A stretch of 64,000 nucleotides of DNA, taken from assembly GCA_017612655.1 (NCBI GenBank), contig JAGAFM010000047.1:10478-74477 (forward strand), read 5' to 3'. The position numbers and the translations under genes are program-made. Source of the stretch: Clostridia bacterium (GTDB lineage Bacteria; Bacillota; Clostridia; Oscillospirales; CAG-272). Positions within the stretch are counted from its first letter, which is position 1. Each line of letters opens with the position of its first letter. Of this stretch, positions 1-64,000 are shown piece by piece. Under the pieces are notes generated by a model. It was not told where the DNA came from and did not search any database. It worked only from the letters and a program-made list of their open reading frames with translations.

Positions 1-75
1 AGAAAAACTGCCTGAACAGACAGCATCCGTCCGATCTGTCATGCAAAGGCAGCTTGTTTTCTTGTTCCGATCGGA

Positions 76-600
76 TCAACCAATCCCGAGGACGCTCTTT
101 GCGACAGACTCGGCGGCCTCATTGTCTACCGAAACGACAAACACGACCACTTTTCCGGATGTCAGAATCACCGGATTCTCCAGTTTCGGCACCTGGAGGG
201 GGGCATAATCGGCGTAATCCGATTTCTGCCTGGATACATAGGATTCGAGGACGCTTTTTACCTGAGCGGTGTCCTCTTCCGATTTCATTTCAAAAACGAA
301 CACTTCCTCGGGGGTGATTCCCGTCGGAACATAGGCAACACAAGACTCGGTCTGTTCCGCCAAAGAGCGGAATTTCGCGGAAAGATAGGCACTGTTTTCT
401 GTCAGTTCTTCGGAAAAAGAGCACTCGCTCGCGAGCCTGGCCGCTACGGCGGCAATATCCAGAACAACCGGTTCCGAATCGGAGGAAGGACCCGTCTGTG
501 AAGCCCCAGGTTGTGTCGCGCCCGAGGGAGAACCGCAGGAAACCAGCGACAACACAAGAATCAGAAGCAAGAAAGGGATCAAAGCACTTATTTTTTTCAT
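76..600 (-). CDS. Secreted lipoprotein, DUF4358-like
   Basis: 174-aa ORF with an N-terminal signal peptide and lipobox (LSLVSC), then a Ser/Gly/Pro-rich linker. The C-terminal part resembles clostridial DUF4358 lipoproteins (family call from memory). It lies 25 nt downstream of the SGNH hydrolase gene on the same strand. Confidence 0.6.
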   Translation of the reverse strand: MKKISALIPFLLLILVLSLVSCGSPSGATQPGASQTGPSSDSEPVVLDIAAVAARLASECSFSEELTENSAYLSAKFRSLAEQTESCVAYVPTGITPEEVFVFEMKSEEDTAQVKSVLESYVSRQKSDYADYAPLQVPKLENPVILTSGKVVVFVVSVDNEAAESVAKSVLGIG

Positions 601-625
601 TGACTGTCGTTATCCTTTCCCGGAA

Positions 626-1729
626 TCACCCCGGCACAACTGCATGCGATTTCAGATAATTCACCCAAACCGTCAGAGCGGTTCCCTTCAAGTGAATCCC
701 GTCGAACGTGTTCTCGGCGGGAAGCTGGCCGGAGGTATCCGCCAGCAACTCTCCAGGATTCAGATAGAAGACCCCTTTCTGTTCCGCCAGAGAAACGATA
801 GCCGCGTTGAATTCCGTGATCCGTTTGTTGTTCACGTAGGAGGTGTCATACTGCCCTCCCGCCCGGCACATCTCCTCATTCACAGGAAGGATTCCCTGAA
901 GGTAGATGATTGCATTCGGATTGACCGCGAGGATCGCGTTGATCACATCCTGGTACTGGGCCGTAAAAGCTCTTGCGCTGTTCCACCCCAGTTCGTTAAT
1001 TCCGAAAACCAGATAGACCCGATCAGGGCCGCCTGCCCGGGCATACGCTTCCACAGCGGTCAGGAGTTCGGTTCCGTCACGGTTCGAAATGAATTTCTGC
1101 GTAAAGAAGGTCCGGACATTCAATCCGATATTCGCCGAGAAGCCCGCCTGCAGCTCACCGCTCTTTTCCAACCCGACGGCAAGCGAGTTCCCTATGAACA
1201 GCGCGTCAGCGAAATAGCTGTTCGGAACTTCTTCCCGAGCCGAAAGAATTCCTCCTGTTTTTCCCGTCAGAGCATCCGCCACAATCCCGTTATGGACGCC
1301 CATCGGTTCTCCGTAAAGATAGACATCGCCCGCAGAGTCATAGGTAACAATATTACCTTTCCAGCTGGTCTTCAGGTCCTCGGTCACCGGCTCGGTCACG
1401 ACCGGTTCCGGCTCGTTCGTTCCGTCGATATCGGGAATCAGTCGGCTGGTTTCCGGAGGATCCCAGGATTCTGGCATGTCTTTTTCCTTTAATCCGTTCA
1501 GAACAGTGGTCCACCTCGAGCCAAGAACCGGGGTGAGGTCCACCATCGAATCCAGATACTGAATCTCTTCCTCCACACCCTCCTCGGCAAGTTGGAATCC
1601 CATGGAACGAATGCGAACCACAACAGCGATGACGCAGATTGCCAGAACGGCAATAATTGAGAACCGGATCGCGGCCGCGATCCTGCGGTTCTTCCGGCTG
1701 CCAGCAGAGTATGCGTCAAGTCTGTTCAT
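626..1729 (-). CDS. Membrane-anchored SGNH/GDSL-family hydrolase
   Basis: 367-aa ORF with one N-terminal TM helix (IAAAIRFSIIAVLAICVIAVVV). SGNH blocks are visible: FIGNSLAVG (block I Ser), GINELGW (block III) and FDGIHL (block V Asp/His). Confidence 0.75.
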   Translation of the reverse strand: MNRLDAYSAGSRKNRRIAAAIRFSIIAVLAICVIAVVVRIRSMGFQLAEEGVEEEIQYLDSMVDLTPVLGSRWTTVLNGLKEKDMPESWDPPETSRLIPDIDGTNEPEPVVTEPVTEDLKTSWKGNIVTYDSAGDVYLYGEPMGVHNGIVADALTGKTGGILSAREEVPNSYFADALFIGNSLAVGLEKSGELQAGFSANIGLNVRTFFTQKFISNRDGTELLTAVEAYARAGGPDRVYLVFGINELGWNSARAFTAQYQDVINAILAVNPNAIIYLQGILPVNEEMCRAGGQYDTSYVNNKRITEFNAAIVSLAEQKGVFYLNPGELLADTSGQLPAENTFDGIHLKGTALTVWVNYLKSHAVVPG

Positions 1730-1770
1730 ACTTCACCCGCTCATCCTTCCCGAATAGTAGCAGAGTACCG

Positions 1771-1811
1771 TCGAAAACGCAAACAAAACCGCTGCCCTAC
1801 GGTTTTGTTTG
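1771..1811 (-). terminator. Terminator-like hairpin inside the 5' leader of the SGNH hydrolase gene (possible attenuator)
   Basis: Perfect 12-bp stem, caaacaaaaccg (1780-1791) with cggttttgtttg (1800-1811), and an 8-nt loop. On the minus strand it is followed by CGTTTTCG. It sits about 50 nt upstream of the start codon and downstream of the promoter at 1877-1905. Confidence 0.45.
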
Positions 1812-1876
1812 ATTATTTGGAATACGGCAAACGGCACTACCAGCCGTTTTCCCGTACTTCTCTTCCCTTTTCGGAT

Positions 1877-1905
1877 ATTATAGCATATTATTCTATGCAA
1901 ATCAA
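1877..1905 (-). promoter_or_regulatory. Sigma-A type promoter (TTGATT-17 nt-TATAAT with TGC extended -10)
   Basis: Minus strand reads TTGATTtgcatagaataatatgcTATAAT. The -10 is at 1877-1882, the -35 at 1900-1905, and the spacer is exactly 17 nt. It lies in a local AT-rich patch. Confidence 0.5.
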
Positions 1906-2180
1906 CAAAAAAAGAAAAAATGATTTGATTTTTTTAGACAAATAAAACGCAAAAAACCAGCTTTGCAGATTTCGATCCGACAAAGGTAGCGTCCTGAAAT
2001 CTACCGAAAAAGCTAAGATCCGTCAATGGGGTCCCTCACGGTACAAAATAGAGCGCTCCTTCAGGTTGTTTCTCATAAAGAAGTTGGACGGTCAAAGAAT
2101 AGGCCATTATGCTCAGAACAATTTTTGTTGGGAATCTTGCAGTGCGAATTATCGTGCTTGATGACTGTGGCGGCTTCCGA

Positions 2181-2240
2181 AACAAAAAAGGCAGCCGGGA
2201 AAGGTTGTTGGTAATCCCTTCCCCGGCTTCGATTTGTTTG
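2181..2240. terminator. Bidirectional rho-independent terminator
   Basis: Stem gccgggaaagg (2194-2204) pairs with ccttccccggc (2217-2227), with one G-T pair and a 12-nt loop. It is flanked by an A-tract (2181-2193) and a T-rich tract (2228-2240), so a U-tract follows on either strand. It lies about 190 nt after the proA stop. Confidence 0.55.
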
Positions 2241-2423
2241 CTCCCATGGACCGGCTCTCATTATGAGAATCAGCCTTCACGAAGCGCTCCTGCACGAGAA
2301 TTCTCTTGGTATCATAGCGGGGGATGCAGATCGCAGTACCGAACTCCTGATTCCTGTGGCCCGGCGATCTTTCTCGAAACGAATCCCCCTCTGCCTCCCG
2401 AAGCCAGCAAAATCGGGGACTCC

Positions 2424-3680
2424 TTACCGGATCTGACCGTCTCCGTGTACAACATAGCGGTAGGTACACAGTTCCCTCAGCCCGATCGGCCCGCGGGCAT
2501 GCAGCTTCTGGGTTGAGATTCCCATCTCGCATCCGAGACCGAATTCCCCTCCGTCCGTAAAACGGGTGGAGGCATTCACATAAACAACAGCTGAATCCAC
2601 ACCGGAAACAAACGCAGCCTCTGCTTCCGGGTCGCGGGTGAGGATCGCTTCCGAATGTCCGGTCGAATGACGGAAAACCGTCTCTGCCGCCTCTTCGGGA
2701 CCATCCACAACGCCGACGGCCAGGACGTAGTCCAGATATTCCGTCCGAAAATCGGCCTCTCCCGCGGGAACACCCGGGATCAGGGCTGCCGCTTCTGGAT
2801 CGAGTCGGAGTTCAACCGGAACCAGCCCCTTTTCTTTGCGGTCCTTTACTAGTCTCCGGAAGAGTTTGGGAAGAAAGGCGCCGGCGATTGCGCGATCCAC
2901 AAGACACACCTCAGCCGCATTGCAGACAGAGGGTCTGCTGCATTTTGCGTTTTCGAGAACGTCAAGAGCCATGTCCTGATCCGCAGACCGCTCAATGTAG
3001 ACATGACAGATTCCCGTTCCGGTTTCCAGAACAGGGACGGTCGCGTTCTCCACACATCTTCGAATCAGCCCCGCTCCGCCTCTCGGGATTAACAGGTCCA
3101 CTTTTCCATGGGCTTTCATCAGTTCCTCTGCGGAGGCATGGGACGTATCCTCCACCAGGACAACGGCGTCCTCCGGCAATCCGCTTCTCGTCAACCCTTT
3201 TTTCAGACTTGCGACGATAGCCTCTGCCGAGCGATGAGCCTCTCTCCCGCTTCGAAGAATGCACGCAGATCCTGCTTTCAGCGCCAGAGCGGCCGCATCT
3301 GAGGTTACGTTCGGCCGGCTCTCGTAAATAATCGCAATCACCCCCATCGGGGCGGCAATTTTCTCAATTCTCAATCCATTTGGGCGGACTGCCGTCTCAA
3401 GGATTCTTCCGACCGGGTCCTCCAGCCTGGCAACCGACCGGATCCCGTCCGCCATCTCTGCGATCCGTTTTTCGCTGAGCAGAAGGCGGTCCAGAAGAGC
3501 CGGTGAGAGGACGTTCTCCGCATCTTTCCGGTCTTGTTCGTTCGCGGAAAGGATTCTGTCAGAGAACTCCGTCAGCGCATCTGCGATTGTCAGAAGAGCG
3601 TGGTTTTTCTGATCGGAAGACGCTCGGCCCACCGCATGTTTCGCATCAACCGCACGTTTGATCAGTTCCCCGGTGGTCAT
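2424..3680 (-). CDS. proA: Gamma-glutamyl phosphate reductase
   Basis: 418-aa ORF with full-length similarity to ProA (aldehyde dehydrogenase fold, ...IYESRPNVT..., ...ASTRFTDGGEFG...). It overlaps proB by 4 nt. Confidence 0.95.
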   Translation of the reverse strand: MTTGELIKRAVDAKHAVGRASSDQKNHALLTIADALTEFSDRILSANEQDRKDAENVLSPALLDRLLLSEKRIAEMADGIRSVARLEDPVGRILETAVRPNGLRIEKIAAPMGVIAIIYESRPNVTSDAAALALKAGSACILRSGREAHRSAEAIVASLKKGLTRSGLPEDAVVLVEDTSHASAEELMKAHGKVDLLIPRGGAGLIRRCVENATVPVLETGTGICHVYIERSADQDMALDVLENAKCSRPSVCNAAEVCLVDRAIAGAFLPKLFRRLVKDRKEKGLVPVELRLDPEAAALIPGVPAGEADFRTEYLDYVLAVGVVDGPEEAAETVFRHSTGHSEAILTRDPEAEAAFVSGVDSAVVYVNASTRFTDGGEFGLGCEMGISTQKLHARGPIGLRELCTYRYVVHGDGQIR

Positions 3681-4453
3681 GACTTCTCACGCTTTCCTAC
3701 AAAACGGGTCCCGACGGGTTTTCCCTCCACGATATCGTAGAGCGTCTCCGGGGCGTTTCCGTTCGCAATGACCATATCGGAGCCGTTCTCCGTAACGATC
3801 TTTGCAGCCTTCAGTTTTGTGATCATCCCTCCGGTTCCGTTCTTACTCCCGGCACCCCCGCCAAGAGCTTCGATCTCAGGGGTTATCTCCCGAACCTCCG
3901 TGATCTGTTTCGCCTCCGGATTCCTTCTCGGATCGTCGGTAAACAATCCGTCGATATCCGAAAACAGAACCAGGAGATCCGCATGGACGGAACAGGCCGT
4001 TATGGCGCCCAGGGTATCATTATCTCCCACGCGGATTTCAGCAGTTGCAACCGTATCGTTTTCATTGACGACCGGAATGACCCCAAGTTCCAGAAGGCGT
4101 TCCATCGTATTCTCGAAGTTGGTCTTCCTTTCCTCGTGCCCGACATCGTCCGCCGTCAGCAGAATCTGGGCGATGGAATGGTCGAACTGAGAAAACAGCC
4201 TGTCGTAGATGTACATCAGTTCGCACTGCCCGATCGCAGCGGCTGCCTGCTTGGTCGGAATGTCGGAAGGACGTTCCCGAAGACGCAGTTTGCCGATCCC
4301 CAAAGCGATTGCGCCAGAGGAAACCAGAATCACCTCGTGTCCCGCATTCTTCAGGTCCGATATAACCTTCACCAGTGCTTCCACGTGGCGGATATTCAGC
4401 CTTCCGGACGGATAGGTCAGGGTGGAGGTTCCGATTTTCAAAACAATTCGCAT
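3677..4453 (-). CDS. proB: Glutamate 5-kinase (short form, no PUA domain)
   Basis: The ORF track extends to 4504. The internal ATG at 4453 (MRIVLKIGTS...) has a GAGGAG RBS and removes the overlap with proC. Amino acid kinase motifs are present (KIGTSTLT, VSSGAIA). Confidence 0.92.
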   Translation of the reverse strand: MRIVLKIGTSTLTYPSGRLNIRHVEALVKVISDLKNAGHEVILVSSGAIALGIGKLRLRERPSDIPTKQAAAAIGQCELMYIYDRLFSQFDHSIAQILLTADDVGHEERKTNFENTMERLLELGVIPVVNENDTVATAEIRVGDNDTLGAITACSVHADLLVLFSDIDGLFTDDPRRNPEAKQITEVREITPEIEALGGGAGSKNGTGGMITKLKAAKIVTENGSDMVIANGNAPETLYDIVEGKPVGTRFVGKREKS

Positions 4454-4478
4454 AGCGATCTCCTCATCTGTTCTCGCG

Positions 4479-5288
4479 TCAGCGCAGCTGTTTGGTTTTT
4501 TCAAACGACGCGATCACGCTTTCCATGGAGCAGGAACGGAAACCGCCCGCCTCCAGTGCCCTTATACCGGCGATTGTGCTGCCGCCCGGAGAACAGACCT
4601 CGTCCTTCAGGGAAGCAGGATTCTTCCCTGTTTCCCTCGCCATCTTCGCCGTACCCTCCAGCATCTGTTCGGCATAGAGAAGGGCTTTGTCGCGGGGAAG
4701 ACCGCAAGCGACGGCTCCGTCGGCTAGAGCTTCCAGAAAGAGGCAGGCAAAAGCCGGGCCGCAGCCTGAAAGAGCGGATGCCGCATCCATTTTCTCCTCC
4801 GGGATCGCATCCACCGATCCGGCGGAAGACAGGATTTCCTCAAAGGTTTCCGCCATGCCGTCCTCCAGATTGCATGAGCAATACAGAATCAGTCCGGCTC
4901 CGACGCAGACCGGTGTGTTCGGCATCATGCGAATCACGGGATAATCCCCTCCCGCCATCGAGCATAGATCTCCGCAGGTCAGTCCGGCTGCCATGGAAAC
5001 CAGAAGCGGTTTGGTGCTCCTCTTTTCCAGCGCGGGAACGATCTGCCTAAAGAGGTCCTTCATATTCTGGGGCTTCACAGCAAGAAACAGGATATCGCAG
5101 AGAGAAGCCGCTGTCGCCGAGTCGGTGACTTTAGCGCCCGGAATCTGTCTGGCCAGTTCCTCCGCTTTTCTGACGGTCCGATTGGAAAGATACAAAGAGG
5201 TCCCTTCCGTACGTTCCGCAATCGCCTTCGCGATCGCAGAGCCCATGGTTCCCGTTCCGATCAATCCGATTGCAGTCGGTTTCATCAC
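4479..5288 (-). CDS. proC: Pyrroline-5-carboxylate reductase
   Basis: 269-aa ORF with an N-terminal Rossmann motif (IGLIGTGTMGSAIA) and a typical P5CR C-terminal dimerisation domain (SPGGSTIAG). Confidence 0.93.
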   Translation of the reverse strand: MMKPTAIGLIGTGTMGSAIAKAIAERTEGTSLYLSNRTVRKAEELARQIPGAKVTDSATAASLCDILFLAVKPQNMKDLFRQIVPALEKRSTKPLLVSMAAGLTCGDLCSMAGGDYPVIRMMPNTPVCVGAGLILYCSCNLEDGMAETFEEILSSAGSVDAIPEEKMDAASALSGCGPAFACLFLEALADGAVACGLPRDKALLYAEQMLEGTAKMARETGKNPASLKDEVCSPGGSTIAGIRALEAGGFRSCSMESVIASFEKTKQLR

Positions 5289-5878
5289 TTTCCTCCTGAT
5301 CCTGTGTTTTTACCGCTTCTTTTTTTCTTGGCGGAAAACCCGAATTTCCCAAGCCTTTTTCCGAGGGCGAAATACTCCCCGTGGGAATATGCCACCAGTC
5401 CGGCCTTTCCCAGGCGCATTTTCCCCGCTTCATCGATCAGATCTTCCCGGACGAACACCGCCTCGATATCTGCAAGAAACATGTCGTGACTGCCCATCGG
5501 GATAATGTCCGTTACGCGGCAAGCCAGGGAAAGCGGGCTTTCCGCTATCATGGGGCAGGCAAAGGATTCCGCAAACTCTTTCGTCAGCCCGCATTTAGAA
5601 AACTTATCCACCTTCGCCCCTGTGAAAATCCCGCAGTAATCGGCGGCGCGCAGGAGCTGATGACTGGTCAGGTTGATCATAAACTCGCGTGTTCTGCGGA
5701 TTATCTCATAGGAATAGCGCTGAGGACGAACCGAAATATAGGTCTTGGGCGGAGTAGAATTCACAATTCCCGTCCAGGCAATGGTCAGAATGTTCGATTT
5801 TTCCCCATCCCCGCAGGACACCATAACAGGAGGAACCGGGGCAAGAAGGGTGCCTCCTTCCCACTTCTGCTTGCTCAA
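5285..5878 (-). CDS. Flavin reductase-like (FMN-binding split-barrel) protein
   Basis: 197-aa ORF. The N-terminus (LLAPVPPVMVSCGDGEKSNILTIAWTG...) is typical of the flavin reductase-like domain family. It has 4-nt overlaps with both neighbours. Confidence 0.7.
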   Translation of the reverse strand: MSKQKWEGGTLLAPVPPVMVSCGDGEKSNILTIAWTGIVNSTPPKTYISVRPQRYSYEIIRRTREFMINLTSHQLLRAADYCGIFTGAKVDKFSKCGLTKEFAESFACPMIAESPLSLACRVTDIIPMGSHDMFLADIEAVFVREDLIDEAGKMRLGKAGLVAYSHGEYFALGKRLGKFGFSAKKKRSGKNTGSGGK

Positions 5879-8868
5879 GCCGCCTCGCCTCCCTCGCCCT
5901 GATTCTCTTCCTGCTGAGGTTCTTCCGGATTCTCTTCCCCTGTTGTATCCTCTTCGGTCGGTGGTTCCGGATCGGTAACGGGCTCCGTATCTACAGTGAC
6001 TTCGGGCTCCTCCGACGTATCCTCTTCTGTCGTCGGCTCCTCCGTCGGAGGTTCTGTCGGGGGCTCCGTCGGGGGCTCCGTCGGAGGTGCTGTCGGGGGC
6101 TCCGTCGGAGGTTCCGTTGGAGGTTCCGTCGGAGGTTCCGTCGGAGGTTCCGTGACTTCTTCCGTCTCCGTAACCTCTTCCGTTGCCGGCGGATCGTTGG
6201 AATGATCCACATAGTGTTCATAGCAGAAAGAGTTTGCCGCCCTGTTGATTACGTACCCGTTGGAAGTCCCGATGTATCGGTCTTCCGGAACCAGGGACTG
6301 GAAGAACGGATCCGTCCAGCTGTCCGTCACCCCGTCTCTCCAATTCCACTCCCGCCACACATACTGCGCATCGTATACAACAACTTCAGTCGGAAAATCC
6401 CGGTTCTCCACCCGAATCAGGCTGACCTGCGTCAGATTCTCTTCCGGGCAGTCGTCGCAGGCGACTGCACCGGTCACCTTGTCATAATTCACGAGAACGT
6501 GACAGTCGCAGGCCTCCGTCGGAACGGTCTCAAGAGTGAAGTATCCCGTATCCTGCCTCGATCCTCTCAGATCGTGCCGGCAGCTGTCGGTAATCAGTTT
6601 TCCGGAGTCGATGCAGTAGGTCGCAGTCACAACGCCTGCGGCCAGTTCGAACTGCTTGAGCTGTGTGCCGTTCGCCTTTGCTTCGGCGATGATCGGCTCG
6701 TGAATTTTAGTCATGACCAGATCCCAGATCGCAGTAGCGGGGCTGACCGTGGAAATATTGCCTATGGTTCTGAGTTCTTTGTACCCGAACCAGCAGACAC
6801 CGAGATAGTAGGGGGTATAGCCGCAGAACCAGCGATCGTAGTCATCCGTAGCGGTACCCGTTTTTCCGGCAACATCCATGGAATTCTGCAGCGTGACCGC
6901 TTTCGCGGTTCCGTTTTTCACGACGTTCTGAAGCATCTTCGTCATGATGCACGCCGTCTGATCGCTGACAACGACGGAACTCTTCTGCTCATTGTCAAGA
7001 AGAACATTCCCGTTTTTGTCGATGACCTTAGTATAGGTCCGGGATTCCGAGTAGATTCCGTCATTGGCCAGGAAAGTGTAGGCCTGCGCCATTTCCCGGG
7101 GACTGACGCCGATCGTAAGAGCTCCGAGCGCCAGCGGGGCATAGGAGATATCCGACATAACCATTCCGTCGACCCGGGTATAGGTTTCCACGATATCTGT
7201 CATTCCGATTTTTTGAGAAAACTTGAAAGAATTCTCGAGGCCCAGCTTGTCCAGAACCTTCATGGCGACCGTGTTCACGGAGCGTTCCACCGCAGAGTTG
7301 ACGGTTGTGAGACCCCGGTAGATCGCAGGAAGGTTTGCCGGATAGGCGGTATAGGTCGTCGTTCCCCACTGGGACACTTTCTCATTGAACATGAAGGGAG
7401 TGTCGTCTATCACCGTTCCGTAGGTGATCTCCCCCGCCTCCAGCGCAGGAGCGTAGACGGTCAACGGTTTAATGGAGGAACCGGGAGACCTCTTCGCCAT
7501 CGTAGCCAGATTATAGCTTCTGGAATTGGTCTTTACGCCTCTTCCTCCGACCAGACCGAGAATATTCCCGTTTTCCGGGTTCAAAACCACCATGGCGCAC
7601 TCGGGACGGATCGCACTGGCAACGCTCGGAAAATTGTAGTCGTTTTTGAACACATCTTCCATCGTCTGCTGTATAAAAGGATCCATGCAGGTGTAAATGG
7701 ACAGTCCTTCCGAATACAGCAGGCGGGAGGCGGCAATCCTGGACATGTCGTACTCTTTCTGAAGATCGGCAATTACGTCCTCGATCACGGCATCGGTGTA
7801 CCAGGAGTTGGTCGTATTCTGCGCCACCTCCTCAACGGAAATGTGAAGTTCCAGCTCTTGAGAAATGGCGGTATCGTATTCGGAACGGGTGATCTTCCCC
7901 TGATTCAGCATTTCGATCAGAACCGCTCTCCGGCGTTCCTTGTTCTCCTCAGGATGGGAATAGGGATTGTATGCGGTGGGGGATTTCGGGATGGCTGCAA
8001 TCGAAGCACATTCGAGAAGAGTCAGTTCGGAAACATTTTTGCTGAAATACTTCTGCGCAGCAGCCTGAACTCCGTAGCTGCCCTGCCCTAGGTTGATGAT
8101 ATTCAGATACAGTTCCAGAATCTCCTCTTTGGATTTCTGCTTCTCCAGATTCAGGGCGCGGAAGATTTCCTGAACTTTTCTCTGAATGGTCGCAGCATTG
8201 TCGCCTGTCAGATTCTTGACCAGCTGCTGGGTAAGAGTGGAACCGCCCGCCACGCCGGAGCCGAAGAAGAATCCAAGGCCTGCCTTGGCCGTCGTGACCC
8301 AGTCCACGCCATCATGTTCCCAGAACCGCTTGTCTTCGATCGCGATGAACGCGTTGATCAAATTCTTGGGAATCTCGCTGTATTTTGCCCACAGACGGTT
8401 CTCGGACTGGTACAGGCGCTGATCCTCCATCTCCACCGGAACTCCGTCCGGGTCTTCGGAATAATCCATATAGTAAAGGCGAGTGGTCAGATCCTGGTCG
8501 GTCGTCAGGTTGCTGACGTCAATGCTCGGATCCACGTAGTTTTTGATCCAAAGCGCAAATACCCCGGCGACAATGGTTCCCGTAATCATCGCGATCAGGC
8601 CGATCGTAATCAAAATGTTCAGAACCCAGGACAGGATGCGAAGGATGACGGACCCGAAAACAATTCCCGCGTCCGCGACCTCTTTTCCCCATTCCGTGTC
8701 GCTTTTTTTGGTGTTTTCCACAGGACGCCTGTTGACATGGGCCCGGTTCGGGGATTGATTCGCCGCTTCGGCATTCTGCCGCCGCGTCTGGTCAATCACA
8801 ACCGCCCTCGTCTGTTCGCCGTCGTTTCCGGAACGGTTTTCATTCTCTGGTTTTTGCGTTTGATTCAT
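5875..8868 (-). CDS. Class A penicillin-binding protein (transglycosylase/transpeptidase) with Cys-rich and PTEP-repeat C-terminal extension
   Basis: 997-aa ORF with an N-terminal TM anchor. GT51 motifs (IAIEDKRFWEHDGVD, RKVQE) and transpeptidase motifs (SPGSSIKP, KTGT) are present. The C-terminus carries about 10 PTEP repeats and an acidic tail. Confidence 0.93.
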   Translation of the reverse strand: MNQTQKPENENRSGNDGEQTRAVVIDQTRRQNAEAANQSPNRAHVNRRPVENTKKSDTEWGKEVADAGIVFGSVILRILSWVLNILITIGLIAMITGTIVAGVFALWIKNYVDPSIDVSNLTTDQDLTTRLYYMDYSEDPDGVPVEMEDQRLYQSENRLWAKYSEIPKNLINAFIAIEDKRFWEHDGVDWVTTAKAGLGFFFGSGVAGGSTLTQQLVKNLTGDNAATIQRKVQEIFRALNLEKQKSKEEILELYLNIINLGQGSYGVQAAAQKYFSKNVSELTLLECASIAAIPKSPTAYNPYSHPEENKERRRAVLIEMLNQGKITRSEYDTAISQELELHISVEEVAQNTTNSWYTDAVIEDVIADLQKEYDMSRIAASRLLYSEGLSIYTCMDPFIQQTMEDVFKNDYNFPSVASAIRPECAMVVLNPENGNILGLVGGRGVKTNSRSYNLATMAKRSPGSSIKPLTVYAPALEAGEITYGTVIDDTPFMFNEKVSQWGTTTYTAYPANLPAIYRGLTTVNSAVERSVNTVAMKVLDKLGLENSFKFSQKIGMTDIVETYTRVDGMVMSDISYAPLALGALTIGVSPREMAQAYTFLANDGIYSESRTYTKVIDKNGNVLLDNEQKSSVVVSDQTACIMTKMLQNVVKNGTAKAVTLQNSMDVAGKTGTATDDYDRWFCGYTPYYLGVCWFGYKELRTIGNISTVSPATAIWDLVMTKIHEPIIAEAKANGTQLKQFELAAGVVTATYCIDSGKLITDSCRHDLRGSRQDTGYFTLETVPTEACDCHVLVNYDKVTGAVACDDCPEENLTQVSLIRVENRDFPTEVVVYDAQYVWREWNWRDGVTDSWTDPFFQSLVPEDRYIGTSNGYVINRAANSFCYEHYVDHSNDPPATEEVTETEEVTEPPTEPPTEPPTEPPTEPPTAPPTEPPTEPPTEPPTEEPTTEEDTSEEPEVTVDTEPVTDPEPPTEEDTTGEENPEEPQQEENQGEGGEAA
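6035..6152 (-). repeat. 12-nt tandem repeat encoding (PTEP)n low-complexity linker
   Basis: Plus strand reads ...ggctccgtcggaggttccgtcggaggttccgtcgg... with period 12. It translates on the minus strand to PPTEPPTEPPTEPP... It lies inside the PBP gene. Confidence 0.8.
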
Positions 8869-8911
8869 GTTTGACCTCGATTGATTTCTTTCATCCGCTG
8901 TAGGGGATTCT

Positions 8912-11900
8912 TTATTTCACAATGACGTTGTCCTTGCCCAGGAGTTCGATCAGAAGTCCCAGAACAAAAGGAGTCAGCCGAATTCCTCTGCACAGATCTT
9001 TTCGGTACTTCGCCTCCGCTGTTCCGTAAAATACGACAGGAAGGGGTCCCTCAAAAATCTCCGCAAGATTCTTTGCCTTTCGAAATCCCTCGTCCGTTTC
9101 CGTATTCCCTACCCTCAGATACAGAATTCTCGGATTTTCCGGAAAAGGGGGTTCGTTTTCTGCCGGAGCGGCGGGAGGCTCCGTTTCGCTGCGAACGGGA
9201 GTATCAGCTTCTCCCTCGATATTTCGCAGGGAAGACAGTTCCGAAGCCAGCAGTCTCGGGTTCTCGTCTTCTTTCGCCTGGATTTCTCCGACAATGAGGA
9301 TAGGAGAATCCGGAAACAGGAGGGCGGAAGACGACGCAAACAGCTTCGGGAAGATCACGACTTCCATGGACGCAAACCGGTCTTCTACGGTGAGGAATGC
9401 CATCTCCTCTCCCTTTTTCGTGACCTTTCGATTCAATCCCGTCACGATTCCGGCCACGGTAACCCTCTGGCCGTCCGAGAATCGGCTTCCCAGATCGGAA
9501 GGAGATTCTTCCGTTCCCTCCTCGGACTCCTCGGAGAATGAGGCAAGCAGTTCCCCGACGGTTACGGGGTGGATCCGGTTCAGAACGTCCGCGTATTCGT
9601 CCATCGGATGACCGGAGAAATACTGTCCGGTCATTTCCTTTTCCATGCGGAGAAGCTGGTTTACGGGCAGTTCGGGAACATCCGGATAAGAATACCCTCC
9701 CATTCCGGTATCAGAATGCGCAGCATCCGTTTCCTCCGAAAAGGCGGAGAACAGATCCATCTGACCGGAGGCTGCCTTTTTGGCCAGTCCCGCATGGTCC
9801 TCGATGATCTTTTCATACGAAAGAAGCAACTGGCTTCTGCGCAGGTTCATCGAATCGAATGCGCCTGCCTTGATCAAGGCCTCAACCTGCTGCTTGGAGC
9901 AGTCCCATCTGCTCATCCGGGAGATGAAGTCCTCAAAATCGGCAAACGGGCCGCGGGTTTTCCGTTCTTCCATCAGCTCTTCGACAAATCGGAGACCGAT
10001 TTTCCGAACGGCGAGCAGTCCGAACCGGATGGAGGCTTTTCCGTTCCGATCCGTCACGTGATAATACTCTGCGCTTTCATTGACATCCGGAGGAAGAATC
10101 GGGATCCCGTTTCGGGAAGCCTCTTCGATGTACTCCGCGGTCTTGGCTTGATAACCGGACACGGAAGTCAGAAGAGCGGAATAATAGGCACCCGGGTAAT
10201 GGGTTTTCAGAAAGGCGGTTCGGTAGGATGTCAGCGCATAGGCGGTCGCATGGCTTTTGTTAAACGCATACTTCGCAAATGACGCCATGTCATCGTAGAG
10301 TTTGTTTGCGACCTCCTCGGAAATCCCAAGGGATACAGCTCCAGGTATTTCGACGTTCCCGTTCTCGTCCCGTTTTCCGAAGACAAAGAACCGGCGCTCC
10401 TCCTCCATGATCTTCGTTTTCTTTTTGGCCATCGCCCGCCGAACGAGATCCGCGCGGGCATAGGAGTAACCGGCCAGTGTTCTGCAGATTTCCATAACCT
10501 GCTCCTGGTACACGATGCATCCGAAGGTCACATCAAGAATTCCGGAGAGCAGCGGTGTCGGGTAGTGGATCCGGGAGGGGTCGTGACTGTTCTCAAGAAA
10601 AGTCGGGATAGAATCCATCGGGCCGGGCCGGTAGAGAGAAATCGCGGCGATGATCATTTCCAGATTGGAAGGCTGAAGGTTGGAGAGCATGGATCTCATC
10701 CCGCGGGATTCCAGCTGGAAGACGCCTACGGTATCTCCGCGGGAAATGGCCGCGTAAGTTTTCTGGTCGTCCAGCGGAACTTCGGAAATCCGGAAATCCG
10801 GGACGGTATCCCGAATCTGATTTTCGGCATCTTCCATAATCGTGAGAAAACGCAAACCGAGGAAATCAATCTTCAGAAGGCCGAGTGCGGCAATGGTATC
10901 CATGTCGTACTGCGTCACCGGCGCTCCGGAGTTTTCCGCCAGCGGAACATAATCGGTAACCGGCCTGTCCGTGATGACAACTCCCGCGGCGTGGGTCGAG
11001 GCGTGACGCGGCATCCCTTCGATGGCAAGAGCGATCTCGATCAGATTCCTGACCTCTTCTTCCTCCTCTATCATCCGTTTCAGCTCCGGGTTGTCCTTCG
11101 CTTCGCCCAGCGTAATCCCGGGCCCAAGCGGAATTGCCTTCGCGACGGCATCCACTTTGGCATAAGACATTCCCAAAACTCTTCCGGCATCGCGGACCGA
11201 AGAACGGGCGGCGAAGGTTCCGAACGTGATTATCTGGGCAACGTGATCCTCGCCGTAGCGCCGTCTGACGTAGGAGATGACCTCGCCTCTTCTACGATCG
11301 CAGAAATCGATATCGAAATCGGGCATGCTGATCCGTTCCGGATTCAGAAACCGTTCAAACATCAGCTGGAAGCGAATCGAATCAACCTCCGTAATTCCGA
11401 TCAGATACGCAACAAGACTTCCCGCCCCGGATCCTCTTCCGGGACCGACGGGTATTCCCTCTCCCTTTGCATAACGGATGAAGTCCCAAACGATCAGATA
11501 GTACTCGGCGTATCCCATGGAACAGATCACGGAGAGTTCATACTCAATCCGCTCCCTGTATACCGACTCGGGATACCGTTCGTCAAAAACGATTTTTCCC
11601 TCCGCGCATTTTTCGGAGAATCCCTCCTCGGCCAGACGCCTGAGATAGTCTTCGGGACGGGACCCGTCCTCCGTGCGAAAGGCAGGAAGAAACAGCTGAT
11701 CGAATGTGAAATCAAACCGGCAGCGCTGCGCAATCCGGGAAGTGTTCCGGAGCGCTTCGGAGTCGTCCGGGAAAAGCGCCTCCATCTCCTGCGTGGTTTT
11801 GTAGTAATACTCGTCCGTCTCAAATCCGAGCGGTCTCCCGTCCGCCAGAACGGAACCGGTCTGGATGCACATCAAAACGGCCTGCGTCCCCGCATCCTTG

Positions 11901-12550
11901 CGTTTCGGATAATGCGCATCGTTCGTCACGACCATGGGGATTCCGAGTTCCCCGGAAAGCAGGCGGATTCCCCGGTTGACCAGACGGTCCTCCGCGCTTC
12001 CGTGATCCTGCATCTCCAGGAAGAAATTCCCGTCGCCGAACACGCGGTTCGACCAGAGCGCGACCCGCTTTGCTTCCTCATAATCCCCGCGCACCAGAGC
12101 TCTCGGGATTTCCCCTCCCAGGCATCCGGAGAGACAGATCAGCCCCTCGTGCCGCTCTTCCAGCAGGGATCGGTCGATCCTCGGTCTCCCGTAAAAACCG
12201 TCCAGAAATCCCCGGGACACCAGATATGTCAGGTTCCGGTACCCCGTTTCATTTTCGCAGAGGAGCACGAGGTGAGTGTAAGAAATCCCGCCTACCTGCC
12301 CCCGGTCCAGTCTGGACCCGGGAGCGACATAAACCTCGCACCCGATAATGGGACGGATCCCTGCCTCTTTGCAGGCCCGGTAAAACGCGACGGCACCGAA
12401 CATGTTGCCGTGATCGGTCAGAGCAACGGCGGTGTGTCCTGCCTCTTTTGCCAGCTTCGGGAGATCGGAAATCCGGATCGCGCCGTCCAGAAGACTGTAC
12501 TCGCTGTGCAGGTGGAGATGGACAAATTCAGACGGATCCAGATGTTCCAT
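8912..12550 (-). CDS. dnaE: DNA polymerase III alpha subunit
   Basis: 1212-aa ORF with an N-terminal PHP domain (HLHLHSEYSLLDGA), polymerase core motifs (PDFDIDF) and an OB-fold region. The GGGAAGGA RBS lies upstream. Confidence 0.95.
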   Translation of the reverse strand: MEHLDPSEFVHLHLHSEYSLLDGAIRISDLPKLAKEAGHTAVALTDHGNMFGAVAFYRACKEAGIRPIIGCEVYVAPGSRLDRGQVGGISYTHLVLLCENETGYRNLTYLVSRGFLDGFYGRPRIDRSLLEERHEGLICLSGCLGGEIPRALVRGDYEEAKRVALWSNRVFGDGNFFLEMQDHGSAEDRLVNRGIRLLSGELGIPMVVTNDAHYPKRKDAGTQAVLMCIQTGSVLADGRPLGFETDEYYYKTTQEMEALFPDDSEALRNTSRIAQRCRFDFTFDQLFLPAFRTEDGSRPEDYLRRLAEEGFSEKCAEGKIVFDERYPESVYRERIEYELSVICSMGYAEYYLIVWDFIRYAKGEGIPVGPGRGSGAGSLVAYLIGITEVDSIRFQLMFERFLNPERISMPDFDIDFCDRRRGEVISYVRRRYGEDHVAQIITFGTFAARSSVRDAGRVLGMSYAKVDAVAKAIPLGPGITLGEAKDNPELKRMIEEEEEVRNLIEIALAIEGMPRHASTHAAGVVITDRPVTDYVPLAENSGAPVTQYDMDTIAALGLLKIDFLGLRFLTIMEDAENQIRDTVPDFRISEVPLDDQKTYAAISRGDTVGVFQLESRGMRSMLSNLQPSNLEMIIAAISLYRPGPMDSIPTFLENSHDPSRIHYPTPLLSGILDVTFGCIVYQEQVMEICRTLAGYSYARADLVRRAMAKKKTKIMEEERRFFVFGKRDENGNVEIPGAVSLGISEEVANKLYDDMASFAKYAFNKSHATAYALTSYRTAFLKTHYPGAYYSALLTSVSGYQAKTAEYIEEASRNGIPILPPDVNESAEYYHVTDRNGKASIRFGLLAVRKIGLRFVEELMEERKTRGPFADFEDFISRMSRWDCSKQQVEALIKAGAFDSMNLRRSQLLLSYEKIIEDHAGLAKKAASGQMDLFSAFSEETDAAHSDTGMGGYSYPDVPELPVNQLLRMEKEMTGQYFSGHPMDEYADVLNRIHPVTVGELLASFSEESEEGTEESPSDLGSRFSDGQRVTVAGIVTGLNRKVTKKGEEMAFLTVEDRFASMEVVIFPKLFASSSALLFPDSPILIVGEIQAKEDENPRLLASELSSLRNIEGEADTPVRSETEPPAAPAENEPPFPENPRILYLRVGNTETDEGFRKAKNLAEIFEGPLPVVFYGTAEAKYRKDLCRGIRLTPFVLGLLIELLGKDNVIVK

Positions 12551-12606
12551 TCCTTCCCGTTCTCCTTCCCGCCGTTTTTTATGCAGATGTGTAACGTTTT
12601 ACATAA

Positions 12607-13500
12607 TCAGACTTTCGACTGTTTCTGTTTCCGGAGGCTGTTCGAATAATCAAGAATTTTGCAGAGACGATGGTTCATTCCCGATTTGGTGAGAGGGGGA
12701 TTGTGCAGTTCCGCCAGCAGGCGAAGGGGCAGATCCGGGTTCTCATCTCGAAGAACCGCCGTCAGGCGAAGTTCCTCAGGGAGCTGATTGAGTAGTCCGT
12801 TCTCTCGAAGATACCGGATGGCTTCGAGCTGTGCAGCGGCAGCTCCCGCTGATTTTCCGATATTCGCCATCTCGCAGTTGGAAAGACGGTTTGCGCTGTT
12901 TCGAAGATCCTTGTAAATCTTCGCGTTCATGATTTCCAGGGAAGATTTTGTTGCGCCGAGGTAGGTCAGGACATCTTCGATGGATTCGCTCCCTTTGTAA
13001 TAGAGGACGGTCTCCCCGCGCCGGACGCTCTGTCTGGGGGCGAGCCCCTGCTTCTCAAGAAGCGCGCTGACCGTCTTCGCGGTTTTCTCATCCAGGGAAA
13101 AATCCAGGTGATAGGAGGAACGGGGATCCGAAACGCTCCCGGACACCAGAAAAACGCCGCGCAGAAAACTCGGAATGCAGTTCTGGCATCGGAAACCTTC
13201 CTCCGGAGAGAAAAGGGTCCGGTTTCGGGCAATCATGCCGCTGTCAAAGCGAATTGAGGAATCCGGATCCTCGCCGGATGCGGGGAGAACCGGGATCCGG
13301 TCGCGGTCTTCCTGAGTCAGGAACTCCCGCAGCAGTTCCTCCGCCAGCCTGGACACGGAACTGTTCCGGACGGAAAGAAACGCATTCTCCCCTTCCCGGA
13401 CCGTTCCCGTCAGAATGCCGGAGAGAAGCGCGCGCCTGCAGCATGCTTTTTTCAGATAGATCCCGCACAGACCCTCTTTGGTCTCGGCCGCGAAGGACAT
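12607..13500 (-). CDS. whiA: DNA-binding sporulation/cell-division regulator WhiA
   Basis: The ORF track extends to 13617 and would overlap murB. The ATG at 13500 (MSFAAETKEGL...) matches the canonical WhiA N-terminus and has an AAGGGGA RBS. A C-terminal HTH region is present. Confidence 0.9.
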   Translation of the reverse strand: MSFAAETKEGLCGIYLKKACCRRALLSGILTGTVREGENAFLSVRNSSVSRLAEELLREFLTQEDRDRIPVLPASGEDPDSSIRFDSGMIARNRTLFSPEEGFRCQNCIPSFLRGVFLVSGSVSDPRSSYHLDFSLDEKTAKTVSALLEKQGLAPRQSVRRGETVLYYKGSESIEDVLTYLGATKSSLEIMNAKIYKDLRNSANRLSNCEMANIGKSAGAAAAQLEAIRYLRENGLLNQLPEELRLTAVLRDENPDLPLRLLAELHNPPLTKSGMNHRLCKILDYSNSLRKQKQSKV

Positions 13501-13530
13501 CGCTTCCCCTTCTTTCCGTCGGTCGATGGA

Positions 13531-13579
13531 TTGTATAACGTTAATAGTGTGTATCGTTATATTATTGTGTATCGTTTTA
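13531..13579 (-). promoter_or_regulatory. AT-rich direct-repeat array in the murB-whiA junction
   Basis: On the plus strand, tgtgtatcgtt occurs at 13548-13558 and again at 13566-13576 (18-bp register). A related tgtataacgtt lies at 13532-13542. The last copy overlaps the murB stop codon. See findings for related copies elsewhere. Confidence 0.45.
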
Positions 13580-14488
13580 TAGCTCCGTTTGGGGGATCGT
13601 ACGGATCTCGCAGACAATGTCGATTCCGAACCGTCTTTTGATCTCGTCCCGTATTACGGAGATCAGCTGCCGCACTTCCGCGGAGGTGGCATGTCCCCGA
13701 TTGACGATGAACCCCGCGTGCTTTTCGCTGACCTGCGCATCCCCGATCTGAAACCCCCGGAGCCCCGCCTCATCGATCAGTTTCGAGGTATAGGTTCCCG
13801 GATAGCGCCGGAACACGCTTCCGGCGCTCGGATACTCCAGCGGCTGCTTGTCTTTCCTTCTTTGCAAGTAGTCTTTCATCTCTTCCCGAATCTTCTCCGG
13901 ATTCCCCGGAGAAAGGCGGAAATCCGCCCCGAGGATGATCAGATTTCGTTTCTGAAAGACGGAGGAACGGTAGCCGAATTCACAGGCTTCCCGCGAGAGA
14001 GTCAGTCTGGTACCTTCGACGGGATCGTAACAGAAAACCGAAGTAACCACGTCCGCGGTTTCTCCGCCGTAGGCACCCGCATTCATCAGCAGTGCGCCCC
14101 CGACAGTCCCAGGGATTCCGTAGGCAAAGGAAAAGCCGGAAAGGCCGGCGTTGCAGACGGTCACGGCAAGACCGGTAAGGGAAACTCCGGCGGACGCATG
14201 GACTCCTGTTCCGTTCACGCGGCATTCGGTACAGTTTTCGGTGGAAAGGACACAACCGCGGAACCCGTCGTCATCTGCCAGAAGATTGGAACCTTTTCCG
14301 ATGACAAAGAAAGGAATTTCGTTGGCCGTGCAGATTTCGGCGGCGAGGCAGATGCCGTCCTCGGAATCCGGCGTCACCCAGAGATCGGCTTTTCCGCCGA
14401 TCCGAAACGACGTCCGCTCGGCAAGAGAAACATCCCTTTCCGTTCGGAGAGACGCGTCCTGGAAAGCCTGCAAAGCAGATGCGATCAA
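13577..14488 (-). CDS. murB: UDP-N-acetylenolpyruvoylglucosamine reductase
   Basis: MurB FAD-binding and C-terminal domains are present (RTSFRIGGKADLW, GYRSS, SAGSVFR). The ORF track extends to 14650, but that extra N-terminus is basic junk. A TTG at 14488 preceded by GGAAGGAG gives a ~303-aa MurB, so the start is uncertain. Confidence 0.88.
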   Translation of the reverse strand: MIASALQAFQDASLRTERDVSLAERTSFRIGGKADLWVTPDSEDGICLAAEICTANEIPFFVIGKGSNLLADDDGFRGCVLSTENCTECRVNGTGVHASAGVSLTGLAVTVCNAGLSGFSFAYGIPGTVGGALLMNAGAYGGETADVVTSVFCYDPVEGTRLTLSREACEFGYRSSVFQKRNLIILGADFRLSPGNPEKIREEMKDYLQRRKDKQPLEYPSAGSVFRRYPGTYTSKLIDEAGLRGFQIGDAQVSEKHAGFIVNRGHATSAEVRQLISVIRDEIKRRFGIDIVCEIRTIPQTEL

Positions 14489-14741
14489 GGTACTCCTTCC
14501 TTTCCGCCGTGCCCTTTTGCGCACAGGCTGTTTTCCCGGGAAAACTGCCGGTGAGTCTTCCCCCGGGTATTTTCCGCCCCGTTTTCGTCGAATTGCGGAA
14601 TTTCTTCCTTTATTATAGCAGAAAACCGGTCGCCCGTCACCAGTTTTCATAAAAATTCACTGATTGTTTCCACCAATGACAAAGAGAACAAACGATTTGT
14701 GAAACGCTTCCGTATATCGCTATACTATTCGGTTTAACGTT

Positions 14742-15932
14742 TTACTTTCTCCTTTTCTGGGTTTTCGATCTGTACCAGAGCGTCACCGCGGAATACACCT
14801 GTTTTTCCAGAAGAGCCTTCGCGCGAAGAAATGCATCCTTCTTTCCCATCGGTCGGTCGGAGATCGAGAACATCCCGATCATTCCCCTGTCGTAGAGTCC
14901 CCAGGCGCCATCTTCCAGAATTCCGCAGAATCCGATGACCGGAACCCCAAAGCGCTCCGCCCGGGACAGGAGACCTGCGACAGCCTTTCCGTGCACCGTC
15001 TGGATGTCCATTTTCCCCTCTCCGGTCAGCAGAAGGTCCGCCTTGCGGAGAATGTCGTCCGCTTTAGCCGCATCCAGAACGGCGTCGATTCCGCTTTTCA
15101 GCTCTCCGCCGAGAAAGGCCCGAACGCCGAATCCTGTGCCGCCGGCCGCCCCGACTCCCGGCTGTTCCCGACAATCCTGCATGCCGGTTTCCGTGAGGAT
15201 CTGAGCCAGATGGGCAAGCCCCTCGTCCATTTTCGGAATCTGTTCCGGTATCGCCCCCTTCTGGGGACCAAACACCGCTGCGGCCCCGCTCGGACCGCAC
15301 AGCGGATTATCCACGTCGCAGCAGGCGGTAAAAGCAGAGTTGCGCAGACGCGGATCAGCCTCGTCCGTTCGAATGCTTCCGAGTTCGGGCAGATCAGATC
15401 CCTTCGGGAAGGGAATGAAGTTGCCCTGACGGTCGTAGAAACGGTATCCGAGCGCCGCCGCCATTCCGATTCCCCCGTCGTGAGTTGCGGAGCCGCCAAG
15501 TCCGAGAAGAAACCGCCTGCATCCGAGATCCAGTCCGGCCCGAATCATCTGCCCAGTTCCATAAGTGGACGCGCTCATCGGATCCCTGCGGTCTTCCGGA
15601 ACCAGGGACAGTCCTGACGCCGCGCACATTTCCAAGACACAAGTCCTGACTCCGTCCTCCCCGGAAAGAACGGCAAACGACGCCTCGATTGATTCTTTTC
15701 CCGGAATTCCCAGTGGAGGTGTAACGCTACACGTATAACGTTTTCTGCCAGTGCCGCAGGCAGCCAAAATCGCCTCGACCGTGCCCTCGCCTCCGTCTGC
15801 ACAGGGAAGAATCACTACTTCCGCCTCCGGAAGAGCTCGCCTGACGCCCTTCTCTGCCGCCTCGGACGCCTCGGCCTGCGTCAGCGATCCCCGGAACTTG
15901 TCAAAAGCCAGAACCAGCAGAGGATGTTCCAC
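14742..15932 (-). CDS. glxK: Glycerate kinase
   Basis: 396-aa ORF with a glycerate kinase family signature along its full length (FDKFRGSLTQAEA..., ADLLLTGEGKMD). Confidence 0.88.
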   Translation of the reverse strand: MEHPLLVLAFDKFRGSLTQAEASEAAEKGVRRALPEAEVVILPCADGGEGTVEAILAACGTGRKRYTCSVTPPLGIPGKESIEASFAVLSGEDGVRTCVLEMCAASGLSLVPEDRRDPMSASTYGTGQMIRAGLDLGCRRFLLGLGGSATHDGGIGMAAALGYRFYDRQGNFIPFPKGSDLPELGSIRTDEADPRLRNSAFTACCDVDNPLCGPSGAAAVFGPQKGAIPEQIPKMDEGLAHLAQILTETGMQDCREQPGVGAAGGTGFGVRAFLGGELKSGIDAVLDAAKADDILRKADLLLTGEGKMDIQTVHGKAVAGLLSRAERFGVPVIGFCGILEDGAWGLYDRGMIGMFSISDRPMGKKDAFLRAKALLEKQVYSAVTLWYRSKTQKRRK

Positions 15933-17256
15933 GGCGCTTCCCTCCTTTGACCGTTGATTCGTCCGGGAGAGAGAATGCGCGTCTCACTGCTCCCGCAACA
16001 TAGAGAGATCCGAAACAGATCACCGGAATGAGGCCGGTTCGGTTTCGTCTTTTCAAATCAGACAGCGCGTCCCGAACGGATGGGAATCCGCTCGCCTCCG
16101 TCCCTTTTTCGCGAAAAAGCTCCGCAAGTTCCTCCCCCGTCATGGCGCGCGGAGAAGGAGGGGTGACGCAGGCCGCAAAACAGACGCGGGAAAGAGGAAG
16201 ACAGTCCAGGCAATCCGCTGGGCTTTTGTCCCGAAGCATCCCGCAAAGAAACAGGACGGGCTGATCCTGACAGTAATAGTCCAGATTCTCGCGGAGTGCG
16301 CGAAAACCGGAAAGATTATGTGCCCCCTCCAGGATCACCGGGGGTTCGGAAGACAGCGGTTCGAATCGTGCGGGAAACGTCGTTTCAGACAGACCGGCCC
16401 GAACCGCCTTCTCTGTAACTTTTGCGCCGCAAGGAAGGGAAGCAAGAATCCTCATTGCCTCAATGGCGCAGAGTGCGTTTCCAATCTGATATAGTCCGGA
16501 AAGGCGAAGTTCATAGTCTGTTTGACGGTAGGAAAACGCCAGCCGTCCCAGTTCAGCGGAAAGAATCTTCGCTTCTGTCCGCTCCGGTCTGATCCAGTTG
16601 CTGTGCATCGCTTCACATGTGCAACGTATCACATCAAGAGCTTCTTCTGAATTATCCGGAGATATGACACAAGGACGGCCTTCCTTGACGATTCCTGCCT
16701 TCTGTGCCGCAATGTCCCGCAGGGTCGGCCCCAGCACCTCGGTATGATCGTAGTCAACCCGGGTAATGACGGAAAGCAGCGGGTCGACCACGTTCGTCGG
16801 ATCGTACTTTCCCCCGACCCCAACCTCAAGAACCAGAAAATCACACCTCTGTTCCGCAAACCAGTACAGCCCCATCGCCGTAACCAGTTCAAATTCCAGC
16901 GGGGTGCAGCCGGTTTCTTCCGTGAATCGTTCTACACATTTTTGTAACGTTTTACATATGGAGACAACCTCTCTCTTCGGAATCATCTCGCCGTTGATCT
17001 CCATCCGTTCCCGGAACTCCATGATAAACGGAGAGATAAAGCGCCCCACCCTGTAGCCGGATCGGGTAAGCGCATGCGTCAGAAAGGCGCAGACCGAACC
17101 TTTTCCGTTCGTTCCGGCGACGTGCAGAATCTTTCCCGCCAGTTCTTTATGGGGGTCTCCCAAAAGAGAGAGCAGCCGTTCCATTCGTTCCAGCGTCGGC
17201 TCTGATCGGTAACGCGGCATCCCGTGCAGCCAGGCAACCGCCTCATCGTAAGTCAT
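15901..17256 (-). CDS. folC: Bifunctional folylpolyglutamate synthase/dihydrofolate synthase
   Basis: 451-aa ORF with a Mur-ligase-type P-loop (VAGTNGKGS) and a FolC N-terminus (YDEAVAWLHG). Its 3' end overlaps the glycerate kinase start by 32 nt. Confidence 0.9.
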   Translation of the reverse strand: MTYDEAVAWLHGMPRYRSEPTLERMERLLSLLGDPHKELAGKILHVAGTNGKGSVCAFLTHALTRSGYRVGRFISPFIMEFRERMEINGEMIPKREVVSICKTLQKCVERFTEETGCTPLEFELVTAMGLYWFAEQRCDFLVLEVGVGGKYDPTNVVDPLLSVITRVDYDHTEVLGPTLRDIAAQKAGIVKEGRPCVISPDNSEEALDVIRCTCEAMHSNWIRPERTEAKILSAELGRLAFSYRQTDYELRLSGLYQIGNALCAIEAMRILASLPCGAKVTEKAVRAGLSETTFPARFEPLSSEPPVILEGAHNLSGFRALRENLDYYCQDQPVLFLCGMLRDKSPADCLDCLPLSRVCFAACVTPPSPRAMTGEELAELFREKGTEASGFPSVRDALSDLKRRNRTGLIPVICFGSLYVAGAVRRAFSLPDESTVKGGKRRGTSSAGSGF

Positions 17257-17354
17257 GGGACTTCCCCTTTCTTTTTTCGGGACCCCTTGTCTTTTCGGTC
17301 CCCGTATGGTATGCTATTCTCACCGATATCTGACGGACTCGAGGAAAGGCAGAC

Positions 17355-17963
17355 ATGCGCGAAAACAAATCGGAGATACTGGCGGAAGGAATCCTTGTCA
17401 TCCGCTCAGGTCGAAAAACCATTCGAATGGAAATCACACCCGAAGGAAGCGTCATTCTCCGCGCTCCCCTCTCGGCAGGCAGGAGCGTCCTCACCCGCTT
17501 CGTCCGCGACCACGAGGAGTGGATCCGAAAACATCAGGACCTCGTGAGGGAACGGGAGCTGAAACTCGCAACCGTCCCTGCTCTCTCGGATGCAGAGATC
17601 ATGGAGCTGGAAAGCCGCGCAAAGCGGGTCATTCCGGCAAAAGTGGAATCGATAGCCGCTGCTTTCGGTGTCTCTTACGGAAAAGTTCGGGTCAGGATCC
17701 TTCGCTCCAGATGGGGAAGCTGCTCGCAGAAAGGAGATCTTACTTTCAACAGCCTTCTTCTGCTCGCCCCTTCCGACGTTCTGGACAGCGTCATTGTTCA
17801 TGAACTCTGTCACAGAGAGGAAATGAACCACTCGCCCCGGTTCTATGCTCTTCTTTCAAGCCGTTGTCCCGGGTATGAAAAAAGCCGTCTCTGGCTCAGG
17901 CAGAACGGAAGTGCTCTTCTTCGCCGCGTCCCGAACAGGCGCGGAGAGAGAGAACCGTCCTGA
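17355..17963 (+). CDS. YgjP-like (DUF45/M48-related) metal-dependent hydrolase
   Basis: 202-aa ORF with the HELCHREEMNHSPRF zinc-binding motif near the C-terminus, typical of the YgjP/DUF45 family. Confidence 0.8.
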   Translation: MRENKSEILAEGILVIRSGRKTIRMEITPEGSVILRAPLSAGRSVLTRFVRDHEEWIRKHQDLVRERELKLATVPALSDAEIMELESRAKRVIPAKVESIAAAFGVSYGKVRVRILRSRWGSCSQKGDLTFNSLLLLAPSDVLDSVIVHELCHREEMNHSPRFYALLSSRCPGYEKSRLWLRQNGSALLRRVPNRRGEREPS

Positions 17964-17968
17964 CTGCG

Positions 17969-18919
17969 TCAGAAGGAACTGACCGCCGAGAGGATGTGAA
18001 GCGTTCGGATCTCGGGATCCCGGATCCCGCTGTCGACCTCATAGGCACTCTCCGCGAGCGGAAGATCCGGCCTGCAAAGACCCTGGTTCGCGCTTTCCGC
18101 GGAAAGAATCCGCGCGATATCCTCCATCACCTGACGTTTGGTCTCTGCCTCTTCCGCATTGTCTGTCGTCAGCAGATATTCCAAGGAATCAGCCAGTCCG
18201 CTGAACGGTGCGGGAAGGCGGGTGCGCATTGCGCGAAATCCCCATTTGTAGTAGGGCTGATAGATCTGACAAAGCAGAAACGAAGCCTGCATGGTTCCCC
18301 GGACAAATTCCGTTACCGCCAGCTGCGCGGCGCCGGTTTCTCCGTGTCCGATACAGCGCCGGTAGGCATACTGGCCAGACTGGGCGGCGCTCAGCAGATT
18401 CCCGGCGAGCCGTTTCCGCCTGATCTCTTCCGGAAACCGGGAAATCCGCTTCCGAGTCTCGGTGAAAACGCCGGAATCGTCCCGATAAATCTCCCCGTTG
18501 GTCACTTCTGCAAGAGAATAAGACGGAATTGTCACCCAGTGCCGGACGGAAAGAACGCCGTCCGGCTCTCCTGTTTTTTCCGTCAGGAAGTCGGAAATCC
18601 GGATCACGCCGTGACGGTTTCCCCCGACCGGAGAAACCTGCAGCCTCTGAAAGCCGGCGAAAGAATCCGGAAGGCGGGAGTAAGCCCGCTCCAGCAAAAA
18701 GGCGTCCCTGCGTGAAACAAGGTCCTCGGAAGGCAGAAACAGGCAGAAACCGGGTTCGAAATCATGATCCTGAGACAGTTCATCGTCAAAGCCGAAACAC
18801 TCCGAGCCGCTTCCGCAGAGGCCTGCAGCGATCAGAGGAAGCAGGTGGGGAAACGACTGTTCCAGCATCGGCTTTCCGAATTCCTCGTAGTACCGTCTGG
18901 ACAGCTCAAGCCCCTGCAT
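17969..18919 (-). CDS. DUF4037-like protein (nucleotidyltransferase-fold family, function unknown)
   Basis: 316-aa ORF. The N-terminus (LELSRRYYEEFGKPML...GSGSECFGFDDELSQDHD) matches what I recall of DUF4037. The family assignment is from memory only. Confidence 0.55.
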   Translation of the reverse strand: MQGLELSRRYYEEFGKPMLEQSFPHLLPLIAAGLCGSGSECFGFDDELSQDHDFEPGFCLFLPSEDLVSRRDAFLLERAYSRLPDSFAGFQRLQVSPVGGNRHGVIRISDFLTEKTGEPDGVLSVRHWVTIPSYSLAEVTNGEIYRDDSGVFTETRKRISRFPEEIRRKRLAGNLLSAAQSGQYAYRRCIGHGETGAAQLAVTEFVRGTMQASFLLCQIYQPYYKWGFRAMRTRLPAPFSGLADSLEYLLTTDNAEEAETKRQVMEDIARILSAESANQGLCRPDLPLAESAYEVDSGIRDPEIRTLHILSAVSSF

Positions 18920-19745
18920 ACAGCGCCTCCGCCCGTTCTTTCAGTTCCTGTTCCCGAAGAAACCAACCGTAATACCCAAAGACCGGTGCGCACTTTTCAC
19001 ACACGAAGGCATACTCTCCGTCTCTCGGGATGAGCGGACTCTCGAGAAGCCCTGAGGCCTTCTCAAGGTAGTCCCCAATTTCCGGCTCGCCCTCCTCCAG
19101 GCCTTTCTCCGCTTCCGTGCAGGAAGCAAGGTTCAGATAGGTGACAGCCATCTCTTTCTCGCCCCCGGGACATCCCGACATCACGGAGAGCGCTTTGGAA
19201 AACAGTTCCGCGGCCTCACGGTACCGGGCGAGGGCGGTCAGTGTCAGCGCCATGTTGTTGTAGAGTCCGCCTAGGCGTTCGTCACCCGGAGACAACTCAC
19301 CCTCATACAGCGTTCTGGCCTTTTCAAACAAGACGACTGCGCGACCGGGGTCTTCAAACGCCTGAAAGACCGTCGCGGCGTTCACAAGTGTGGTTCCCGC
19401 GGTTACGGACTGTTTCATTTCGAGCAGCTCAACAAGTTCCAGCGCGCGCTCCGCATTTTCAAAGGCCTCTTCCTTCCTGCCTGCTTTGCGGAAAAACCCC
19501 ATTCTTTCGTTCCGCAGAAACAGTTCACCGCGAAGATCCCTTCCCTCCTTCGCCTCCCGGAGCCAATAGTCCAGGTGCCTTTCAGCGGATTCCGTATCGT
19601 TTCGGGCATAATCCGCATCCAGCCTTTCCAGGATCCGGTCAATCGGTATCGAACGAATTGGAGGTTCATTCTGAAAAGCGTCCGTGCAGAACGGACAGCC
19701 AGGATCCATGTAGTCTGTAATGTCAAGAGGACGATTCGCCATCAC
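18906..19745 (-). CDS. Tetratricopeptide-repeat protein
   Basis: 279-aa ORF with repeated TPR-like A/L/Y-rich helices (...YNNMALTLTALARYREAAELFSKAL...). It overlaps the DUF4037-like gene by 14 nt. Confidence 0.6.
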   Translation of the reverse strand: MMANRPLDITDYMDPGCPFCTDAFQNEPPIRSIPIDRILERLDADYARNDTESAERHLDYWLREAKEGRDLRGELFLRNERMGFFRKAGRKEEAFENAERALELVELLEMKQSVTAGTTLVNAATVFQAFEDPGRAVVLFEKARTLYEGELSPGDERLGGLYNNMALTLTALARYREAAELFSKALSVMSGCPGGEKEMAVTYLNLASCTEAEKGLEEGEPEIGDYLEKASGLLESPLIPRDGEYAFVCEKCAPVFGYYGWFLREQELKERAEALYAGA

Positions 19746-19889
19746 GCTTCTCCTTTTCTTGCGATCCCGTATTCTCTGAAGCCGAAAAAGAAAGACAGCC
19801 GGGAATAGAAGATACGATAATGAGGCAGAGTCTCATCAAAAACCTGCATCGTGCCGCGTATCCTTCCTGCTGTCCGTCTGCTTATGCGG

Positions 19890-20819
19890 TTACTGAAACA
19901 GAATGGTACTGAAATACCGTTCTCCCGTATCCGGAAGAATCGTAACGACGGTTTTTCCCGGCCCGAGTTCCTGGGCCAGACGGAGTGCGGTCGTCACGTT
20001 GGTTCCGCTGGAGATTCCGCACATCAGTCCCTCTTCCCGCATCAGTCTCCGGGAGGTTTCCATTGCCTCCGCGTCCGTGACGATGTCGATATGGGTGAAG
20101 ATGTTCCGATTGAGGTTGCCCGGTATCAGTCCGTCTCCGATTCCCATCTGCAGGTGGGTACCGACGCTTCCGCCGGAAAGAATCGCCGCGTTTTCCGGTT
20201 CGGATGCCCAGACTACCAGATCCGGATTCGCTTCCTTAAGCCGTTCTCCGATTCCGGAAAGTGTCCCTCCCGTTCCGACGCCGGAGCAGAAGCCGTGGAC
20301 GGGTTTTCCCTCCATCTGACGCAGGATTTCCTCGGCCGTGTAATTACGCTGCGCATACGGATTGTCCGGATTGTCAAACTGCCCCGGGACCCAGACCCGC
20401 GAATCGACGCGCGCCATCTCCTCGGCAGTTTCGATGCATTTCTGAATGCATGCGCCTATGTCCCCGTCGTCATGAATCAGCACCAGTTCCGCCCCGTATG
20501 CACGGACCAGTTTTCTCCGTTCTTCGCTGACAGAATCAGGCATAATGATTCGCACATGCCATCCGCGAACCGCGCCGATTAATGCCAGCCCGATTCCCTG
20601 GTTCCCGCTTGTCGGCTCCACGATGATGGAGTCTTTTGTGATTTCTCCGCGCTGCTCGGCGCGGTCCAGCATGCAGAAAGCAGTGCGGGTTTTGATGGAT
20701 CCCCCCACATTGACGGCCTCATACTTTACGAGGATCTCAGCTCCTCCTTCTGCGACAACCCGGTTCAGCCGGATCAGCGGAGTGTTTCCAAGCGCGTCAA
20801 GGACAGAATTGCAGATCAT
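19890..20819 (-). CDS. cysK: Cysteine synthase A (O-acetylserine sulfhydrylase)
   Basis: PLP-enzyme motifs are present (GNTPLIRL, the PLP-lysine motif SIKTR, TSGNQG, GTGGT). The ORF track extends to 20891, up to the tRNA. The ATG at 20819 (MICNSVLDALGNTPLI) gives the normal ~309-aa length. Confidence 0.9.
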   Translation of the reverse strand: MICNSVLDALGNTPLIRLNRVVAEGGAEILVKYEAVNVGGSIKTRTAFCMLDRAEQRGEITKDSIIVEPTSGNQGIGLALIGAVRGWHVRIIMPDSVSEERRKLVRAYGAELVLIHDDGDIGACIQKCIETAEEMARVDSRVWVPGQFDNPDNPYAQRNYTAEEILRQMEGKPVHGFCSGVGTGGTLSGIGERLKEANPDLVVWASEPENAAILSGGSVGTHLQMGIGDGLIPGNLNRNIFTHIDIVTDAEAMETSRRLMREEGLMCGISSGTNVTTALRLAQELGPGKTVVTILPDTGERYFSTILFQ

Positions 20820-20893
20820 GGCGAACCCCTTTCCTCGTTCTTGATCTTCCCCAAGGGAAAAAGAAGCGGCCTGTATCAACAAACCGCCCAAAA

Positions 20894-20979
20894 TGCCGGA
20901 AACCGGGCTTGAACCGGTACGAGAGGTTAGTCCCGCGGGATTTTAAGTCCCGTGCGTCTACCAATTCCGCCATTCCGGC
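20894..20979 (-). tRNA. tRNA-Leu (anticodon UAA)
   Basis: Minus strand reads GCCGGAATGGCGGAATTGGTAGACGCACGGGACTTAAAATCCCGCGGGACTAACCTCTCGTACCGGTTCAAGCCCGGTTTCCGGCA. It has a 7-bp acceptor stem, anticodon loop CTTAAAA, a long variable arm and a GTTCAAG T-loop. No CCA is encoded. Confidence 0.92.
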
Positions 20980-20994
20980 AGGAATGTGGCGATT

Positions 20995-21023
20995 ATGGTA
21001 TCATATTTCCTCTGAAATGTCAA
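20995..21023 (-). promoter_or_regulatory. Promoter for tRNA-Leu (TTGACA-17 nt-TACCAT)
   Basis: Minus strand reads cTTGACAtttcagaggaaatatgaTACCAT. The -10 ends about 15 nt upstream of the tRNA 5' end. Confidence 0.5.
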
Positions 21024-21179
21024 GATTCGCACAAAAAAAACGGATTGAGGCCGCAAAAAACGGTCCACGCGAAAGGCGCGCCTCAAAAGAACCGCTGCAA
21101 TGGAAACCTTTCCGAAAAAGTTTTCTATTTATCTGTACAAAACCGTTTCCATATGTTATAATTGAGGATGGATTGTTAT

Positions 21180-22142
21180 ATGGAAGGAAAATGTGAGAAA
21201 GGCATGAAGCAAGACAGCCGAACCCGTTCCGGGAAACCCGGTTCCACCCGTTCCGGGCCGCGGAATCATTCGGATTTCAAAGGATACAACAACAGTTACA
21301 CCCGGTATCCTGCCTCCCGTGCGACAACCGGGGAGAAGGCAGCATCCAAACCTGAGGAGAAGAGCGAAGAATCCAGAGAGACCGGAGCGGTAATCGGAAG
21401 GAACGCGGTTCGGGAGTTGCTCCGTTCCGGACTTCCCGTTGACAAAATATTCGTCTCCCGCGGGGAACGCGAGGGCTCCATCACCATGCTCGTCTCGATG
21501 GCCCTCGAGCAGAAGATCCCCGTCATCGAAGTGGACCGCAGAAAGCTGGATCTTCTGTCCGGATCGATTCCTCATCAGGGCATCGTCGCAATGGCTGCGC
21601 AGAAAGAATACTGCTCGGTCGAAGACATTCTGGAAATCTCCCGCACACGGGGAGAGCCGCCCCTGATCGTCATCGCGGATAACATCAACGACCCCAACAA
21701 TCTCGGAGCGCTGATCCGGTGCGCGGAAGGCGCCGGGGCTCACGGTGTCATCATTCCGAAGCGTCACTCGACGGGAATCTCTCCTGCCGTAATCCGGGCT
21801 TCGGCAGGCGCATCGGAACACATGGCCATCGCAAAAGTCACCAATATCGCGCAAACGCTGGAAGAACTCAAAAAGCTGGGGATCTGGACTTACGCAGCGG
21901 AGGCAGACGGAACTCCTTACGACCAAACCGATTTCGCAGGGCCCTGCGCACTCGTCTTCGGGAGCGAAGGCGAGGGGATATCCCAGAACGTACGTTCCCA
22001 CTGCGACTTCACGGTATCCATTCCCATGTACGGAAAAATCAACTCTCTCAATGTCTCGGCAGCGGCGGCTATCATCACCTACTCGGCAAAACAGGCTCAG
22101 GTGAGACAGCGGGCGTCCGGTCCGGCAGATCCTATCAAATAA
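21180..22142 (+). CDS. rlmB: 23S rRNA (guanosine-2'-O)-methyltransferase, TrmH/SpoU family
   Basis: SPOUT motifs are present (NLGALIRCAEGAGAHGVI, LVFGSEGEGIS, IPMYGKINSLNVS) behind a basic low-complexity N-terminus. The ATG at 21180 has a GAGGA RBS, while the track ORF starts at a TTG at 21162. The larger antisense ORF 21156-22238 is rejected. Confidence 0.85.
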   Translation: MEGKCEKGMKQDSRTRSGKPGSTRSGPRNHSDFKGYNNSYTRYPASRATTGEKAASKPEEKSEESRETGAVIGRNAVRELLRSGLPVDKIFVSRGEREGSITMLVSMALEQKIPVIEVDRRKLDLLSGSIPHQGIVAMAAQKEYCSVEDILEISRTRGEPPLIVIADNINDPNNLGALIRCAEGAGAHGVIIPKRHSTGISPAVIRASAGASEHMAIAKVTNIAQTLEELKKLGIWTYAAEADGTPYDQTDFAGPCALVFGSEGEGISQNVRSHCDFTVSIPMYGKINSLNVSAAAAIITYSAKQAQVRQRASGPADPIK

Positions 22143-22160
22143 GAAAGGTCGGTGCAACGT

Positions 22161-25115
22161 ATGACTTCTACTCCGGAGAACGATTTCGTCAGCATGTCTG
22201 ATGCACTGCGGCAGAAACTGGAAGAAGGCCTCCGGCAAAACGAATCGGACCAGGATCTGCTTACCGCAGATGCGGAAGCAGAACAGCCATCGGACACAGA
22301 CCTGGACACGTTTCGCGAGAGCGACGTGGAAAACTACGAAGAAAAGAAAAGAATCGCGGATGCCGTGGCGGCGTCTGTTTCCGACGAAGAGGTTTCCGAC
22401 GAGGAACTGGAGGAAATCCTGCGCCGTTATCTGTCCAGCAACGGGACAACCGTTGTCAAGGGCGCTGTCGCGACGCCTGAACCTCAGGAAAAACCCAGTT
22501 CAGAGGCAGAAGAGCATCCCGCAGCGGAGCCGGCTGAGGCAGAAGGTGCCGACCTGGAAAAAGATATCGAAGATCTTCTGAACGGCTTTGAGTTTCCGGA
22601 CGCGGATGAGTCCGAAGACGGTGAACCCGGGGACGAAACAAAATCTCACGAGGTCGCGGAAAGCGTCTCCGATTTCTCGGAAGAGGAAGAACCCGTAGAA
22701 GAGGTAATCTACGAGGAACCCGTTCAGAACGAAGAATCTGCAGAGCAGCCCCAGGAAGAAGCATCCGAAGAGGCCGGTTCGGGCGAGACTGACGACGGGA
22801 ATCTTCCCGAAGACACTACCAACGAACCCGTTTCGGATGAAGATTCCTCCCAGGAACCGATCCTTGATATCCCGAACCCGGAGGAACCGCTGAGTCTGGA
22901 AGATCCGTTTGTCGCAGAAACCTCAATGGAGGAACCTCAGGAAGAGATTCTCTCCGAGGGGGAGCCGGCTGAAGTTCCTTCGGAAACGGAGGAAGGGGTG
23001 TCCGGTTCCGAACAGGCGGACGAGCGCTCCGAAGCAGAAGAGATACCCGAAGGGTCCCCTGCTGCCGCCGTACAGGAAACAGATGCCAAAGACTCCGCTC
23101 CTTCCGACGAAGCCGATCTTTCCGAGGAGGATCTCGGAGAGCTCGGAGATCTTCTGGAAGGCATTTCGGAGGGCCCGGATGAAAAAGCCCCCGACAGAGC
23201 AGTGCAGGAAAAAGACGATACCGCCGTCGAGGGAATCGATCAGACCGATATCGACCTTGCAATTGCGTTCGGCCTGGAAAACGAACTGGAAAAGGAGAGA
23301 GACGGGAAAGAGGCGGATCTCGTTCACCGGGCGATCGGTGCAGGCAGACGCCGTCACATCAACGAGCTGCGTTCCTCCGAAAGAACCACGACCCCCAGCT
23401 CCCATGCGGAATACGTTTCCTCCTCTCAAAACAAAGAGATTTTCGCGGAATATAAGAAGAAGTACGAATCGGTTCTGCTGCGGCTTGCCGCTGCGGTGAT
23501 TCTCACCATCCTGCTGTTCTTCCTGGAAAACAACACCCTGCTCGGGATTACCCTTCCCTCCTTCCTGAACCGCGAAATGTACCCCATCGTCTACGTCCTG
23601 ATCGATCTCCAAATTGTTCTCCTTCTCGCAGCTCTGATCGGCAATTCCCTGAAATCCGGCATCAAATCTCTCTTTTCGAAACGTCCGATGCCGGAAAGTC
23701 TCACGGTTACTCTTCTGATCGGAGCAGCTGTTTATACGGCAGTCATTGCTTCTCTTTGCCCCATGCACGGACTCCAGATGTATAATTTCCCGATTTCGTT
23801 CGCGATTCTGCTTCACCTGATTGCTGAATTCATGAATCTGCGGCGCGAAATCATGACCTTCAAAATCATCTCCTCCCGGAAACTGAAATACGTCGTGGAT
23901 TCGATCTCCGGAGAAGAAACCAAAGCAGAAGTCAGTCTCTTTTCCAAATATCTCATGGATGACCCCTCCATGTTCCGGATCAAGCAGACCGAGTTCGTCG
24001 ACCATTACTTCCGGAGGACAGAAGCCTACCCGGTCAGCCGGCTGGCTCTACGGCTCGCCATCCCGGTCGGTGTTCTGATCGCGCTCGTGTTCTTCTGCGT
24101 TCAGTTCGTCATGACGAGGCAGCTCTATACTTCGCTGAACACCTCCTACATCTCCCTGTTCCTGACGCTGCCCGCCGGAACCCTGTTGGCCCTGTCCTAT
24201 CCGATGTATCATGCATCCCGGATCTCCTATGACCGCGACAGTGCGTTTATCGGCGAAGCAAGCCTAGGCGAGTATGCAGACGCTTCGGTCGTTACCTTTG
24301 ACGACAAGGAAGTGTTCCCCGGACGTCTTGCAAGAATTCAAAATGTTCGGATGTACGGAGATTCGCGCATCGACCATGTTATGTATGCCGCAGCCAGTGT
24401 CTTTCATGCGGTAGGCGGCCCTCTCGCCGAAGTATTTGAAACGGCTTCCGGAGAAATCGGATACGCTTCCGATGTAACGCTGGTATCCATTCAGGAAGAC
24501 GGTATCGAGGCGAAGCTGGGCGAAGATACCGTGCTTTGCGGGAAGTGCTCCTTCATGAACCGTTACGGGTACGAGATCAGACAGAGCGAAAGCGAGATAA
24601 CCGGGGAGAAATCGGGAGAGCGACCCATGCTGTACGTGGCTCTCCGGAACAGCATGGCTGCAGCGTTCAGTCTGAGGTATGCTGTGGAGCCTGATTTTGA
24701 ACTGGTTCTGAAGCAGCTGTACCGCCAGAATGTCTGCGTCGGAATCAAGACCAGCGATCCAAATATTGACGACAATCTGCTCGCGCAGAAGATTAAACTC
24801 TCCAAGTATCCGATCCGGATTATCAAGTGCGCTCAACCCGAGGAGACGGAAATCGTAGTGGAGCGGATGTCTTCGGGCATCGTATCACGCTCCGGCGCCA
24901 AGGCCCTTCTTCAGACTCTCGCAATGTGCGAGCGGATCCTCTCCGCGAACCGGACCAACCGGATCATCCGCGTTCTTTCCATTCTCCTGGCCGTTGCGGC
25001 AATTGCCGCCTTTGTAGCGCTCAGGATTTCTCCCAACATCGCACCCATCTGGATTGTGCTGTATCAGCTGTTCTGGTGTATCCCCGTCGTCATACTGTCC
25101 CGATACACCATCTGA
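22161..25115 (+). CDS. Large membrane protein: polyacidic N-terminal region plus degenerate (motif-less) P1B-type ATPase-like body
   Basis: About 985 aa. The first ~420 aa are Asp/Glu/Ser/Pro-rich. The remainder aligns colinearly by eye with the CopA at 44624-47188, but CPC is LPA, DKTGT is DDKEV, and TGES and GDGxND are absent. See findings. Confidence 0.6.
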   Translation: MTSTPENDFVSMSDALRQKLEEGLRQNESDQDLLTADAEAEQPSDTDLDTFRESDVENYEEKKRIADAVAASVSDEEVSDEELEEILRRYLSSNGTTVVKGAVATPEPQEKPSSEAEEHPAAEPAEAEGADLEKDIEDLLNGFEFPDADESEDGEPGDETKSHEVAESVSDFSEEEEPVEEVIYEEPVQNEESAEQPQEEASEEAGSGETDDGNLPEDTTNEPVSDEDSSQEPILDIPNPEEPLSLEDPFVAETSMEEPQEEILSEGEPAEVPSETEEGVSGSEQADERSEAEEIPEGSPAAAVQETDAKDSAPSDEADLSEEDLGELGDLLEGISEGPDEKAPDRAVQEKDDTAVEGIDQTDIDLAIAFGLENELEKERDGKEADLVHRAIGAGRRRHINELRSSERTTTPSSHAEYVSSSQNKEIFAEYKKKYESVLLRLAAAVILTILLFFLENNTLLGITLPSFLNREMYPIVYVLIDLQIVLLLAALIGNSLKSGIKSLFSKRPMPESLTVTLLIGAAVYTAVIASLCPMHGLQMYNFPISFAILLHLIAEFMNLRREIMTFKIISSRKLKYVVDSISGEETKAEVSLFSKYLMDDPSMFRIKQTEFVDHYFRRTEAYPVSRLALRLAIPVGVLIALVFFCVQFVMTRQLYTSLNTSYISLFLTLPAGTLLALSYPMYHASRISYDRDSAFIGEASLGEYADASVVTFDDKEVFPGRLARIQNVRMYGDSRIDHVMYAAASVFHAVGGPLAEVFETASGEIGYASDVTLVSIQEDGIEAKLGEDTVLCGKCSFMNRYGYEIRQSESEITGEKSGERPMLYVALRNSMAAAFSLRYAVEPDFELVLKQLYRQNVCVGIKTSDPNIDDNLLAQKIKLSKYPIRIIKCAQPEETEIVVERMSSGIVSRSGAKALLQTLAMCERILSANRTNRIIRVLSILLAVAAIAAFVALRISPNIAPIWIVLYQLFWCIPVVILSRYTI

Positions 25116-25147
25116 AAGCAGACGCTCTGTACAGAAGCAGCAGCAAA

Positions 25148-25193
25148 AACCCCGGAATGACCTGCCGAGCAATCGGTGGGTTCTTCCGGGGTT
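25148..25193 (-). terminator. Hairpin terminator after the hydrolase/mgtE unit
   Basis: aaccccggaa (25148-25157) pairs with ttccggggtt (25184-25193). On the minus strand it is followed by TTTTGCTGCTGC. The 26-nt loop is large, so this is only moderately convincing. Confidence 0.45.
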
Positions 25194-25218
25194 AACTGTT
25201 AAAGAAACCGTTTAGTTG

Positions 25219-25872
25219 TCAAATCGCATCTGCCAGCCACTCGATCAGATCGCTCTGCTCATAGGCCGGAACCCAGCTGCCGTGTCCGACCCTGTCGTAA
25301 GCGGTCAGAGAAATCTCTATGCCGTTACCGCGTGCAGCCTCCACCATGACCTGAGAATAGTAAAACGGGACACAAGCATCATCCAGTCCGTGATAGACAC
25401 GAATCCGTCCGCTCTTAAGCGCTCCCGCCCGCCAGGACATTCCTCCTCCGCAGATCGGTGCGCCGCGGTAGAACATCTCCGGGAAAGTCGTCAGAAGTTC
25501 CCACGTTCCGAAGCCTCCCATAGAGAGGCCCGTCACACTGATCCGGCCTTTGTCAGCGTTCAGGTCCTCCGCTACCGCTTCAATCCATTCTTTGACCTGA
25601 TAGGCGAGATGATTCCAAACCATTCCTTCCGGACACTGGGGGGACGCGGTAATTACGCGCAGGCCGTGGTAATCCGGATTGGCGCAAAACAGCTTCGCGA
25701 TCCCGTGAACCTTTACCAATTCCAAATCCGTTCCGCGCTCCCCTGCGCCATGGAGAAACAAAATGAGCGGAAGCCTCTCCTTTGCAGGATCGAATCCGGT
25801 CGGAACCGTAACCCATCCGGTCAGATCGCCCGCGACCGGAACCTTTCTGGTATACACCGAAACAGAATCCAT
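25219..25872 (-). CDS. Alpha/beta-hydrolase (carboxylesterase/dienelactone hydrolase-like)
   Basis: It has the LFLHGAGERG oxyanion region and a GLSMGG nucleophile elbow. The ATG at 25872 (MDSVSVYT...) has a GGGAGG RBS and avoids overlap with mgtE. The track ORF runs to 25992. Confidence 0.8.
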   Translation of the reverse strand: MDSVSVYTRKVPVAGDLTGWVTVPTGFDPAKERLPLILFLHGAGERGTDLELVKVHGIAKLFCANPDYHGLRVITASPQCPEGMVWNHLAYQVKEWIEAVAEDLNADKGRISVTGLSMGGFGTWELLTTFPEMFYRGAPICGGGMSWRAGALKSGRIRVYHGLDDACVPFYYSQVMVEAARGNGIEISLTAYDRVGHGSWVPAYEQSDLIEWLADAI

Positions 25873-25936
25873 AAGTACCTCCCACGCCGGAGAGACGGAC
25901 AAGGGATCCGTTCCTCCGTCTCTGAAATCGAAAAAA

Positions 25937-27289
25937 CTAGGATAGCAAGAGAGTTGCGACCCGGAAATATACGGCCAGCGCCAATGCGTCAACTATCGTA
26001 GTAATAAACGGACTTGCCATGACAGCCGGGTCAAATCCGATCCGCTTTGCAAGAATCGGGAGCAGACACCCTACGATCTTTGCGATGAAAACGACTGCAA
26101 CCAGCGTGATGCAGACGACCGCCGCCACCTGGACAGCCACCTGATCCACCACCAGTATTTTCACAAAATTGGCAGCTGCAAGAGTCAAACCGCAGAGGAG
26201 AGAAACACGGATCTCCTTCCAAAGAACCGAAAGCCAGTCGGAAAAGGAGATCTCTCCCAAAGAAAGACCACGGATGATAGTCACCGAAGACTGTCCTCCG
26301 GCATTTCCTCCTGTGTCCATCAGCATCGGGATAAAGGCCGTCAGGACGACATAGCGGGAAAGAGCGTCTTCAGCGGAAGTTATGATTTTTCCGGTAAAGG
26401 TCGCGGATATCATCAGCAGAAGAAGCCAGGGGATGCGCTGCTTCCAGGTTGCAAAAACGCCGGTTTTCAGATAGGTCTTCTCAGACGGCAGAATAGCCGC
26501 CATTTTTTCCATGTCCTCCGTCGCCTCTTCCGTCAGGACGTCGATAGCGTCATCGAACGTGACGATACCGACCAGACGATCCTCGTTATCCACGACGGGA
26601 AGCGCCAGAAAACCGTATTTATTCAGGGTCTGTGCCACATCTTCCTTGTCATCCGTGGTCCGACAGAAGACCACATTTTCTTCCATCAGATCTCCAACCG
26701 TCATGTTGCGGGAACAAAGAAGAAGCTGCTGTACGGAAACCACGCCCTGCAGTTTCCGGTTCCGGTCAATCACATAACAGGTATAAATGGTCTCTTTGTC
26801 GTAACCGTTTTCCCGAATGTGATCGAAAGCCTGATCGATCGTCATCTCTCGGGAAAGGTCGACAAACTCGACCGTCATGATGCTTCCCGCACTGTCTGCG
26901 GGATACTGAAGGATTTCGTTGATTGACTTTCTCATTTCGGGCGAGACGTACTGAATCATACGCCGCACCACGTTGGCAGGCATTTCTTCGATGATGTCGA
27001 CGGTATCGTCGACATACAACTCATCAATGACCGCCTTCAATTCACTGTCCGAAAACGCTGTAATCAGCTTTTTCTGCTGTTCGCTGTCCATTTCCACAAA
27101 CGTGTCTGCCGCCAGCGTTTTCGGCAGCAGACGAAACAGAAGCGTCACGTCTTCGATCGGAAGCTCCTCAAACAGAAGCGCGATATCAGCTGGCATCATT
27201 TCCTTGATGATGCCGTACAGTTTCGCATACTTCTTTTCGGATAGGAGTTCCTTTGCCTCCTCGGCAATCTGGTTCAGGTCGTCCTGCAT
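25937..27289 (-). CDS. mgtE: Magnesium transporter MgtE
   Basis: 450-aa ORF with the MgtE N-domain, tandem CBS domains and a 5-TM C-terminal channel domain (GNAGGQS motif). Confidence 0.93.
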   Translation of the reverse strand: MQDDLNQIAEEAKELLSEKKYAKLYGIIKEMMPADIALLFEELPIEDVTLLFRLLPKTLAADTFVEMDSEQQKKLITAFSDSELKAVIDELYVDDTVDIIEEMPANVVRRMIQYVSPEMRKSINEILQYPADSAGSIMTVEFVDLSREMTIDQAFDHIRENGYDKETIYTCYVIDRNRKLQGVVSVQQLLLCSRNMTVGDLMEENVVFCRTTDDKEDVAQTLNKYGFLALPVVDNEDRLVGIVTFDDAIDVLTEEATEDMEKMAAILPSEKTYLKTGVFATWKQRIPWLLLLMISATFTGKIITSAEDALSRYVVLTAFIPMLMDTGGNAGGQSSVTIIRGLSLGEISFSDWLSVLWKEIRVSLLCGLTLAAANFVKILVVDQVAVQVAAVVCITLVAVVFIAKIVGCLLPILAKRIGFDPAVMASPFITTIVDALALAVYFRVATLLLS

Positions 27290-27374
27290 TGCAGTTCCTC
27301 CTCAAGTTCATTCCCGGTTTTCTGGGGTGTGCGAAGATGCGTTGGAATGATTGTAGGTAGGAAGTACGAACGGT

Positions 27375-27555
27375 ATCAGAGATACCGCCTCAGGCGCAAA
27401 GCGGGATCAAGCAAGAATACGCCGTCAGAAAACAATTCTCTTGGAGAGACCGGAAAACACGTCGAACGGCGCGCCCCCGGTCGTGCGCTCTCGCCCACCC
27501 GGTTTTGCACCGCTACTACCTCCTGCGTCCATCCGGCTCTCACCTCTCTTTGCTG
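27375..27555 (-). promoter_or_regulatory. Probable M-box (ykoK) Mg2+ riboswitch in the mgtE leader
   Basis: Minus strand reads ...AGAGGUGAGAGCCGGAUGGACGCAGG...GAGAGCGCACGACCGGGG...UCUUGCUUGAUCC...GCGCCUGAGGCGGUAUC. It is colinear with the B. subtilis mgtE M-box blocks AGGUGAGGC, GACGCUAAUGGG, GCUUGUCC and GUGCUAAAGCUCUAC. A hairpin CGGTATCtctGATACCG follows. The comparison is by eye from memory of the consensus. Confidence 0.6.
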
Positions 27556-27876
27556 TTTCAAAAAATGATATCGGTCCGGCTTCCGTTCTGCCTGCTCAAG
27601 CGGGCAGGGCGTGATTCGTTTTGAGATGTTCCCCGCCGGACTGACGATTCATTATATCTCTTTTTCCTCTCCTTGTCAAGAGAACGCACGGTTCGTTTTC
27701 TCTCTCCGAGAAGCCGGACGCCCTGCGGCTTCCGGACTCGCCCGGGTCTCGTTCAGAATCAAACTGATTCTTGTGAAAAAACTTCCATCTTTTTGCCAAT
27801 AACCCTCTATCTTTCGTTTGTAAAACCAATTTGATGAAAAAAGTTTCGTTTTTCATGAAATTTTTCGCTATCCCCC

Positions 27877-27905
27877 TTTTCAAACGAATCAAAACGTGAT
27901 ATAAT
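27877..27905 (+). promoter_or_regulatory. Candidate argG promoter (TTTTCA-17 nt-TATAAT with TG extended -10)
   Basis: The sequence is ttttcaaacgaatcaaaacgTGaTATAAT, with the -10 at 27900-27905, about 50 nt upstream of the argG ATG. Confidence 0.45.
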
Positions 27906-27957
27906 AAGAGTTGTCTTGCAGCTGTTATTGAATCCAAAAGGAAGAAAGGGTCCCATC

Positions 27958-29193
27958 ATGGAAAAAAAGCAAATCAAGAAAGTCGTTTTGGCTTATTCCG
28001 GAGGACTGGATACCTCCATTATTATCCCGTGGCTGCGGGAAAATTACAACAATCCCGAAATCATTGCGGTTTCCGGCAATGTAGGCCAGGGGACGGAGCT
28101 GGACGGGCTGGAGGAAAAGGCACTGAAAACAGGCGCTTCCAAGCTTTATATCGAAGATCTCCGCGAAGAATATATCCGGGATTTCATCTATCCCTGTCTC
28201 AAGGCGGATGCCAAGTATGAGGACTATCTTCTCGGTACTTCCCACGCCAGGCCATGCATCGCCAAGAGGCTTGTGGAAATTGCAAAGAAAGAAGGGGCTG
28301 ACGCAATCTGTCACGGATGCACCGGAAAAGGAAACGATCAGGTCCGGTTTGAACTGACCATCAAAGCGTTTGCTCCCGGAATGACCATCATCGCCCCCTG
28401 GAGGGAATGGGATATCAAATCCCGGGATGAGGAAATCGACTATGCGGAGGCGCACAATGTCCCGCTCCGAATCAGCAGAGAGACCAACTATTCCAAGGAT
28501 AAGAATCTCTGGCATCTGAGCCACGAGGGGATGGATCTGGAAAGCCCCGCGAATGAACCGCAGTACGGCAAACCCGGTTTTTTGGAAATGACCGTTCCGC
28601 CCGAGCAGGCGCCTGATGTTCCGACTTATGTTTCGATTCATTTCGAAAAAGGGATCCCGACAGCTGTCAACGGAACGGAGATGAATCCGATCCAGCTGGT
28701 CGAGACACTGAACCGGATCGGTGGAGAAAATGCGATCGGCCTCCTGGACATTGTGGAAAACCGTCTGGTCGGCATGAAGAGCCGCGGTGTGTACGAAACC
28801 CCTGCGGGAACGATTCTCTACAAGGCACACAACGTTCTGGAAACGATTACGCTGGATAAGGAAACCTTCCATTTCCAGCAGTCCGTCATTGCCCCCAAAA
28901 TGGCTGATCTGGTCTACAACGGTCTTTGGTTCACCCCGTTGAGAGAGGCTCTCTGTTCCTTTGTGGACAAAGTTCAGGAAAGGGTCACCGGGGATGTCAG
29001 ACTGAAACTGTACAAGGGTAATCTGATCAACGCAGGAGTGACCTCTCCGTTCACCCTCTACGACGAGCAAACCGCGTCCTTTGGAGAAGACGATGATTAC
29101 AACCAGGCTGACTCCCGCGGCTTTATCAATCTGTTCGGACTTCCGATCTCGGTAAAAGCCAAACTGGATGCCCGCAGGGAGAAAGAGACTTAA
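27958..29193 (+). CDS. argG: Argininosuccinate synthase
   Basis: It has the [12 protein letters not shown]-binding motif and full-length ArgG similarity. The ATG at 27958 ([16 protein letters not shown]) is preferred over the TTG at 27916 in the track. Confidence 0.95.
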
Positions 29194-29253
29194 GAAAACG
29201 CTGTCGGATTTCCGTTCCCCCCACCGACCGATGAAACGAGGTGTACTCCGCCG

Positions 29254-30630
29254 ATGAAAATGTGGGCAGGCCGCTTCACGAAAGAAGAGGATTCCCTAGT
29301 AAACGACTTCAATTCCTCCATTTCCTTTGACTGCAGAATGTACCGGGAAGATATCGAAGGAAGCATCGCGCACGCCACCATGCTGGGAACCTGCAATATC
29401 ATTCCGAAAGAGGAGGCCGACGCCATCGTTGCAGGCCTCAGGGGCATTCTTGCCGATCTGGAAAGCGGCGCTCTTTCCATTGATCCCGAAGCGGAAGACA
29501 TTCACATGTTCGTGGAGGAAATCCTGACAAATCGGATCGGGGACGCCGGAAAACGTCTTCACACAGCCCGTTCACGGAATGATCAGGTGGCACTGGATCT
29601 CCGCATGTACTGCAAAAGGGAAATCCGGGAAGTTCAGACTCTGATTCGGGGCCTTCTCGGAGCGATTGCCGATCAGGCCGAAAAAAACGCGGATGCCGTC
29701 ATGAGCGGTTATACCCACCTTCAGCGTGCGCAGCCGGTCACGTTTGCGCACTCAATTCTCGCCTATGCCCAGATGCTGATCCGCGACTTGTCCCGGCTGG
29801 ACGAGACTTTCAAGAGAACCGATTTCATGCCGCTCGGATCCGGGGCTCTGGCATCAACCACCTATCCGATCGACCGCAGGATGACGGCGGAACTGTTAGG
29901 ATTTCATGAAATAACTCTGAATTCGATCGATGGTGTTTCGGACAGGGATTTTGCGATCGAATTCTGCTCGGATCTTTCCATTCTGATGATGCACCTGAGC
30001 CGATTCTCCGAGGAAATCATCCTCTGGTGTTCCTCTGAGTTCCGCTTTCTTGAACTGGACGATGCTTTTTCTACCGGTTCATCCATCATGCCTCAGAAGA
30101 AAAACCCGGATATAGCGGAACTGGTTCGGGGAAAGACCGGACGCGTTTACGGAGATTTGCAAACCCTGCTTGTCGTAATGAAAGGGCTTCCCCTTGCCTA
30201 CAACAAAGACATGCAGGAAGACAAGGAAGCGCTTTTTGACGCGATTGACACCGCAAAACAGGCGCTGAAAGTTTTCACCCGGATGTTTGAAACCGTCACA
30301 GTTCGAAAAGACAATCTTCGGAGCTCGGCTTCCGAAGGGTTTATCAACGCAACCGACTGTGCCGACTATCTGACCAAAAAGGGACTTCCGTTCCGCTCCG
30401 CGTACCGAATCGTTGGGCAACTGGTCGGTTACTGCATCCAGCAGAAAAAAACGCTCGAAACCCTCTCTCTTGACGAGTACCGGACCTTTTCCGGTCTCTT
30501 TGAAGAAGATATCTTCGGTGCCATTAATCTGGAAAACTGTGTCAGCAGCAGAAAAGCCGAAGGCGGCCCATCTATGCAAAGCGTACTGAAACAGATCGCA
30601 ACGGTCAGAGAACTGATATCCGGATCCTGA
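29254..30630 (+). CDS. argH: Argininosuccinate lyase
   Basis: 458-aa ORF with the fumarate-lyase signature ([12 protein letters not shown]) and an ArgH N-terminus (MWAGRFTKE). Confidence 0.95.
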
Positions 30631-30676
30631 CCGTTCCCCGTCCTTTACTTTTTCACTCTCAAGGAGGAAGCAGAAA

Positions 30677-31027
30677 ATGCCGAAGAAAAAGAATCCCGCA
30701 GACGATCTCGTCTACGAGACAAAAATCAACCCGGAAAACAAAGACCTCATCCACACCGCGAAAAAGAAGGGATCTTCCGGAGAAAAGAAAAAGACGGATC
30801 AGGAAGACTATCACGATTACTGGTCCGATGACTTCTCCGAAGAGAGGGACCCTTTTGACGAAATGGACCCGGATCCCGAAATGATGATTATCTACGACCT
30901 GATCTCCCGGATGGTCGCATCCGAGTGCGAGAACGCACTCTGGCAGGCATATGCGGCACTCGACGAGGTAGACTCCATTCAGGCCGCCAAAAGAAAAATC
31001 CGCGAGCTGATGAAACAGTATCGATAG
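30677..31027 (+). CDS. Small hypothetical protein (charged, no recognised domain)
   Basis: 116-aa ORF with a strong RBS (AAGGAGG, 9-nt spacing). It is followed directly by a strong terminator. I recognise no family. Confidence 0.55.
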   Translation: MPKKKNPADDLVYETKINPENKDLIHTAKKKGSSGEKKKTDQEDYHDYWSDDFSEERDPFDEMDPDPEMMIIYDLISRMVASECENALWQAYAALDEVDSIQAAKRKIRELMKQYR

Positions 31028-31040
31028 AGAGAACCGTCTC

Positions 31041-31084
31041 GCCGTGCTTTTGTTGCATCCGCAACAGAAACACGGCTTTTTTTC
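31041..31084 (+). terminator. Rho-independent terminator of the argG-argH-small ORF unit
   Basis: gccgtgcttttgttgc-atcc-gcaacagaaacacggc is followed by an 8-nt T run (31077-31084). Confidence 0.75.
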
Positions 31085-31130
31085 TGTTATGCTTTCACAG
31101 AAATCAATCTATTTAAAGAAGGTGAACCTC

Positions 31131-32165
31131 TTGAAACAATTCATCGCCGTTATCCTCGCCCTGATCCTGTCCCTTGGAATGCTGTCCGCCTGCGGAGAAG
31201 CAACCGTTCCGGAAGAAAACCCGTCAGACACAGCTTCCGAACCACAGTCTGAGAACCCCTCCGAACCGATAACCGTCCGCCTGGGCGGTTTGAAAGGTCC
31301 GACTACGATGGGAATGGTCAAACTGTTGGATGACGCGGAACAGGGCCTTACACAAAACACCTATTCCTTCACCATGGCTGCCTCGGCAGATGAACTGTCC
31401 CCGAAACTCTTAAAAGGGGAACTGGATATTCTGGCAGCACCCGCCAATCTTGGCGCCGTTCTGACCAGTAAATCCGGGGGAGGCATTCAAGCCATAGGCG
31501 TCAGCACGCTCGGGGTTCTTTACATAGTTGAAAAAGGAGAAGAATCCGTCCGCTCGCTGTCCGATCTGAAAGGAAAAACTCTCCTCGCCACCGGAAAGGG
31601 TACGACTCCCGAGTACGCGCTCACCTATCTTCTTGCGCAAAACGGACTGGAACTCGGAACCGATGTTCAGATTGAATGGAAGAGTGAACCGACAGAAGTG
31701 GTTTCCCAGATGGCAACCATGGAAAGTGCCGTTGCGATGCTTCCTCAGCCTTTTGTCACCGTTGCATCCAATCAGCTGGAAGATCTCCGAATCGCCGTAG
31801 ATCTGACCGAAGCCTGGAATCAGTTGAACAACAGCAGCCGGCTCGTTACGGCTTCTCTCCTCGTTCGCAAAGAATTTGCGGAACAGCATCCGGATCTTGT
31901 GCAAACCTTCCTGGAGGAATACGCCGCGTCCACGGATTACGTCAACAGCCAGCCCGGTGAAGCAGCCTCTCTGGTGGAGAAATTCGGAATCGTCAAGGCG
32001 GCCATCGCCCAGAAGGCGATCCCCTACTGCAATCTGGTCTGCATCACGGGAAGTGAGATGAAGGCGGCCCTTCAGGGCTACCTCGAAGTGCTGTACTCCC
32101 TCAATCCGGCTTCGGTCGGAGGAGCGCTTCCCGGTGAAGATTATTATTTGATCTATGAAGATTGA
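31131..32165 (+). CDS. ABC transporter substrate-binding lipoprotein (NMT1/SsuA-like, nitrate/sulfonate/taurine family)
   Basis: It has a lipoprotein signal (KQFIAVILALILSLGMLSAC). The TTG at 31131 is preceded by GAAGGTGA. The track ORF start at 31044 lies inside the upstream terminator and is rejected. The start is uncertain, with GTG at 31122 as an alternative. Confidence 0.78.
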   Translation: MKQFIAVILALILSLGMLSACGEATVPEENPSDTASEPQSENPSEPITVRLGGLKGPTTMGMVKLLDDAEQGLTQNTYSFTMAASADELSPKLLKGELDILAAPANLGAVLTSKSGGGIQAIGVSTLGVLYIVEKGEESVRSLSDLKGKTLLATGKGTTPEYALTYLLAQNGLELGTDVQIEWKSEPTEVVSQMATMESAVAMLPQPFVTVASNQLEDLRIAVDLTEAWNQLNNSSRLVTASLLVRKEFAEQHPDLVQTFLEEYAASTDYVNSQPGEAASLVEKFGIVKAAIAQKAIPYCNLVCITGSEMKAALQGYLEVLYSLNPASVGGALPGEDYYLIYED

Positions 32166-32922
32166 GGCTGCTCTGAAAAGCCGCTCCTTCTTCCGGATTC
32201 TTTCCGTCCTGCTCGCGCTGATTCTGTGGCAGATTCTTGCAACCAGGATCAACATGGATATGATGCTGGCGTCCCCGATTCAGGTCCTGGAGCGGCTCTT
32301 TACCATTTGGCGCGAACCGGACTTCTTCTCCACGCTGTTCTTCTCCTGGAGCCGCATCATGTCTGGCTTTCTGCTAGCCTTTCTCGGAGGTTTTCTGATG
32401 GGAACGCTGGCAGGTGCTCTCAGGCCTGTTGAACTTCTGCTCTGGCCATACGTCACCGTCGCCAAGACGGTTCCAATCGCTTCCTTTATTATCCTCTGTC
32501 TGCTTTGGCTGAATTACTCGCAAATGACGGTTTTTATCGCATTTCTGATCGCATTCCCCGTCATCTACGCAAACGTCCTTCAGGGGATCAGGAGCACCGA
32601 TCCGAAGCTGAACGAAGTCGCTTCGTTCTATCGGATTCCATGGTACCGGAAGTATCTCTTTATCACGCTCCCGTCGGTAAAGCCCTATCTGATTTCCGCC
32701 TGCGGGGTCGCAATCGGAATGGCTTGGAAAGCCGGGGTCGCAGCAGAGGTCATCGGTATTATTGACGGTTCGATCGGAGAAAAGCTGTACGAGGGTAAAA
32801 TCTACTTTCTGAATGCAGATCTTCTGTCCTGGACCCTGATCCTGATCCTCCTCAGCGTATTGAATGAAAGACTATTCTCCCTTTTTCTCAAGGGCGTGTT
32901 CCGGGGGGTGCAGAAATTATGA
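32155..32922 (+). CDS. ABC transporter permease (NitT/TauT family)
   Basis: 255-aa ORF with about 6 TM helices in a binding-protein-dependent transport inner-membrane component layout. It overlaps both neighbours. Confidence 0.85.
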   Translation: MKIEAALKSRSFFRILSVLLALILWQILATRINMDMMLASPIQVLERLFTIWREPDFFSTLFFSWSRIMSGFLLAFLGGFLMGTLAGALRPVELLLWPYVTVAKTVPIASFIILCLLWLNYSQMTVFIAFLIAFPVIYANVLQGIRSTDPKLNEVASFYRIPWYRKYLFITLPSVKPYLISACGVAIGMAWKAGVAAEVIGIIDGSIGEKLYEGKIYFLNADLLSWTLILILLSVLNERLFSLFLKGVFRGVQKL

Positions 32923-33512
32923 GCGATATCCTTCTGGATCGAGTCTCAAAATCATTTGGGGAAAACCGGATTATCAGCAATCTTTCCCTCCGAATTCCCG
33001 AGAAAAGCGTAACCTGCATCCTCGGTCCCTCCGGTTGCGGAAAGACCACTCTTCTGAATCTGATTGCCGGAATCCTTTCTCCGGATTCCGGTACCATTAC
33101 AGGCGTTCCCGAGAAGCGTTCTTTTGTATTTCAGGAGGACCGTCTCTGTGAAGACTTCTCCGGTTACCGAAACATCCGTCTGGTCACCGGAAACAAACGG
33201 TCAAAAGAAGACATCCACCGGCATCTGGCCGAACTGTCCCTGTCGGAAGAAAGGGAAAAACCGGTTCGGGAATACAGCGGAGGGATGAAGCGGCGGATTG
33301 CGCTGGCCCGTGCCATCTGTTATGACGCTGATTGCATCTTCCTTGACGAGCCGTTCAAAGGACTGGATCCCGACAGGAAGAAAGAAACCATGGACTACGT
33401 GAGGCGTTACACGGAAAGCAAGACCGTTCTGTTCGTCACACATGACGAGAGCGAAGCGGAATACCTAGGCGGGTTGCGGCTGTCCTTTCCCCTGACCGGT
33501 TCCGGAAACTGA
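32919..33512 (+). CDS. ABC transporter ATP-binding protein (compact, 197 aa)
   Basis: It has Walker A (GPSGCGKTT), the signature motif (YSGGMKRR), Walker B (IFLDEP) and an H-loop (VTHD). Confidence 0.88.
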   Translation: MSDILLDRVSKSFGENRIISNLSLRIPEKSVTCILGPSGCGKTTLLNLIAGILSPDSGTITGVPEKRSFVFQEDRLCEDFSGYRNIRLVTGNKRSKEDIHRHLAELSLSEEREKPVREYSGGMKRRIALARAICYDADCIFLDEPFKGLDPDRKKETMDYVRRYTESKTVLFVTHDESEAEYLGGLRLSFPLTGSGN

Positions 33513-33550
33513 AACCTTGTCTAAAGACTTTTGTGACTGTCCGCTAATTC

Positions 33551-33592
33551 AAAAACCCGTGCTGCCGTTTTTGCGGCAGTACGGGTTTTGTG
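33551..33592. terminator. Bidirectional rho-independent terminator between convergent genes
   Basis: cccgtgctgccg (33556-33567) pairs with cggcagtacggg (33574-33585), with one G-T pair. AAAAA lies upstream and TTTTGTG downstream. Confidence 0.7.
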
Positions 33593-33633
33593 TCTCTTTT
33601 GAATTCAGCGGGGCAAGGAACGGGGCCTCTCTT

Positions 33634-34443
33634 TCAACGCGCTTCGTTGATCGGCGCCGTTCCATTCTCCGAACCGGCCAGTCCGTTCACACGAACCAGC
33701 CAGTCGCTCAGGCTGGGACTGATGGCGTCCGCCCAGGTCAGGAGGTGACAGGAAAAGCCCGGCACCATCAACTCTTTCTTTTTCTTGACTACTGCCCGAA
33801 TCACGGCTTTCGCGACCAGATCCGGATCCCCCTTTGGCGTAATGCGGGGACAATCCACGTGGGCAATCTGAGGCGTGTCCATTCTGCTGGGATAAATCGT
33901 CGCCACATGAATCCCGGTACCACGCAACTCCTGCCTCAGAACCTGAAAGAAACCGTTCATGGCAAACTTGGAGCCCACATAGGCCGCATCCGGCGGAACT
34001 CCTTTTTTACCATCCATGGAGCAGGTCGTCACGATTGTTCCCTTTTTCTGATCAAGAAACAGAGGGAGAACCGCATAGACGCAGTTCAGACAGCCGAAAT
34101 AATTGACCTCCATGATTTTCCGGATCTGATCCATCCTCAGATCCTTCGCCTCGCATCTCAGATAAATCCCGGCGTTGCAGTGAAAAACATCCAGTCCTCC
34201 GAGTTGTCGGACGGCCTCATCCACAGCGTTTCTGACCTGCTGCGGATCGGTAATATCCGCCTCCAGCACGACTGCTTTTCGGGAAAGCGCCCGAACCGCC
34301 TCCGCGGTTTCTTCCAGACGCTCTCTGTTTCGGGCGATCAGTGCGAGATCTGCACCTTCTTTTGCCATCCGCAGTGCCGTTGCGCGTCCGATGCCGCTTG
34401 AAGCACCGGTGATTGCCGCACGGATTCCTTCCATCTTTCCCAT
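33634..34443 (-). CDS. Short-chain dehydrogenase/reductase (SDR) family oxidoreductase
   Basis: It has the TGASSGIGRA cofactor motif and the YVGSK catalytic motif. The start is taken at ATG 34443 (MGKMEGIRAAITGASSGIG), while the track ORF runs to 34539. Confidence 0.85.
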   Translation of the reverse strand: MGKMEGIRAAITGASSGIGRATALRMAKEGADLALIARNRERLEETAEAVRALSRKAVVLEADITDPQQVRNAVDEAVRQLGGLDVFHCNAGIYLRCEAKDLRMDQIRKIMEVNYFGCLNCVYAVLPLFLDQKKGTIVTTCSMDGKKGVPPDAAYVGSKFAMNGFFQVLRQELRGTGIHVATIYPSRMDTPQIAHVDCPRITPKGDPDLVAKAVIRAVVKKKKELMVPGFSCHLLTWADAISPSLSDWLVRVNGLAGSENGTAPINEAR

Positions 34444-34668
34444 ATCGGTTTCCATCCCTTCAAATCCGTTTTGAGTCACCTTTCTAGCTTTTTTCACTTT
34501 ATCACAAGAGCAGGCCCCAGTCAAGAGATTTCGGAACAATTGTGGGTAGGTCGAAGCTCCATTTTTTCATGCCATCTTGTCAGTGTTCTCTTCCTATGCT
34601 ATAATGAGGCAGGTGCATTGTTCAGATCAGCCAGAATGCTTTTTCGGAGAGGAGAATCCATTCCCGCT

Positions 34669-36708
34669 ATGACACAAAAAATCAACCTTCTGACCGACGA
34701 AACCGGAATCCTTCGCGCCATTGAACTCAAAGACGGGGTAACCGCATTTTCCGTTTTGGACCGGGGCGTCTCTGCCGTCTTCAACGGGAAGGAATACACC
34801 GATCCTTCGCTGTTTGAAGTCGTTTGGACTCCGCTTGGAGACTGTTTTGAAAAAACCGTTGTCTTTCGCGCTCCGGAAGACGGCGTTCTGGAGTCGGTTT
34901 CTGTTTTGGACCTCTCTTTCCCTGAAATGATCGAGCTCCACTATCACGACGACAAGACGATCTGGCACGTCCCCATGAGTGTCTTCGTCCGTTATCCGGA
35001 ATACTCGGTGTTTTATGGACTGGAATATCCATACTGGGATGATACGGCTAAGATGGCTTTTTCCCCGTGGCTTCCGATGAAAGCTGGAGAAACACTGGCC
35101 TGCGAGAAGGCTTTTCTTGGCGTTTGCAGACGTTCCGGAAAGGAAATCTCTTCCCACGGCCCATACCCTGGAAAGCGGAAGCAGAAATACCATGACATGT
35201 TTTCCCCCGAAAAAGGCGGACTTCCGCAGCATGTTCCGGACGGCGTCATACCGGATGACATGGGTATCCCGGAGGAACAGCTGGACACCGGGGAAATCCG
35301 GGCCATGAGAGATTTCCTCGCCTTACATATCGGACACTATCCCCTTCCGGAGGAAGGATATTTCGTCTGGCAGAACGGCTGGTGGGCGGGACTCTTTCTG
35401 ACGGACAAAGACTGCATCGACGTGATGAGCCGCTCCGGAATTCACGATATTTTGACCGCCATGATGTATTACGGATACGATTCACATCCCAACTGTTTCC
35501 CCAATTATATCCGAGAAGTCCGCTTTGACCCTCTCCGTTTCCCCGCCGTCACTGATGAAATGATCCAGATCGGAGAGCAAAAAGCGATGCGGTCTCAAAA
35601 AAACCGGGACAAGGGAGAGATGATCCTGCATCACGAAGTGGAATGCGATGAGACTGTCCGTACGTCCGGGGAAACCGCGGGCTTTGTCCCGCCCCCGAAG
35701 TATGAAAAGCTGATCCGGATCGGAGAGGAATGCGGCGTCCACGTGGCTTCCTTCTCGACACCGAACAACTCCTATTCAGCATATCCCGAATGGCATGCAC
35801 TGAAAGAAAACGGGACCCCGTACGACTATTTCGGATCCCCTCTCTCCTGTCCCGCCTGCAAGGAATATATGGAACGGCACTTTCAGATGATTGAATCCGT
35901 ACTTCAGGAGACCCGCCCCAGACTCTGGTCCTTCGACGGACGCTGGATGGGGTATCGGGAATTTGACTTGGGTGAAGCGATCGGAGAACAGCCGTGCTGG
36001 TCTGAAAGTCACGGACATCTTCCCGGAAAAAGCAGATATATCGAGTGGAAAAATATCATTGAATTCAAACGCAGGTTGAGGGAACGGTTCCCTGACCTGG
36101 TTATGGAACACTATTACGGGATGAAACGGGGAGGGACCTGGTCTCTTCTATACTTCAACAGTGACGAGAACGTTTTCGAGTGCTCCTGCGCCGACGACAA
36201 CCGGTTTCAGACCTGGCACAACGAAAATGACCGTTTTCGTCCCACCTATCTGAACTACGCCCCGATTTTCGGCGCCGGAGAAGAGCTGGAGTATTCCATG
36301 ATCTCCGCCATCTCCACTGCAGAGTACGCTCAAACCGCAAGCGCTTACCATGCTCTGAAAAACGACCCGAAGAGTCTGGAAATCTTTCGGAAGTGGAAGG
36401 ACTGGGCAGGAAAAAACATTCGGTATCTGCGGGATCGCGACACCCTTTTCGGATGTCCCGGGGATGTTTCGATTGACGGTTCCTCCCATATTTTGGACGG
36501 AGAAGGCTGGGTTTTCCTTTTCAACACCGTCGACTTCGATGACATTGCTGCCCTCAGTCTTTCCGAGATTCCCGGACTGAAGGGGAAAAACTACGAGGCT
36601 GATGTGATCTATCCGGAGACGACGCGCCTTCTTCCGGAAGGCGATATCGTTTCCGTTCCCGTCCGAGCTCACAGCGCCTGCGTGCTCTGGCTGGGAAAGA
36701 AGGACTGA
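34669..36708 (+). CDS. Hypothetical ~680-aa cytoplasmic protein (possibly a TIM-barrel glycoside-hydrolase-like enzyme; unassigned)
   Basis: This long ORF has coding-like composition and its own terminator. I recognise no signal peptide and no diagnostic motif. The start is uncertain (ATG 34669 MTQKINLL; the track starts at 34471). Confidence 0.5.
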   Translation: MTQKINLLTDETGILRAIELKDGVTAFSVLDRGVSAVFNGKEYTDPSLFEVVWTPLGDCFEKTVVFRAPEDGVLESVSVLDLSFPEMIELHYHDDKTIWHVPMSVFVRYPEYSVFYGLEYPYWDDTAKMAFSPWLPMKAGETLACEKAFLGVCRRSGKEISSHGPYPGKRKQKYHDMFSPEKGGLPQHVPDGVIPDDMGIPEEQLDTGEIRAMRDFLALHIGHYPLPEEGYFVWQNGWWAGLFLTDKDCIDVMSRSGIHDILTAMMYYGYDSHPNCFPNYIREVRFDPLRFPAVTDEMIQIGEQKAMRSQKNRDKGEMILHHEVECDETVRTSGETAGFVPPPKYEKLIRIGEECGVHVASFSTPNNSYSAYPEWHALKENGTPYDYFGSPLSCPACKEYMERHFQMIESVLQETRPRLWSFDGRWMGYREFDLGEAIGEQPCWSESHGHLPGKSRYIEWKNIIEFKRRLRERFPDLVMEHYYGMKRGGTWSLLYFNSDENVFECSCADDNRFQTWHNENDRFRPTYLNYAPIFGAGEELEYSMISAISTAEYAQTASAYHALKNDPKSLEIFRKWKDWAGKNIRYLRDRDTLFGCPGDVSIDGSSHILDGEGWVFLFNTVDFDDIAALSLSEIPGLKGKNYEADVIYPETTRLLPEGDIVSVPVRAHSACVLWLGKKD

Positions 36709-36741
36709 CCGTCTCCTGCTTTTTCTCCCCGGGAAAACAGT

Positions 36742-36797
36742 CTGCCCCGCGGATGACAGAATCCGAAAGGATCCTGCACCGGCGGGGCAGCTTTTTA
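36742..36797. terminator. Hairpin terminator between convergent 745-aa ORF and helicase gene
   Basis: ctgccccgcgg (36742-36752) pairs with ccggcggggcag (36779-36790), with one bulge. CTTTTT follows on plus and TGTTTTCCC follows on minus. Confidence 0.55.
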
Positions 36798-36832
36798 CCA
36801 AGGAAGATTTCAGCCCGAGGATCGGAGATTCG

Positions 36833-39148
36833 TCAATCCGAGACCTCTTCCGTCTGCGTTTGATACTCCGACAGAATCTGGGGGAGTCTCCACTCCAGCT
36901 CATCCGTCCTGAGTCGATCGGCCGCATAGGCTTTCCGCAGAAGCTCTCCCGGAATCAAAGCATCGAATTTTTCGAACAGAGGGAGTTCCGTCATGCCGAC
37001 CAGCGAACCTTTATCAATTCCCTGGTTTTTCAGTTTCGCGCAGAGTCCTGAAATCAATTCATAGTCCGAAAAACGGTCGTCCATCCGAAAAGTCAGGTAG
37101 CAGCATCCCTCGTATTCCAGATTGGTGATTCCGAATTCCTTTGCTTCTTTGGCAAGAAATTTACGCAACGTTCGGAACGATCGGGTTCCGAGCCAGGGGA
37201 ACATGCACCAGGTCATTCCCCCTAAAGACACCACAGAACGTGTGTCCAGACGGGCATTCCTTGCCACTTTTCTTGCTGCTGCCAACCGTTCTCTTGCATT
37301 GCGCTTCAGATAAGGATACTCTTCCGTTCCGCAAAGAACATCCCTCATTTTCTGAAGGATCTTCGTATGAACCTCTCCGTAATCGCCCGGCCAAGAGACC
37401 TCCATCTTGCCCTGAACCTGTTTGACATAAATTAATCGTCTCGGCAGATCCAGTTCTTCGACCTCCCAGACATTTCCAGCGAGAGCAAAACGGTCGCCGA
37501 CCGGAGGGGGCGCTGTAATCGTACCGATCTCATCCGAACCGCAACGGACAGAATAATTGGCATCCTGGTCCCGAAATACCGCATAGAAGCGGAAACTCCC
37601 GATCAGTTTTTCGCCTTTCAGCCCGACCAGAAGCGTTTTTTCCTCTGTCATTTCCAAATAGTTTTCCCGCAGCATGGACAGAAGGAGTTCCCGGTATTCC
37701 TCCCTTGGCACGTTCTCAAACGGGGGGAACGAGAGGACCCGCTCTGCAAGTGCTTTGGGGGTCAGTTCTCCCGAAGCGGACAGCACAGAGAGCGTCTGAT
37801 GAAACAAAAGTGAGAAAGGCATTTTTTTTACGGTGGGAGGCTCAATAAAATGTTCTTCCAGATACAGTTGAATGATGGCAATTCCCCGAATCATCTCCCA
37901 TGGGATCAACTGCGGGAGCGGGGTGTCAGGGGTTGGGTTTTCCTCCCGGCACACCAGCATCATTTCAGGCGGCGCTCCCCGCCGTCCGGAACGTCCCAGT
38001 CTCTGCAGGAAGCCTGTCACGGAAAAAGGAGACCCGACCTGAAGAACCCGCTCCAGCCTGCCGATATCGATTCCCAGTTCGAGGGTAACCGTTGCACAGG
38101 TCACCGTCTGCCTGTCGTCTTCCTTCATTTTCTGCTCAGCTTCTTCCCGGATGGATGCGGAAAGATTGCCGTGATGAATCAGGAAGACATCCGGATCCCC
38201 CCTGTGCCTCGCAATCTGCCGCATCGTTGCCGTCACGAATTCCGTCTCTTCTCTGGAATTTGAGAAGATCAGCGATTTTCTGTCGCGAACGCAATCGTAA
38301 ATGAACTCGTATCCCGCATCGAGTGCCGCATATGTCTGTTCTTCCTCAAGGTCAGGGTGTTCGATCGCCTGTTGCGTCTGGTTGTCCGCATCGTTCTGAA
38401 TGTAGAAATGCTCCATTGCCAGACGCCAGCGTCCTTTTTCTTCCGAGACGACCGGGGCAATGGTCTCTCTTCCGCTGCCCGCTCCCAGCCATTCCTTTGC
38501 CGTAAACAAATCGCCGATTGTAGCGGAAAGACCGATTCTTCTCGGATGACGGCCGATCAAATGATCGATCCGGCTCAGCTGGCACAGAATCTGACTTCCC
38601 CGGTCGCTTCCGATCAGACTGTGGATTTCATCGATGATCACATATCGAAGATCGCCGAACAGCCGGACAATATCGTTGGAACGGTTCATCAGCATGCTTT
38701 CCAGAGATTCAGGTGTGATCTGAAGAATCCCGGAAGGATTCTGCATCAGTTTCGATTTGTGGGTCCCGGAGACATCCCCATGCCAGTGAGTTACGGAGAG
38801 CCCTGACTGTTCCAGCAGTTCCTCCATCCGATAAAACTGATCATTGATCAAACTCTTCAGGGGGGCTATATACAAAACACCGATTGAAGAGGCCGGATTC
38901 TCGCAAAGATCCGACAGAATCGGGAAGAAAACCGCCTCCGTTTTTCCGGATGCAGTGGAAGAAGTCAGAAGGAGATTGCAATCCGTATCAAACAGGACAT
39001 CCGCAGCTGCCAGCTGAACTCCGCGAAGCGATGCCCACTGGTTCTGGTAAATAAAATCCCGGATAAAGGGTGCGTAACGAAAAAACAACCGTTCTGCATC
39101 CTTCTCATTCGTTCCTTTTGGTGCCGCTTCGGATTTTTGATCACACAT
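36833..39148 (-). CDS. Lhr-like DEAH/DEIH-box ATP-dependent helicase
   Basis: Helicase motifs are present: I (STASGKT), II (IIDEIHSL), III (SATIG), V (HHGNLSASIREEAE) and VI (QRLGRSGR). TVTLELGIDIG and QVGSPFSVTGFLQ match the Lhr core. The ATG at 39148 has a GGAGG RBS, and TATAAT lies at 39171-39176. Confidence 0.8.
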   Translation of the reverse strand: MCDQKSEAAPKGTNEKDAERLFFRYAPFIRDFIYQNQWASLRGVQLAAADVLFDTDCNLLLTSSTASGKTEAVFFPILSDLCENPASSIGVLYIAPLKSLINDQFYRMEELLEQSGLSVTHWHGDVSGTHKSKLMQNPSGILQITPESLESMLMNRSNDIVRLFGDLRYVIIDEIHSLIGSDRGSQILCQLSRIDHLIGRHPRRIGLSATIGDLFTAKEWLGAGSGRETIAPVVSEEKGRWRLAMEHFYIQNDADNQTQQAIEHPDLEEEQTYAALDAGYEFIYDCVRDRKSLIFSNSREETEFVTATMRQIARHRGDPDVFLIHHGNLSASIREEAEQKMKEDDRQTVTCATVTLELGIDIGRLERVLQVGSPFSVTGFLQRLGRSGRRGAPPEMMLVCREENPTPDTPLPQLIPWEMIRGIAIIQLYLEEHFIEPPTVKKMPFSLLFHQTLSVLSASGELTPKALAERVLSFPPFENVPREEYRELLLSMLRENYLEMTEEKTLLVGLKGEKLIGSFRFYAVFRDQDANYSVRCGSDEIGTITAPPPVGDRFALAGNVWEVEELDLPRRLIYVKQVQGKMEVSWPGDYGEVHTKILQKMRDVLCGTEEYPYLKRNARERLAAARKVARNARLDTRSVVSLGGMTWCMFPWLGTRSFRTLRKFLAKEAKEFGITNLEYEGCCYLTFRMDDRFSDYELISGLCAKLKNQGIDKGSLVGMTELPLFEKFDALIPGELLRKAYAADRLRTDELEWRLPQILSEYQTQTEEVSD

Positions 39149-39219
39149 TCCCGTTCTGCCTCCGTCACTGATTATACTCTGTTCGATGACTCCGGGATGG
39201 CTCCAACCCACCCCGAATT

Positions 39220-39263
39220 CGAACAAAGCAGGCTTTCACCTTCCGGTGAAGCCCGCTTTTTTT
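39220..39263. terminator. Rho-independent terminator ending the ABC/GldG/DUF4340 cluster
   Basis: ggctttcacc (39231-39240), ttcc loop, then ggtgaagcc (39245-39253). T/A tracts lie on both sides. Confidence 0.65.
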
Positions 39264-39264
39264 C

Positions 39265-40257
39265 TCATGATTGATAGTGCGCTGAAAAGAGAGACAAGAG
39301 AGTATCCGCTGCAGAGGACGGCATCCCGTAGATAAAGGTATAACCGTCTGCAAGGTAGGCGGTCACCGACTCCCCGTCTTCCGACTCGACGCGATCTCCC
39401 AGATGAATGGTAAAAGTACGTTCCTGAACGACAGTGGAACCGCTGATCGCACCTTCGGAATCGGTGTAAGTCACCGTTTCTTCATATCGATAAACCACGG
39501 TTGCCCTTGGTTTGATAAGCCCGTACTGCAGCTTGGTTTCGTCCGTGACATGATGGGACAGGTAGTCAGACGGCTGGAGAAGATGGCCGATCTCCACCAG
39601 TGCATCCTCGTAGTCCACTCCTTCCAGAGTGACCGTTTCTCCTCCCATCTCGATCTCAACCCGTACCAGCTTGTCCGCAGTGATAATCGGAAAAACCCCG
39701 GAATCCGTCAGCTCTTTCAGGGTTAGGCCAAAAGAAGACGTTACGGTATCCTGAATCAGATAAACCTGATCTTTTCCCACTTCCCTGCAATAGTAACAAC
39801 CGGAAAAGTCGCTGTAGTTCCCGATAACAAAGGTATGTTCGGTCTCTGCCCAGGTTGCCGAAAAGGTCCAGGCCGGATCGGAAAGGCCGTATGCTTCGTC
39901 GTCTGGATTATCAGTATGGACAACCGAAGAAGCGGAAAGAGCGGCTAATGCGGTTGCTATTTCGTTTGCTTTCTGATAGGAAATCGGGAGCGTGGAATCA
40001 TCTGCCGAGACCCAGAGGCCACTGGCGTTCTGACAAATGGAAACCGGGGCCTCTTTCCCTTTTTGATAGGAAATGGCCTTGATTTCCCTCGACTCGCAGT
40101 TGATCAGTGTGACTTTGGCGTTTTTTGCGGCTTCTTCCGCGGCCTCCTGCGCTTCCCGCTGAATCCTGGCGGATTCGGCGATCTTGTACCCTGCGAAAAG
40201 CAAAATCAGCGCGCCGAGAGTCAGAAGCAGCGTAAGGGTTCTGCGATTCTTTTTCAT
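39265..40257 (-). CDS. DUF4340-like membrane-anchored protein
   Basis: The ATG at 40257 (MKKNRRTLTLLLTLGALILLF...) forms an ATGA overlap with the upstream stop. It has a single N-terminal TM and then a beta-rich region. The family call comes from memory of the conserved ABC/GldG/DUF4340 gene order. Confidence 0.6.
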   Translation of the reverse strand: MKKNRRTLTLLLTLGALILLFAGYKIAESARIQREAQEAAEEAAKNAKVTLINCESREIKAISYQKGKEAPVSICQNASGLWVSADDSTLPISYQKANEIATALAALSASSVVHTDNPDDEAYGLSDPAWTFSATWAETEHTFVIGNYSDFSGCYYCREVGKDQVYLIQDTVTSSFGLTLKELTDSGVFPIITADKLVRVEIEMGGETVTLEGVDYEDALVEIGHLLQPSDYLSHHVTDETKLQYGLIKPRATVVYRYEETVTYTDSEGAISGSTVVQERTFTIHLGDRVESEDGESVTAYLADGYTFIYGMPSSAADTLLSLFSAHYQS

Positions 40258-41753
40258 CTCTTCCTCCGCTTGGACCAGACAATCAGGCCGGTCGCCAGAC
40301 ATCCGAGGGGAAGGATCAGGATCAGTACGATTCCCCAGAACAGAGCTCCCGCCGAGGAAACGCCCAGCGCCTGAACCTGCATGGATTTTCCGACAATCGA
40401 AATGGAATTCGTCTTCTCACAGAGGACGGTCAGATTTGACATGAACAGTTCGCCGTTATAGGAATAGAGCGTATCTTCCACGAAGTAGGGCGAGGAGTAC
40501 CATAGAAGCGTCGCACCGGTTTGCGTGTTTTGGGAAGCGATTCCCAGATAGAATTCTCCGCTGGGATCCCCCTCTTCCTTCTCCACCGACTCAACCGTCT
40601 CATAGTTCACCTTGACATAAGCATCCGAAGAGGTGGTCAGGATGGGTTCCGGAGTCCATCCGGATGCTTCCACTGTCAGAATTCCGTGAGGCGCCATCAA
40701 AATGGGTGTAATACCGGTTGAGGCAAGATTGGAAGCAAGTGACGAAGATGTGTTTAAGGTCGGCATGCAGTAGTACGGATACATGTAATAGTATCTGGCA
40801 TTGCCTTCCAGCAGAAGACCCTGCTGCGCCTGAAGCCCGCACGCCTTCGCTAGGGCGGTCAGGTTCGGCATGGTTTCGGGATCGATATACTCAAAGGCGG
40901 TGATCAGAATCACCTTTCCTCCCCGATTCAGATAACTCTGAAGAGTTGCCAGCTCCTCCTCTGAAAAATCTGAAGTCGGAACATTCACCAGAACGGCGCC
41001 GGCATCTTCCGGAATGACTGAACCTGCCGCGGAAAGAAGAGACAGCGTTTCTGTCATGATGTTTTCCGATTTGATGTCCTTCGCCACCGTATCGCTCAGT
41101 TGACGCTCTCCATGTCCGGTTGTACAGTATAATACCGGAAGATCGTCGCTGGTAACGTAATCAATCGCAGTCGTCAAACGGCTTTCACCGTAAAAATACT
41201 GCGTCCCGGTCGGCATCACACCGGTGGTGTAGTAATTGTAATAGTCTTCGTCTGAATACTCCGTGACGTAAAGATCAGAATAGGGAACAACCGTATATCT
41301 CTTCGCGCTCTCCACAATCACGGAATTATCCGTCAGATTGGAATCGGAGTATTTCGATACAAATGCTGGCCTGACCGTCGGATCCACCGTCACAAGTTTG
41401 ATACGGCTGGAGTAGGCTTCATAACGCTGGAGCATCTCCTGGATTCCGATATCTTCGTTGCCCCCGGTCACGACGTAATAGAGAGTTACCTCTTCCCGAA
41501 GTCCCTTGACAAAAGAGATCGAAGTCTCGCTCAGTGTATAAATCTGTCCGCTGCTTGCGTCAATCTTCGTCAGTGTGGAGGGCAACTCTCCGACCAGAAG
41601 ATTTACTACAATGACGATCGCGATAACGATCAGGGTCAGAAACACGCTGTAGGAACCCATTTTCAGGGTTCTGGCAGAGCCTGCTCCGTTCTGCTTCCCG
41701 GAAAGACCGGTCTCTCCGGATCCGTCTTTTTTAAATTGATCCAGCATGAACAA
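40254..41753 (-). CDS. GldG-like auxiliary component of an ABC-type uncharacterised transport system
   Basis: 499-aa ORF with N- and C-terminal TM helices flanking a large extracytoplasmic domain. It sits after an ABC-2 permease and ATPase, as in gldA/F/G-type clusters. Confidence 0.68.
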   Translation of the reverse strand: MFMLDQFKKDGSGETGLSGKQNGAGSARTLKMGSYSVFLTLIVIAIVIVVNLLVGELPSTLTKIDASSGQIYTLSETSISFVKGLREEVTLYYVVTGGNEDIGIQEMLQRYEAYSSRIKLVTVDPTVRPAFVSKYSDSNLTDNSVIVESAKRYTVVPYSDLYVTEYSDEDYYNYYTTGVMPTGTQYFYGESRLTTAIDYVTSDDLPVLYCTTGHGERQLSDTVAKDIKSENIMTETLSLLSAAGSVIPEDAGAVLVNVPTSDFSEEELATLQSYLNRGGKVILITAFEYIDPETMPNLTALAKACGLQAQQGLLLEGNARYYYMYPYYCMPTLNTSSSLASNLASTGITPILMAPHGILTVEASGWTPEPILTTSSDAYVKVNYETVESVEKEEGDPSGEFYLGIASQNTQTGATLLWYSSPYFVEDTLYSYNGELFMSNLTVLCEKTNSISIVGKSMQVQALGVSSAGALFWGIVLILILPLGCLATGLIVWSKRRKR

Positions 41754-41762
41754 GCCCCCCTC

Positions 41763-42644
41763 TCATGACCAGCGTCTCTTTTCAACCGATTGAATGGTTG
41801 AAAAGACAAACAGGGCGGAAATCGACAGGTAGTAGACGATCGTTGTCAAATCGAAGAGACCTTCCGAGAAACTGTCAAAACGGTCAAAAACGGAAAGCCA
41901 ATTCAGCACACGCGGGAACAGTCCTTCGAACAACGTGCTGTCGATCAAATAGATCGAACCGACCAAAAAGAGCCCCGCCACACAGACGATCCCCGCTACC
42001 GTTGCGTTCTTCGTCATTCTCCACACGATCAAGGCGATCAGAACCATGACAACCGCAAAACCAATCAGGGAGGCAAATGCGGAAGACGGAATGATTCCTG
42101 CTATCACGGACATCAGATACATTCCCAGCAAAACCCCAGCGGACACAACTGCGGCGATGACCTGACTCTCCGTGATTGAACTGATGAACAACCCAACCGA
42201 AATCAAGGCGGAAACCAGAAGCATGAATCCAAGCAGGGCACCATACGCGGAGGCAAAAGGCACGTTTCCGAAAATGGACAGAATCAGCGGATAAAAAGCC
42301 ATGATCACGGTGGGGATCAGAAACACGGTGATCATTGCAAAGTACTTTGCAAGAACGACATTCCCGACGCTTACCGGCAGCGAATAGAGCAGCTGATCGG
42401 TCTTTGCGTGCCGTTCCTCCGAAACGGATCGCATGGTCAGAATCGGAATAAGGACGAACAGGAACGGGGTAAGATTCGAGATGGAATACTCAAACAGGGG
42501 ATACCCGTAAAGCAGGTTCATTACGGTCACGAAAATACCGACGATAATCAGAAGAACGGAGATAAAGACGCATCCGATCATGTTCGTCAGATAGGATTTC
42601 AGTTCTCTTTTATAGATTGCAAACATCCTGATCTGCCTCCTCAC
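41763..42644 (-). CDS. ABC-2 type transporter permease
   Basis: 293-aa ORF with about 6-7 TM helices. It has a 4-nt overlap with the ATPase gene. Confidence 0.75.
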   Translation of the reverse strand: MRRQIRMFAIYKRELKSYLTNMIGCVFISVLLIIVGIFVTVMNLLYGYPLFEYSISNLTPFLFVLIPILTMRSVSEERHAKTDQLLYSLPVSVGNVVLAKYFAMITVFLIPTVIMAFYPLILSIFGNVPFASAYGALLGFMLLVSALISVGLFISSITESQVIAAVVSAGVLLGMYLMSVIAGIIPSSAFASLIGFAVVMVLIALIVWRMTKNATVAGIVCVAGLFLVGSIYLIDSTLFEGLFPRVLNWLSVFDRFDSFSEGLFDLTTIVYYLSISALFVFSTIQSVEKRRWS

Positions 42645-43714
42645 ATCACCGGACGGGGGTCGTTGTCCCCCGAATCATCGGCGGGCCGATCGTCTTCCTT
42701 CGGGGCGAACGCGTTCTCTTCCTGATCGAGCGCTGCAAGCCGCTGTTCCACCCGGTACTGTTCATCGTATTCTCTCGTCAGCTTCAGGAAGACGTCTTCC
42801 AGGCCGATCGTCTCTGCGTAAAGTTTGAGAATCACGCACTTCGCGTCGCAGAACAGACGGAATGCGGTTTCCCGGAGATCGATGTCTTTCTCCACCTCGA
42901 TATCGATATCGTAAACATCGATTCCGCGATCTTCCGAGCTTTCCTCGTAACGGATGGTCTTCGCCTGATCCGCGAGCCTATTGATCACCTGACGGATCCT
43001 GTTGAGATCTCCCTTTACGGTGAGATGAAGAACACGGGACCCGACTAGGATGGTGGACAGGTTATCAATCGTATCGGACGCAATCAGTCTCCCGTGCGAT
43101 ATGATCATAACATAGTCGCATACAGCGCTGACTTCGCTCAGTATGTGGCTGGAAAGAATCACCGTATGGTGTTCGTCTGCGAGACTTTTGATTAAATCCC
43201 GAATCTCAATGATCTGCCCGGGGTCTAGTCCGACCGTCGGTTCGTCCAGGATGATAACTTCCGGATTCCCCAGCATAGCCTGGGCCACACCGACTCTCTG
43301 ACGGTATCCTTTGGACAGATTTTTGATTAAACGGTCCTGCATGGAAGTTATCTGTGTCTTCTCCATTACATAGGACAGCTGGTAATCCATCTCTTCTTTG
43401 GACACCCCCTTTGCCTCTGCGACAAAGCGCAGATACTCGGCAGGCGTCATCTCAGCATAAAGAGGCGGAAGCTCCGGGAGATAACCGACATGTTTCTTCG
43501 CCTCCAGCGGTTCCTCAAACACATCGTGTCCGTTGATGGTTACCGTTCCTTCCGTCGCCGCCAGGCATCCGGTAATGATGTTCATTGTGGTGGATTTACC
43601 CGCGCCGTTAGGCCCGAGAAATCCGTAAATCATGCCGGGTTTTACGGAAAAACTGATGTCATCCACGGCAGTGTTGTTTCCGTATCGTTTCGTGAGATGC
43701 TTGACCTCTATCAA
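42641..43714 (-). CDS. ABC transporter ATP-binding protein with C-terminal extension
   Basis: It has Walker A (GPNGAGKST), the signature motif (LSKGYRQR) and Walker B (ILDEPTVGLD). About 120 extra C-terminal residues end in an acidic tail. The start is a TTG with an AAGGGGGA RBS. Confidence 0.9.
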   Translation of the reverse strand: MIEVKHLTKRYGNNTAVDDISFSVKPGMIYGFLGPNGAGKSTTMNIITGCLAATEGTVTINGHDVFEEPLEAKKHVGYLPELPPLYAEMTPAEYLRFVAEAKGVSKEEMDYQLSYVMEKTQITSMQDRLIKNLSKGYRQRVGVAQAMLGNPEVIILDEPTVGLDPGQIIEIRDLIKSLADEHHTVILSSHILSEVSAVCDYVMIISHGRLIASDTIDNLSTILVGSRVLHLTVKGDLNRIRQVINRLADQAKTIRYEESSEDRGIDVYDIDIEVEKDIDLRETAFRLFCDAKCVILKLYAETIGLEDVFLKLTREYDEQYRVEQRLAALDQEENAFAPKEDDRPADDSGDNDPRPVM

Positions 43715-43836
43715 AGCAGGTCCCCCCTTTTTCTCCGGTCATTCCTTTCAAATGCATTCTTGTTGGCTATTCCACGAAAGAGTAGCACGGGAGTGTGAAC
43801 ACTGTGTGAAAAAAAGCGACAAAAGATGGCAAAAAA

Positions 43837-44586
43837 TCAGGGCTGATCCATACCTGACTCCGACGATTCTTCGGCCGGAAGCTTCTCTTCGTGCTCTTCT
43901 GTCGTTTCTTCAGCTTTAGCTTCAGCATCCTGCAGGGCAGACTCTTCCCCCCCGACCTTGGGCATTCGGTTGAACATCAGATCCACCAGCTTTTCCCTTC
44001 TCTTTCCGGTCGCGTTCTCCACAAGAGATTTCTTCATCAAAAGCAGATAGAATCTCACATACATGGCGCAGGAGAAGAGAACGGCAACAATGCTGATATC
44101 CATCAGCAGATCGCTGACGAGTTCCGGCATGTTCGGAAAAGCTAGAATGGCAATTGCAGAACCTTCCAGAATCACGGTACAAGCCTTGCCGTACCAGTGG
44201 GAACTGTTCACGGTGTCCGTCCGGCGGAAGCACAGAATTCCAAACGTCAGCATCACCGCTTCTTTCACCACGAACAGTGCGATGAGAAGGCCGAGCTTCG
44301 GATGCGTGATGGCAAGAGCGATCAGGAGGCATCCCTGTGTCAGCTTGTCCGCAATGGGATCCAGCAGCTTTCCGAGATCGGATATCATATTGAATTTTCT
44401 GGCGATAAATCCATCCACTACGTCTGTCAGCGAAGATACCAGCAGCACAATGACGGCGCCAAGGATGTCTCCCTTTCCCAAATACAGCCACATCATCAGA
44501 GGAATCAGGAGAATCCGGAGAAAGCTCAAGATGTTGGGTATCGTGAAAATTGTCTTTTTCGTCAGACGTTCACGAACGTTCGGCAT
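43837..44586 (-). CDS. pgsA: CDP-alcohol phosphatidyltransferase (PgsA-like) with acidic C-terminal tail
   Basis: It has the DGxxAR...G...D...D motif (DVVDGFIARKFNMISDLGKLLDPIADKL) and multiple TM helices. Confidence 0.82.
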   Translation of the reverse strand: MPNVRERLTKKTIFTIPNILSFLRILLIPLMMWLYLGKGDILGAVIVLLVSSLTDVVDGFIARKFNMISDLGKLLDPIADKLTQGCLLIALAITHPKLGLLIALFVVKEAVMLTFGILCFRRTDTVNSSHWYGKACTVILEGSAIAILAFPNMPELVSDLLMDISIVAVLFSCAMYVRFYLLLMKKSLVENATGKRREKLVDLMFNRMPKVGGEESALQDAEAKAEETTEEHEEKLPAEESSESGMDQP

Positions 44587-44623
44587 ATGAACCCCTTTCC
44601 TGTTTCTTTCGTTAAGGAAATGC

Positions 44624-47188
44624 TCAGCTCACTTCTTTTGTAACAACCGTTCCAGGCTGATATCCGGCTCCCCGAATCGCTTCCGCCAACTGTTCCGGAT
44701 CCGGCTTCCCTTCGCTGAGGAACTGCACCCGGCAGGCATCGTGATCCGCGGAGATTTCCCGGACGGGAAACACTTCTTCAATCGCCTTGCAGGCGTGGCG
44801 CTCGCAGTTCTGGCACATCATGCCCTTGACTTCCATAACAGTCTGATACATTTTTACAGTCTCCTTTTGTATAGTGAGGGGTTCGGCGCCGGTCTTTTCA
44901 AGTTCGGCGCGGATCTTCCAAAGGATTTCGGATTTCTCTTTCCAGGACATTCGACGGCGTCCGGAGCCGGTATTTTTGTCCAGATTCAGGCGATTGAGAC
45001 GAAGTGCGTTCAAGACAACGCAAAAACTGGAAAGGCTCATCGCCGCCGCACAGAACATCGGGCTCAACAGGATTCCGAAAGCAGGATACCATACTCCCGC
45101 GGCGAGAGGGATCCCCAAAACATTGTAAAAGAATGCCCAGAACAGATTCTGGCGGATGATCCGCATGGTCGCCCGGCTCAGCCGGACCGCCCTGACGACG
45201 TCCGCAAGAGAGTCTTTCATAAGAACTACGTCTGCGGAATCCATTGCAATGTCCGTGCCCGCACCGATCGCCATCCCTACGTCAGCAGATGTCAGCGCGG
45301 GTGCGTCGTTGATTCCGTCTCCCACCATTAGAACTCCGCCTTCAAGGGACAGTCTCCGAACCGTCCGGGACTTATCTTCCGGAAGAAGGGAGGAAAACGC
45401 TTCCCCGATCCCCGCTTCTTCGGAAATCCTGTTTGCGGTTTTTTCGGTGTCTCCCGTAAGCATCACGGGGCAGATTCCGAGTTCTTTCAGTTCCGACACA
45501 GCCGCTGCACTGTCCGGGCGTATCGGATCCGAAACCGCGACGGCACCGAGAAACCGATCGTTCTTTGCAAAGAAGAGCAGCGTTTTCCCGTCCTGCTCCG
45601 CTTTCCCGAAAGCAGGCTCCCACTCAGCTCCGCAGCGTTCGAAAACTAGTTTTCGGTTTCCTCCGAGAAAGACGGTGTCCCCGTTCTTAGCCTCCACCCC
45701 AAATCCGACGAGAGTACGAGAGGAGGAAATAGGCTCCGGTTCCATCCCTTCCCGTTCCGAGAAGGCTTGGACCGCCTTGGCAAGGGGATGTTCGCTGCCC
45801 TGTTCCACCGTGACAGCGGCAAGAAGCAGTTCTTCTCTTTGCACTCCGGACGTGGGAAGGATATCCGTGACGGAGGGTCGTCCCTCGGTTACGGTTCCTG
45901 TTTTATCAACCGCGGCGAAAACCAGCTTTCCGGTTTGCTCCAGCGCTGTCGCCGTTTTAAACAGAATACCGTGTCTTGCACCGACTCCGCTTCCAACCAT
46001 GATGGCAACGGGCGTAGCCAGACCAAGCGCACAGGGACAGCTGACCACCAGAACCGAGATCCCCCTGGCAAGCGAGAACCCGATATCCTCCCCGCAAATG
46101 AGCCAGACAACCGATGTGATCAGGGCGCAAAGCATGACCCCGGGAACAAATATGCCCGCAACACGGTCCGCGAGCCTTGCGACCGGTGCTTTCGTAGCAG
46201 CCGCATCGGTCACTGAGCGGATGATCCGGGCCATCGCGGTATCGGATCCGACCCGAACCGCCTCGCATCGAATCAGGCCCGAACAGTTCACCGTCGCAGC
46301 ACTTACCGAGTCCCCGCACTTTTTTTCCACGGGAATGCTCTCTCCTGTCAGGGATGATTCGTCGACCGCGCTCTCCCCCTCCACAACTACGCCGTCCACA
46401 GGAATACTATCTCCCGGAAGCACCGAAAACAGCTCTCCGACGCAAACCGTATCCGCGGAAACGGTCACCCATTCCCCGCTCCGCAGAACAGTAGCCTGCT
46501 GGGGAACCAGCGACATCAGAGATCGGACGGCGTCCGTTGCCTTTCCTTTGGAGATGGCTTCCAGGAGCTTCCCGACGGTAATCAGGGTCGGGATCATTCC
46601 TGCTGACTCAAAATAGAGAGAGGAAAGTCTGTCCTGCGCAGCGGGAACGTTCTCCATGTTCAGGAAGATCAGTTCCGTAAGAACCCAGCAACTGTACAGA
46701 AAAGAAGCTGCCGACCCCAAAGATACCAGTGTATCCATATTCGGGGCGCGATGCAAAAGGCCCTTGACGCCCCGGATGAAAAACGCCCGATTGACGATCA
46801 GGATACAGGCGGAAAGAAGGCATTCCAGACATCCCACGAAAACAGGTCCGCCGAAAGAGGGGAACGGAGCATGGAACATCACATATCCGTCCGCCACATA
46901 CATCAAAGCCGCAAGAAAAACCAGAGACAGAATCAGACGCTTCTTCAGCGCAGGCACCTCGGATGGCGCCCCGTCGGATTCCAGATCGTCCCGGAGCGAT
47001 GCGCCGTATCCGGCTGCCTCAACCGCAGCAACCACCGAAGCTACGTCTGCCTCTCCTTCAACCTGCATGGAAGCGGTCATCAAATTCACGCTGCATTCCT
47101 TTACGCCTGGAACGGAGCGGACCGCCTTTTCCACGTGAGCGCTGCATGCTGCACAACTCATTCCAGTTACGGTATACCGTTTCTGCAT
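44624..47188 (-). CDS. copA: Copper-translocating P1B-type ATPase with N- and C-terminal HMA domains
   Basis: An N-terminal HMA domain ([12 protein letters not shown]) is followed by TGES, CPC ([11 protein letters not shown]), DKTGT, SEHPLA and [11 protein letters not shown] second HMA-like domain sits at the C-terminus ([10 protein letters not shown]). Confidence 0.93.
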
Positions 47189-47305
47189 CTGTTCTCCTTC
47201 TATCTCTCCCGGATCCGGAAAACGGGTCTCTCCTTTTTTCGGGCGATCTGAGCGAAACTGGCAGGAACGCCTTGCTCTTTGGATCGAATTCGGCTATAAT
47301 AGAAC

Positions 47306-47623
47306 TCAGCCTGCAAACAATGCAACGATTTCCATGATTCCGAGAACCAGAGGGATCACTCCAATCGCGCAAAGGATAATCATTTGAGGCCGAAGCATCC
47401 CGTCTTTATTCTCTTTGTGGTCCGCGTAATGCTGAAGCGTATAGCCAACGATTGCCGTCAGAAGAGAAAAGGGCGTTAAAGCGGGAATCAGTTGTCCCGT
47501 GGTACTGGTAAAAACGTAGGAGAGGATACAGAGGATTACGCCTCCCCATATCATGATGGAAAAGATCGGATTCTTTTTCCCTTTCGGATTCTCCAAATCT
47601 ATCCCCTCTTTCTCTTCTTTCAA
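47306..47623 (-). CDS. Small integral membrane protein (hypothetical)
   Basis: 105-aa ORF with three or four predicted hydrophobic helices. I recognise no family. Confidence 0.45.
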   Translation of the reverse strand: MKEEKEGIDLENPKGKKNPIFSIMIWGGVILCILSYVFTSTTGQLIPALTPFSLLTAIVGYTLQHYADHKENKDGMLRPQMIILCAIGVIPLVLGIMEIVALFAG

Positions 47624-47737
47624 TCAAAATAGTCCCTTTATCCTTGGATTATATCATATTCCTTCCATTAATACAAGTATTATTCCCTCTCACTCCTCAC
47701 TCTCCAGAACAAAAATACTGAAAGGAAGGCATCCCGG

Positions 47738-48718
47738 ATGCAAATCGGAAACGTTTCGCTCCCACACGGACTGCTCCTGGCCCCCATGGCAGGGATTACG
47801 GACGTCTCCTTCCGCTCCGTCTGCGCCTCGTTCGGCGCAGAATACGCGGTCACGGAAATGATTTCCGCGAAGGCGCTCTGGTACGGTGACCGAAAAACTG
47901 AGCGGCTGGCACGTATTGCTCCCTCGGATCCCCCCTGCGCAATTCAGCTTTTCGGGTCGGATCCTGAGTGTATGGCATTTGCTGCGGGACGCTTCTCCGA
48001 TCCTTCGGCCGCCCCGTCCGGAATCCTTCCGGCCGCAATCGACCTCAATTTCGGCTGTCCGATGCCGAAAATCGTAAACAACGGAGAGGGATGCGCTCTC
48101 ATGAAGCAGCCCGTCCTCTCCGGAAAAATCATTGAGGCGGTCAGAAAAGTCACGCCGCTGCCCGTTACCGTGAAAATCCGTTCCGGATGGGATTCTGACC
48201 ATAAAAACTGTGTTGAAATTGCTTCCATCGCCGCCAGTCTGGGCGTCTCCATGATCGTTGTCCACGGAAGGACAAGATCCCAGCTTTACGCTCCTCCCGT
48301 GGACTACGATGCAATCGCATCTGTTCGCCAGGCAGTTCCGGACTCGATTCCGGTCATCGGAAACGGAGACATCTTTACGGCGGAAGACGCAAAAAGGATG
48401 ATGGACAAAACCTCCTGCGACGGAATCATGATCGCGCGGGGTGCCGAAGGGAATCCCTGGCTGTTTCGGGAAATCCTTTGCTGGATGGACGGGGTCCCTT
48501 ACGTTCCCCCGACCCAGAAAGAGCGAATCGAAACCGCCGTTTTTCACCTTGCTCGCCTGGGGGAAGAAATCGGTCCGGAAAAAGCCGCTCTCGAAGGCAG
48601 AAAACACGCAGCCTGGTACACCAAGGGAATGCGGAATGCCGCTTCCCTGCGGACCAGTCTCATGCAGGCGGACTGTTTGGAACAGTTGATTCGGCTTCTG
48701 GAGGAGAGTTCTGTCTGA
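47738..48718 (+). CDS. dusB: tRNA-dihydrouridine synthase
   Basis: 326-aa ORF with the Dus family N-terminus (LAPMAGITD), the IDLNFGCP catalytic Cys region and HGRT. Confidence 0.9.
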   Translation: MQIGNVSLPHGLLLAPMAGITDVSFRSVCASFGAEYAVTEMISAKALWYGDRKTERLARIAPSDPPCAIQLFGSDPECMAFAAGRFSDPSAAPSGILPAAIDLNFGCPMPKIVNNGEGCALMKQPVLSGKIIEAVRKVTPLPVTVKIRSGWDSDHKNCVEIASIAASLGVSMIVVHGRTRSQLYAPPVDYDAIASVRQAVPDSIPVIGNGDIFTAEDAKRMMDKTSCDGIMIARGAEGNPWLFREILCWMDGVPYVPPTQKERIETAVFHLARLGEEIGPEKAALEGRKHAAWYTKGMRNAASLRTSLMQADCLEQLIRLLEESSV

Positions 48719-48750
48719 GTTCCTCCCAAAACACATTCCCGCTTTTTCAG

Positions 48751-48788
48751 AAACAAAACCCCGGGTTTTTGAACCCGGGGTTTTGTCG
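48751..48788. terminator. Bidirectional rho-independent terminator (dusB / tRNA-Ser)
   Basis: aaaaccccggg-tttttgaa-cccggggtttt has a perfect 7-bp GC stem extended by A/T tracts on both sides. Confidence 0.8.
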
Positions 48789-48810
48789 GATACGGTTACC
48801 GTACAGAAAA

Positions 48811-48899
48811 CGGAGAGATAGGGATTCGAACCCTAGAACGGGTATTAGCCGTTACGCGATTTCCAGTCGCGCGCCTTAGACCAACTCAGCCATCTCTCC
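48811..48899 (-). tRNA. tRNA-Ser (anticodon GGA)
   Basis: Minus strand reads GGAGAGATGGCTGAGTTGGTCTAAGGCGCGCGACTGGAAATCGCGTAACGGCTAATACCCGTTCTAGGGTTCGAATCCCTATCTCTCCG. It has a long variable arm, anticodon loop CTGGAAA and a GGTTCGAATCC T-arm. No CCA is encoded. Confidence 0.92.
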
Positions 48900-48932
48900 A
48901 GATTCTCAGCTTCCTTGCTCATCCGAGGGCAG

Positions 48933-48961
48933 ATTGTATCATACTTTGTCCGGATTGTCAA
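48933..48961 (-). promoter_or_regulatory. Near-consensus promoter for tRNA-Ser(GGA): TTGACA-17 nt-TACAAT with TG extension
   Basis: Minus strand reads cTTGACAatccggacaaagtaTGaTACAAT. The -10 ends about 33 nt before the tRNA 5' end. Confidence 0.6.
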
Positions 48962-48967
48962 GGCGAA

Positions 48968-49372
48968 TCATCCAAAAAGCCGATTTTCAGGCAAAAAAGC
49001 ACCGTGCGACAGACAGTTTTCTATGATTCTTTCCGTTTTCGCACGGTTTGCCCCGCTTTCTCTTCCGAGAGAAGCGGGGAAAGCGCCATGAGATAAGGCG
49101 GCTTTCCCCGGATGCGAAGAAACAAATACATATTTTTTCTTAATCAGGCGGAGGATCCAAATAATCAGGCAGGAACCGCCGATCGCAAGGAGAATACTCG
49201 TTACCCATCCGCCGCCGATTCCGATCAGGCTTCCCAGCCAGCCTCCCAGCGCACCGCCGAGGATGCCGAGAATGATATTGACCAGGAGTCCGTTTTTGCT
49301 CTTCATGATCTTGCCGGCGAGCCAGCCGACCAGAGCACCGATTACCAAGCTAACAAGGATTTGCCACAGCAT
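48968..49372 (-). CDS. GlsB/YeaQ/YmgE family stress-response membrane protein (with unusual ~50-aa C-terminal extension)
   Basis: The N-terminal ~84 aa (MLWQILVSLVIGALVGWLAGKIM...GILGGALGGWLGSLIG...) are typical of the family. The ORF then reads on to 134 aa through a hairpin-rich region. Confidence 0.72.
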   Translation of the reverse strand: MLWQILVSLVIGALVGWLAGKIMKSKNGLLVNIILGILGGALGGWLGSLIGIGGGWVTSILLAIGGSCLIIWILRLIKKKYVFVSSHPGKAALSHGAFPASLGRESGANRAKTERIIENCLSHGAFLPENRLFG

Positions 49373-49525
49373 GATTTTGTTCTCCTTTTCTGATTTGATT
49401 TACTCTTTTGAACGGAATCCGCTCGGCAGACGCACCCAGGTCTCACGCCCCTTCTCTTCTGTCCGAAAAGAAACCGTCGAGGTCCCCTGCGTTCCCGACA
49501 CGCATTCCGCCTCCGAATCAATTTT

Positions 49526-49554
49526 ATTGTACCATTAAACACGAATCCTGTCAA
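49526..49554 (-). promoter_or_regulatory. Near-consensus promoter: TTGACA-17 nt-TACAAT with TG extension
   Basis: Minus strand reads cTTGACAggattcgtgtttaaTGgTACAAT. It predicts a ~147-nt 5' UTR for the GlsB/YmgE-family gene. Confidence 0.6.
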
Positions 49555-49638
49555 GAGATCCCTCTGTGCAAAACGGCTTGCCGCGCCTATCCCGGATTCG
49601 GAACAGCGGCCCGTGACAGAATGCGGGGATTTTTGTGG

Positions 49639-50856
49639 TCAGGATTCGACGGTGTCTTCCGGCAGCTGCCAAACCTGAATGTTGTCCACGACCATTTCGG
49701 TGTGTTCGTCGTGCGACCTTGTTATCTTCTCCGGAACGCACAGATTGAGCCAGACTGTTTCCGGCACCTCCGATGTGCCGTAGCAGTACTTGCTCGCACA
49801 AATCAAAACCCCGTCAATATAGACCCGGTAGAGATCCCGATCCCAGAGCAAACCGAAAACATGGAACTCATTTTCAAAATCCAGTCCAAGAAAAGGAGCC
49901 TCGTACAATTCGTTGGAAAGATCTTGCTCCTCCTCCGTTTCACTGACCCAGAAGCAGCTCGTGTGGTAGTCTTTCCCGAAATTTTCGACGATATCCATTT
50001 CACATCCGCCAGGCCCTCCTGCGGAATGCATGTACCGGTCCCAGATCCAGAACGCAGACCAAAAATCGCACCCTCTCCCGTACGTCTGGCTACACTTCAT
50101 AGTACATTCAAAGTACCCGCGGCAGAACGTTCTGACTGTCCCGATTCCGCCCGAGTACCATCCGGTCCCGTATTCCCCGTTTTCCTTCCAGTCCCCGGAA
50201 ATGATCAGTTTTCCGTCCGAAAGAGAGAGCTGAGACTTAGCTAAAAAACCGCACGAGGAGGGGCCGTCTGTCCAGGTCTTCCACTCCTCCCAGTTCACCT
50301 CAGTTCCATCAAAACGGTCCTCGAACACTTTCCTGTACCCGAGTTTTGAAATGCTGTCCCGGGTAACGAGCGGTTCCTCTTTGAGCCCCTCTCTTAGAGA
50401 GAATTCGGAGTAAGTGCTGTCACTGTTGGAGGGATGTCCTGCGAATTCTTCCAAAAACCTGACCCAGAGCTGTCCGGCGAAAACGGGAACAGGCGTGAGA
50501 AAGAACACCGTTCCGTCTTCCGTCACACCGTACCGGAGGGAACCCGGACGGTACTCTGGGACTCCCTTCCGTTGAAACCGGTTCCCTATCAGAATCTCGT
50601 GATCGAACCGCTTCCCGGTTTCAGGAAGCATCTGGTCGTCTCTTGCCACAACAATTTTCGGGACAAAACCGACCGTTGATTCAAATGCTCTTTCCAACGG
50701 GGGAACCACCCTTTTTTCTTTTGTGTACCTGTATTCCGGGCAATCTGGAACGTAAATGACCACAGTATAGTCCCGAAGTGAGTTCCCGCAGATGTCAAAA
50801 GGACAACGGGACAGCGCTTGGTCCGATCCGAATTGATCTTTGTTCTTTTGCTCCAT
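49639..50856 (-). CDS. Glycoside hydrolase family 16 domain protein with unknown N-terminal domain, no signal peptide
   Basis: The C-terminal half has the GH16 catalytic motif E-x-D-x-x-E (GCEMDIVENFG) and a beta-jelly-roll-like sequence (LLWDRDLYRVYIDG). The ~190-aa N-terminal region is unassigned. Confidence 0.72.
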   Translation of the reverse strand: MEQKNKDQFGSDQALSRCPFDICGNSLRDYTVVIYVPDCPEYRYTKEKRVVPPLERAFESTVGFVPKIVVARDDQMLPETGKRFDHEILIGNRFQRKGVPEYRPGSLRYGVTEDGTVFFLTPVPVFAGQLWVRFLEEFAGHPSNSDSTYSEFSLREGLKEEPLVTRDSISKLGYRKVFEDRFDGTEVNWEEWKTWTDGPSSCGFLAKSQLSLSDGKLIISGDWKENGEYGTGWYSGGIGTVRTFCRGYFECTMKCSQTYGRGCDFWSAFWIWDRYMHSAGGPGGCEMDIVENFGKDYHTSCFWVSETEEEQDLSNELYEAPFLGLDFENEFHVFGLLWDRDLYRVYIDGVLICASKYCYGTSEVPETVWLNLCVPEKITRSHDEHTEMVVDNIQVWQLPEDTVES

Positions 50857-50972
50857 TCTAAACGCCTCCTCTTTCTGAAACGGTTTATTAGGGGAATCTC
50901 TTATCCTTTTCAGCTGCCACCCGCCTCACAGGATAATTCCTTCTCTATACTAATCCAGGCTTGTTGAGATTG

Positions 50973-52031
50973 TTAATGGCTCGACGAACCGGATTTTGTA
51001 TGCCAGTCAGCAAATCGAATGATTTGCCTTTTTGCGTCAACGACAGCCTCAACGCCAAATGGTATAATGCACCTGGGCATTGCATGTCCAATATTAACGT
51101 TGAAAACAATAGAGAGTTCGGGACGGTCGATGACCTTCACAAGCAATTGCTTGTATTCCTCCGCATACGTTTCATCCATTGGTTTTCCAACCAGCACCCC
51201 GGAAACTGTATTGAACACGCCCGTTTTCTTCAGGCTTTCAAGAGCACGCTGATATTTTTCGGGTGTTGGTTTTTCTTCACTGGATTCCAGTAACAGGATA
51301 TACCCTTCCCACTCCTTTGAATCGGGAAACAAATGGTATTTCCGACAGAGTGCCGGCATATCAGCATATCGGTCCTCATGGAAGAAATCATACATGGAAT
51401 CGATACAGCCGCCGAGAATCTTTCCCGAGAACACGGGAGAACCCTGAAGCAGTTCGAATCCATGATTTGGACGGGCGGGCAACCGCGTGCCAACCTGTTC
51501 GGGTGTGAATTCCTTTCGTTCTCCATACCAGACATCGCTGGGTGTTATCTCCCGAATATGTCCGGTTCTGACTAGTTCTTCAAAAAACTTCCGGGTATAT
51601 GGATGCATTTCCGGACCAAGTACACAGATATCCGATAAAAACGCCTGACCGTAAAAGGTGTTAAGTCCAACTTTATGAAGCATCAGATGATTGACTGTGG
51701 TGTCTGAGAATCCCAAAAAGACTTTTCTCGAGACTGCATTCGCCAACTCATTGTGATCGAACAGATATGGTAGCAGTCGATAGGTATCGTCTCCACCAAT
51801 AGCACACAGGATCATATCGATTTCGGGATCGCCGAACGCCAGCAGAAGATCTTCGGCCCGTTTTTCCGGATGTGCCTTAATGTATTCCAACCCCTTCAGC
51901 GCATGTGGCATGAATTTAACATTCAATCCATACTCTTTCAGCCTACGAAGCCCTATATCGACTTCAAACTGAATGTAAGACTCCCCCGCAATCCCGCTAG
52001 AAAGGCTTACGATAGCAACATTCTTAATCAT
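50973..52031 (-). CDS. S66-family serine peptidase (LD-carboxypeptidase / MccF-like)
   Basis: 352-aa ORF with the nucleophile motif GFSDTT and the C-terminal NIGHAMP His motif. The length fits the MccF-like subgroup rather than the ~300-aa LdcA. Confidence 0.83.
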   Translation of the reverse strand: MIKNVAIVSLSSGIAGESYIQFEVDIGLRRLKEYGLNVKFMPHALKGLEYIKAHPEKRAEDLLLAFGDPEIDMILCAIGGDDTYRLLPYLFDHNELANAVSRKVFLGFSDTTVNHLMLHKVGLNTFYGQAFLSDICVLGPEMHPYTRKFFEELVRTGHIREITPSDVWYGERKEFTPEQVGTRLPARPNHGFELLQGSPVFSGKILGGCIDSMYDFFHEDRYADMPALCRKYHLFPDSKEWEGYILLLESSEEKPTPEKYQRALESLKKTGVFNTVSGVLVGKPMDETYAEEYKQLLVKVIDRPELSIVFNVNIGHAMPRCIIPFGVEAVVDAKRQIIRFADWHTKSGSSSH

Positions 52032-52085
52032 AGACTCCTCCGTAAATCCCGCTTTGTTAGGCGGGATATCCCGCCCGGCCGGATT

Positions 52086-52619
52086 CTATCTGTTTGTCAA
52101 CCACTCTTCTCTTGTCAGCAAATTGACGTGACCTTTTCTCGTTTCTCCCATTTGAAGAACAGGTACACCGTCGGTTGTCCACTGATACTTGAAACCGAGT
52201 TTTTCCTGCACACGCTTTGACTTGTTGTTGCCGTCGTAATAGCCGCACCATATACGTTTGAGTTTCAAATCTTCAAAAGCGTGCCGAAGCAGTTCTCTCG
52301 CCGCTTCCGGCACAAGACCGCGCCCCCAATACGGAACACCGATCCAGTATCCGAGTTCCGCCTCGTCATCCTTTTCCGCAAGGTCATTATGGTGCAGACC
52401 TATACTCCCGCCCGGAAGCCCCGTTTCTTTCAAAACAATGGCATAGGTTTCGGGCTTCATAAGGATAGCCCGTATGATCTGCCTGGTGTCTTCCACGTCA
52501 GTATGCGCCCGCCAGCCTGCTGCAGGTCCCACGCGTGGATCTTTCGCAAATTTATAGCACTCTTCCGCATCCGTTTCTTCCCATGGACGCAGAATCAATC
52601 TCTCTGTTTTTAAAACCAT
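52086..52619 (-). CDS. GNAT N-acetyltransferase, RimJ/RimL (Acetyltransf_3) type
   Basis: 177-aa ORF with the N-terminal TERLILRPW hallmark and the GYWIGVPYWGRGL acetyl-CoA region. Confidence 0.85.
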   Translation of the reverse strand: MVLKTERLILRPWEETDAEECYKFAKDPRVGPAAGWRAHTDVEDTRQIIRAILMKPETYAIVLKETGLPGGSIGLHHNDLAEKDDEAELGYWIGVPYWGRGLVPEAARELLRHAFEDLKLKRIWCGYYDGNNKSKRVQEKLGFKYQWTTDGVPVLQMGETRKGHVNLLTREEWLTNR

Positions 52620-52680
52620 TTCAGTTCACCAAATCCCAGTTTATTGATATGATTCTACTCCATCAATCGAAACAATTAGA

Positions 52681-52718
52681 CTGAAAAACGGGGTTGGAAC
52701 AGCTGATACCAACCCCGT
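52681..52718 (-). terminator. Rho-independent terminator after tRNA-Ser(UGA)
   Basis: Minus strand reads CGGGGTTGG-11 nt-CCAACCCCG followed by TTTTTCAG. Confidence 0.7.
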
Positions 52719-52721
52719 ATG

Positions 52722-52810
52722 TGGCGGAGAGGATGGGATTCGAACCCATGCGGGATTGCTCCCAAACGGTTTTCAAGACCGCCTCGTTATGACCGCTTCG
52801 ATACCTCTCC
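52722..52810 (-). tRNA. tRNA-Ser (anticodon UGA), CCA encoded
   Basis: Minus strand reads GGAGAGGTATCGAAGCGGTCATAACGAGGCGGTCTTGAAAACCGTTTGGGAGCAATCCCGCATGGGTTCGAATCCCATCCTCTCCGCCA. It has anticodon loop CTTGAAA and a long variable arm. Confidence 0.92.
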
Positions 52811-53097
52811 GTATTCAATTTGCAGCGACCTTTGACTGAAGTCGGATAGAAAACGGACAATTGTCCGTCCCGTTTTCTGCAAGCCAAAGGCGCAAAGACT
52901 GCAGACAAGCGGAGCTTTGGGGTAACAACTGAAGCATTTGCGAGGTCGCAGGCGAAGGAACCATTCTGATTTCTTGACCGTCTCGTTCTAACCGCATCGA
53001 TAGCCCGGCCTAAACCGATGAACGTTCCGCAGAGGGCAGAAACATCCGACCCATTCCGGCTCTATGCCAGGGAAACCAGCAAACACCCGCCTTAGTT

Positions 53098-53126
53098 ATT
53101 ATATCTCATTCCGACACGCCGGTCAA
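53098..53126 (-). promoter_or_regulatory. Near-consensus promoter TTGACC-17 nt-TATAAT about 280 nt upstream of tRNA-Ser(UGA)
   Basis: Minus strand reads cTTGACCggcgtgtcggaatgagaTATAAT. The -10 is at 53098-53103 and the -35 at 53121-53126. Confidence 0.6.
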
Positions 53127-53222
53127 GGGAAGAGAGGCAAAAAACAGAGCAGAACAAAAACGGGCTCATTTGTTTTTTGCCATCTTCCAAAGAGGTTGTC
53201 CTTCGTGAAACGCCTCAAGTGA

Positions 53223-54479
53223 TTACAAAGAAAAGGTAGCCAGCTCGACAGCAACCTGTTCTCCGGTTTCCATGTTCTTCAGCTGAGCGATTCCGGACCT
53301 CAGTTCCTCCTCTCCGAGGATCAAGGTATAGGACGCTCGAATCTTGTCGGCGTACTTCATCTGAGCTTTCAAACTGCGGCCCACCAGATCGCTTTCCGCC
53401 CATTTGTCTTCAGCGCGAAATCTTGAGGCAATCTGAAAGGCTCTCATAGCTGCTTCCTGACCCATGGATGCAATGTAAAGAAGAGGTCTCGTTTCCTCCG
53501 GGGGGTTAACCCCGGATTTTTCCATCGCATCAATCAAACGGTTGATGCCGATTGCGAAACCGATCCCGGACAGGGACGGTCCTCCCAATTCTCGAACCAA
53601 TCCATCGTACCGTCCTCCTCCGCACACGGTCGACTGCGCCGCGCCGGTAATAGGACAGAGGAACTCAAATACTGTTCGGGTATAGTAATCCAGTCCCCTG
53701 ACAATTCCCGGGTCCAGTTCATAGGAAATGCCGGAATCGTCCAGTGCGGAAAGAAGCGTGCTCAGATGCTGTCTGCAGTCGTCGCAGAGAGAATCCACCG
53801 TCTTCGGTGCTCCTGCAGCGATCGAAGAACAAATCGGACTCTTGCAGTCCAGTATCCGGAGAGGATTCTTCTTCAGTCTTTCTCTGCAGGTTTCACACAG
53901 CTCCGATTCCCGCCCCTGAAAGTACGAAACCAGCGCCTCCTGATACTTCGGGCGGCAGTTGGGGCAACCGATGGAGTTGATGTGAAGGAGCCGGTCCCGG
54001 ATTCCGAGTTTTTCCAGAATCTCGTTTCCCATTGAGATTACGCTCGCGTCGGCAAGCGCGCTGTCGGATCCGAACAATTCCACCCCGAACTGGGTAAACT
54101 CGCGGAACCGTCCCGCCTGAGGCTTTTCGTAGCGGAACATGTTGGCCAGGTAATAGTACCGCAGAGGCATTGCATCAGAGCATTTTCCGTTTTCGATGAT
54201 GCTTCTGACTACGCCCGCAGTTCCTTCCGGGCGAAGGGCATACCGGGCCTCTCCCGTCCCTTTCTGCTCCAGAAGGTACATCTCCTTCTGGACCACGTCG
54301 GTTGTGTCCCCGACTCCACGCTGGAAAAGATCAACATTTTCAAAAGTCGGAAACCGGATTTCTCCGAAACCGTATTTTTCCGCAACGGAGCGGAGCGTCT
54401 TTTCGATATGCTGCCAGACTTTCGCTCTCTCCGGAAGAACATCGAGTGTTCCGCGCGGCTTTTGTATCATTGCTGCCAT
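53223..54479 (-). CDS. hisS: Histidine--tRNA ligase
   Basis: 418-aa ORF with class II aaRS motifs (RYALRPEGTA, FRYEKPQAGRFREFTQ, GGGRYDGL) and a C-terminal anticodon-binding domain. Confidence 0.95.
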   Translation of the reverse strand: MAAMIQKPRGTLDVLPERAKVWQHIEKTLRSVAEKYGFGEIRFPTFENVDLFQRGVGDTTDVVQKEMYLLEQKGTGEARYALRPEGTAGVVRSIIENGKCSDAMPLRYYYLANMFRYEKPQAGRFREFTQFGVELFGSDSALADASVISMGNEILEKLGIRDRLLHINSIGCPNCRPKYQEALVSYFQGRESELCETCRERLKKNPLRILDCKSPICSSIAAGAPKTVDSLCDDCRQHLSTLLSALDDSGISYELDPGIVRGLDYYTRTVFEFLCPITGAAQSTVCGGGRYDGLVRELGGPSLSGIGFAIGINRLIDAMEKSGVNPPEETRPLLYIASMGQEAAMRAFQIASRFRAEDKWAESDLVGRSLKAQMKYADKIRASYTLILGEEELRSGIAQLKNMETGEQVAVELATFSL

Positions 54480-54562
54480 TTTTCGTTATTATTCCTTTCT
54501 TGATAGGGTTTCCGGCCCAACTTGGATCCCCGCCGGAATCGCTTCCCAAGACGGCCTTTGTC

Positions 54563-55546
54563 TCAGGAGCGTAGTTTCTGCATTCTGATATCCTTTCCGG
54601 TAAACTGGAAGGCAAAGAACTCTCCCAGCAGTCTGGAGCAGATTCGGTCAGTATAGCGCTGACGGATTTCCGCAAACTGGAGATTGGTGCTGATGATCAT
54701 CGGTCGACGCGTCATCATTCTTTCGTTGAGCAGTTGATAGAGGCAGGAAACCGTAAACTGAGTGGACATTTCCGCCCCAAGATCGTCCAGAATCAGCAAA
54801 TCACAATCAAAATACCGAGCGGCTGGTTCCGAAACGCTCCCCTCTCTGTCTTTTCCGAACCGTTCTGCCTCGAACACGGAAAAGATATTCTGAGCGGTAT
54901 CATATACGACGTCGTAGCCCCTGTCAATCACAGCCTTGGCAATCGCCGTGGACAGATGAGTCTTGCCGAGTCCGGTCGCGCCGAAGAAAAGCAGATTTCC
55001 GGATCCCTCTCCGTGAAACGTCTCCGCATACTGCTGGGATCGTTCGAAAACCTTCCTCATGTTCTTTTCCCGGTCTTCTTCCGGATAGTAGGAAAGTGAG
55101 AAACTGTCAAATGTCTGTTTATCCAACATTGCCCCAATCCCGGAACTCTCATATCCTGCCAGGATCAGTGCCCGTTTCATGCATCCGCAAATGGAGCGTC
55201 CCTTGCTTTCCTTGGTAAAACCCGTGTCATCGCACAGAGGGCATTCATAGCGAACCTGCGTATAATCTGCGGGGTAACCATTCTGGAGCAGCAGATCTCT
55301 CGCAACTTCCCGGAGTTCCTGGTTCTCCCGCTTCAGTCTGGCCATCTCCTCTTCCCGGTTTTCCGAAAGAGAGGCGGCAAAAATAGAACAGCCCGTGGAA
55401 CGCAGAGTCCGATGTATTTCAACGAGAACAGGAATCTTTTCCTCCACTTCCCGCATCCGTTGCTCCGCCGCTTCGGCAGCGGCAAAGTGCTTCTGCTCAA
55501 ATTCTCTTTTTATTCTTCGGTAATTCTCCTGATTATACACCGACAC
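54563..55546 (-). CDS. dnaI: DnaI/DnaC-type replicative helicase loader ATPase
   Basis: It has an N-terminal Cys cluster (CPLCDDTGF...CGC), the AAA+ Walker A (GATGLGKTHL) and Walker B (LLILDDLG). Confidence 0.8.
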   Translation of the reverse strand: MSVYNQENYRRIKREFEQKHFAAAEAAEQRMREVEEKIPVLVEIHRTLRSTGCSIFAASLSENREEEMARLKRENQELREVARDLLLQNGYPADYTQVRYECPLCDDTGFTKESKGRSICGCMKRALILAGYESSGIGAMLDKQTFDSFSLSYYPEEDREKNMRKVFERSQQYAETFHGEGSGNLLFFGATGLGKTHLSTAIAKAVIDRGYDVVYDTAQNIFSVFEAERFGKDREGSVSEPAARYFDCDLLILDDLGAEMSTQFTVSCLYQLLNERMMTRRPMIISTNLQFAEIRQRYTDRICSRLLGEFFAFQFTGKDIRMQKLRS

Positions 55547-55558
55547 ATCCTCCCGATC

Positions 55559-56509
55559 TTAATCATCCGCAGGGAAACTGCGGGAAAGGGCGGCGCTCAT
55601 AAACTCCTCTGTTTCAAAACTTCCCGCCTTTTCTTTTTCCCTTCCGGTCTCACTGCGATCAGCCGGTTTCCCGTTTTCTTTCGTCTTTCCCGCTTCTTCT
55701 GCAGTCCGAATTCCCCTGCGATGCCACTCCGAAAGAATTTTATTGACATAGGGAAATTTCGGTTTTCCGATGCTGTCCACCGTGATTTCAAAAGCTATCC
55801 GTATGACGTCCATCGGCATATGCCAGTTTTCTGTCCAGTCGGTGATATAGCCGCTTTCCTTTGCGGACAGGGCACGCTCTCCGATTCCAAACATCACCCT
55901 GATCTGGGAGGTGGCATCCGAGAGACGGTCCAGCATCCTGATCTTTTCCGTCAGTTCGGAAGCCGTATGAACCCCTTCCTCGTACAGGCCGATCGCCGTA
56001 CGAACCGCATATCCCACCGAACGTTTCCCCCTCTTCTTGCAAAGGGCGAACAGCAGCAGAAGATACTCGGCATCCATCCCGTAGCTGTTGTTCAGTGCGA
56101 GGATTTGAGCGGTTTCGTGCTCGGTAAATGTTTTCCCGAGTTCCTCCTGGCATAAGACAAGCAGATTCTGCAGGGTATCATCCGTGCGTATCATTTCCGA
56201 AACCTGTTCCGCCGTATACTCGGGAAGCCCGTGGGTTCCGGGCAGAGGCGACGATGTCCTCGAGCTCTCTTTGCCACGCTCTGCGGTTTCGCTCACAGTC
56301 AGGATTCCCTGATCGGCCCAATAGGAAATGGCGCTTCTCACCAGATCCGTCGATACCCCGGCGCGCTCTGCAAGCACTTCCTCCGAAAGACTCCGGTCAG
56401 AGCACAAAAGCAGCAGAACCCGGTCATAGGCAGCGCACGGGGGGATCCGTTCTGTCGCGCGTCCCGGAACGGAAAAGGCCTCTGTTCCGAATTGGATGAT
56501 TTGTTTCAC
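55559..56509 (-). CDS. DnaD-domain replication initiation protein (Firmicute DnaB/DnaD-like)
   Basis: 316-aa ORF with two DnaD-like (DDBH2) segments, including the FPYVNKILSEWHRRGIRT motif. It lies immediately upstream of dnaI, as in the Bacillus dnaB-dnaI arrangement. Confidence 0.7.
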   Translation of the reverse strand: MKQIIQFGTEAFSVPGRATERIPPCAAYDRVLLLLCSDRSLSEEVLAERAGVSTDLVRSAISYWADQGILTVSETAERGKESSRTSSPLPGTHGLPEYTAEQVSEMIRTDDTLQNLLVLCQEELGKTFTEHETAQILALNNSYGMDAEYLLLLFALCKKRGKRSVGYAVRTAIGLYEEGVHTASELTEKIRMLDRLSDATSQIRVMFGIGERALSAKESGYITDWTENWHMPMDVIRIAFEITVDSIGKPKFPYVNKILSEWHRRGIRTAEEAGKTKENGKPADRSETGREKEKAGSFETEEFMSAALSRSFPADD

Positions 56510-56542
56510 TTCTCTTTTCCCCTGTTAAGGATCCGCCTCAAG

Positions 56543-57208
56543 TCACCGTCCGGTGTTCTCTTCGGCCGTCCTCAGTTCGTACATCAGTTTCATCAGCGAA
56601 TCGCCCATGTGGACGTTCTCGACAATCGCGACAGGATTCTCCTGCAGAATCTCTGCGCTGGAAAAATTCCAGATCGCCCGAATCCCGGAGGAGAGGATCT
56701 TTTGAGCAACCGTTTCCGCTTCGGCCTTCGGAACGGTCAGGATTGCGATGTCGATATGGTATTTTTCGGCAAATGCCGGGAGGGTCTCGACATCCATAAC
56801 CTGGTAGCCGTCAACAATCTGGCCAATCACCGATGGCGCGTTGTCAAACAGCCCGATCAGATTCACTCCCCGGTGCTCGAACATCGTACTCCCCGCCAGG
56901 GCTCTTCCCATGTTGCCTGTTCCGACAATCACGGAGGTAAAACCGTTGGAAACGCCGAGAATGTCTGAGATCTTGGAGCAGAGATAGGTAACGTTGTATC
57001 CGTATCCCTGCTGACCGAATCCGCCGAAACAATTCAAATCCTGACGGATTTGCGATGCGGTCACATTCATTTTCTCGGACAGTTCACCGGAAGAAATCCG
57101 AAGGATTCCCTGCCGGAGGAGTTCCCGCAGATATCGGTAGTAACGGGGAAGCCTGTTAATCACGGCGGGAGAGACTTCCGCCGTGTTTTTCTTTAAATCC
57201 CGTCTCAT
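56543..57208 (-). CDS. rex: Redox-sensing transcriptional repressor Rex
   Basis: It has the N-terminal winged helix (VINRLPRYYRYL, SSGELSEKMNVTASQIRQDLNCFGGFGQQGYGY) plus a Rossmann domain (VGTGNMG). Its ATG overlaps the icd stop by 1 nt (TAATG). Confidence 0.9.
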   Translation of the reverse strand: MRRDLKKNTAEVSPAVINRLPRYYRYLRELLRQGILRISSGELSEKMNVTASQIRQDLNCFGGFGQQGYGYNVTYLCSKISDILGVSNGFTSVIVGTGNMGRALAGSTMFEHRGVNLIGLFDNAPSVIGQIVDGYQVMDVETLPAFAEKYHIDIAILTVPKAEAETVAQKILSSGIRAIWNFSSAEILQENPVAIVENVHMGDSLMKLMYELRTAEENTGR

Positions 57209-58380
57209 TATAAATCCCGAATCGTATTCATGACATATTCAGTAAACTGCTCGCAGGTGGCACCGGTATCCCGTCCGGTCATGACGTATTTCCGTTCTTC
57301 GAACATGCAGATATCCAGCGCGCGTTCCAACCGTTCCGCCTTCTCCTGATATCCGATGTGCGACAGAAGCAGTATCGAGGCGCGGAGCATGGAGCAGGGA
57401 TCCGCGTAGATATCCCGCCCTTCGGCCACCATTCTGGGGGCGGACCCGTGAATGGCTTCGAACATGGCGTACCGTTTCCCGATGTTTGCGCTCCCGGCGG
57501 TCCCGACACCGCCCTGGAATTCGGCGGCCTCGTCCGTAATGATGTCCCCGTAGAGGTTCGGAAGAACAAAGACTTTGAAATCCGTTCTGCGCTTCTCATC
57601 CACCAGCTTCGCGGTCATGATGTCAATGAACCATTCCGTAGTCCGGATTTCCGGATACTCCTCGGCAATCTTCTTGCAGAGATTGAGGAATTTTCCGTCC
57701 GTCGCCTTGATGATATTTGCCTTGGTCACAATGGAAACATGATCCTTATGATTCTTTCTCGCATACTCATAGGCAAGGCGTGCAATCCGTTCCGTTCCCT
57801 CCGTGGTGGTAATGCAGAAATCACATGCCAGTTCATCCGTTACATGAACCCCCTGGGAACCGACCGCATAGGAGCCCTCCGTATTCTCACGGAAGAACGT
57901 CCAGTCGATTCCCTTTTCAGGTACTTTCACCGGACGAACATTTGCAAACAGGTCCAGCCTCTTTCGCATGGCAACGTTTGCGGACTCAATATTCGGCCAG
58001 GGATCGCCCGCGTGAGGTGTTGTCGTCGGGCCCTTCAGAATGACATGACAGCCCAGCAGCTGTTCCATCACATCGTCCGGAATTGCCTGATTATGTGCAG
58101 CGCGGTTCTCTATGGTGAGCCCTTCGATTTCCTGAAAGCGGATCTTCCCTTTCCGAACCTCTTCCTCCAGAAGGAAGGCCAGCACCTGTCTGGCGCTTGA
58201 CGTAATACGGGGACCGATTCCATCTCCTCCGCAGATTCCGATCACGATCGTATCCAGAGAACGGTAATCGATAAAATCTTTCTCAGCGCAGATCCGCTCG
58301 TTACGTTCCAGCTGACCTTTCAGCATCTCGCGAAAAGCTGCCGCCGCGGTCTCGATTTGTACATCATAGTTCCGATTCAT
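57208..58380 (-). CDS. icd: Isocitrate/isopropylmalate dehydrogenase family enzyme (probable NAD(P)-isocitrate dehydrogenase)
   Basis: It has GDGIGPRIT and NLYGDIITDEAAEFQGGVGTAGSANIG motifs. The ATG at 58380 (MNRNYDVQ) has a GAGAGGA RBS. The track ORF extends to 58533 over the box cluster. Confidence 0.85.
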   Translation of the reverse strand: MNRNYDVQIETAAAAFREMLKGQLERNERICAEKDFIDYRSLDTIVIGICGGDGIGPRITSSARQVLAFLLEEEVRKGKIRFQEIEGLTIENRAAHNQAIPDDVMEQLLGCHVILKGPTTTPHAGDPWPNIESANVAMRKRLDLFANVRPVKVPEKGIDWTFFRENTEGSYAVGSQGVHVTDELACDFCITTTEGTERIARLAYEYARKNHKDHVSIVTKANIIKATDGKFLNLCKKIAEEYPEIRTTEWFIDIMTAKLVDEKRRTDFKVFVLPNLYGDIITDEAAEFQGGVGTAGSANIGKRYAMFEAIHGSAPRMVAEGRDIYADPCSMLRASILLLSHIGYQEKAERLERALDICMFEERKYVMTGRDTGATCEQFTEYVMNTIRDL

Positions 58381-58499
58381 TTCATTTTCCTCTCTATATT
58401 TCCTGTTTAATAAGTCGACTTTTTCCGATCCCGCGACCCGCGGAACAGCCCCGGAAAAATACCTTTTCCGTCCTTTTTTCTTTCGGGGAAGAGGGATGA

Positions 58500-58571
58500 T
58501 TTTCCACAATATCAACAGGGTTTTCCACAGCAAAACGCCCGCAAATGCCGAGAATAACCGAGTTTTCCACA
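58500..58571 (+). promoter_or_regulatory. Cluster of three identical DnaA-box-like 9-mers (TTTTCCACA)
   Basis: The boxes lie at 58500-58508, 58521-58529 and 58563-58571, all in the same orientation. Start-to-start spacings are 21 and 42 bp. Each differs from TTATCCACA at one position. Confidence 0.45.
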
Positions 58572-58654
58572 GCCTTGCCCCCTGTTTTCCTCCTGGTTCA
58601 AACCCCTTTCAGAGACGATTTTTCCATTTCCGGAAAAACATTTATAAAGAGATT

Positions 58655-59686
58655 TTAGAGATTTTCATCGTGCCTCGAAGTGGCCATCGCATTCAGCCCC
58701 GCATCCCCCCTGATTCCGTTCAGGAAAGCATAATAAGCCTGAGCGCCTATCATCGCCGCGTTGTCTCCGCACAGTGCCTGTGGAGGGAAATAAACCTGGA
58801 GATTCTTACGGGAAGCAGCGTATTCCGTCAACCCTTTTCTAAGGTGTGTGTTCGCAGCGACACCCCCTGCTATCACAAGTTTGGACACCCCTGTTTGCAG
58901 AAGGGCCGCATCCATCTGCTTGATCAAGGAATCCACTGCGGCACGGGTAAACCCCGCTGCGACATCGTTCCGGTTCCATTCGGCCCCCGTCTGAGAACAG
59001 TGGTTTTCATAATTCATCACGGCCGTCTTAAGACCGGAGAAGGAAAAATCAAGAGATCCGTCCGTCATGGCGGCAAGCGGAAATCTGACCGCACCGGGAT
59101 CCCCGAGATAGGAGATCCGATCCAGTTCCGCACCTCCGGGGTAAGGAATCCCGAGGATTCTGGCGACCTTGTCGAAGGCCTCTCCCGCCGCATCGTCCCT
59201 TGTCCTTCCGATCACCCGGATATCGGTGTAGGTCAGAACCTCGGAAAGAGAGGTGTGACCTCCCGATACGACCAAAGCCAGAAAGGGAGGTTCCGGGGCG
59301 GGATCCGAAAAGTAGTTTGCAGCGATATGCCCATGAATGTGATTCACCGGGACAAGCGGGATGCCGTTTGCCATCGCCAGCCCCTTGGCAAAATTGACCC
59401 CTACCAGAAGAGCCCCTATCAATCCGGGATAAGCTGTGACGCCGATTGCTCCGATCTCTGAGAGAGAAACCCCTGACTCCTCCAGGGCTTCGTACGCCAG
59501 AGACGAGATCGCTTCAGCATGGGCGCGGGAAGCGATTTCCGGAACAACACCCCCGAAGGCTGCGTGAAGAGGAATCTGAGACGCGATACGATTGGACAGA
59601 ATCCGACGGACCCGGGGATTGTCGTTCATTTCAACGACGGCAACCGACGTTTCATCGCATGAGGATTCCACGGCAAGTATCAGCAT
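58655..59686 (-). CDS. tsaD: tRNA N6-adenosine threonylcarbamoyltransferase
   Basis: 343-aa ORF with the Kae1/TsaD signature (LILAVESSCDETSVAV, HIHGH, VSGGHT, GGVAAN). Confidence 0.95.
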   Translation of the reverse strand: MLILAVESSCDETSVAVVEMNDNPRVRRILSNRIASQIPLHAAFGGVVPEIASRAHAEAISSLAYEALEESGVSLSEIGAIGVTAYPGLIGALLVGVNFAKGLAMANGIPLVPVNHIHGHIAANYFSDPAPEPPFLALVVSGGHTSLSEVLTYTDIRVIGRTRDDAAGEAFDKVARILGIPYPGGAELDRISYLGDPGAVRFPLAAMTDGSLDFSFSGLKTAVMNYENHCSQTGAEWNRNDVAAGFTRAAVDSLIKQMDAALLQTGVSKLVIAGGVAANTHLRKGLTEYAASRKNLQVYFPPQALCGDNAAMIGAQAYYAFLNGIRGDAGLNAMATSRHDENL

Positions 59687-59725
59687 GGTATCCCTCCTCT
59701 TCCGTCCGTCACTCTGTTCCTCAGT

Positions 59726-60166
59726 TTACTGAAGCACCCTTGTCATCAGAATCGCATCCTCTTTGGGATGGGAATAATAGTTCTTTCTGCGTCCGTCCTC
59801 TCGAAACCCGCATTTTTCATACAGAATCTGTGCAGGATTGTTGGAACAGCGAACCTCCAGCCAGACCGACTTCGCACCGTTCTTCTCCGCTGCAAGAACC
59901 GCGGCACTGACCAGTCTGGTTCCCGTGCCCCGCCTTCTGCTGGAAGGATCAACGGCAACCCGAGCGATCTCTGCCCCGTCCGGGAACAAATACATTCCGA
60001 GATAACCGGTGATCCGATTCCCTTCTTCTTCCGCCAGCAGCAAGGCAATCGGGTTCCGCAGCGTTTCCTGCAGGGCCTGCTCGCTCCACGGAACCGCGAA
60101 ACAGCACTGTTCCAAAAGGAGAAGGGCAGGAATGTCCTCTATCCCGCATCTCCGGATTCGGTTCAT
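59726..60166 (-). CDS. rimI: Ribosomal-protein-alanine N-acetyltransferase
   Basis: It has a GNAT fold with RRRGTGTRL. The ATG at 60166 (MNRIRRCGIEDI) gives a ~146-aa protein and an ATGA overlap with the upstream gene. The position next to tsaD supports the call. Confidence 0.82.
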   Translation of the reverse strand: MNRIRRCGIEDIPALLLLEQCCFAVPWSEQALQETLRNPIALLLAEEEGNRITGYLGMYLFPDGAEIARVAVDPSSRRRGTGTRLVSAAVLAAEKNGAKSVWLEVRCSNNPAQILYEKCGFREDGRRKNYYSHPKEDAILMTRVLQ

Positions 60167-60894
60167 CCGGTTACCTCTTGCGTATCCGTCAGTTCCTCGG
60201 TTTCTGTCTCCGGCAGTTCCCCGTAAAGGATTCCCAAAAACATCCCTTCCGGAATTCGAACGCATTTCCGGGTCCCTCTGTCATAGAGGTAATGATCGTC
60301 AGCAGCATCATCCCCGGTCTCCGCGTACAGAATGTTGTAATAGATTCCCTCGTGTGCGTCAGATGCAAACTTCAGGGAAAGACTGAGCGACAGTTCTGAC
60401 GGAAGCTGCGTCTGTTCCCCCTGGTCAAGGAGGGTTATCATGGAATCAATCAGTTCCTGTTCCTCGAAAATGTCAATACAGATTGTTTCCGAAGCCGTCA
60501 TTGTGCAGACATAAATCTTGTCTGCCTGCATTTCCGTCAGGGCGGGAAGCGGGGTGCTCTCTTCATAAATCAGTCCCCCGGCCCCCTCAAACTTTTCCGT
60601 CAGGATTTTTTCAGGAGAAAGGGAGCCTACCCGGTAAAGATAAACGGTTTTTTCTCCGAATTGAACATCTGCATACGCTTCTCCAACCGAGGCGGGCTCA
60701 TAGGAGAGAGATGCCCACCGGTATCGGTTTCCGCTTGCCGAATCAACCAGAACGCCGTTTTCCGCATCGTATTCCAGATGAACCGAAACCGAAACAGCAT
60801 CCTCTCCTCCGCAGGAACTGAGAAGAATCATCAGAAAAACTGCGCAGATTACCAAAAGAGGAAGAAAACTCCTGCGTATGTTCGACACGCTCAT
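60163..60894 (-). CDS. Hypothetical lipoprotein
   Basis: 243-aa ORF with a signal peptide and lipobox (ILLSSCGG). I recognise no domain. Confidence 0.55.
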   Translation of the reverse strand: MSVSNIRRSFLPLLVICAVFLMILLSSCGGEDAVSVSVHLEYDAENGVLVDSASGNRYRWASLSYEPASVGEAYADVQFGEKTVYLYRVGSLSPEKILTEKFEGAGGLIYEESTPLPALTEMQADKIYVCTMTASETICIDIFEEQELIDSMITLLDQGEQTQLPSELSLSLSLKFASDAHEGIYYNILYAETGDDAADDHYLYDRGTRKCVRIPEGMFLGILYGELPETETEELTDTQEVTG

Positions 60895-60945
60895 GATACG
60901 GAGGATCTCCTTTCTGCACTCTCAGAATGTCCGGATCGGTCGGAA

Positions 60946-61434
60946 TCAGTATCCGAATTTGCCCTCCAGACTGTCGTCGTTGTTGACCCAATCCTCAACG
61001 GTAATCACACGGAAATCCGTCTTGGTATCCCGGACTACAACGGAACGGATTCCCGCATTGATCACCTGGCGTTTGCACATCGCACAGCAGCAGGTTCCGG
61101 GAACCAGTTCCCCGGTCGGCGACGTACAGCTGATATACAGAGTTGCATCCAGCATCTGTTCTCTGGGTGCGGCAATAATGGCGTTTGCTTCCGCGTGAAT
61201 CGACCGGCAGAGCTCGTAACGTTCGCCGCGGGGAATGGCCAGTTCTTCACGGATGCACCGGCCTAGATCCGAACAGTTTTTCCGGCCGCGCGGCGCACCG
61301 TTGTAGCCCGTGGCAACAATGGTGTCGTTTTTCACGATGATTGCGCCGTAGCGCCTCCGCAGGCAGGTGCTGCGCTCCGCAACTGTCTCTGCAATATCCA
61401 GATAGTAGTTTTCTTTCGAAACCCGTTTTTCCAT
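60946..61434 (-). CDS. dCMP (deoxycytidylate) deaminase, ComEB-like
   Basis: It has the zinc motifs HAEANAI and the second Zn-binding Cys pair in CCCAMCKRQVINAGI. The ATG at 61434 (MEKRVSKENYYLDIA) avoids overlap with the upstream gene. The track ORF runs to 61536. Confidence 0.85.
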   Translation of the reverse strand: MEKRVSKENYYLDIAETVAERSTCLRRRYGAIIVKNDTIVATGYNGAPRGRKNCSDLGRCIREELAIPRGERYELCRSIHAEANAIIAAPREQMLDATLYISCTSPTGELVPGTCCCAMCKRQVINAGIRSVVVRDTKTDFRVITVEDWVNNDDSLEGKFGY

Positions 61435-61465
61435 TTCCGTATCTCCCCGTTTCTTGTTGGTCGCT

Positions 61466-62647
61466 TCAGACAGTTTCCTTCTCCAGGAAGGGAACGCAGC
61501 CCAGAAGCTCGCAGGCATCCCGGTATTCTCTATCAAACGATTCGTGCGTCTCTGGCGGATAAGGGGTCTTTCGTTTTACGGCACGGATCATGAGATTCTT
61601 CGGCGTCTCTTCGGGATCGATCAACTCCACGACCTGAACCTCGTAATCGTTCCGCTTCAGCCAGAGACATCGGAGCGCATCGGTTGCTGCGTCCGACAGC
61701 TTCTGTTTCAGCAGAGAGTATTCCGTCATGAAGGAAAGAGAAGGGGCATTCATCCTGTGAAAAAGTTCATGATGGCAGCAGGGGGTGGAAAGAATCACCG
61801 GCGCCCCCCAGGCGACTCCGCGGGAAAGGACAAGATCCGTTGCCGTATCGCACGCATGCAGAGACAGAACCAGATCTGGACGTTCGGTGCAGGTGTATTC
61901 TTTCAGATCCATGCAGAGAAAGGAAAGCCCCTCGGAAAACCCCAGTGAAGAAGCAATATCATTACAGGCGGCGATGACGTCCGGCTTCCGGTCGATTCCC
62001 GTCATGGAAACCGTCCTTCCCCGCATCTTTGTGAAATAGTAATAGACGGCGAAGGAAAGATAACTCTTCCCGCAGCACAGATCAAGAACCCGGAGAGTCC
62101 CTTCCCGGGGAAGCTCTTCGACAACGTCGTTTACCAGTTCAAGGAAGCGGTTGATCTGACGGTACTTCGGGCGCTTTTTATCCAGTATCCTGCCATGTTC
62201 GTCTGTAATCCCGAGCGGGAACAGAAAGGAGGCGGCAGCATCGGTTTCCGGATCGAGAAGGTATCGATGGGGGCGGTCATGTCCGTGCAGGACGGGGGCG
62301 CCGTCCTCCTCGCGGATCCGGTTGATGATATGGCACTCGTTTTTCTTGGAGAACCGGATTTCACAATCGCCGACCGGTGTATGAATATCCGTTTGCCGGT
62401 ATTCATGTTCCGCCATCCCTGCGAGAATCTCTGCTGCGTCTCCGGCAGGAAGGTTTCTGTGAAAGGCCTTGCCGTCTGCGTAGCGCGTCTCAATTTGCAC
62501 ATAGGAGATATTCTGCTTCCGAAACAGAACCGCTGTTTCCCGGAGAGTATCCGGTTCCGTCTTCTCCCTTCGCCGGGAAAAAGTAATCCGGTCAAACGAC
62601 TTCGTTCTGCACAGATACTCCATGATGCTGCGGATGTTCTTTTCCAT
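61466..62647 (-). CDS. Class I SAM-dependent methyltransferase with N-terminal accessory domain
   Basis: 393-aa ORF with motif I VLDLCCGKSY. The substrate is unknown. Confidence 0.65.
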   Translation of the reverse strand: MEKNIRSIMEYLCRTKSFDRITFSRRREKTEPDTLRETAVLFRKQNISYVQIETRYADGKAFHRNLPAGDAAEILAGMAEHEYRQTDIHTPVGDCEIRFSKKNECHIINRIREEDGAPVLHGHDRPHRYLLDPETDAAASFLFPLGITDEHGRILDKKRPKYRQINRFLELVNDVVEELPREGTLRVLDLCCGKSYLSFAVYYYFTKMRGRTVSMTGIDRKPDVIAACNDIASSLGFSEGLSFLCMDLKEYTCTERPDLVLSLHACDTATDLVLSRGVAWGAPVILSTPCCHHELFHRMNAPSLSFMTEYSLLKQKLSDAATDALRCLWLKRNDYEVQVVELIDPEETPKNLMIRAVKRKTPYPPETHESFDREYRDACELLGCVPFLEKETV

Positions 62648-62692
62648 GGCAATCCTTTCCGCGGATCTGCGGACAATCGAGAGATTTTTGTA

Positions 62693-64000
62693 TCAGTACG
62701 CCTTGCCCCAGTAGACCAGTTTCCGCGCGGGTTTTCCGCAGCAGACGCAGGTGTCCCCGAACGGTTCTTCCCCAAAAGGCATGCAGCGGGAGGTGACTTC
62801 CGCGACTTCCTTCAGGCGGTCCTCGCAGGCCTGATCCCCGCACCACATGGCGCGGATAAACCCGGGCTTGTTTTTAGCGGTATCGATCAGCTCATCGAGC
62901 GTGGATACCGTATAGGTCATGGTTTCTCTGCGCTTCAGTGCGTTCTCGTAGAGAGCCGCTGCGTACGCATCAAGGATTCTCGGGATTTCCGTTTCCAGAC
63001 TTTCAAGCGGGACAAAACTCTTTTCCCGGTTGTCCCGTCGAACGATGACACACTGTCCGTTTTCGATATCCTTCGGCCCGATCTCCAGGCGGAGGGGAAC
63101 GCCCTTCATCTCGTACTGAGAGAACTTCCAGCCAGGAGTATTGTCGGAGTCATCGATCCGAGCCCGGACAAAGGTACGAATCCGCTCCGTGATCTCTCTT
63201 GCTTTTTCCAGCACCCCTTCTTTATGCATCTGAACCGGAATCACGACGACCTGAATGGGGGCGACGGAGGGCGGGAGCACCAGTCCGCTGTTATCCCCGT
63301 GCGCCATGATCAGCGCGCCTATGGTTCGGGTGGTCAGTCCCCAGGAAGTCTGACTGACGTACTTTAACTGATTGTCCCGATCGAGATACCGGATTCCGAA
63401 CGCCTGTGCAAACCCGTCGCCGAAGTTATGGGAGGTCGCTCCCTGCAAAGCCTTTCCGTCGTGCATCATCGCTTCGACGGTGTAGGTTGCCTTAGCGCCC
63501 GCAAACTTTTCTTTCTCCGTTTTCTGACCGCGGATCACGGGGATGCAAAGATCTTTTTCATAAAGATTCGCATAGACCTCCAGCATCTGAACCGTCTCCG
63601 CTTCGGCTTCCTCCGCAGTTGCGTGAACGGTATGTCCCTCCTGCCAGAGGAACTCCCGGGTACGGAGAAACGGCCTGGTATTCTTCTCCCACCTTACCAC
63701 CGAGCACCACTGATTGTAGAGCTTAGGCAAATCCCGCCAGGACTGAACGATATTCGCGTAATGCTCAGAAAACAGCGTCTCGGAGGTCGGTCTGACACAG
63801 AGACGCTCCGCGAGGGGCTCAGACCCGCCGTACGTCACCCAGGCGACTTCCGGAGCAAAGCCCTCAACGTGCTCCTTCTCTTTGTTCAGGAGTGCTTCGG
63901 GAATAAACATCGGCATATAGACGTTCTCATGTCCCAGATCCTTGAAGTGTTTATCCAGGATCCCCTGAATTCTCTCCCAGATGGCGTAGGCATACGGACG
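62693..64000 (-). CDS. proS: Proline--tRNA ligase (archaeal/eukaryote-like type), 5' end beyond window
   Basis: It has class II motifs and the C-terminal Zn-binding tail ([18 protein letters not shown]). The reading frame continues upstream of the listed Met (..[19 protein letters not shown]..) to the window edge, so the gene is partial. Confidence 0.93.

Follow-up and report, generated by a model that had tools for sequence, protein, structure and literature searches.

The gene directly downstream of rlmB in the window analyzed here (a 64,000-nt stretch of DNA from a Clostridia bacterium) probably codes for a 'pseudo-pump', a conserved protein descended from the P1B heavy-metal ATPases that is catalytically disabled and would work by binding. 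An initial annotation had proposed a pseudoenzyme with a conserved fold and no pumping role, and homology, fold, motif replacement, and conservation all speak for this reading; from these we infer the absence of ATPase activity. The operational traits of a pseudoenzyme are found together, namely a retained fold, missing motifs, and purifying selection.

The Target Gene and Its Operon

The forward-strand open reading frame (ORF) at 22152..25115 comprises 987 aa when counted from a GTG (ORF reading of the window). The ATG at 22161 is a likelier start codon than the GTG at 22152, since it lies 12 nt downstream of a Shine-Dalgarno-like AGAAAGG and yields the 984-aa product recorded at NCBI under MBO4229084.1 ('hypothetical protein J5938_01890 [Clostridia bacterium]'). 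The target protein is a paralogue of the window's canonical CopA and not a replacement for it. The coordinates of all features are collected in Table 1.

Table 1. Features of the target locus and of the CopA comparator (window coordinates).
Feature	Coordinates	Strand	Basis or remark
Sigma-70-like promoter match, TGTACA-17-TATAAT, TG upstream	21134..21162	+	Consensus match only; 5' of rlmB
rlmB, 23S rRNA Gm2251 2'-O-methyltransferase, maximal ORF	21162..22142	+	TIGR00186 E 8e-65, SpoU_methylase, SpoU_sub_bind
Shine-Dalgarno-like AGAAAGG	22142..22148	+	Overlaps rlmB stop codon; 12 nt ahead of ATG 22161; direct sequence reading
Motif-less P1B-ATPase-like protein, full CDS	22161..25115	+	984 aa plus stop; identical to NCBI MBO4229084.1
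N-terminal helical segment, residues 9-93 from ATG	22185..22439	+	AF2 helices 9-38, 56-75, 80-93
Polyacidic Ser/Pro-rich disordered arm, ~262 aa	22440..23225	+	D/E density; pLDDT about 35
Conserved juxtamembrane helices DQTDIDLAIAFGLENEL ... EYVSSSQNKEIFAEYKKKY	23238..23468	+	Conservation; pLDDT about 75
Transmembrane helices MA, MB, M1, M2	23469..23849	+	Hydropathy, hhalign, conservation
Shrunken A-domain remnant, ~66 aa	23850..24047	+	hhalign; pLDDT about 90
Transmembrane helices M3, M4	24048..24221	+	LPA at 24168-24176 in place of CPC
Remodelled P/N headpiece	24222..24956	+	HMMER/hhalign register; most conserved portion of protein
DDKEV in place of DKTGT	24300-24314	+	D717-D718-K719-E720-V721
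GGPL in place of SEHPL	24414-24425	+	Motif alignment
TSDPN in place of TGD	24750-24764	+	Motif alignment
Transmembrane helices M5, M6	24957..25112	+	CopA ligands YN, MSxSS replaced; conserved LYQLFW motif
Canonical CopA paralogue, comparator	44624..47188	-	E1-E2_ATPase 7e-55, Hydrolase 7e-31, HMA 7e-24

The true start of rlmB is probably one of two downstream ATGs (21180 or 21204), and its stop codon occupies 22140-22142. The target gene had been placed 10-20 nt past rlmB; the adjacency holds, and the measured gap is 9 or 18 nt, depending on the start codon. The only forward-strand sigma-70-like match that a consensus scan returned near the locus lies 5' of rlmB, and the rlmB-to-target gap contains no promoter or terminator match on this strand. 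The target gene would, thus, be the second of a two-gene operon transcribed from the rlmB promoter. Whether this synteny extends to relatives had been raised at the outset, and it does: in all 78 related loci with sufficient flanking DNA (78/78), the gene immediately 5' on this strand is rlmB. It is the only conserved neighbour, and no functional connection with the target protein is evident. On the opposite strand, mgtE adjoins the target gene and is absent from all related loci. Electrostatic pairing with the N-terminal extension of RlmB is unsupported, the charge of this extension being mixed.

Homology to P1B-ATPases

By sequence profile and by structural model, the C-terminal ~560 aa are homologous to P1B-ATPases. 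This region had been described as colinear with the window's CopA, on the strength of six pairs of peptides; all six are present, and the colinearity goes well past chance, the profile-profile alignment running from MA to M6 at 96-98% probability. In hhalign, the family profile matches the CopA profile both locally (96.4%, E 1.3e-9, 503 columns) and globally (97.7%, E 1e-11, 584 columns), while the probability is only 13-19% against the single CopA sequence, with which identity is about 16%. The comparator is itself a genuine CopA by its domains (Table 1), and its catalytic motifs are all invariant among 19 homologues.

A profile search had been proposed as a check, and it upheld P1B homology through TIGR01525 and hhalign, although not through Pfam, where no domain (E1-E2_ATPase and Hydrolase included) was detected in the target protein or any of 55 relatives. 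The TIGR01525 match (E 1.5e-9) reaches 37.3 bits, below the curated cut-off of 346.25 bits, and two distant family members match the same model independently (E 3e-7 and 4e-6). Searched against the PDB, the family profile retrieves LpCopA (E 3.5e-5) and CadA (E 3e-3), and among 5.8 billion database proteins it retrieves genuine heavy-metal ATPases with E-values of 9e-17 (Streptococcus agalactiae) to 1e-4.

Structure prediction, which had also been suggested, leads to the same place. The AF2 core is predicted with a pLDDT above 90, and its top 11 Foldseek matches are all P1B pumps (E down to 1.9e-16, TM-score 0.50-0.53), with LpCopA at 1.9e-16, and ATP7B and ZntA among the top matches (1.9e-16 to 1e-13). 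These are full-length pumps, aligned over ~680-725 columns.

Family Extent and Selection

The target protein belongs to a large family annotated as hypothetical and absent from Pfam and NCBIfam. Relatives form 3187 representative clusters at E <= 1e-3 and 1475 at E <= 1e-30. They are carried by at least 229 species genomes, mostly of uncultured gut and rumen Clostridia, and 81 loci yielded intact relative ORFs, 811-1396 aa long.

Motif columns were counted over 158 diverse relatives. Near-invariant residues include D718 (153/158), F722, P723, P674 (157/158), D869 (157/157), and P870, and residues 691-745, around the former phosphorylation site, form the most conserved segment. The mean frequency of the top residue is 0.37-0.41 in the membrane segments and 0.49-0.60 in the headpiece. 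As read from these columns, the substituted motif positions are under strong purifying selection. This points to a new function acquired by the headpiece, and disfavours a passive anchor.

Catalytic and Metal-Binding Motifs

The aspartyl-phosphate cycle of the DKTGT motif is the defining feature of P-type ATPases. That this motif reads DDKEV here, that CPC reads LPA, and that GDGxND is missing had been noticed by eye, and alignment with CopA agrees on all three. The register is based on HMMER and hhalign, and on where an AF2-predicted strand ends. DKTGT occurs at the phosphorylation site in none of the 158 relatives (0/158), where the column of the phosphorylated Asp is occupied by D79 E37 S10 N9 A7 T5 Q3, and the following TGT has become K/R-D/E-V across the family, position 720 being D, E, or N in 142 relatives of 158. 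The Glu and His of SEHPL are both Gly (150/158 and 157/158, respectively), and the nucleotide-binding GxG is reduced to one Gly, G784, in 126/158. GDGxND was seen neither in the 157 database relatives scanned nor in the window protein, and hhalign opens a gap at the site. The Thr/Ser and Asp of TGD are retained (T/S867 in 156/158, and D869 as above). The family loops read [D/E]-D-x-[D/E]-V-F-P, an acidic cluster, where phosphorylation used to take place, and T/S-x-D-P-N in place of TGD.

The transmembrane segments, backed by hydropathy, follow the P1B eight-helix topology. The MB platform GIKSLFSKRPMPESL matches the CopA platform motif G..L....P..(E/D)(S/T)L in hhalign. The intramembrane E459 is near-invariant in the family, and the juxtamembrane residues D363, L369, F373, and E420 are invariant. 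Where CopA has CPC, the helix-breaking Pro alone (P674) is kept, the flanking positions being hydrophobic and the Cys gone; a second Pro in the M4 region, P684, is kept in 152/158 relatives. P674 precedes position 717 by 43 aa, and in CopA the CPC Pro and the DKTGT Asp are separated by exactly this distance.

The TGES actuator loop had been reported as absent. The motif is indeed lost, but the loop is not simply deleted, as a shrunken A-domain of ~66 aa is modelled with confidence and hhalign places FSKY (23940-23951) at the TGES position, with a register of lower certainty in that region. The aligned family segment is mostly F-x-[E/D]-Y, with E58 D44 K12 at the Glu column (158 relatives); the window copy has Lys.

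N-Terminal Helices and Acidic Arm

The N-terminal ~420 aa had been taken as acidic and probably disordered. Acidity is clear, with 33.9% D+E and 5% K+R over the first 357 aa, a net charge of -103, and a pI of 4.05; uniform disorder is contradicted by three helices near the N-terminus, predicted with a pLDDT of about 60-82 in the full-length AF2 model. They bear SxxDALxxKL and (D/E)ELEEILRRYLS, both conserved in the family (77 relatives). Residues 94-355 form the disordered arm, which holds 10-13 D/E per 30-aa window through most of its length (5 in the first window). The target protein gives no HMA domain match, and its N-terminus is polyacidic, without a His/Cys-rich metal-binding domain. Conservation of the acidic N-terminus, another check suggested earlier, is borne out in the 81 genome loci, where the whole region spans 185-767 aa with 17-34% D+E. 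Against the close relative P0282, it shows 43/356 mismatches, compared with 5/627 in the core, and the arm, judged from such sequence differences, evolves much faster than the core.

Proposed Mode of Action

The protein would have kept the eight-helix P1B topology, a miniature A-domain, and the P/N headpiece, and lost the residues for phosphate binding and transfer, Mg2+ coordination, adenine recognition, and Cu+ ligation, and no ATP-driven cycle of transport would take place. Instead, a binding or sensing module is probably formed by the membrane domain together with the remodelled headpiece. The ~260-aa polyanionic arm would keep the N-terminal helical element tethered to the membrane on its cytoplasmic side, standing in for the metal-binding domains of genuine P1B pumps, and might recruit or sequester cationic partners, whether proteins or ions; the nature of these partners and the physiological role are both things that we infer.

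Three observations weigh against the pseudo-pump. The nucleophile position is still an Asp in this copy (D717, then D718 and K719), which makes an unorthodox phosphoenzyme conceivable. The M4 Pro, the second Pro, E459, and LYQLFW are conserved beyond the needs of an anchor, which could mean transport or ligand binding. Finally, a sole conserved neighbour such as rlmB offers no evident functional tie.

A bolder version of the pseudo-pump, to which we give low credence, would make these proteins the first prokaryotic family of pseudo-P-type ATPases to be described, with the present one as founding member. In gut Clostridia, the P1B scaffold would have become a membrane-anchored signalling or recruitment device, with a remodelled, acid-lined 'phosphorylation' pocket binding a new ligand such as a cation or basic peptide, and a polyanionic arm capturing cationic partners at the membrane. 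Because RlmB would always be co-expressed with it, the device would be coupled to ribosome biogenesis.

Alternative Explanations

The protein could also be, although this is unlikely, a membrane device of a passive or ligand-gated kind (channel, facilitator, or 'transceptor'), in which new polar ligands line the P1B ion path, the headpiece acts as a regulatory gate, and the arm is a cation-collecting antenna. The retention of both M4-region Pro, E459, the M6 motif YQ..W (near-invariant), and the MB platform motif would suit such a device, as would an acidic arm placed where P1B pumps carry metal-binding domains. Nevertheless, conservation is lower in the membrane segments than in the headpiece, an ion-binding constellation could not be defined, and the locus has no ion-homeostasis neighbour, mgtE being on the opposite strand and in no related locus.

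It is quite improbable that the protein still works as a P-type pump, energy-coupled but by unorthodox chemistry, in which D717 or D718 would be phosphorylated and E720 (at +2/+3) would act as the second HAD Asp, offsetting the absent TGES. The constancy of D718, the acidic or Asn residue at position 720, the conserved Thr/Ser and Asp of TGD, the A-domain remnant of the family, mostly acidic where TGES has its Glu, and the headpiece being the best-conserved region could all be read in this way. However, all three sources of the register put the variable position 717, and not D718, at the nucleophile site, and Asp occupies 717 in only half of the relatives. Mg2+ lacks a counterpart of the GDGxND acidic pair, the adenine-binding His is nearly always Gly, the G and T of DKTGT that give the phosphate pocket its shape have become V and F, and Lys takes the place of the TGES Glu in the window copy.

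There is next to no chance that the gene is a decaying CopA pseudogene or a sequencing or assembly artefact, even though all canonical motifs are missing here and the contig is part of a metagenome-assembled genome: its 984 codons are uninterrupted, thousands of relatives with intact frames share the motif substitutions, near-identical copies from independent samples differ by 1-5 changes over the 627-aa core, and the identity with CopA is far past recent decay. Orthologues with intact motifs had been named as the sign of decay, and the lack of DKTGT and GDGxND among the 158 relatives, together with the near-invariance of the replaced residues, excludes both decay and artefact. The idea of an unrelated multi-pass membrane protein whose P-type likeness arose by chance or from a generic Rossmann/HAD fold, favoured by the lack of Pfam domains in 55 members and the weak match to the single CopA sequence, is negligible and refuted by the profile-profile alignment, the 5.8 billion-protein search, and Foldseek, the P1B-specific MA/MB helices, platform motif, and 43-aa spacing pointing the same way.

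Significance and Comparison with Known Systems

In this family, strong selection maintains the whole of the P1B architecture with its canonical catalytic and metal-binding motifs all replaced, which suggests that the P1B pump fold is reusable for a non-pumping purpose, and the proposed pseudo-pump may serve as a natural "dead" P1B scaffold for probing the fold without its catalytic cycle. It also brings to notice a conserved, unnamed, apparently housekeeping-linked gene of the rlmB operon in abundant gut anaerobes. For annotators, the label "copper ATPase" is not transferable from fold or weak profile matches.

The best sequence and fold matches of the target protein are the P1B-1 copper ATPases (CopA, LpCopA 3rfu/4bbj, ATP7A/B; TIGR01525). 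Common to both are the eight-helix topology with MA, MB, and the platform motif, the M4 Pro at a 43-residue distance from the P-loop, a Rossmann core in the P-domain, into which an N-domain is inserted (in the target protein, T-x-D and the 'G-I/V-E-A' strand are recognisable), and a cytoplasmic N-terminal extension. By contrast, the target protein is only ~16% identical (37 bits vs a cut-off of 346), and DKTGT, TGES, CPC, SEHPL, GDGxND, M5 YN, and M6 MSxSS are all replaced. Its A-domain has ~66 aa instead of ~115, the second half of its P-domain is ~30 aa shorter, a helical element and a polyacidic disordered arm take the place of the HMA domains, and it has a fixed operon partner, rlmB.

With its Rossmann fold, the P-domain is of the HAD type; HAD phosphatases carry motif I (DxDx[T/V]) at the end of strand 1, motif II (S/T), motif III (K), and motif IV (DD/GDxxxD). 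The loop [D/E]-D-x-[D/E]-V is superficially DxD-like, but its invariant Asp falls one residue past the nucleophile position in the supported register. Motif II is present as T/S867, the acidic residues of motif IV are absent, and a motif III Lys is not identifiable; we do not place the target protein among the HAD phosphatases.

A precedent for a P-type ATPase fold retained in a non-pumping or regulatory role, as proposed here, is the P4-ATPase (flippase) module of alveolate guanylate cyclases (P4GC). Its DKTGT Asp and A-domain Glu are altered in Cryptosporidium, P4GC-beta, gregarines, and Tetrahymena, and the module is retained and required (PMC13466520; PMC6592433). It is eukaryotic, of the P4 class, cyclase-fused, and degenerate in some lineages, whereas the target family is bacterial, stand-alone, and motif-less in every member examined. 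No described case of a bacterial pseudo-P-type ATPase was found in the literature searched. Pseudoenzymes are defined by an enzyme fold that is kept, catalytic motifs that are lost, and purifying selection (PMC10211241; PMC5106787), and the target family fits this definition alongside the pseudokinases, pseudophosphatases, and pseudopeptidases.

Homology to P1B ATPases

The 984-aa protein encoded immediately downstream of rlmB (the window protein) is a P1B-ATPase homologue with the full fold, in which the canonical residues for phosphate transfer, Mg2+, adenine, and Cu+ are replaced. Its ATG start at 22161 lies at a suitable spacing after a ribosome-binding-like site, and the translation from this codon is an exact match to NCBI MBO4229084.1. 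The CopA of the same window, against which the initial annotation had read the protein, is a genuine yardstick: it carries E1-E2_ATPase, Hydrolase, and HMA domains, and all its catalytic motifs are invariant across its 19 homologues. A second HMA-like CxxC domain is found at the C-terminus of CopA and its homologues, besides the N-terminal one.

Table. Nucleotide positions of features at and around the locus
Feature	Position	Strand	Remark
tRNA gene (RF00005, 58 bits)	20894-20979	-	between a cysteine-synthase-like gene and rlmB
Promoter-like match	21134-21162	+	upstream of rlmB; the only one on this strand near the locus
RlmB N-terminal extension	21162-21390	+	before the SpoU substrate-binding domain
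rlmB stop codon	22140-22142	+	upstream of the window protein gene
AGAAAGG ribosome-binding-like site	22142-22148	+	read in the sequence
ORF with the window protein gene	22152-25115	+	ORF reading
Codon of K599	23946-23948	+	at the TGES Glu position
745-aa ORF	34471-36708	+	no Pfam or NCBIfam match
CopA	44624-47188	-	comparator

Pfam gives no match in the window protein nor in any of 55 relatives, a phmmer search of the PDB with the single sequence returns nothing relevant, and hhalign of the family (the relatives of the window protein) against a single CopA sequence reaches a probability of only 13-19%. In NCBIfam, the heavy-metal P-type ATPase model TIGR01525 matches the window protein (E 1.5e-9), at 37 bits and thus below its curated cut-off of 346 bits, and two very distant relatives each match it independently (E 3e-7 and 4e-6). 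Searched against the PDB, a 55-member family profile finds LpCopA (3rfu, E 3.5e-5) and a Cd-ATPase (E 3e-3); against 5.8 billion proteins, it retrieves genuine heavy-metal ATPases, such as one from Streptococcus agalactiae (E 9e-17) and several Cu+-ATPases (E 1e-10 to 1e-4). When the family profile is aligned to one built from 20 CopA sequences, the probability is 96.4% in local mode (E 1.3e-9, 503 columns) and 97.7% in global mode (E 1e-11, 584 columns), the alignment extending from helix MA to M6. The resemblance is, therefore, clear only with profiles on both sides.

The predicted structure points the same way. AlphaFold with a 9-sequence alignment yielded a mediocre model (pLDDT 69), whose best PDB matches are LpCopA, ATP7B, and ZntA (E 7e-13 and weaker). 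With 49 sequences, the core, i.e., the C-terminal P1B-ATPase-like part, is modelled at pLDDT >90, and the top 11 Foldseek matches are P1B pumps (best LpCopA 4bbj, E 1.9e-16; target-normalised TM-score 0.50-0.53). KdpB and CadA come next, and each of the 50 matches listed is a P-type ATPase. By hydropathy, the hydrophobic segments are as expected for the eight-helix P1B topology. The likeness to a P1B ATPase first noticed by eye is real, as the TIGR01525 match, the hhalign probabilities, and the Foldseek matches agree, and chance resemblance is excluded.

Replacement of catalytic and metal-site motifs

The CopA motifs were transferred via hhalign and HMMER alignments, and the corresponding columns were counted in 158 diverse relatives (cluster representatives at 50% identity). 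The distance from the M4 Pro to position 717 is 43 residues, the same as in CopA, in an ungapped HMMER alignment, and the first Rossmann strand ends at residue 717 in both AlphaFold models; since HMMER spacing, hhalign, and strand end agree, the DKTGT register is placed at 717. DKTGT becomes D717-D718-K719-E720-V721 in the window protein. Among the 158 relatives, the nucleophile position 717 holds D in 79, E in 37, S in 10, N in 9, A in 7, T in 5, and Q in 3, and position 718, K in CopA, holds D in 153 and E in 5. The first T (719) is mainly K (70), R (28), or T (21), the G (720) is D (67), E (56), or N (19), and the second T (721) is V in 121. No relative has DKTGT at the phosphorylation site (0/158), the sole DKTG string lying elsewhere in its protein.

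The other motifs are similarly exchanged. CPC becomes L-P674-A, with Pro in 157 of the 158 relatives and no Cys; SEHPL becomes x-G-G-P-L (G in 150, G in 157, P in 148, and L in 156); and TGD becomes T-S-D869 (T/S in 156/158, D in 157/157), after which P is invariant and N nearly so (140/158). The M5 YN and M6 MSxSS motifs are replaced in the window protein and in its relatives, and GDGxND has no counterpart in the window protein nor in any relative scanned. The A-domain, confidently modelled, is shortened from about 115 to about 66 aa, and opposite TGES the alignment places F-x-[E/D]-Y for the family and F-S-K-Y for the window protein. At the TGES Glu position, the Lys of the window protein (K599) is a minority residue (12/158), Glu or Asp being found in 102/158.

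The catalytic elements initially listed as missing are all confirmed by this mapping. To call them gone is accurate for the canonical residues, but several positions have been exchanged for other conserved residues. The window protein lacks every motif used as a criterion of P1B-ATPase membership and falls below the curated score cut-offs; it should not carry a heavy-metal ATPase annotation.

Family size, conservation, and host range

An exhaustive profile search of 1.84 billion representatives gave 3187 clusters at E <= 1e-3, of which 1475 reach E <= 1e-30; the best 150 of the 3187 all score >475 bits. A relative is encoded in 229 species (one genome scanned per species). Every one of the 80 genomes listed comes from an uncultured organism of gut, rumen, faeces, or digesters and is assigned to Clostridia, Oscillospiraceae, or "Candidatus Flemingiibacterium".

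The frame is intact in 81 loci (811-1396 aa), and the substituted residues are conserved, which excludes a pseudogene or an artefact. Conservation peaks in the old phosphorylation region (residues 691-745; mean top-residue frequency 0.60) and is lower in the rest of the P-domain (0.51), the N-domain (0.49), and the membrane segments (0.37-0.41). Residues conserved at 90% or above include E420, the intramembrane E459, K579, E593, P674, P684, F716, D718, F722, P723, G755-G756-P757-L758, D869-P870, and C926. Purifying selection on the protein is strong, most of all at the remodelled P-site, and the pattern of motif replacement argues for a new function, not decay.

Even at 19-26% identity, three very divergent relatives (P0333, P0334, and P0335) retain F(D/E)DTEVF, GGPL, and T(S/R)D(P/F)N as well as an acidic N-terminus, and therefore mark deep sub-branches beyond the rlmB-linked group. 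Two other database entries are of a different kind. P0281, from the cluster of the window protein and at least 90% identical to it, is attributed to a Candidatus Methanomethylophilaceae archaeon MAG and lies on a contig of 1.8 kb; misbinning within a rumen or gut metagenome is the probable cause of the archaeal label. P0009, a 505-aa 'YidC/Oxa1 family insertase, partial' on a 2-kb contig, joins a YidC N-terminal part (PF02096) to a family fragment that is 61% identical and begins mid-M4; it looks like a chimeric assembly or gene call, not a real fusion.

The acidic N-terminal region

The first 357 residues contain 33.9% D+E and 5% K+R, with a net charge of -103 and a pI of 4.05; in relatives, this region spans 185-767 aa, with 17-34% D+E. 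The disordered, acidic character proposed for it is borne out by the composition and by a segment of about 260 residues modelled at pLDDT about 35, but the region is not featureless. Helices 9-38, 56-75, and 80-93 precede this segment in the full-length model (pLDDT 60-82), and two short conserved motifs lie near the start, (S/T)A(D/E)xLLxKL, and around residue 85, the acidic (D/E)ELxxLxxxYL. The juxtamembrane helices, DQTDxxLMxAFGMxxEL ... EYxSxxQNKEIFxxYKKxY, are also conserved (pLDDT about 75). Compared with the near-identical P0282, from another sample, the N-terminal region differs at 43/356 positions and the core at 5/627. The polyanionic arm is, thus, fast-evolving, with conserved terminal helices. 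In topology, it occupies the position where P1B pumps have their metal-binding domains.

Genomic context

The upstream gene is rlmB by its product (TIGR00186, E 8e-65, with SpoU_methylase and SpoU_sub_bind domains). The suspected rlmB synteny held: rlmB is immediately upstream, on the same strand, in all 78 related loci with enough upstream DNA (loci cut by a contig end being excluded), with a gap of mostly 9-130 nt. The two genes form an obligatory pair. In the window, no + strand terminator-like site is found between them, and the only + strand promoter-like match precedes rlmB; co-transcription is, therefore, likely.

Downstream of the pair, most other genomes have TIGR03960, a B12-binding radical-SAM gene (63 loci), and DUF2344 (59 loci); upstream of rlmB, DUF4364, sigma factor, and treble-clef zinc-finger genes are frequent. 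In loci L004, L006, L026, L081, and about 60 others, the order is SBP_bac_5, DUF4364, sigma factor, treble-clef zinc finger, rlmB, family gene, TIGR03960, and DUF2344, with YetF/DUF421 next on the opposite strand. Since the TIGR03960, DUF2344, DUF4364, sigma factor, and zinc-finger genes are absent near the window copy, rlmB is the sole invariant partner; of the conserved string, the window has kept just rlmB and the window protein gene. Functional inference from the TIGR03960 and DUF2344 neighbours was dropped for this reason.

The esterase-like and mgtE genes nearby run on the other strand and do not belong to the conserved neighbourhood; a link to mgtE, absent from all related loci, was rejected, as was one to CopA, 19 kb distant. 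The RlmB N-terminal extension, in the window and in loci L001-L087, is of low complexity, K/R/N-rich and then acidic. With a median length of 39 aa and mixed charge, these short extensions show no obvious electrostatic pairing with the acidic arm, and this idea was set aside. PADLOC reported no defence system, and the Rfam scan of the locus gave only an unrelated tRNA. Elsewhere in the window, the 745-aa ORF overlaps shorter minus-strand ORFs and may be an uncharacterised protein or spurious.

Functional interpretation

We infer that the family protein does not run an E1/E2 phosphoenzyme cycle, because position 717 is Glu, Ser, Asn, Ala, or Thr in half of the family, GDGxND and the N-domain His are lacking, and V and F replace the phosphate-cradling G and T of DKTGT. 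The family protein is probably a non-pumping, binding or sensing "pseudo-pump". The old phosphate pocket, now acidic ([D/E]717, D718, [D/E]720, D869, and D873/D874), would repel ATP, and a cation or a basic peptide would fit. Such a pseudo-pump would hold the flexible polyanionic arm and the N-terminal helical element at the membrane.

The main live alternative, to which we give a rather low probability, is a membrane domain with a residual conducting or sensing role, as the conserved M4 Pro, E459, and the M6 YQ..W motif would suggest. An unorthodox phosphoenzyme is possible but unlikely. A classical HAD enzyme, with D718 as nucleophile and D-K-E restoring DxD, was dropped as the main reading, since HMMER and hhalign, like both AF2 models, place the end of strand 1 at 717, the Pro-to-Asp spacing equals that of CopA only with 717 as the nucleophile position, and motif IV is missing.

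Comparison with known systems

The P1B fold, the replaced motifs, the purifying selection, and the rlmB pairing support the pseudo-enzyme interpretation of the initial annotation. The family forms a large branch of the P1B-ATPase superfamily that has no name of its own, in which the motifs are replaced and an acidic disordered arm is added; in uncultured gut Clostridia, it probably shares an operon with rlmB. A literature search returned no bacterial pseudo- or degenerate P-type ATPase (an older Saier-group census of uncharacterised families, outside its scope, may list members), and nothing relevant appears in a recent review of unanswered questions about P-type ATPases. The finding should surprise a P-type ATPase specialist and is cleanly testable, in a family known only from uncultured organisms.

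Among known families, P1B-1 CopA, or TIGR01525 in a broader sense, comes nearest, and the window protein shares its fold and topology. Pseudoenzymes are a general concept (PMC10211241; PMC5106787), and the closest parallel in concept is a flippase module, that of alveolate guanylate cyclases, retained in some lineages despite the loss of the DKTGT Asp and of the A-domain Glu (PMC13466520; PMC6592433).
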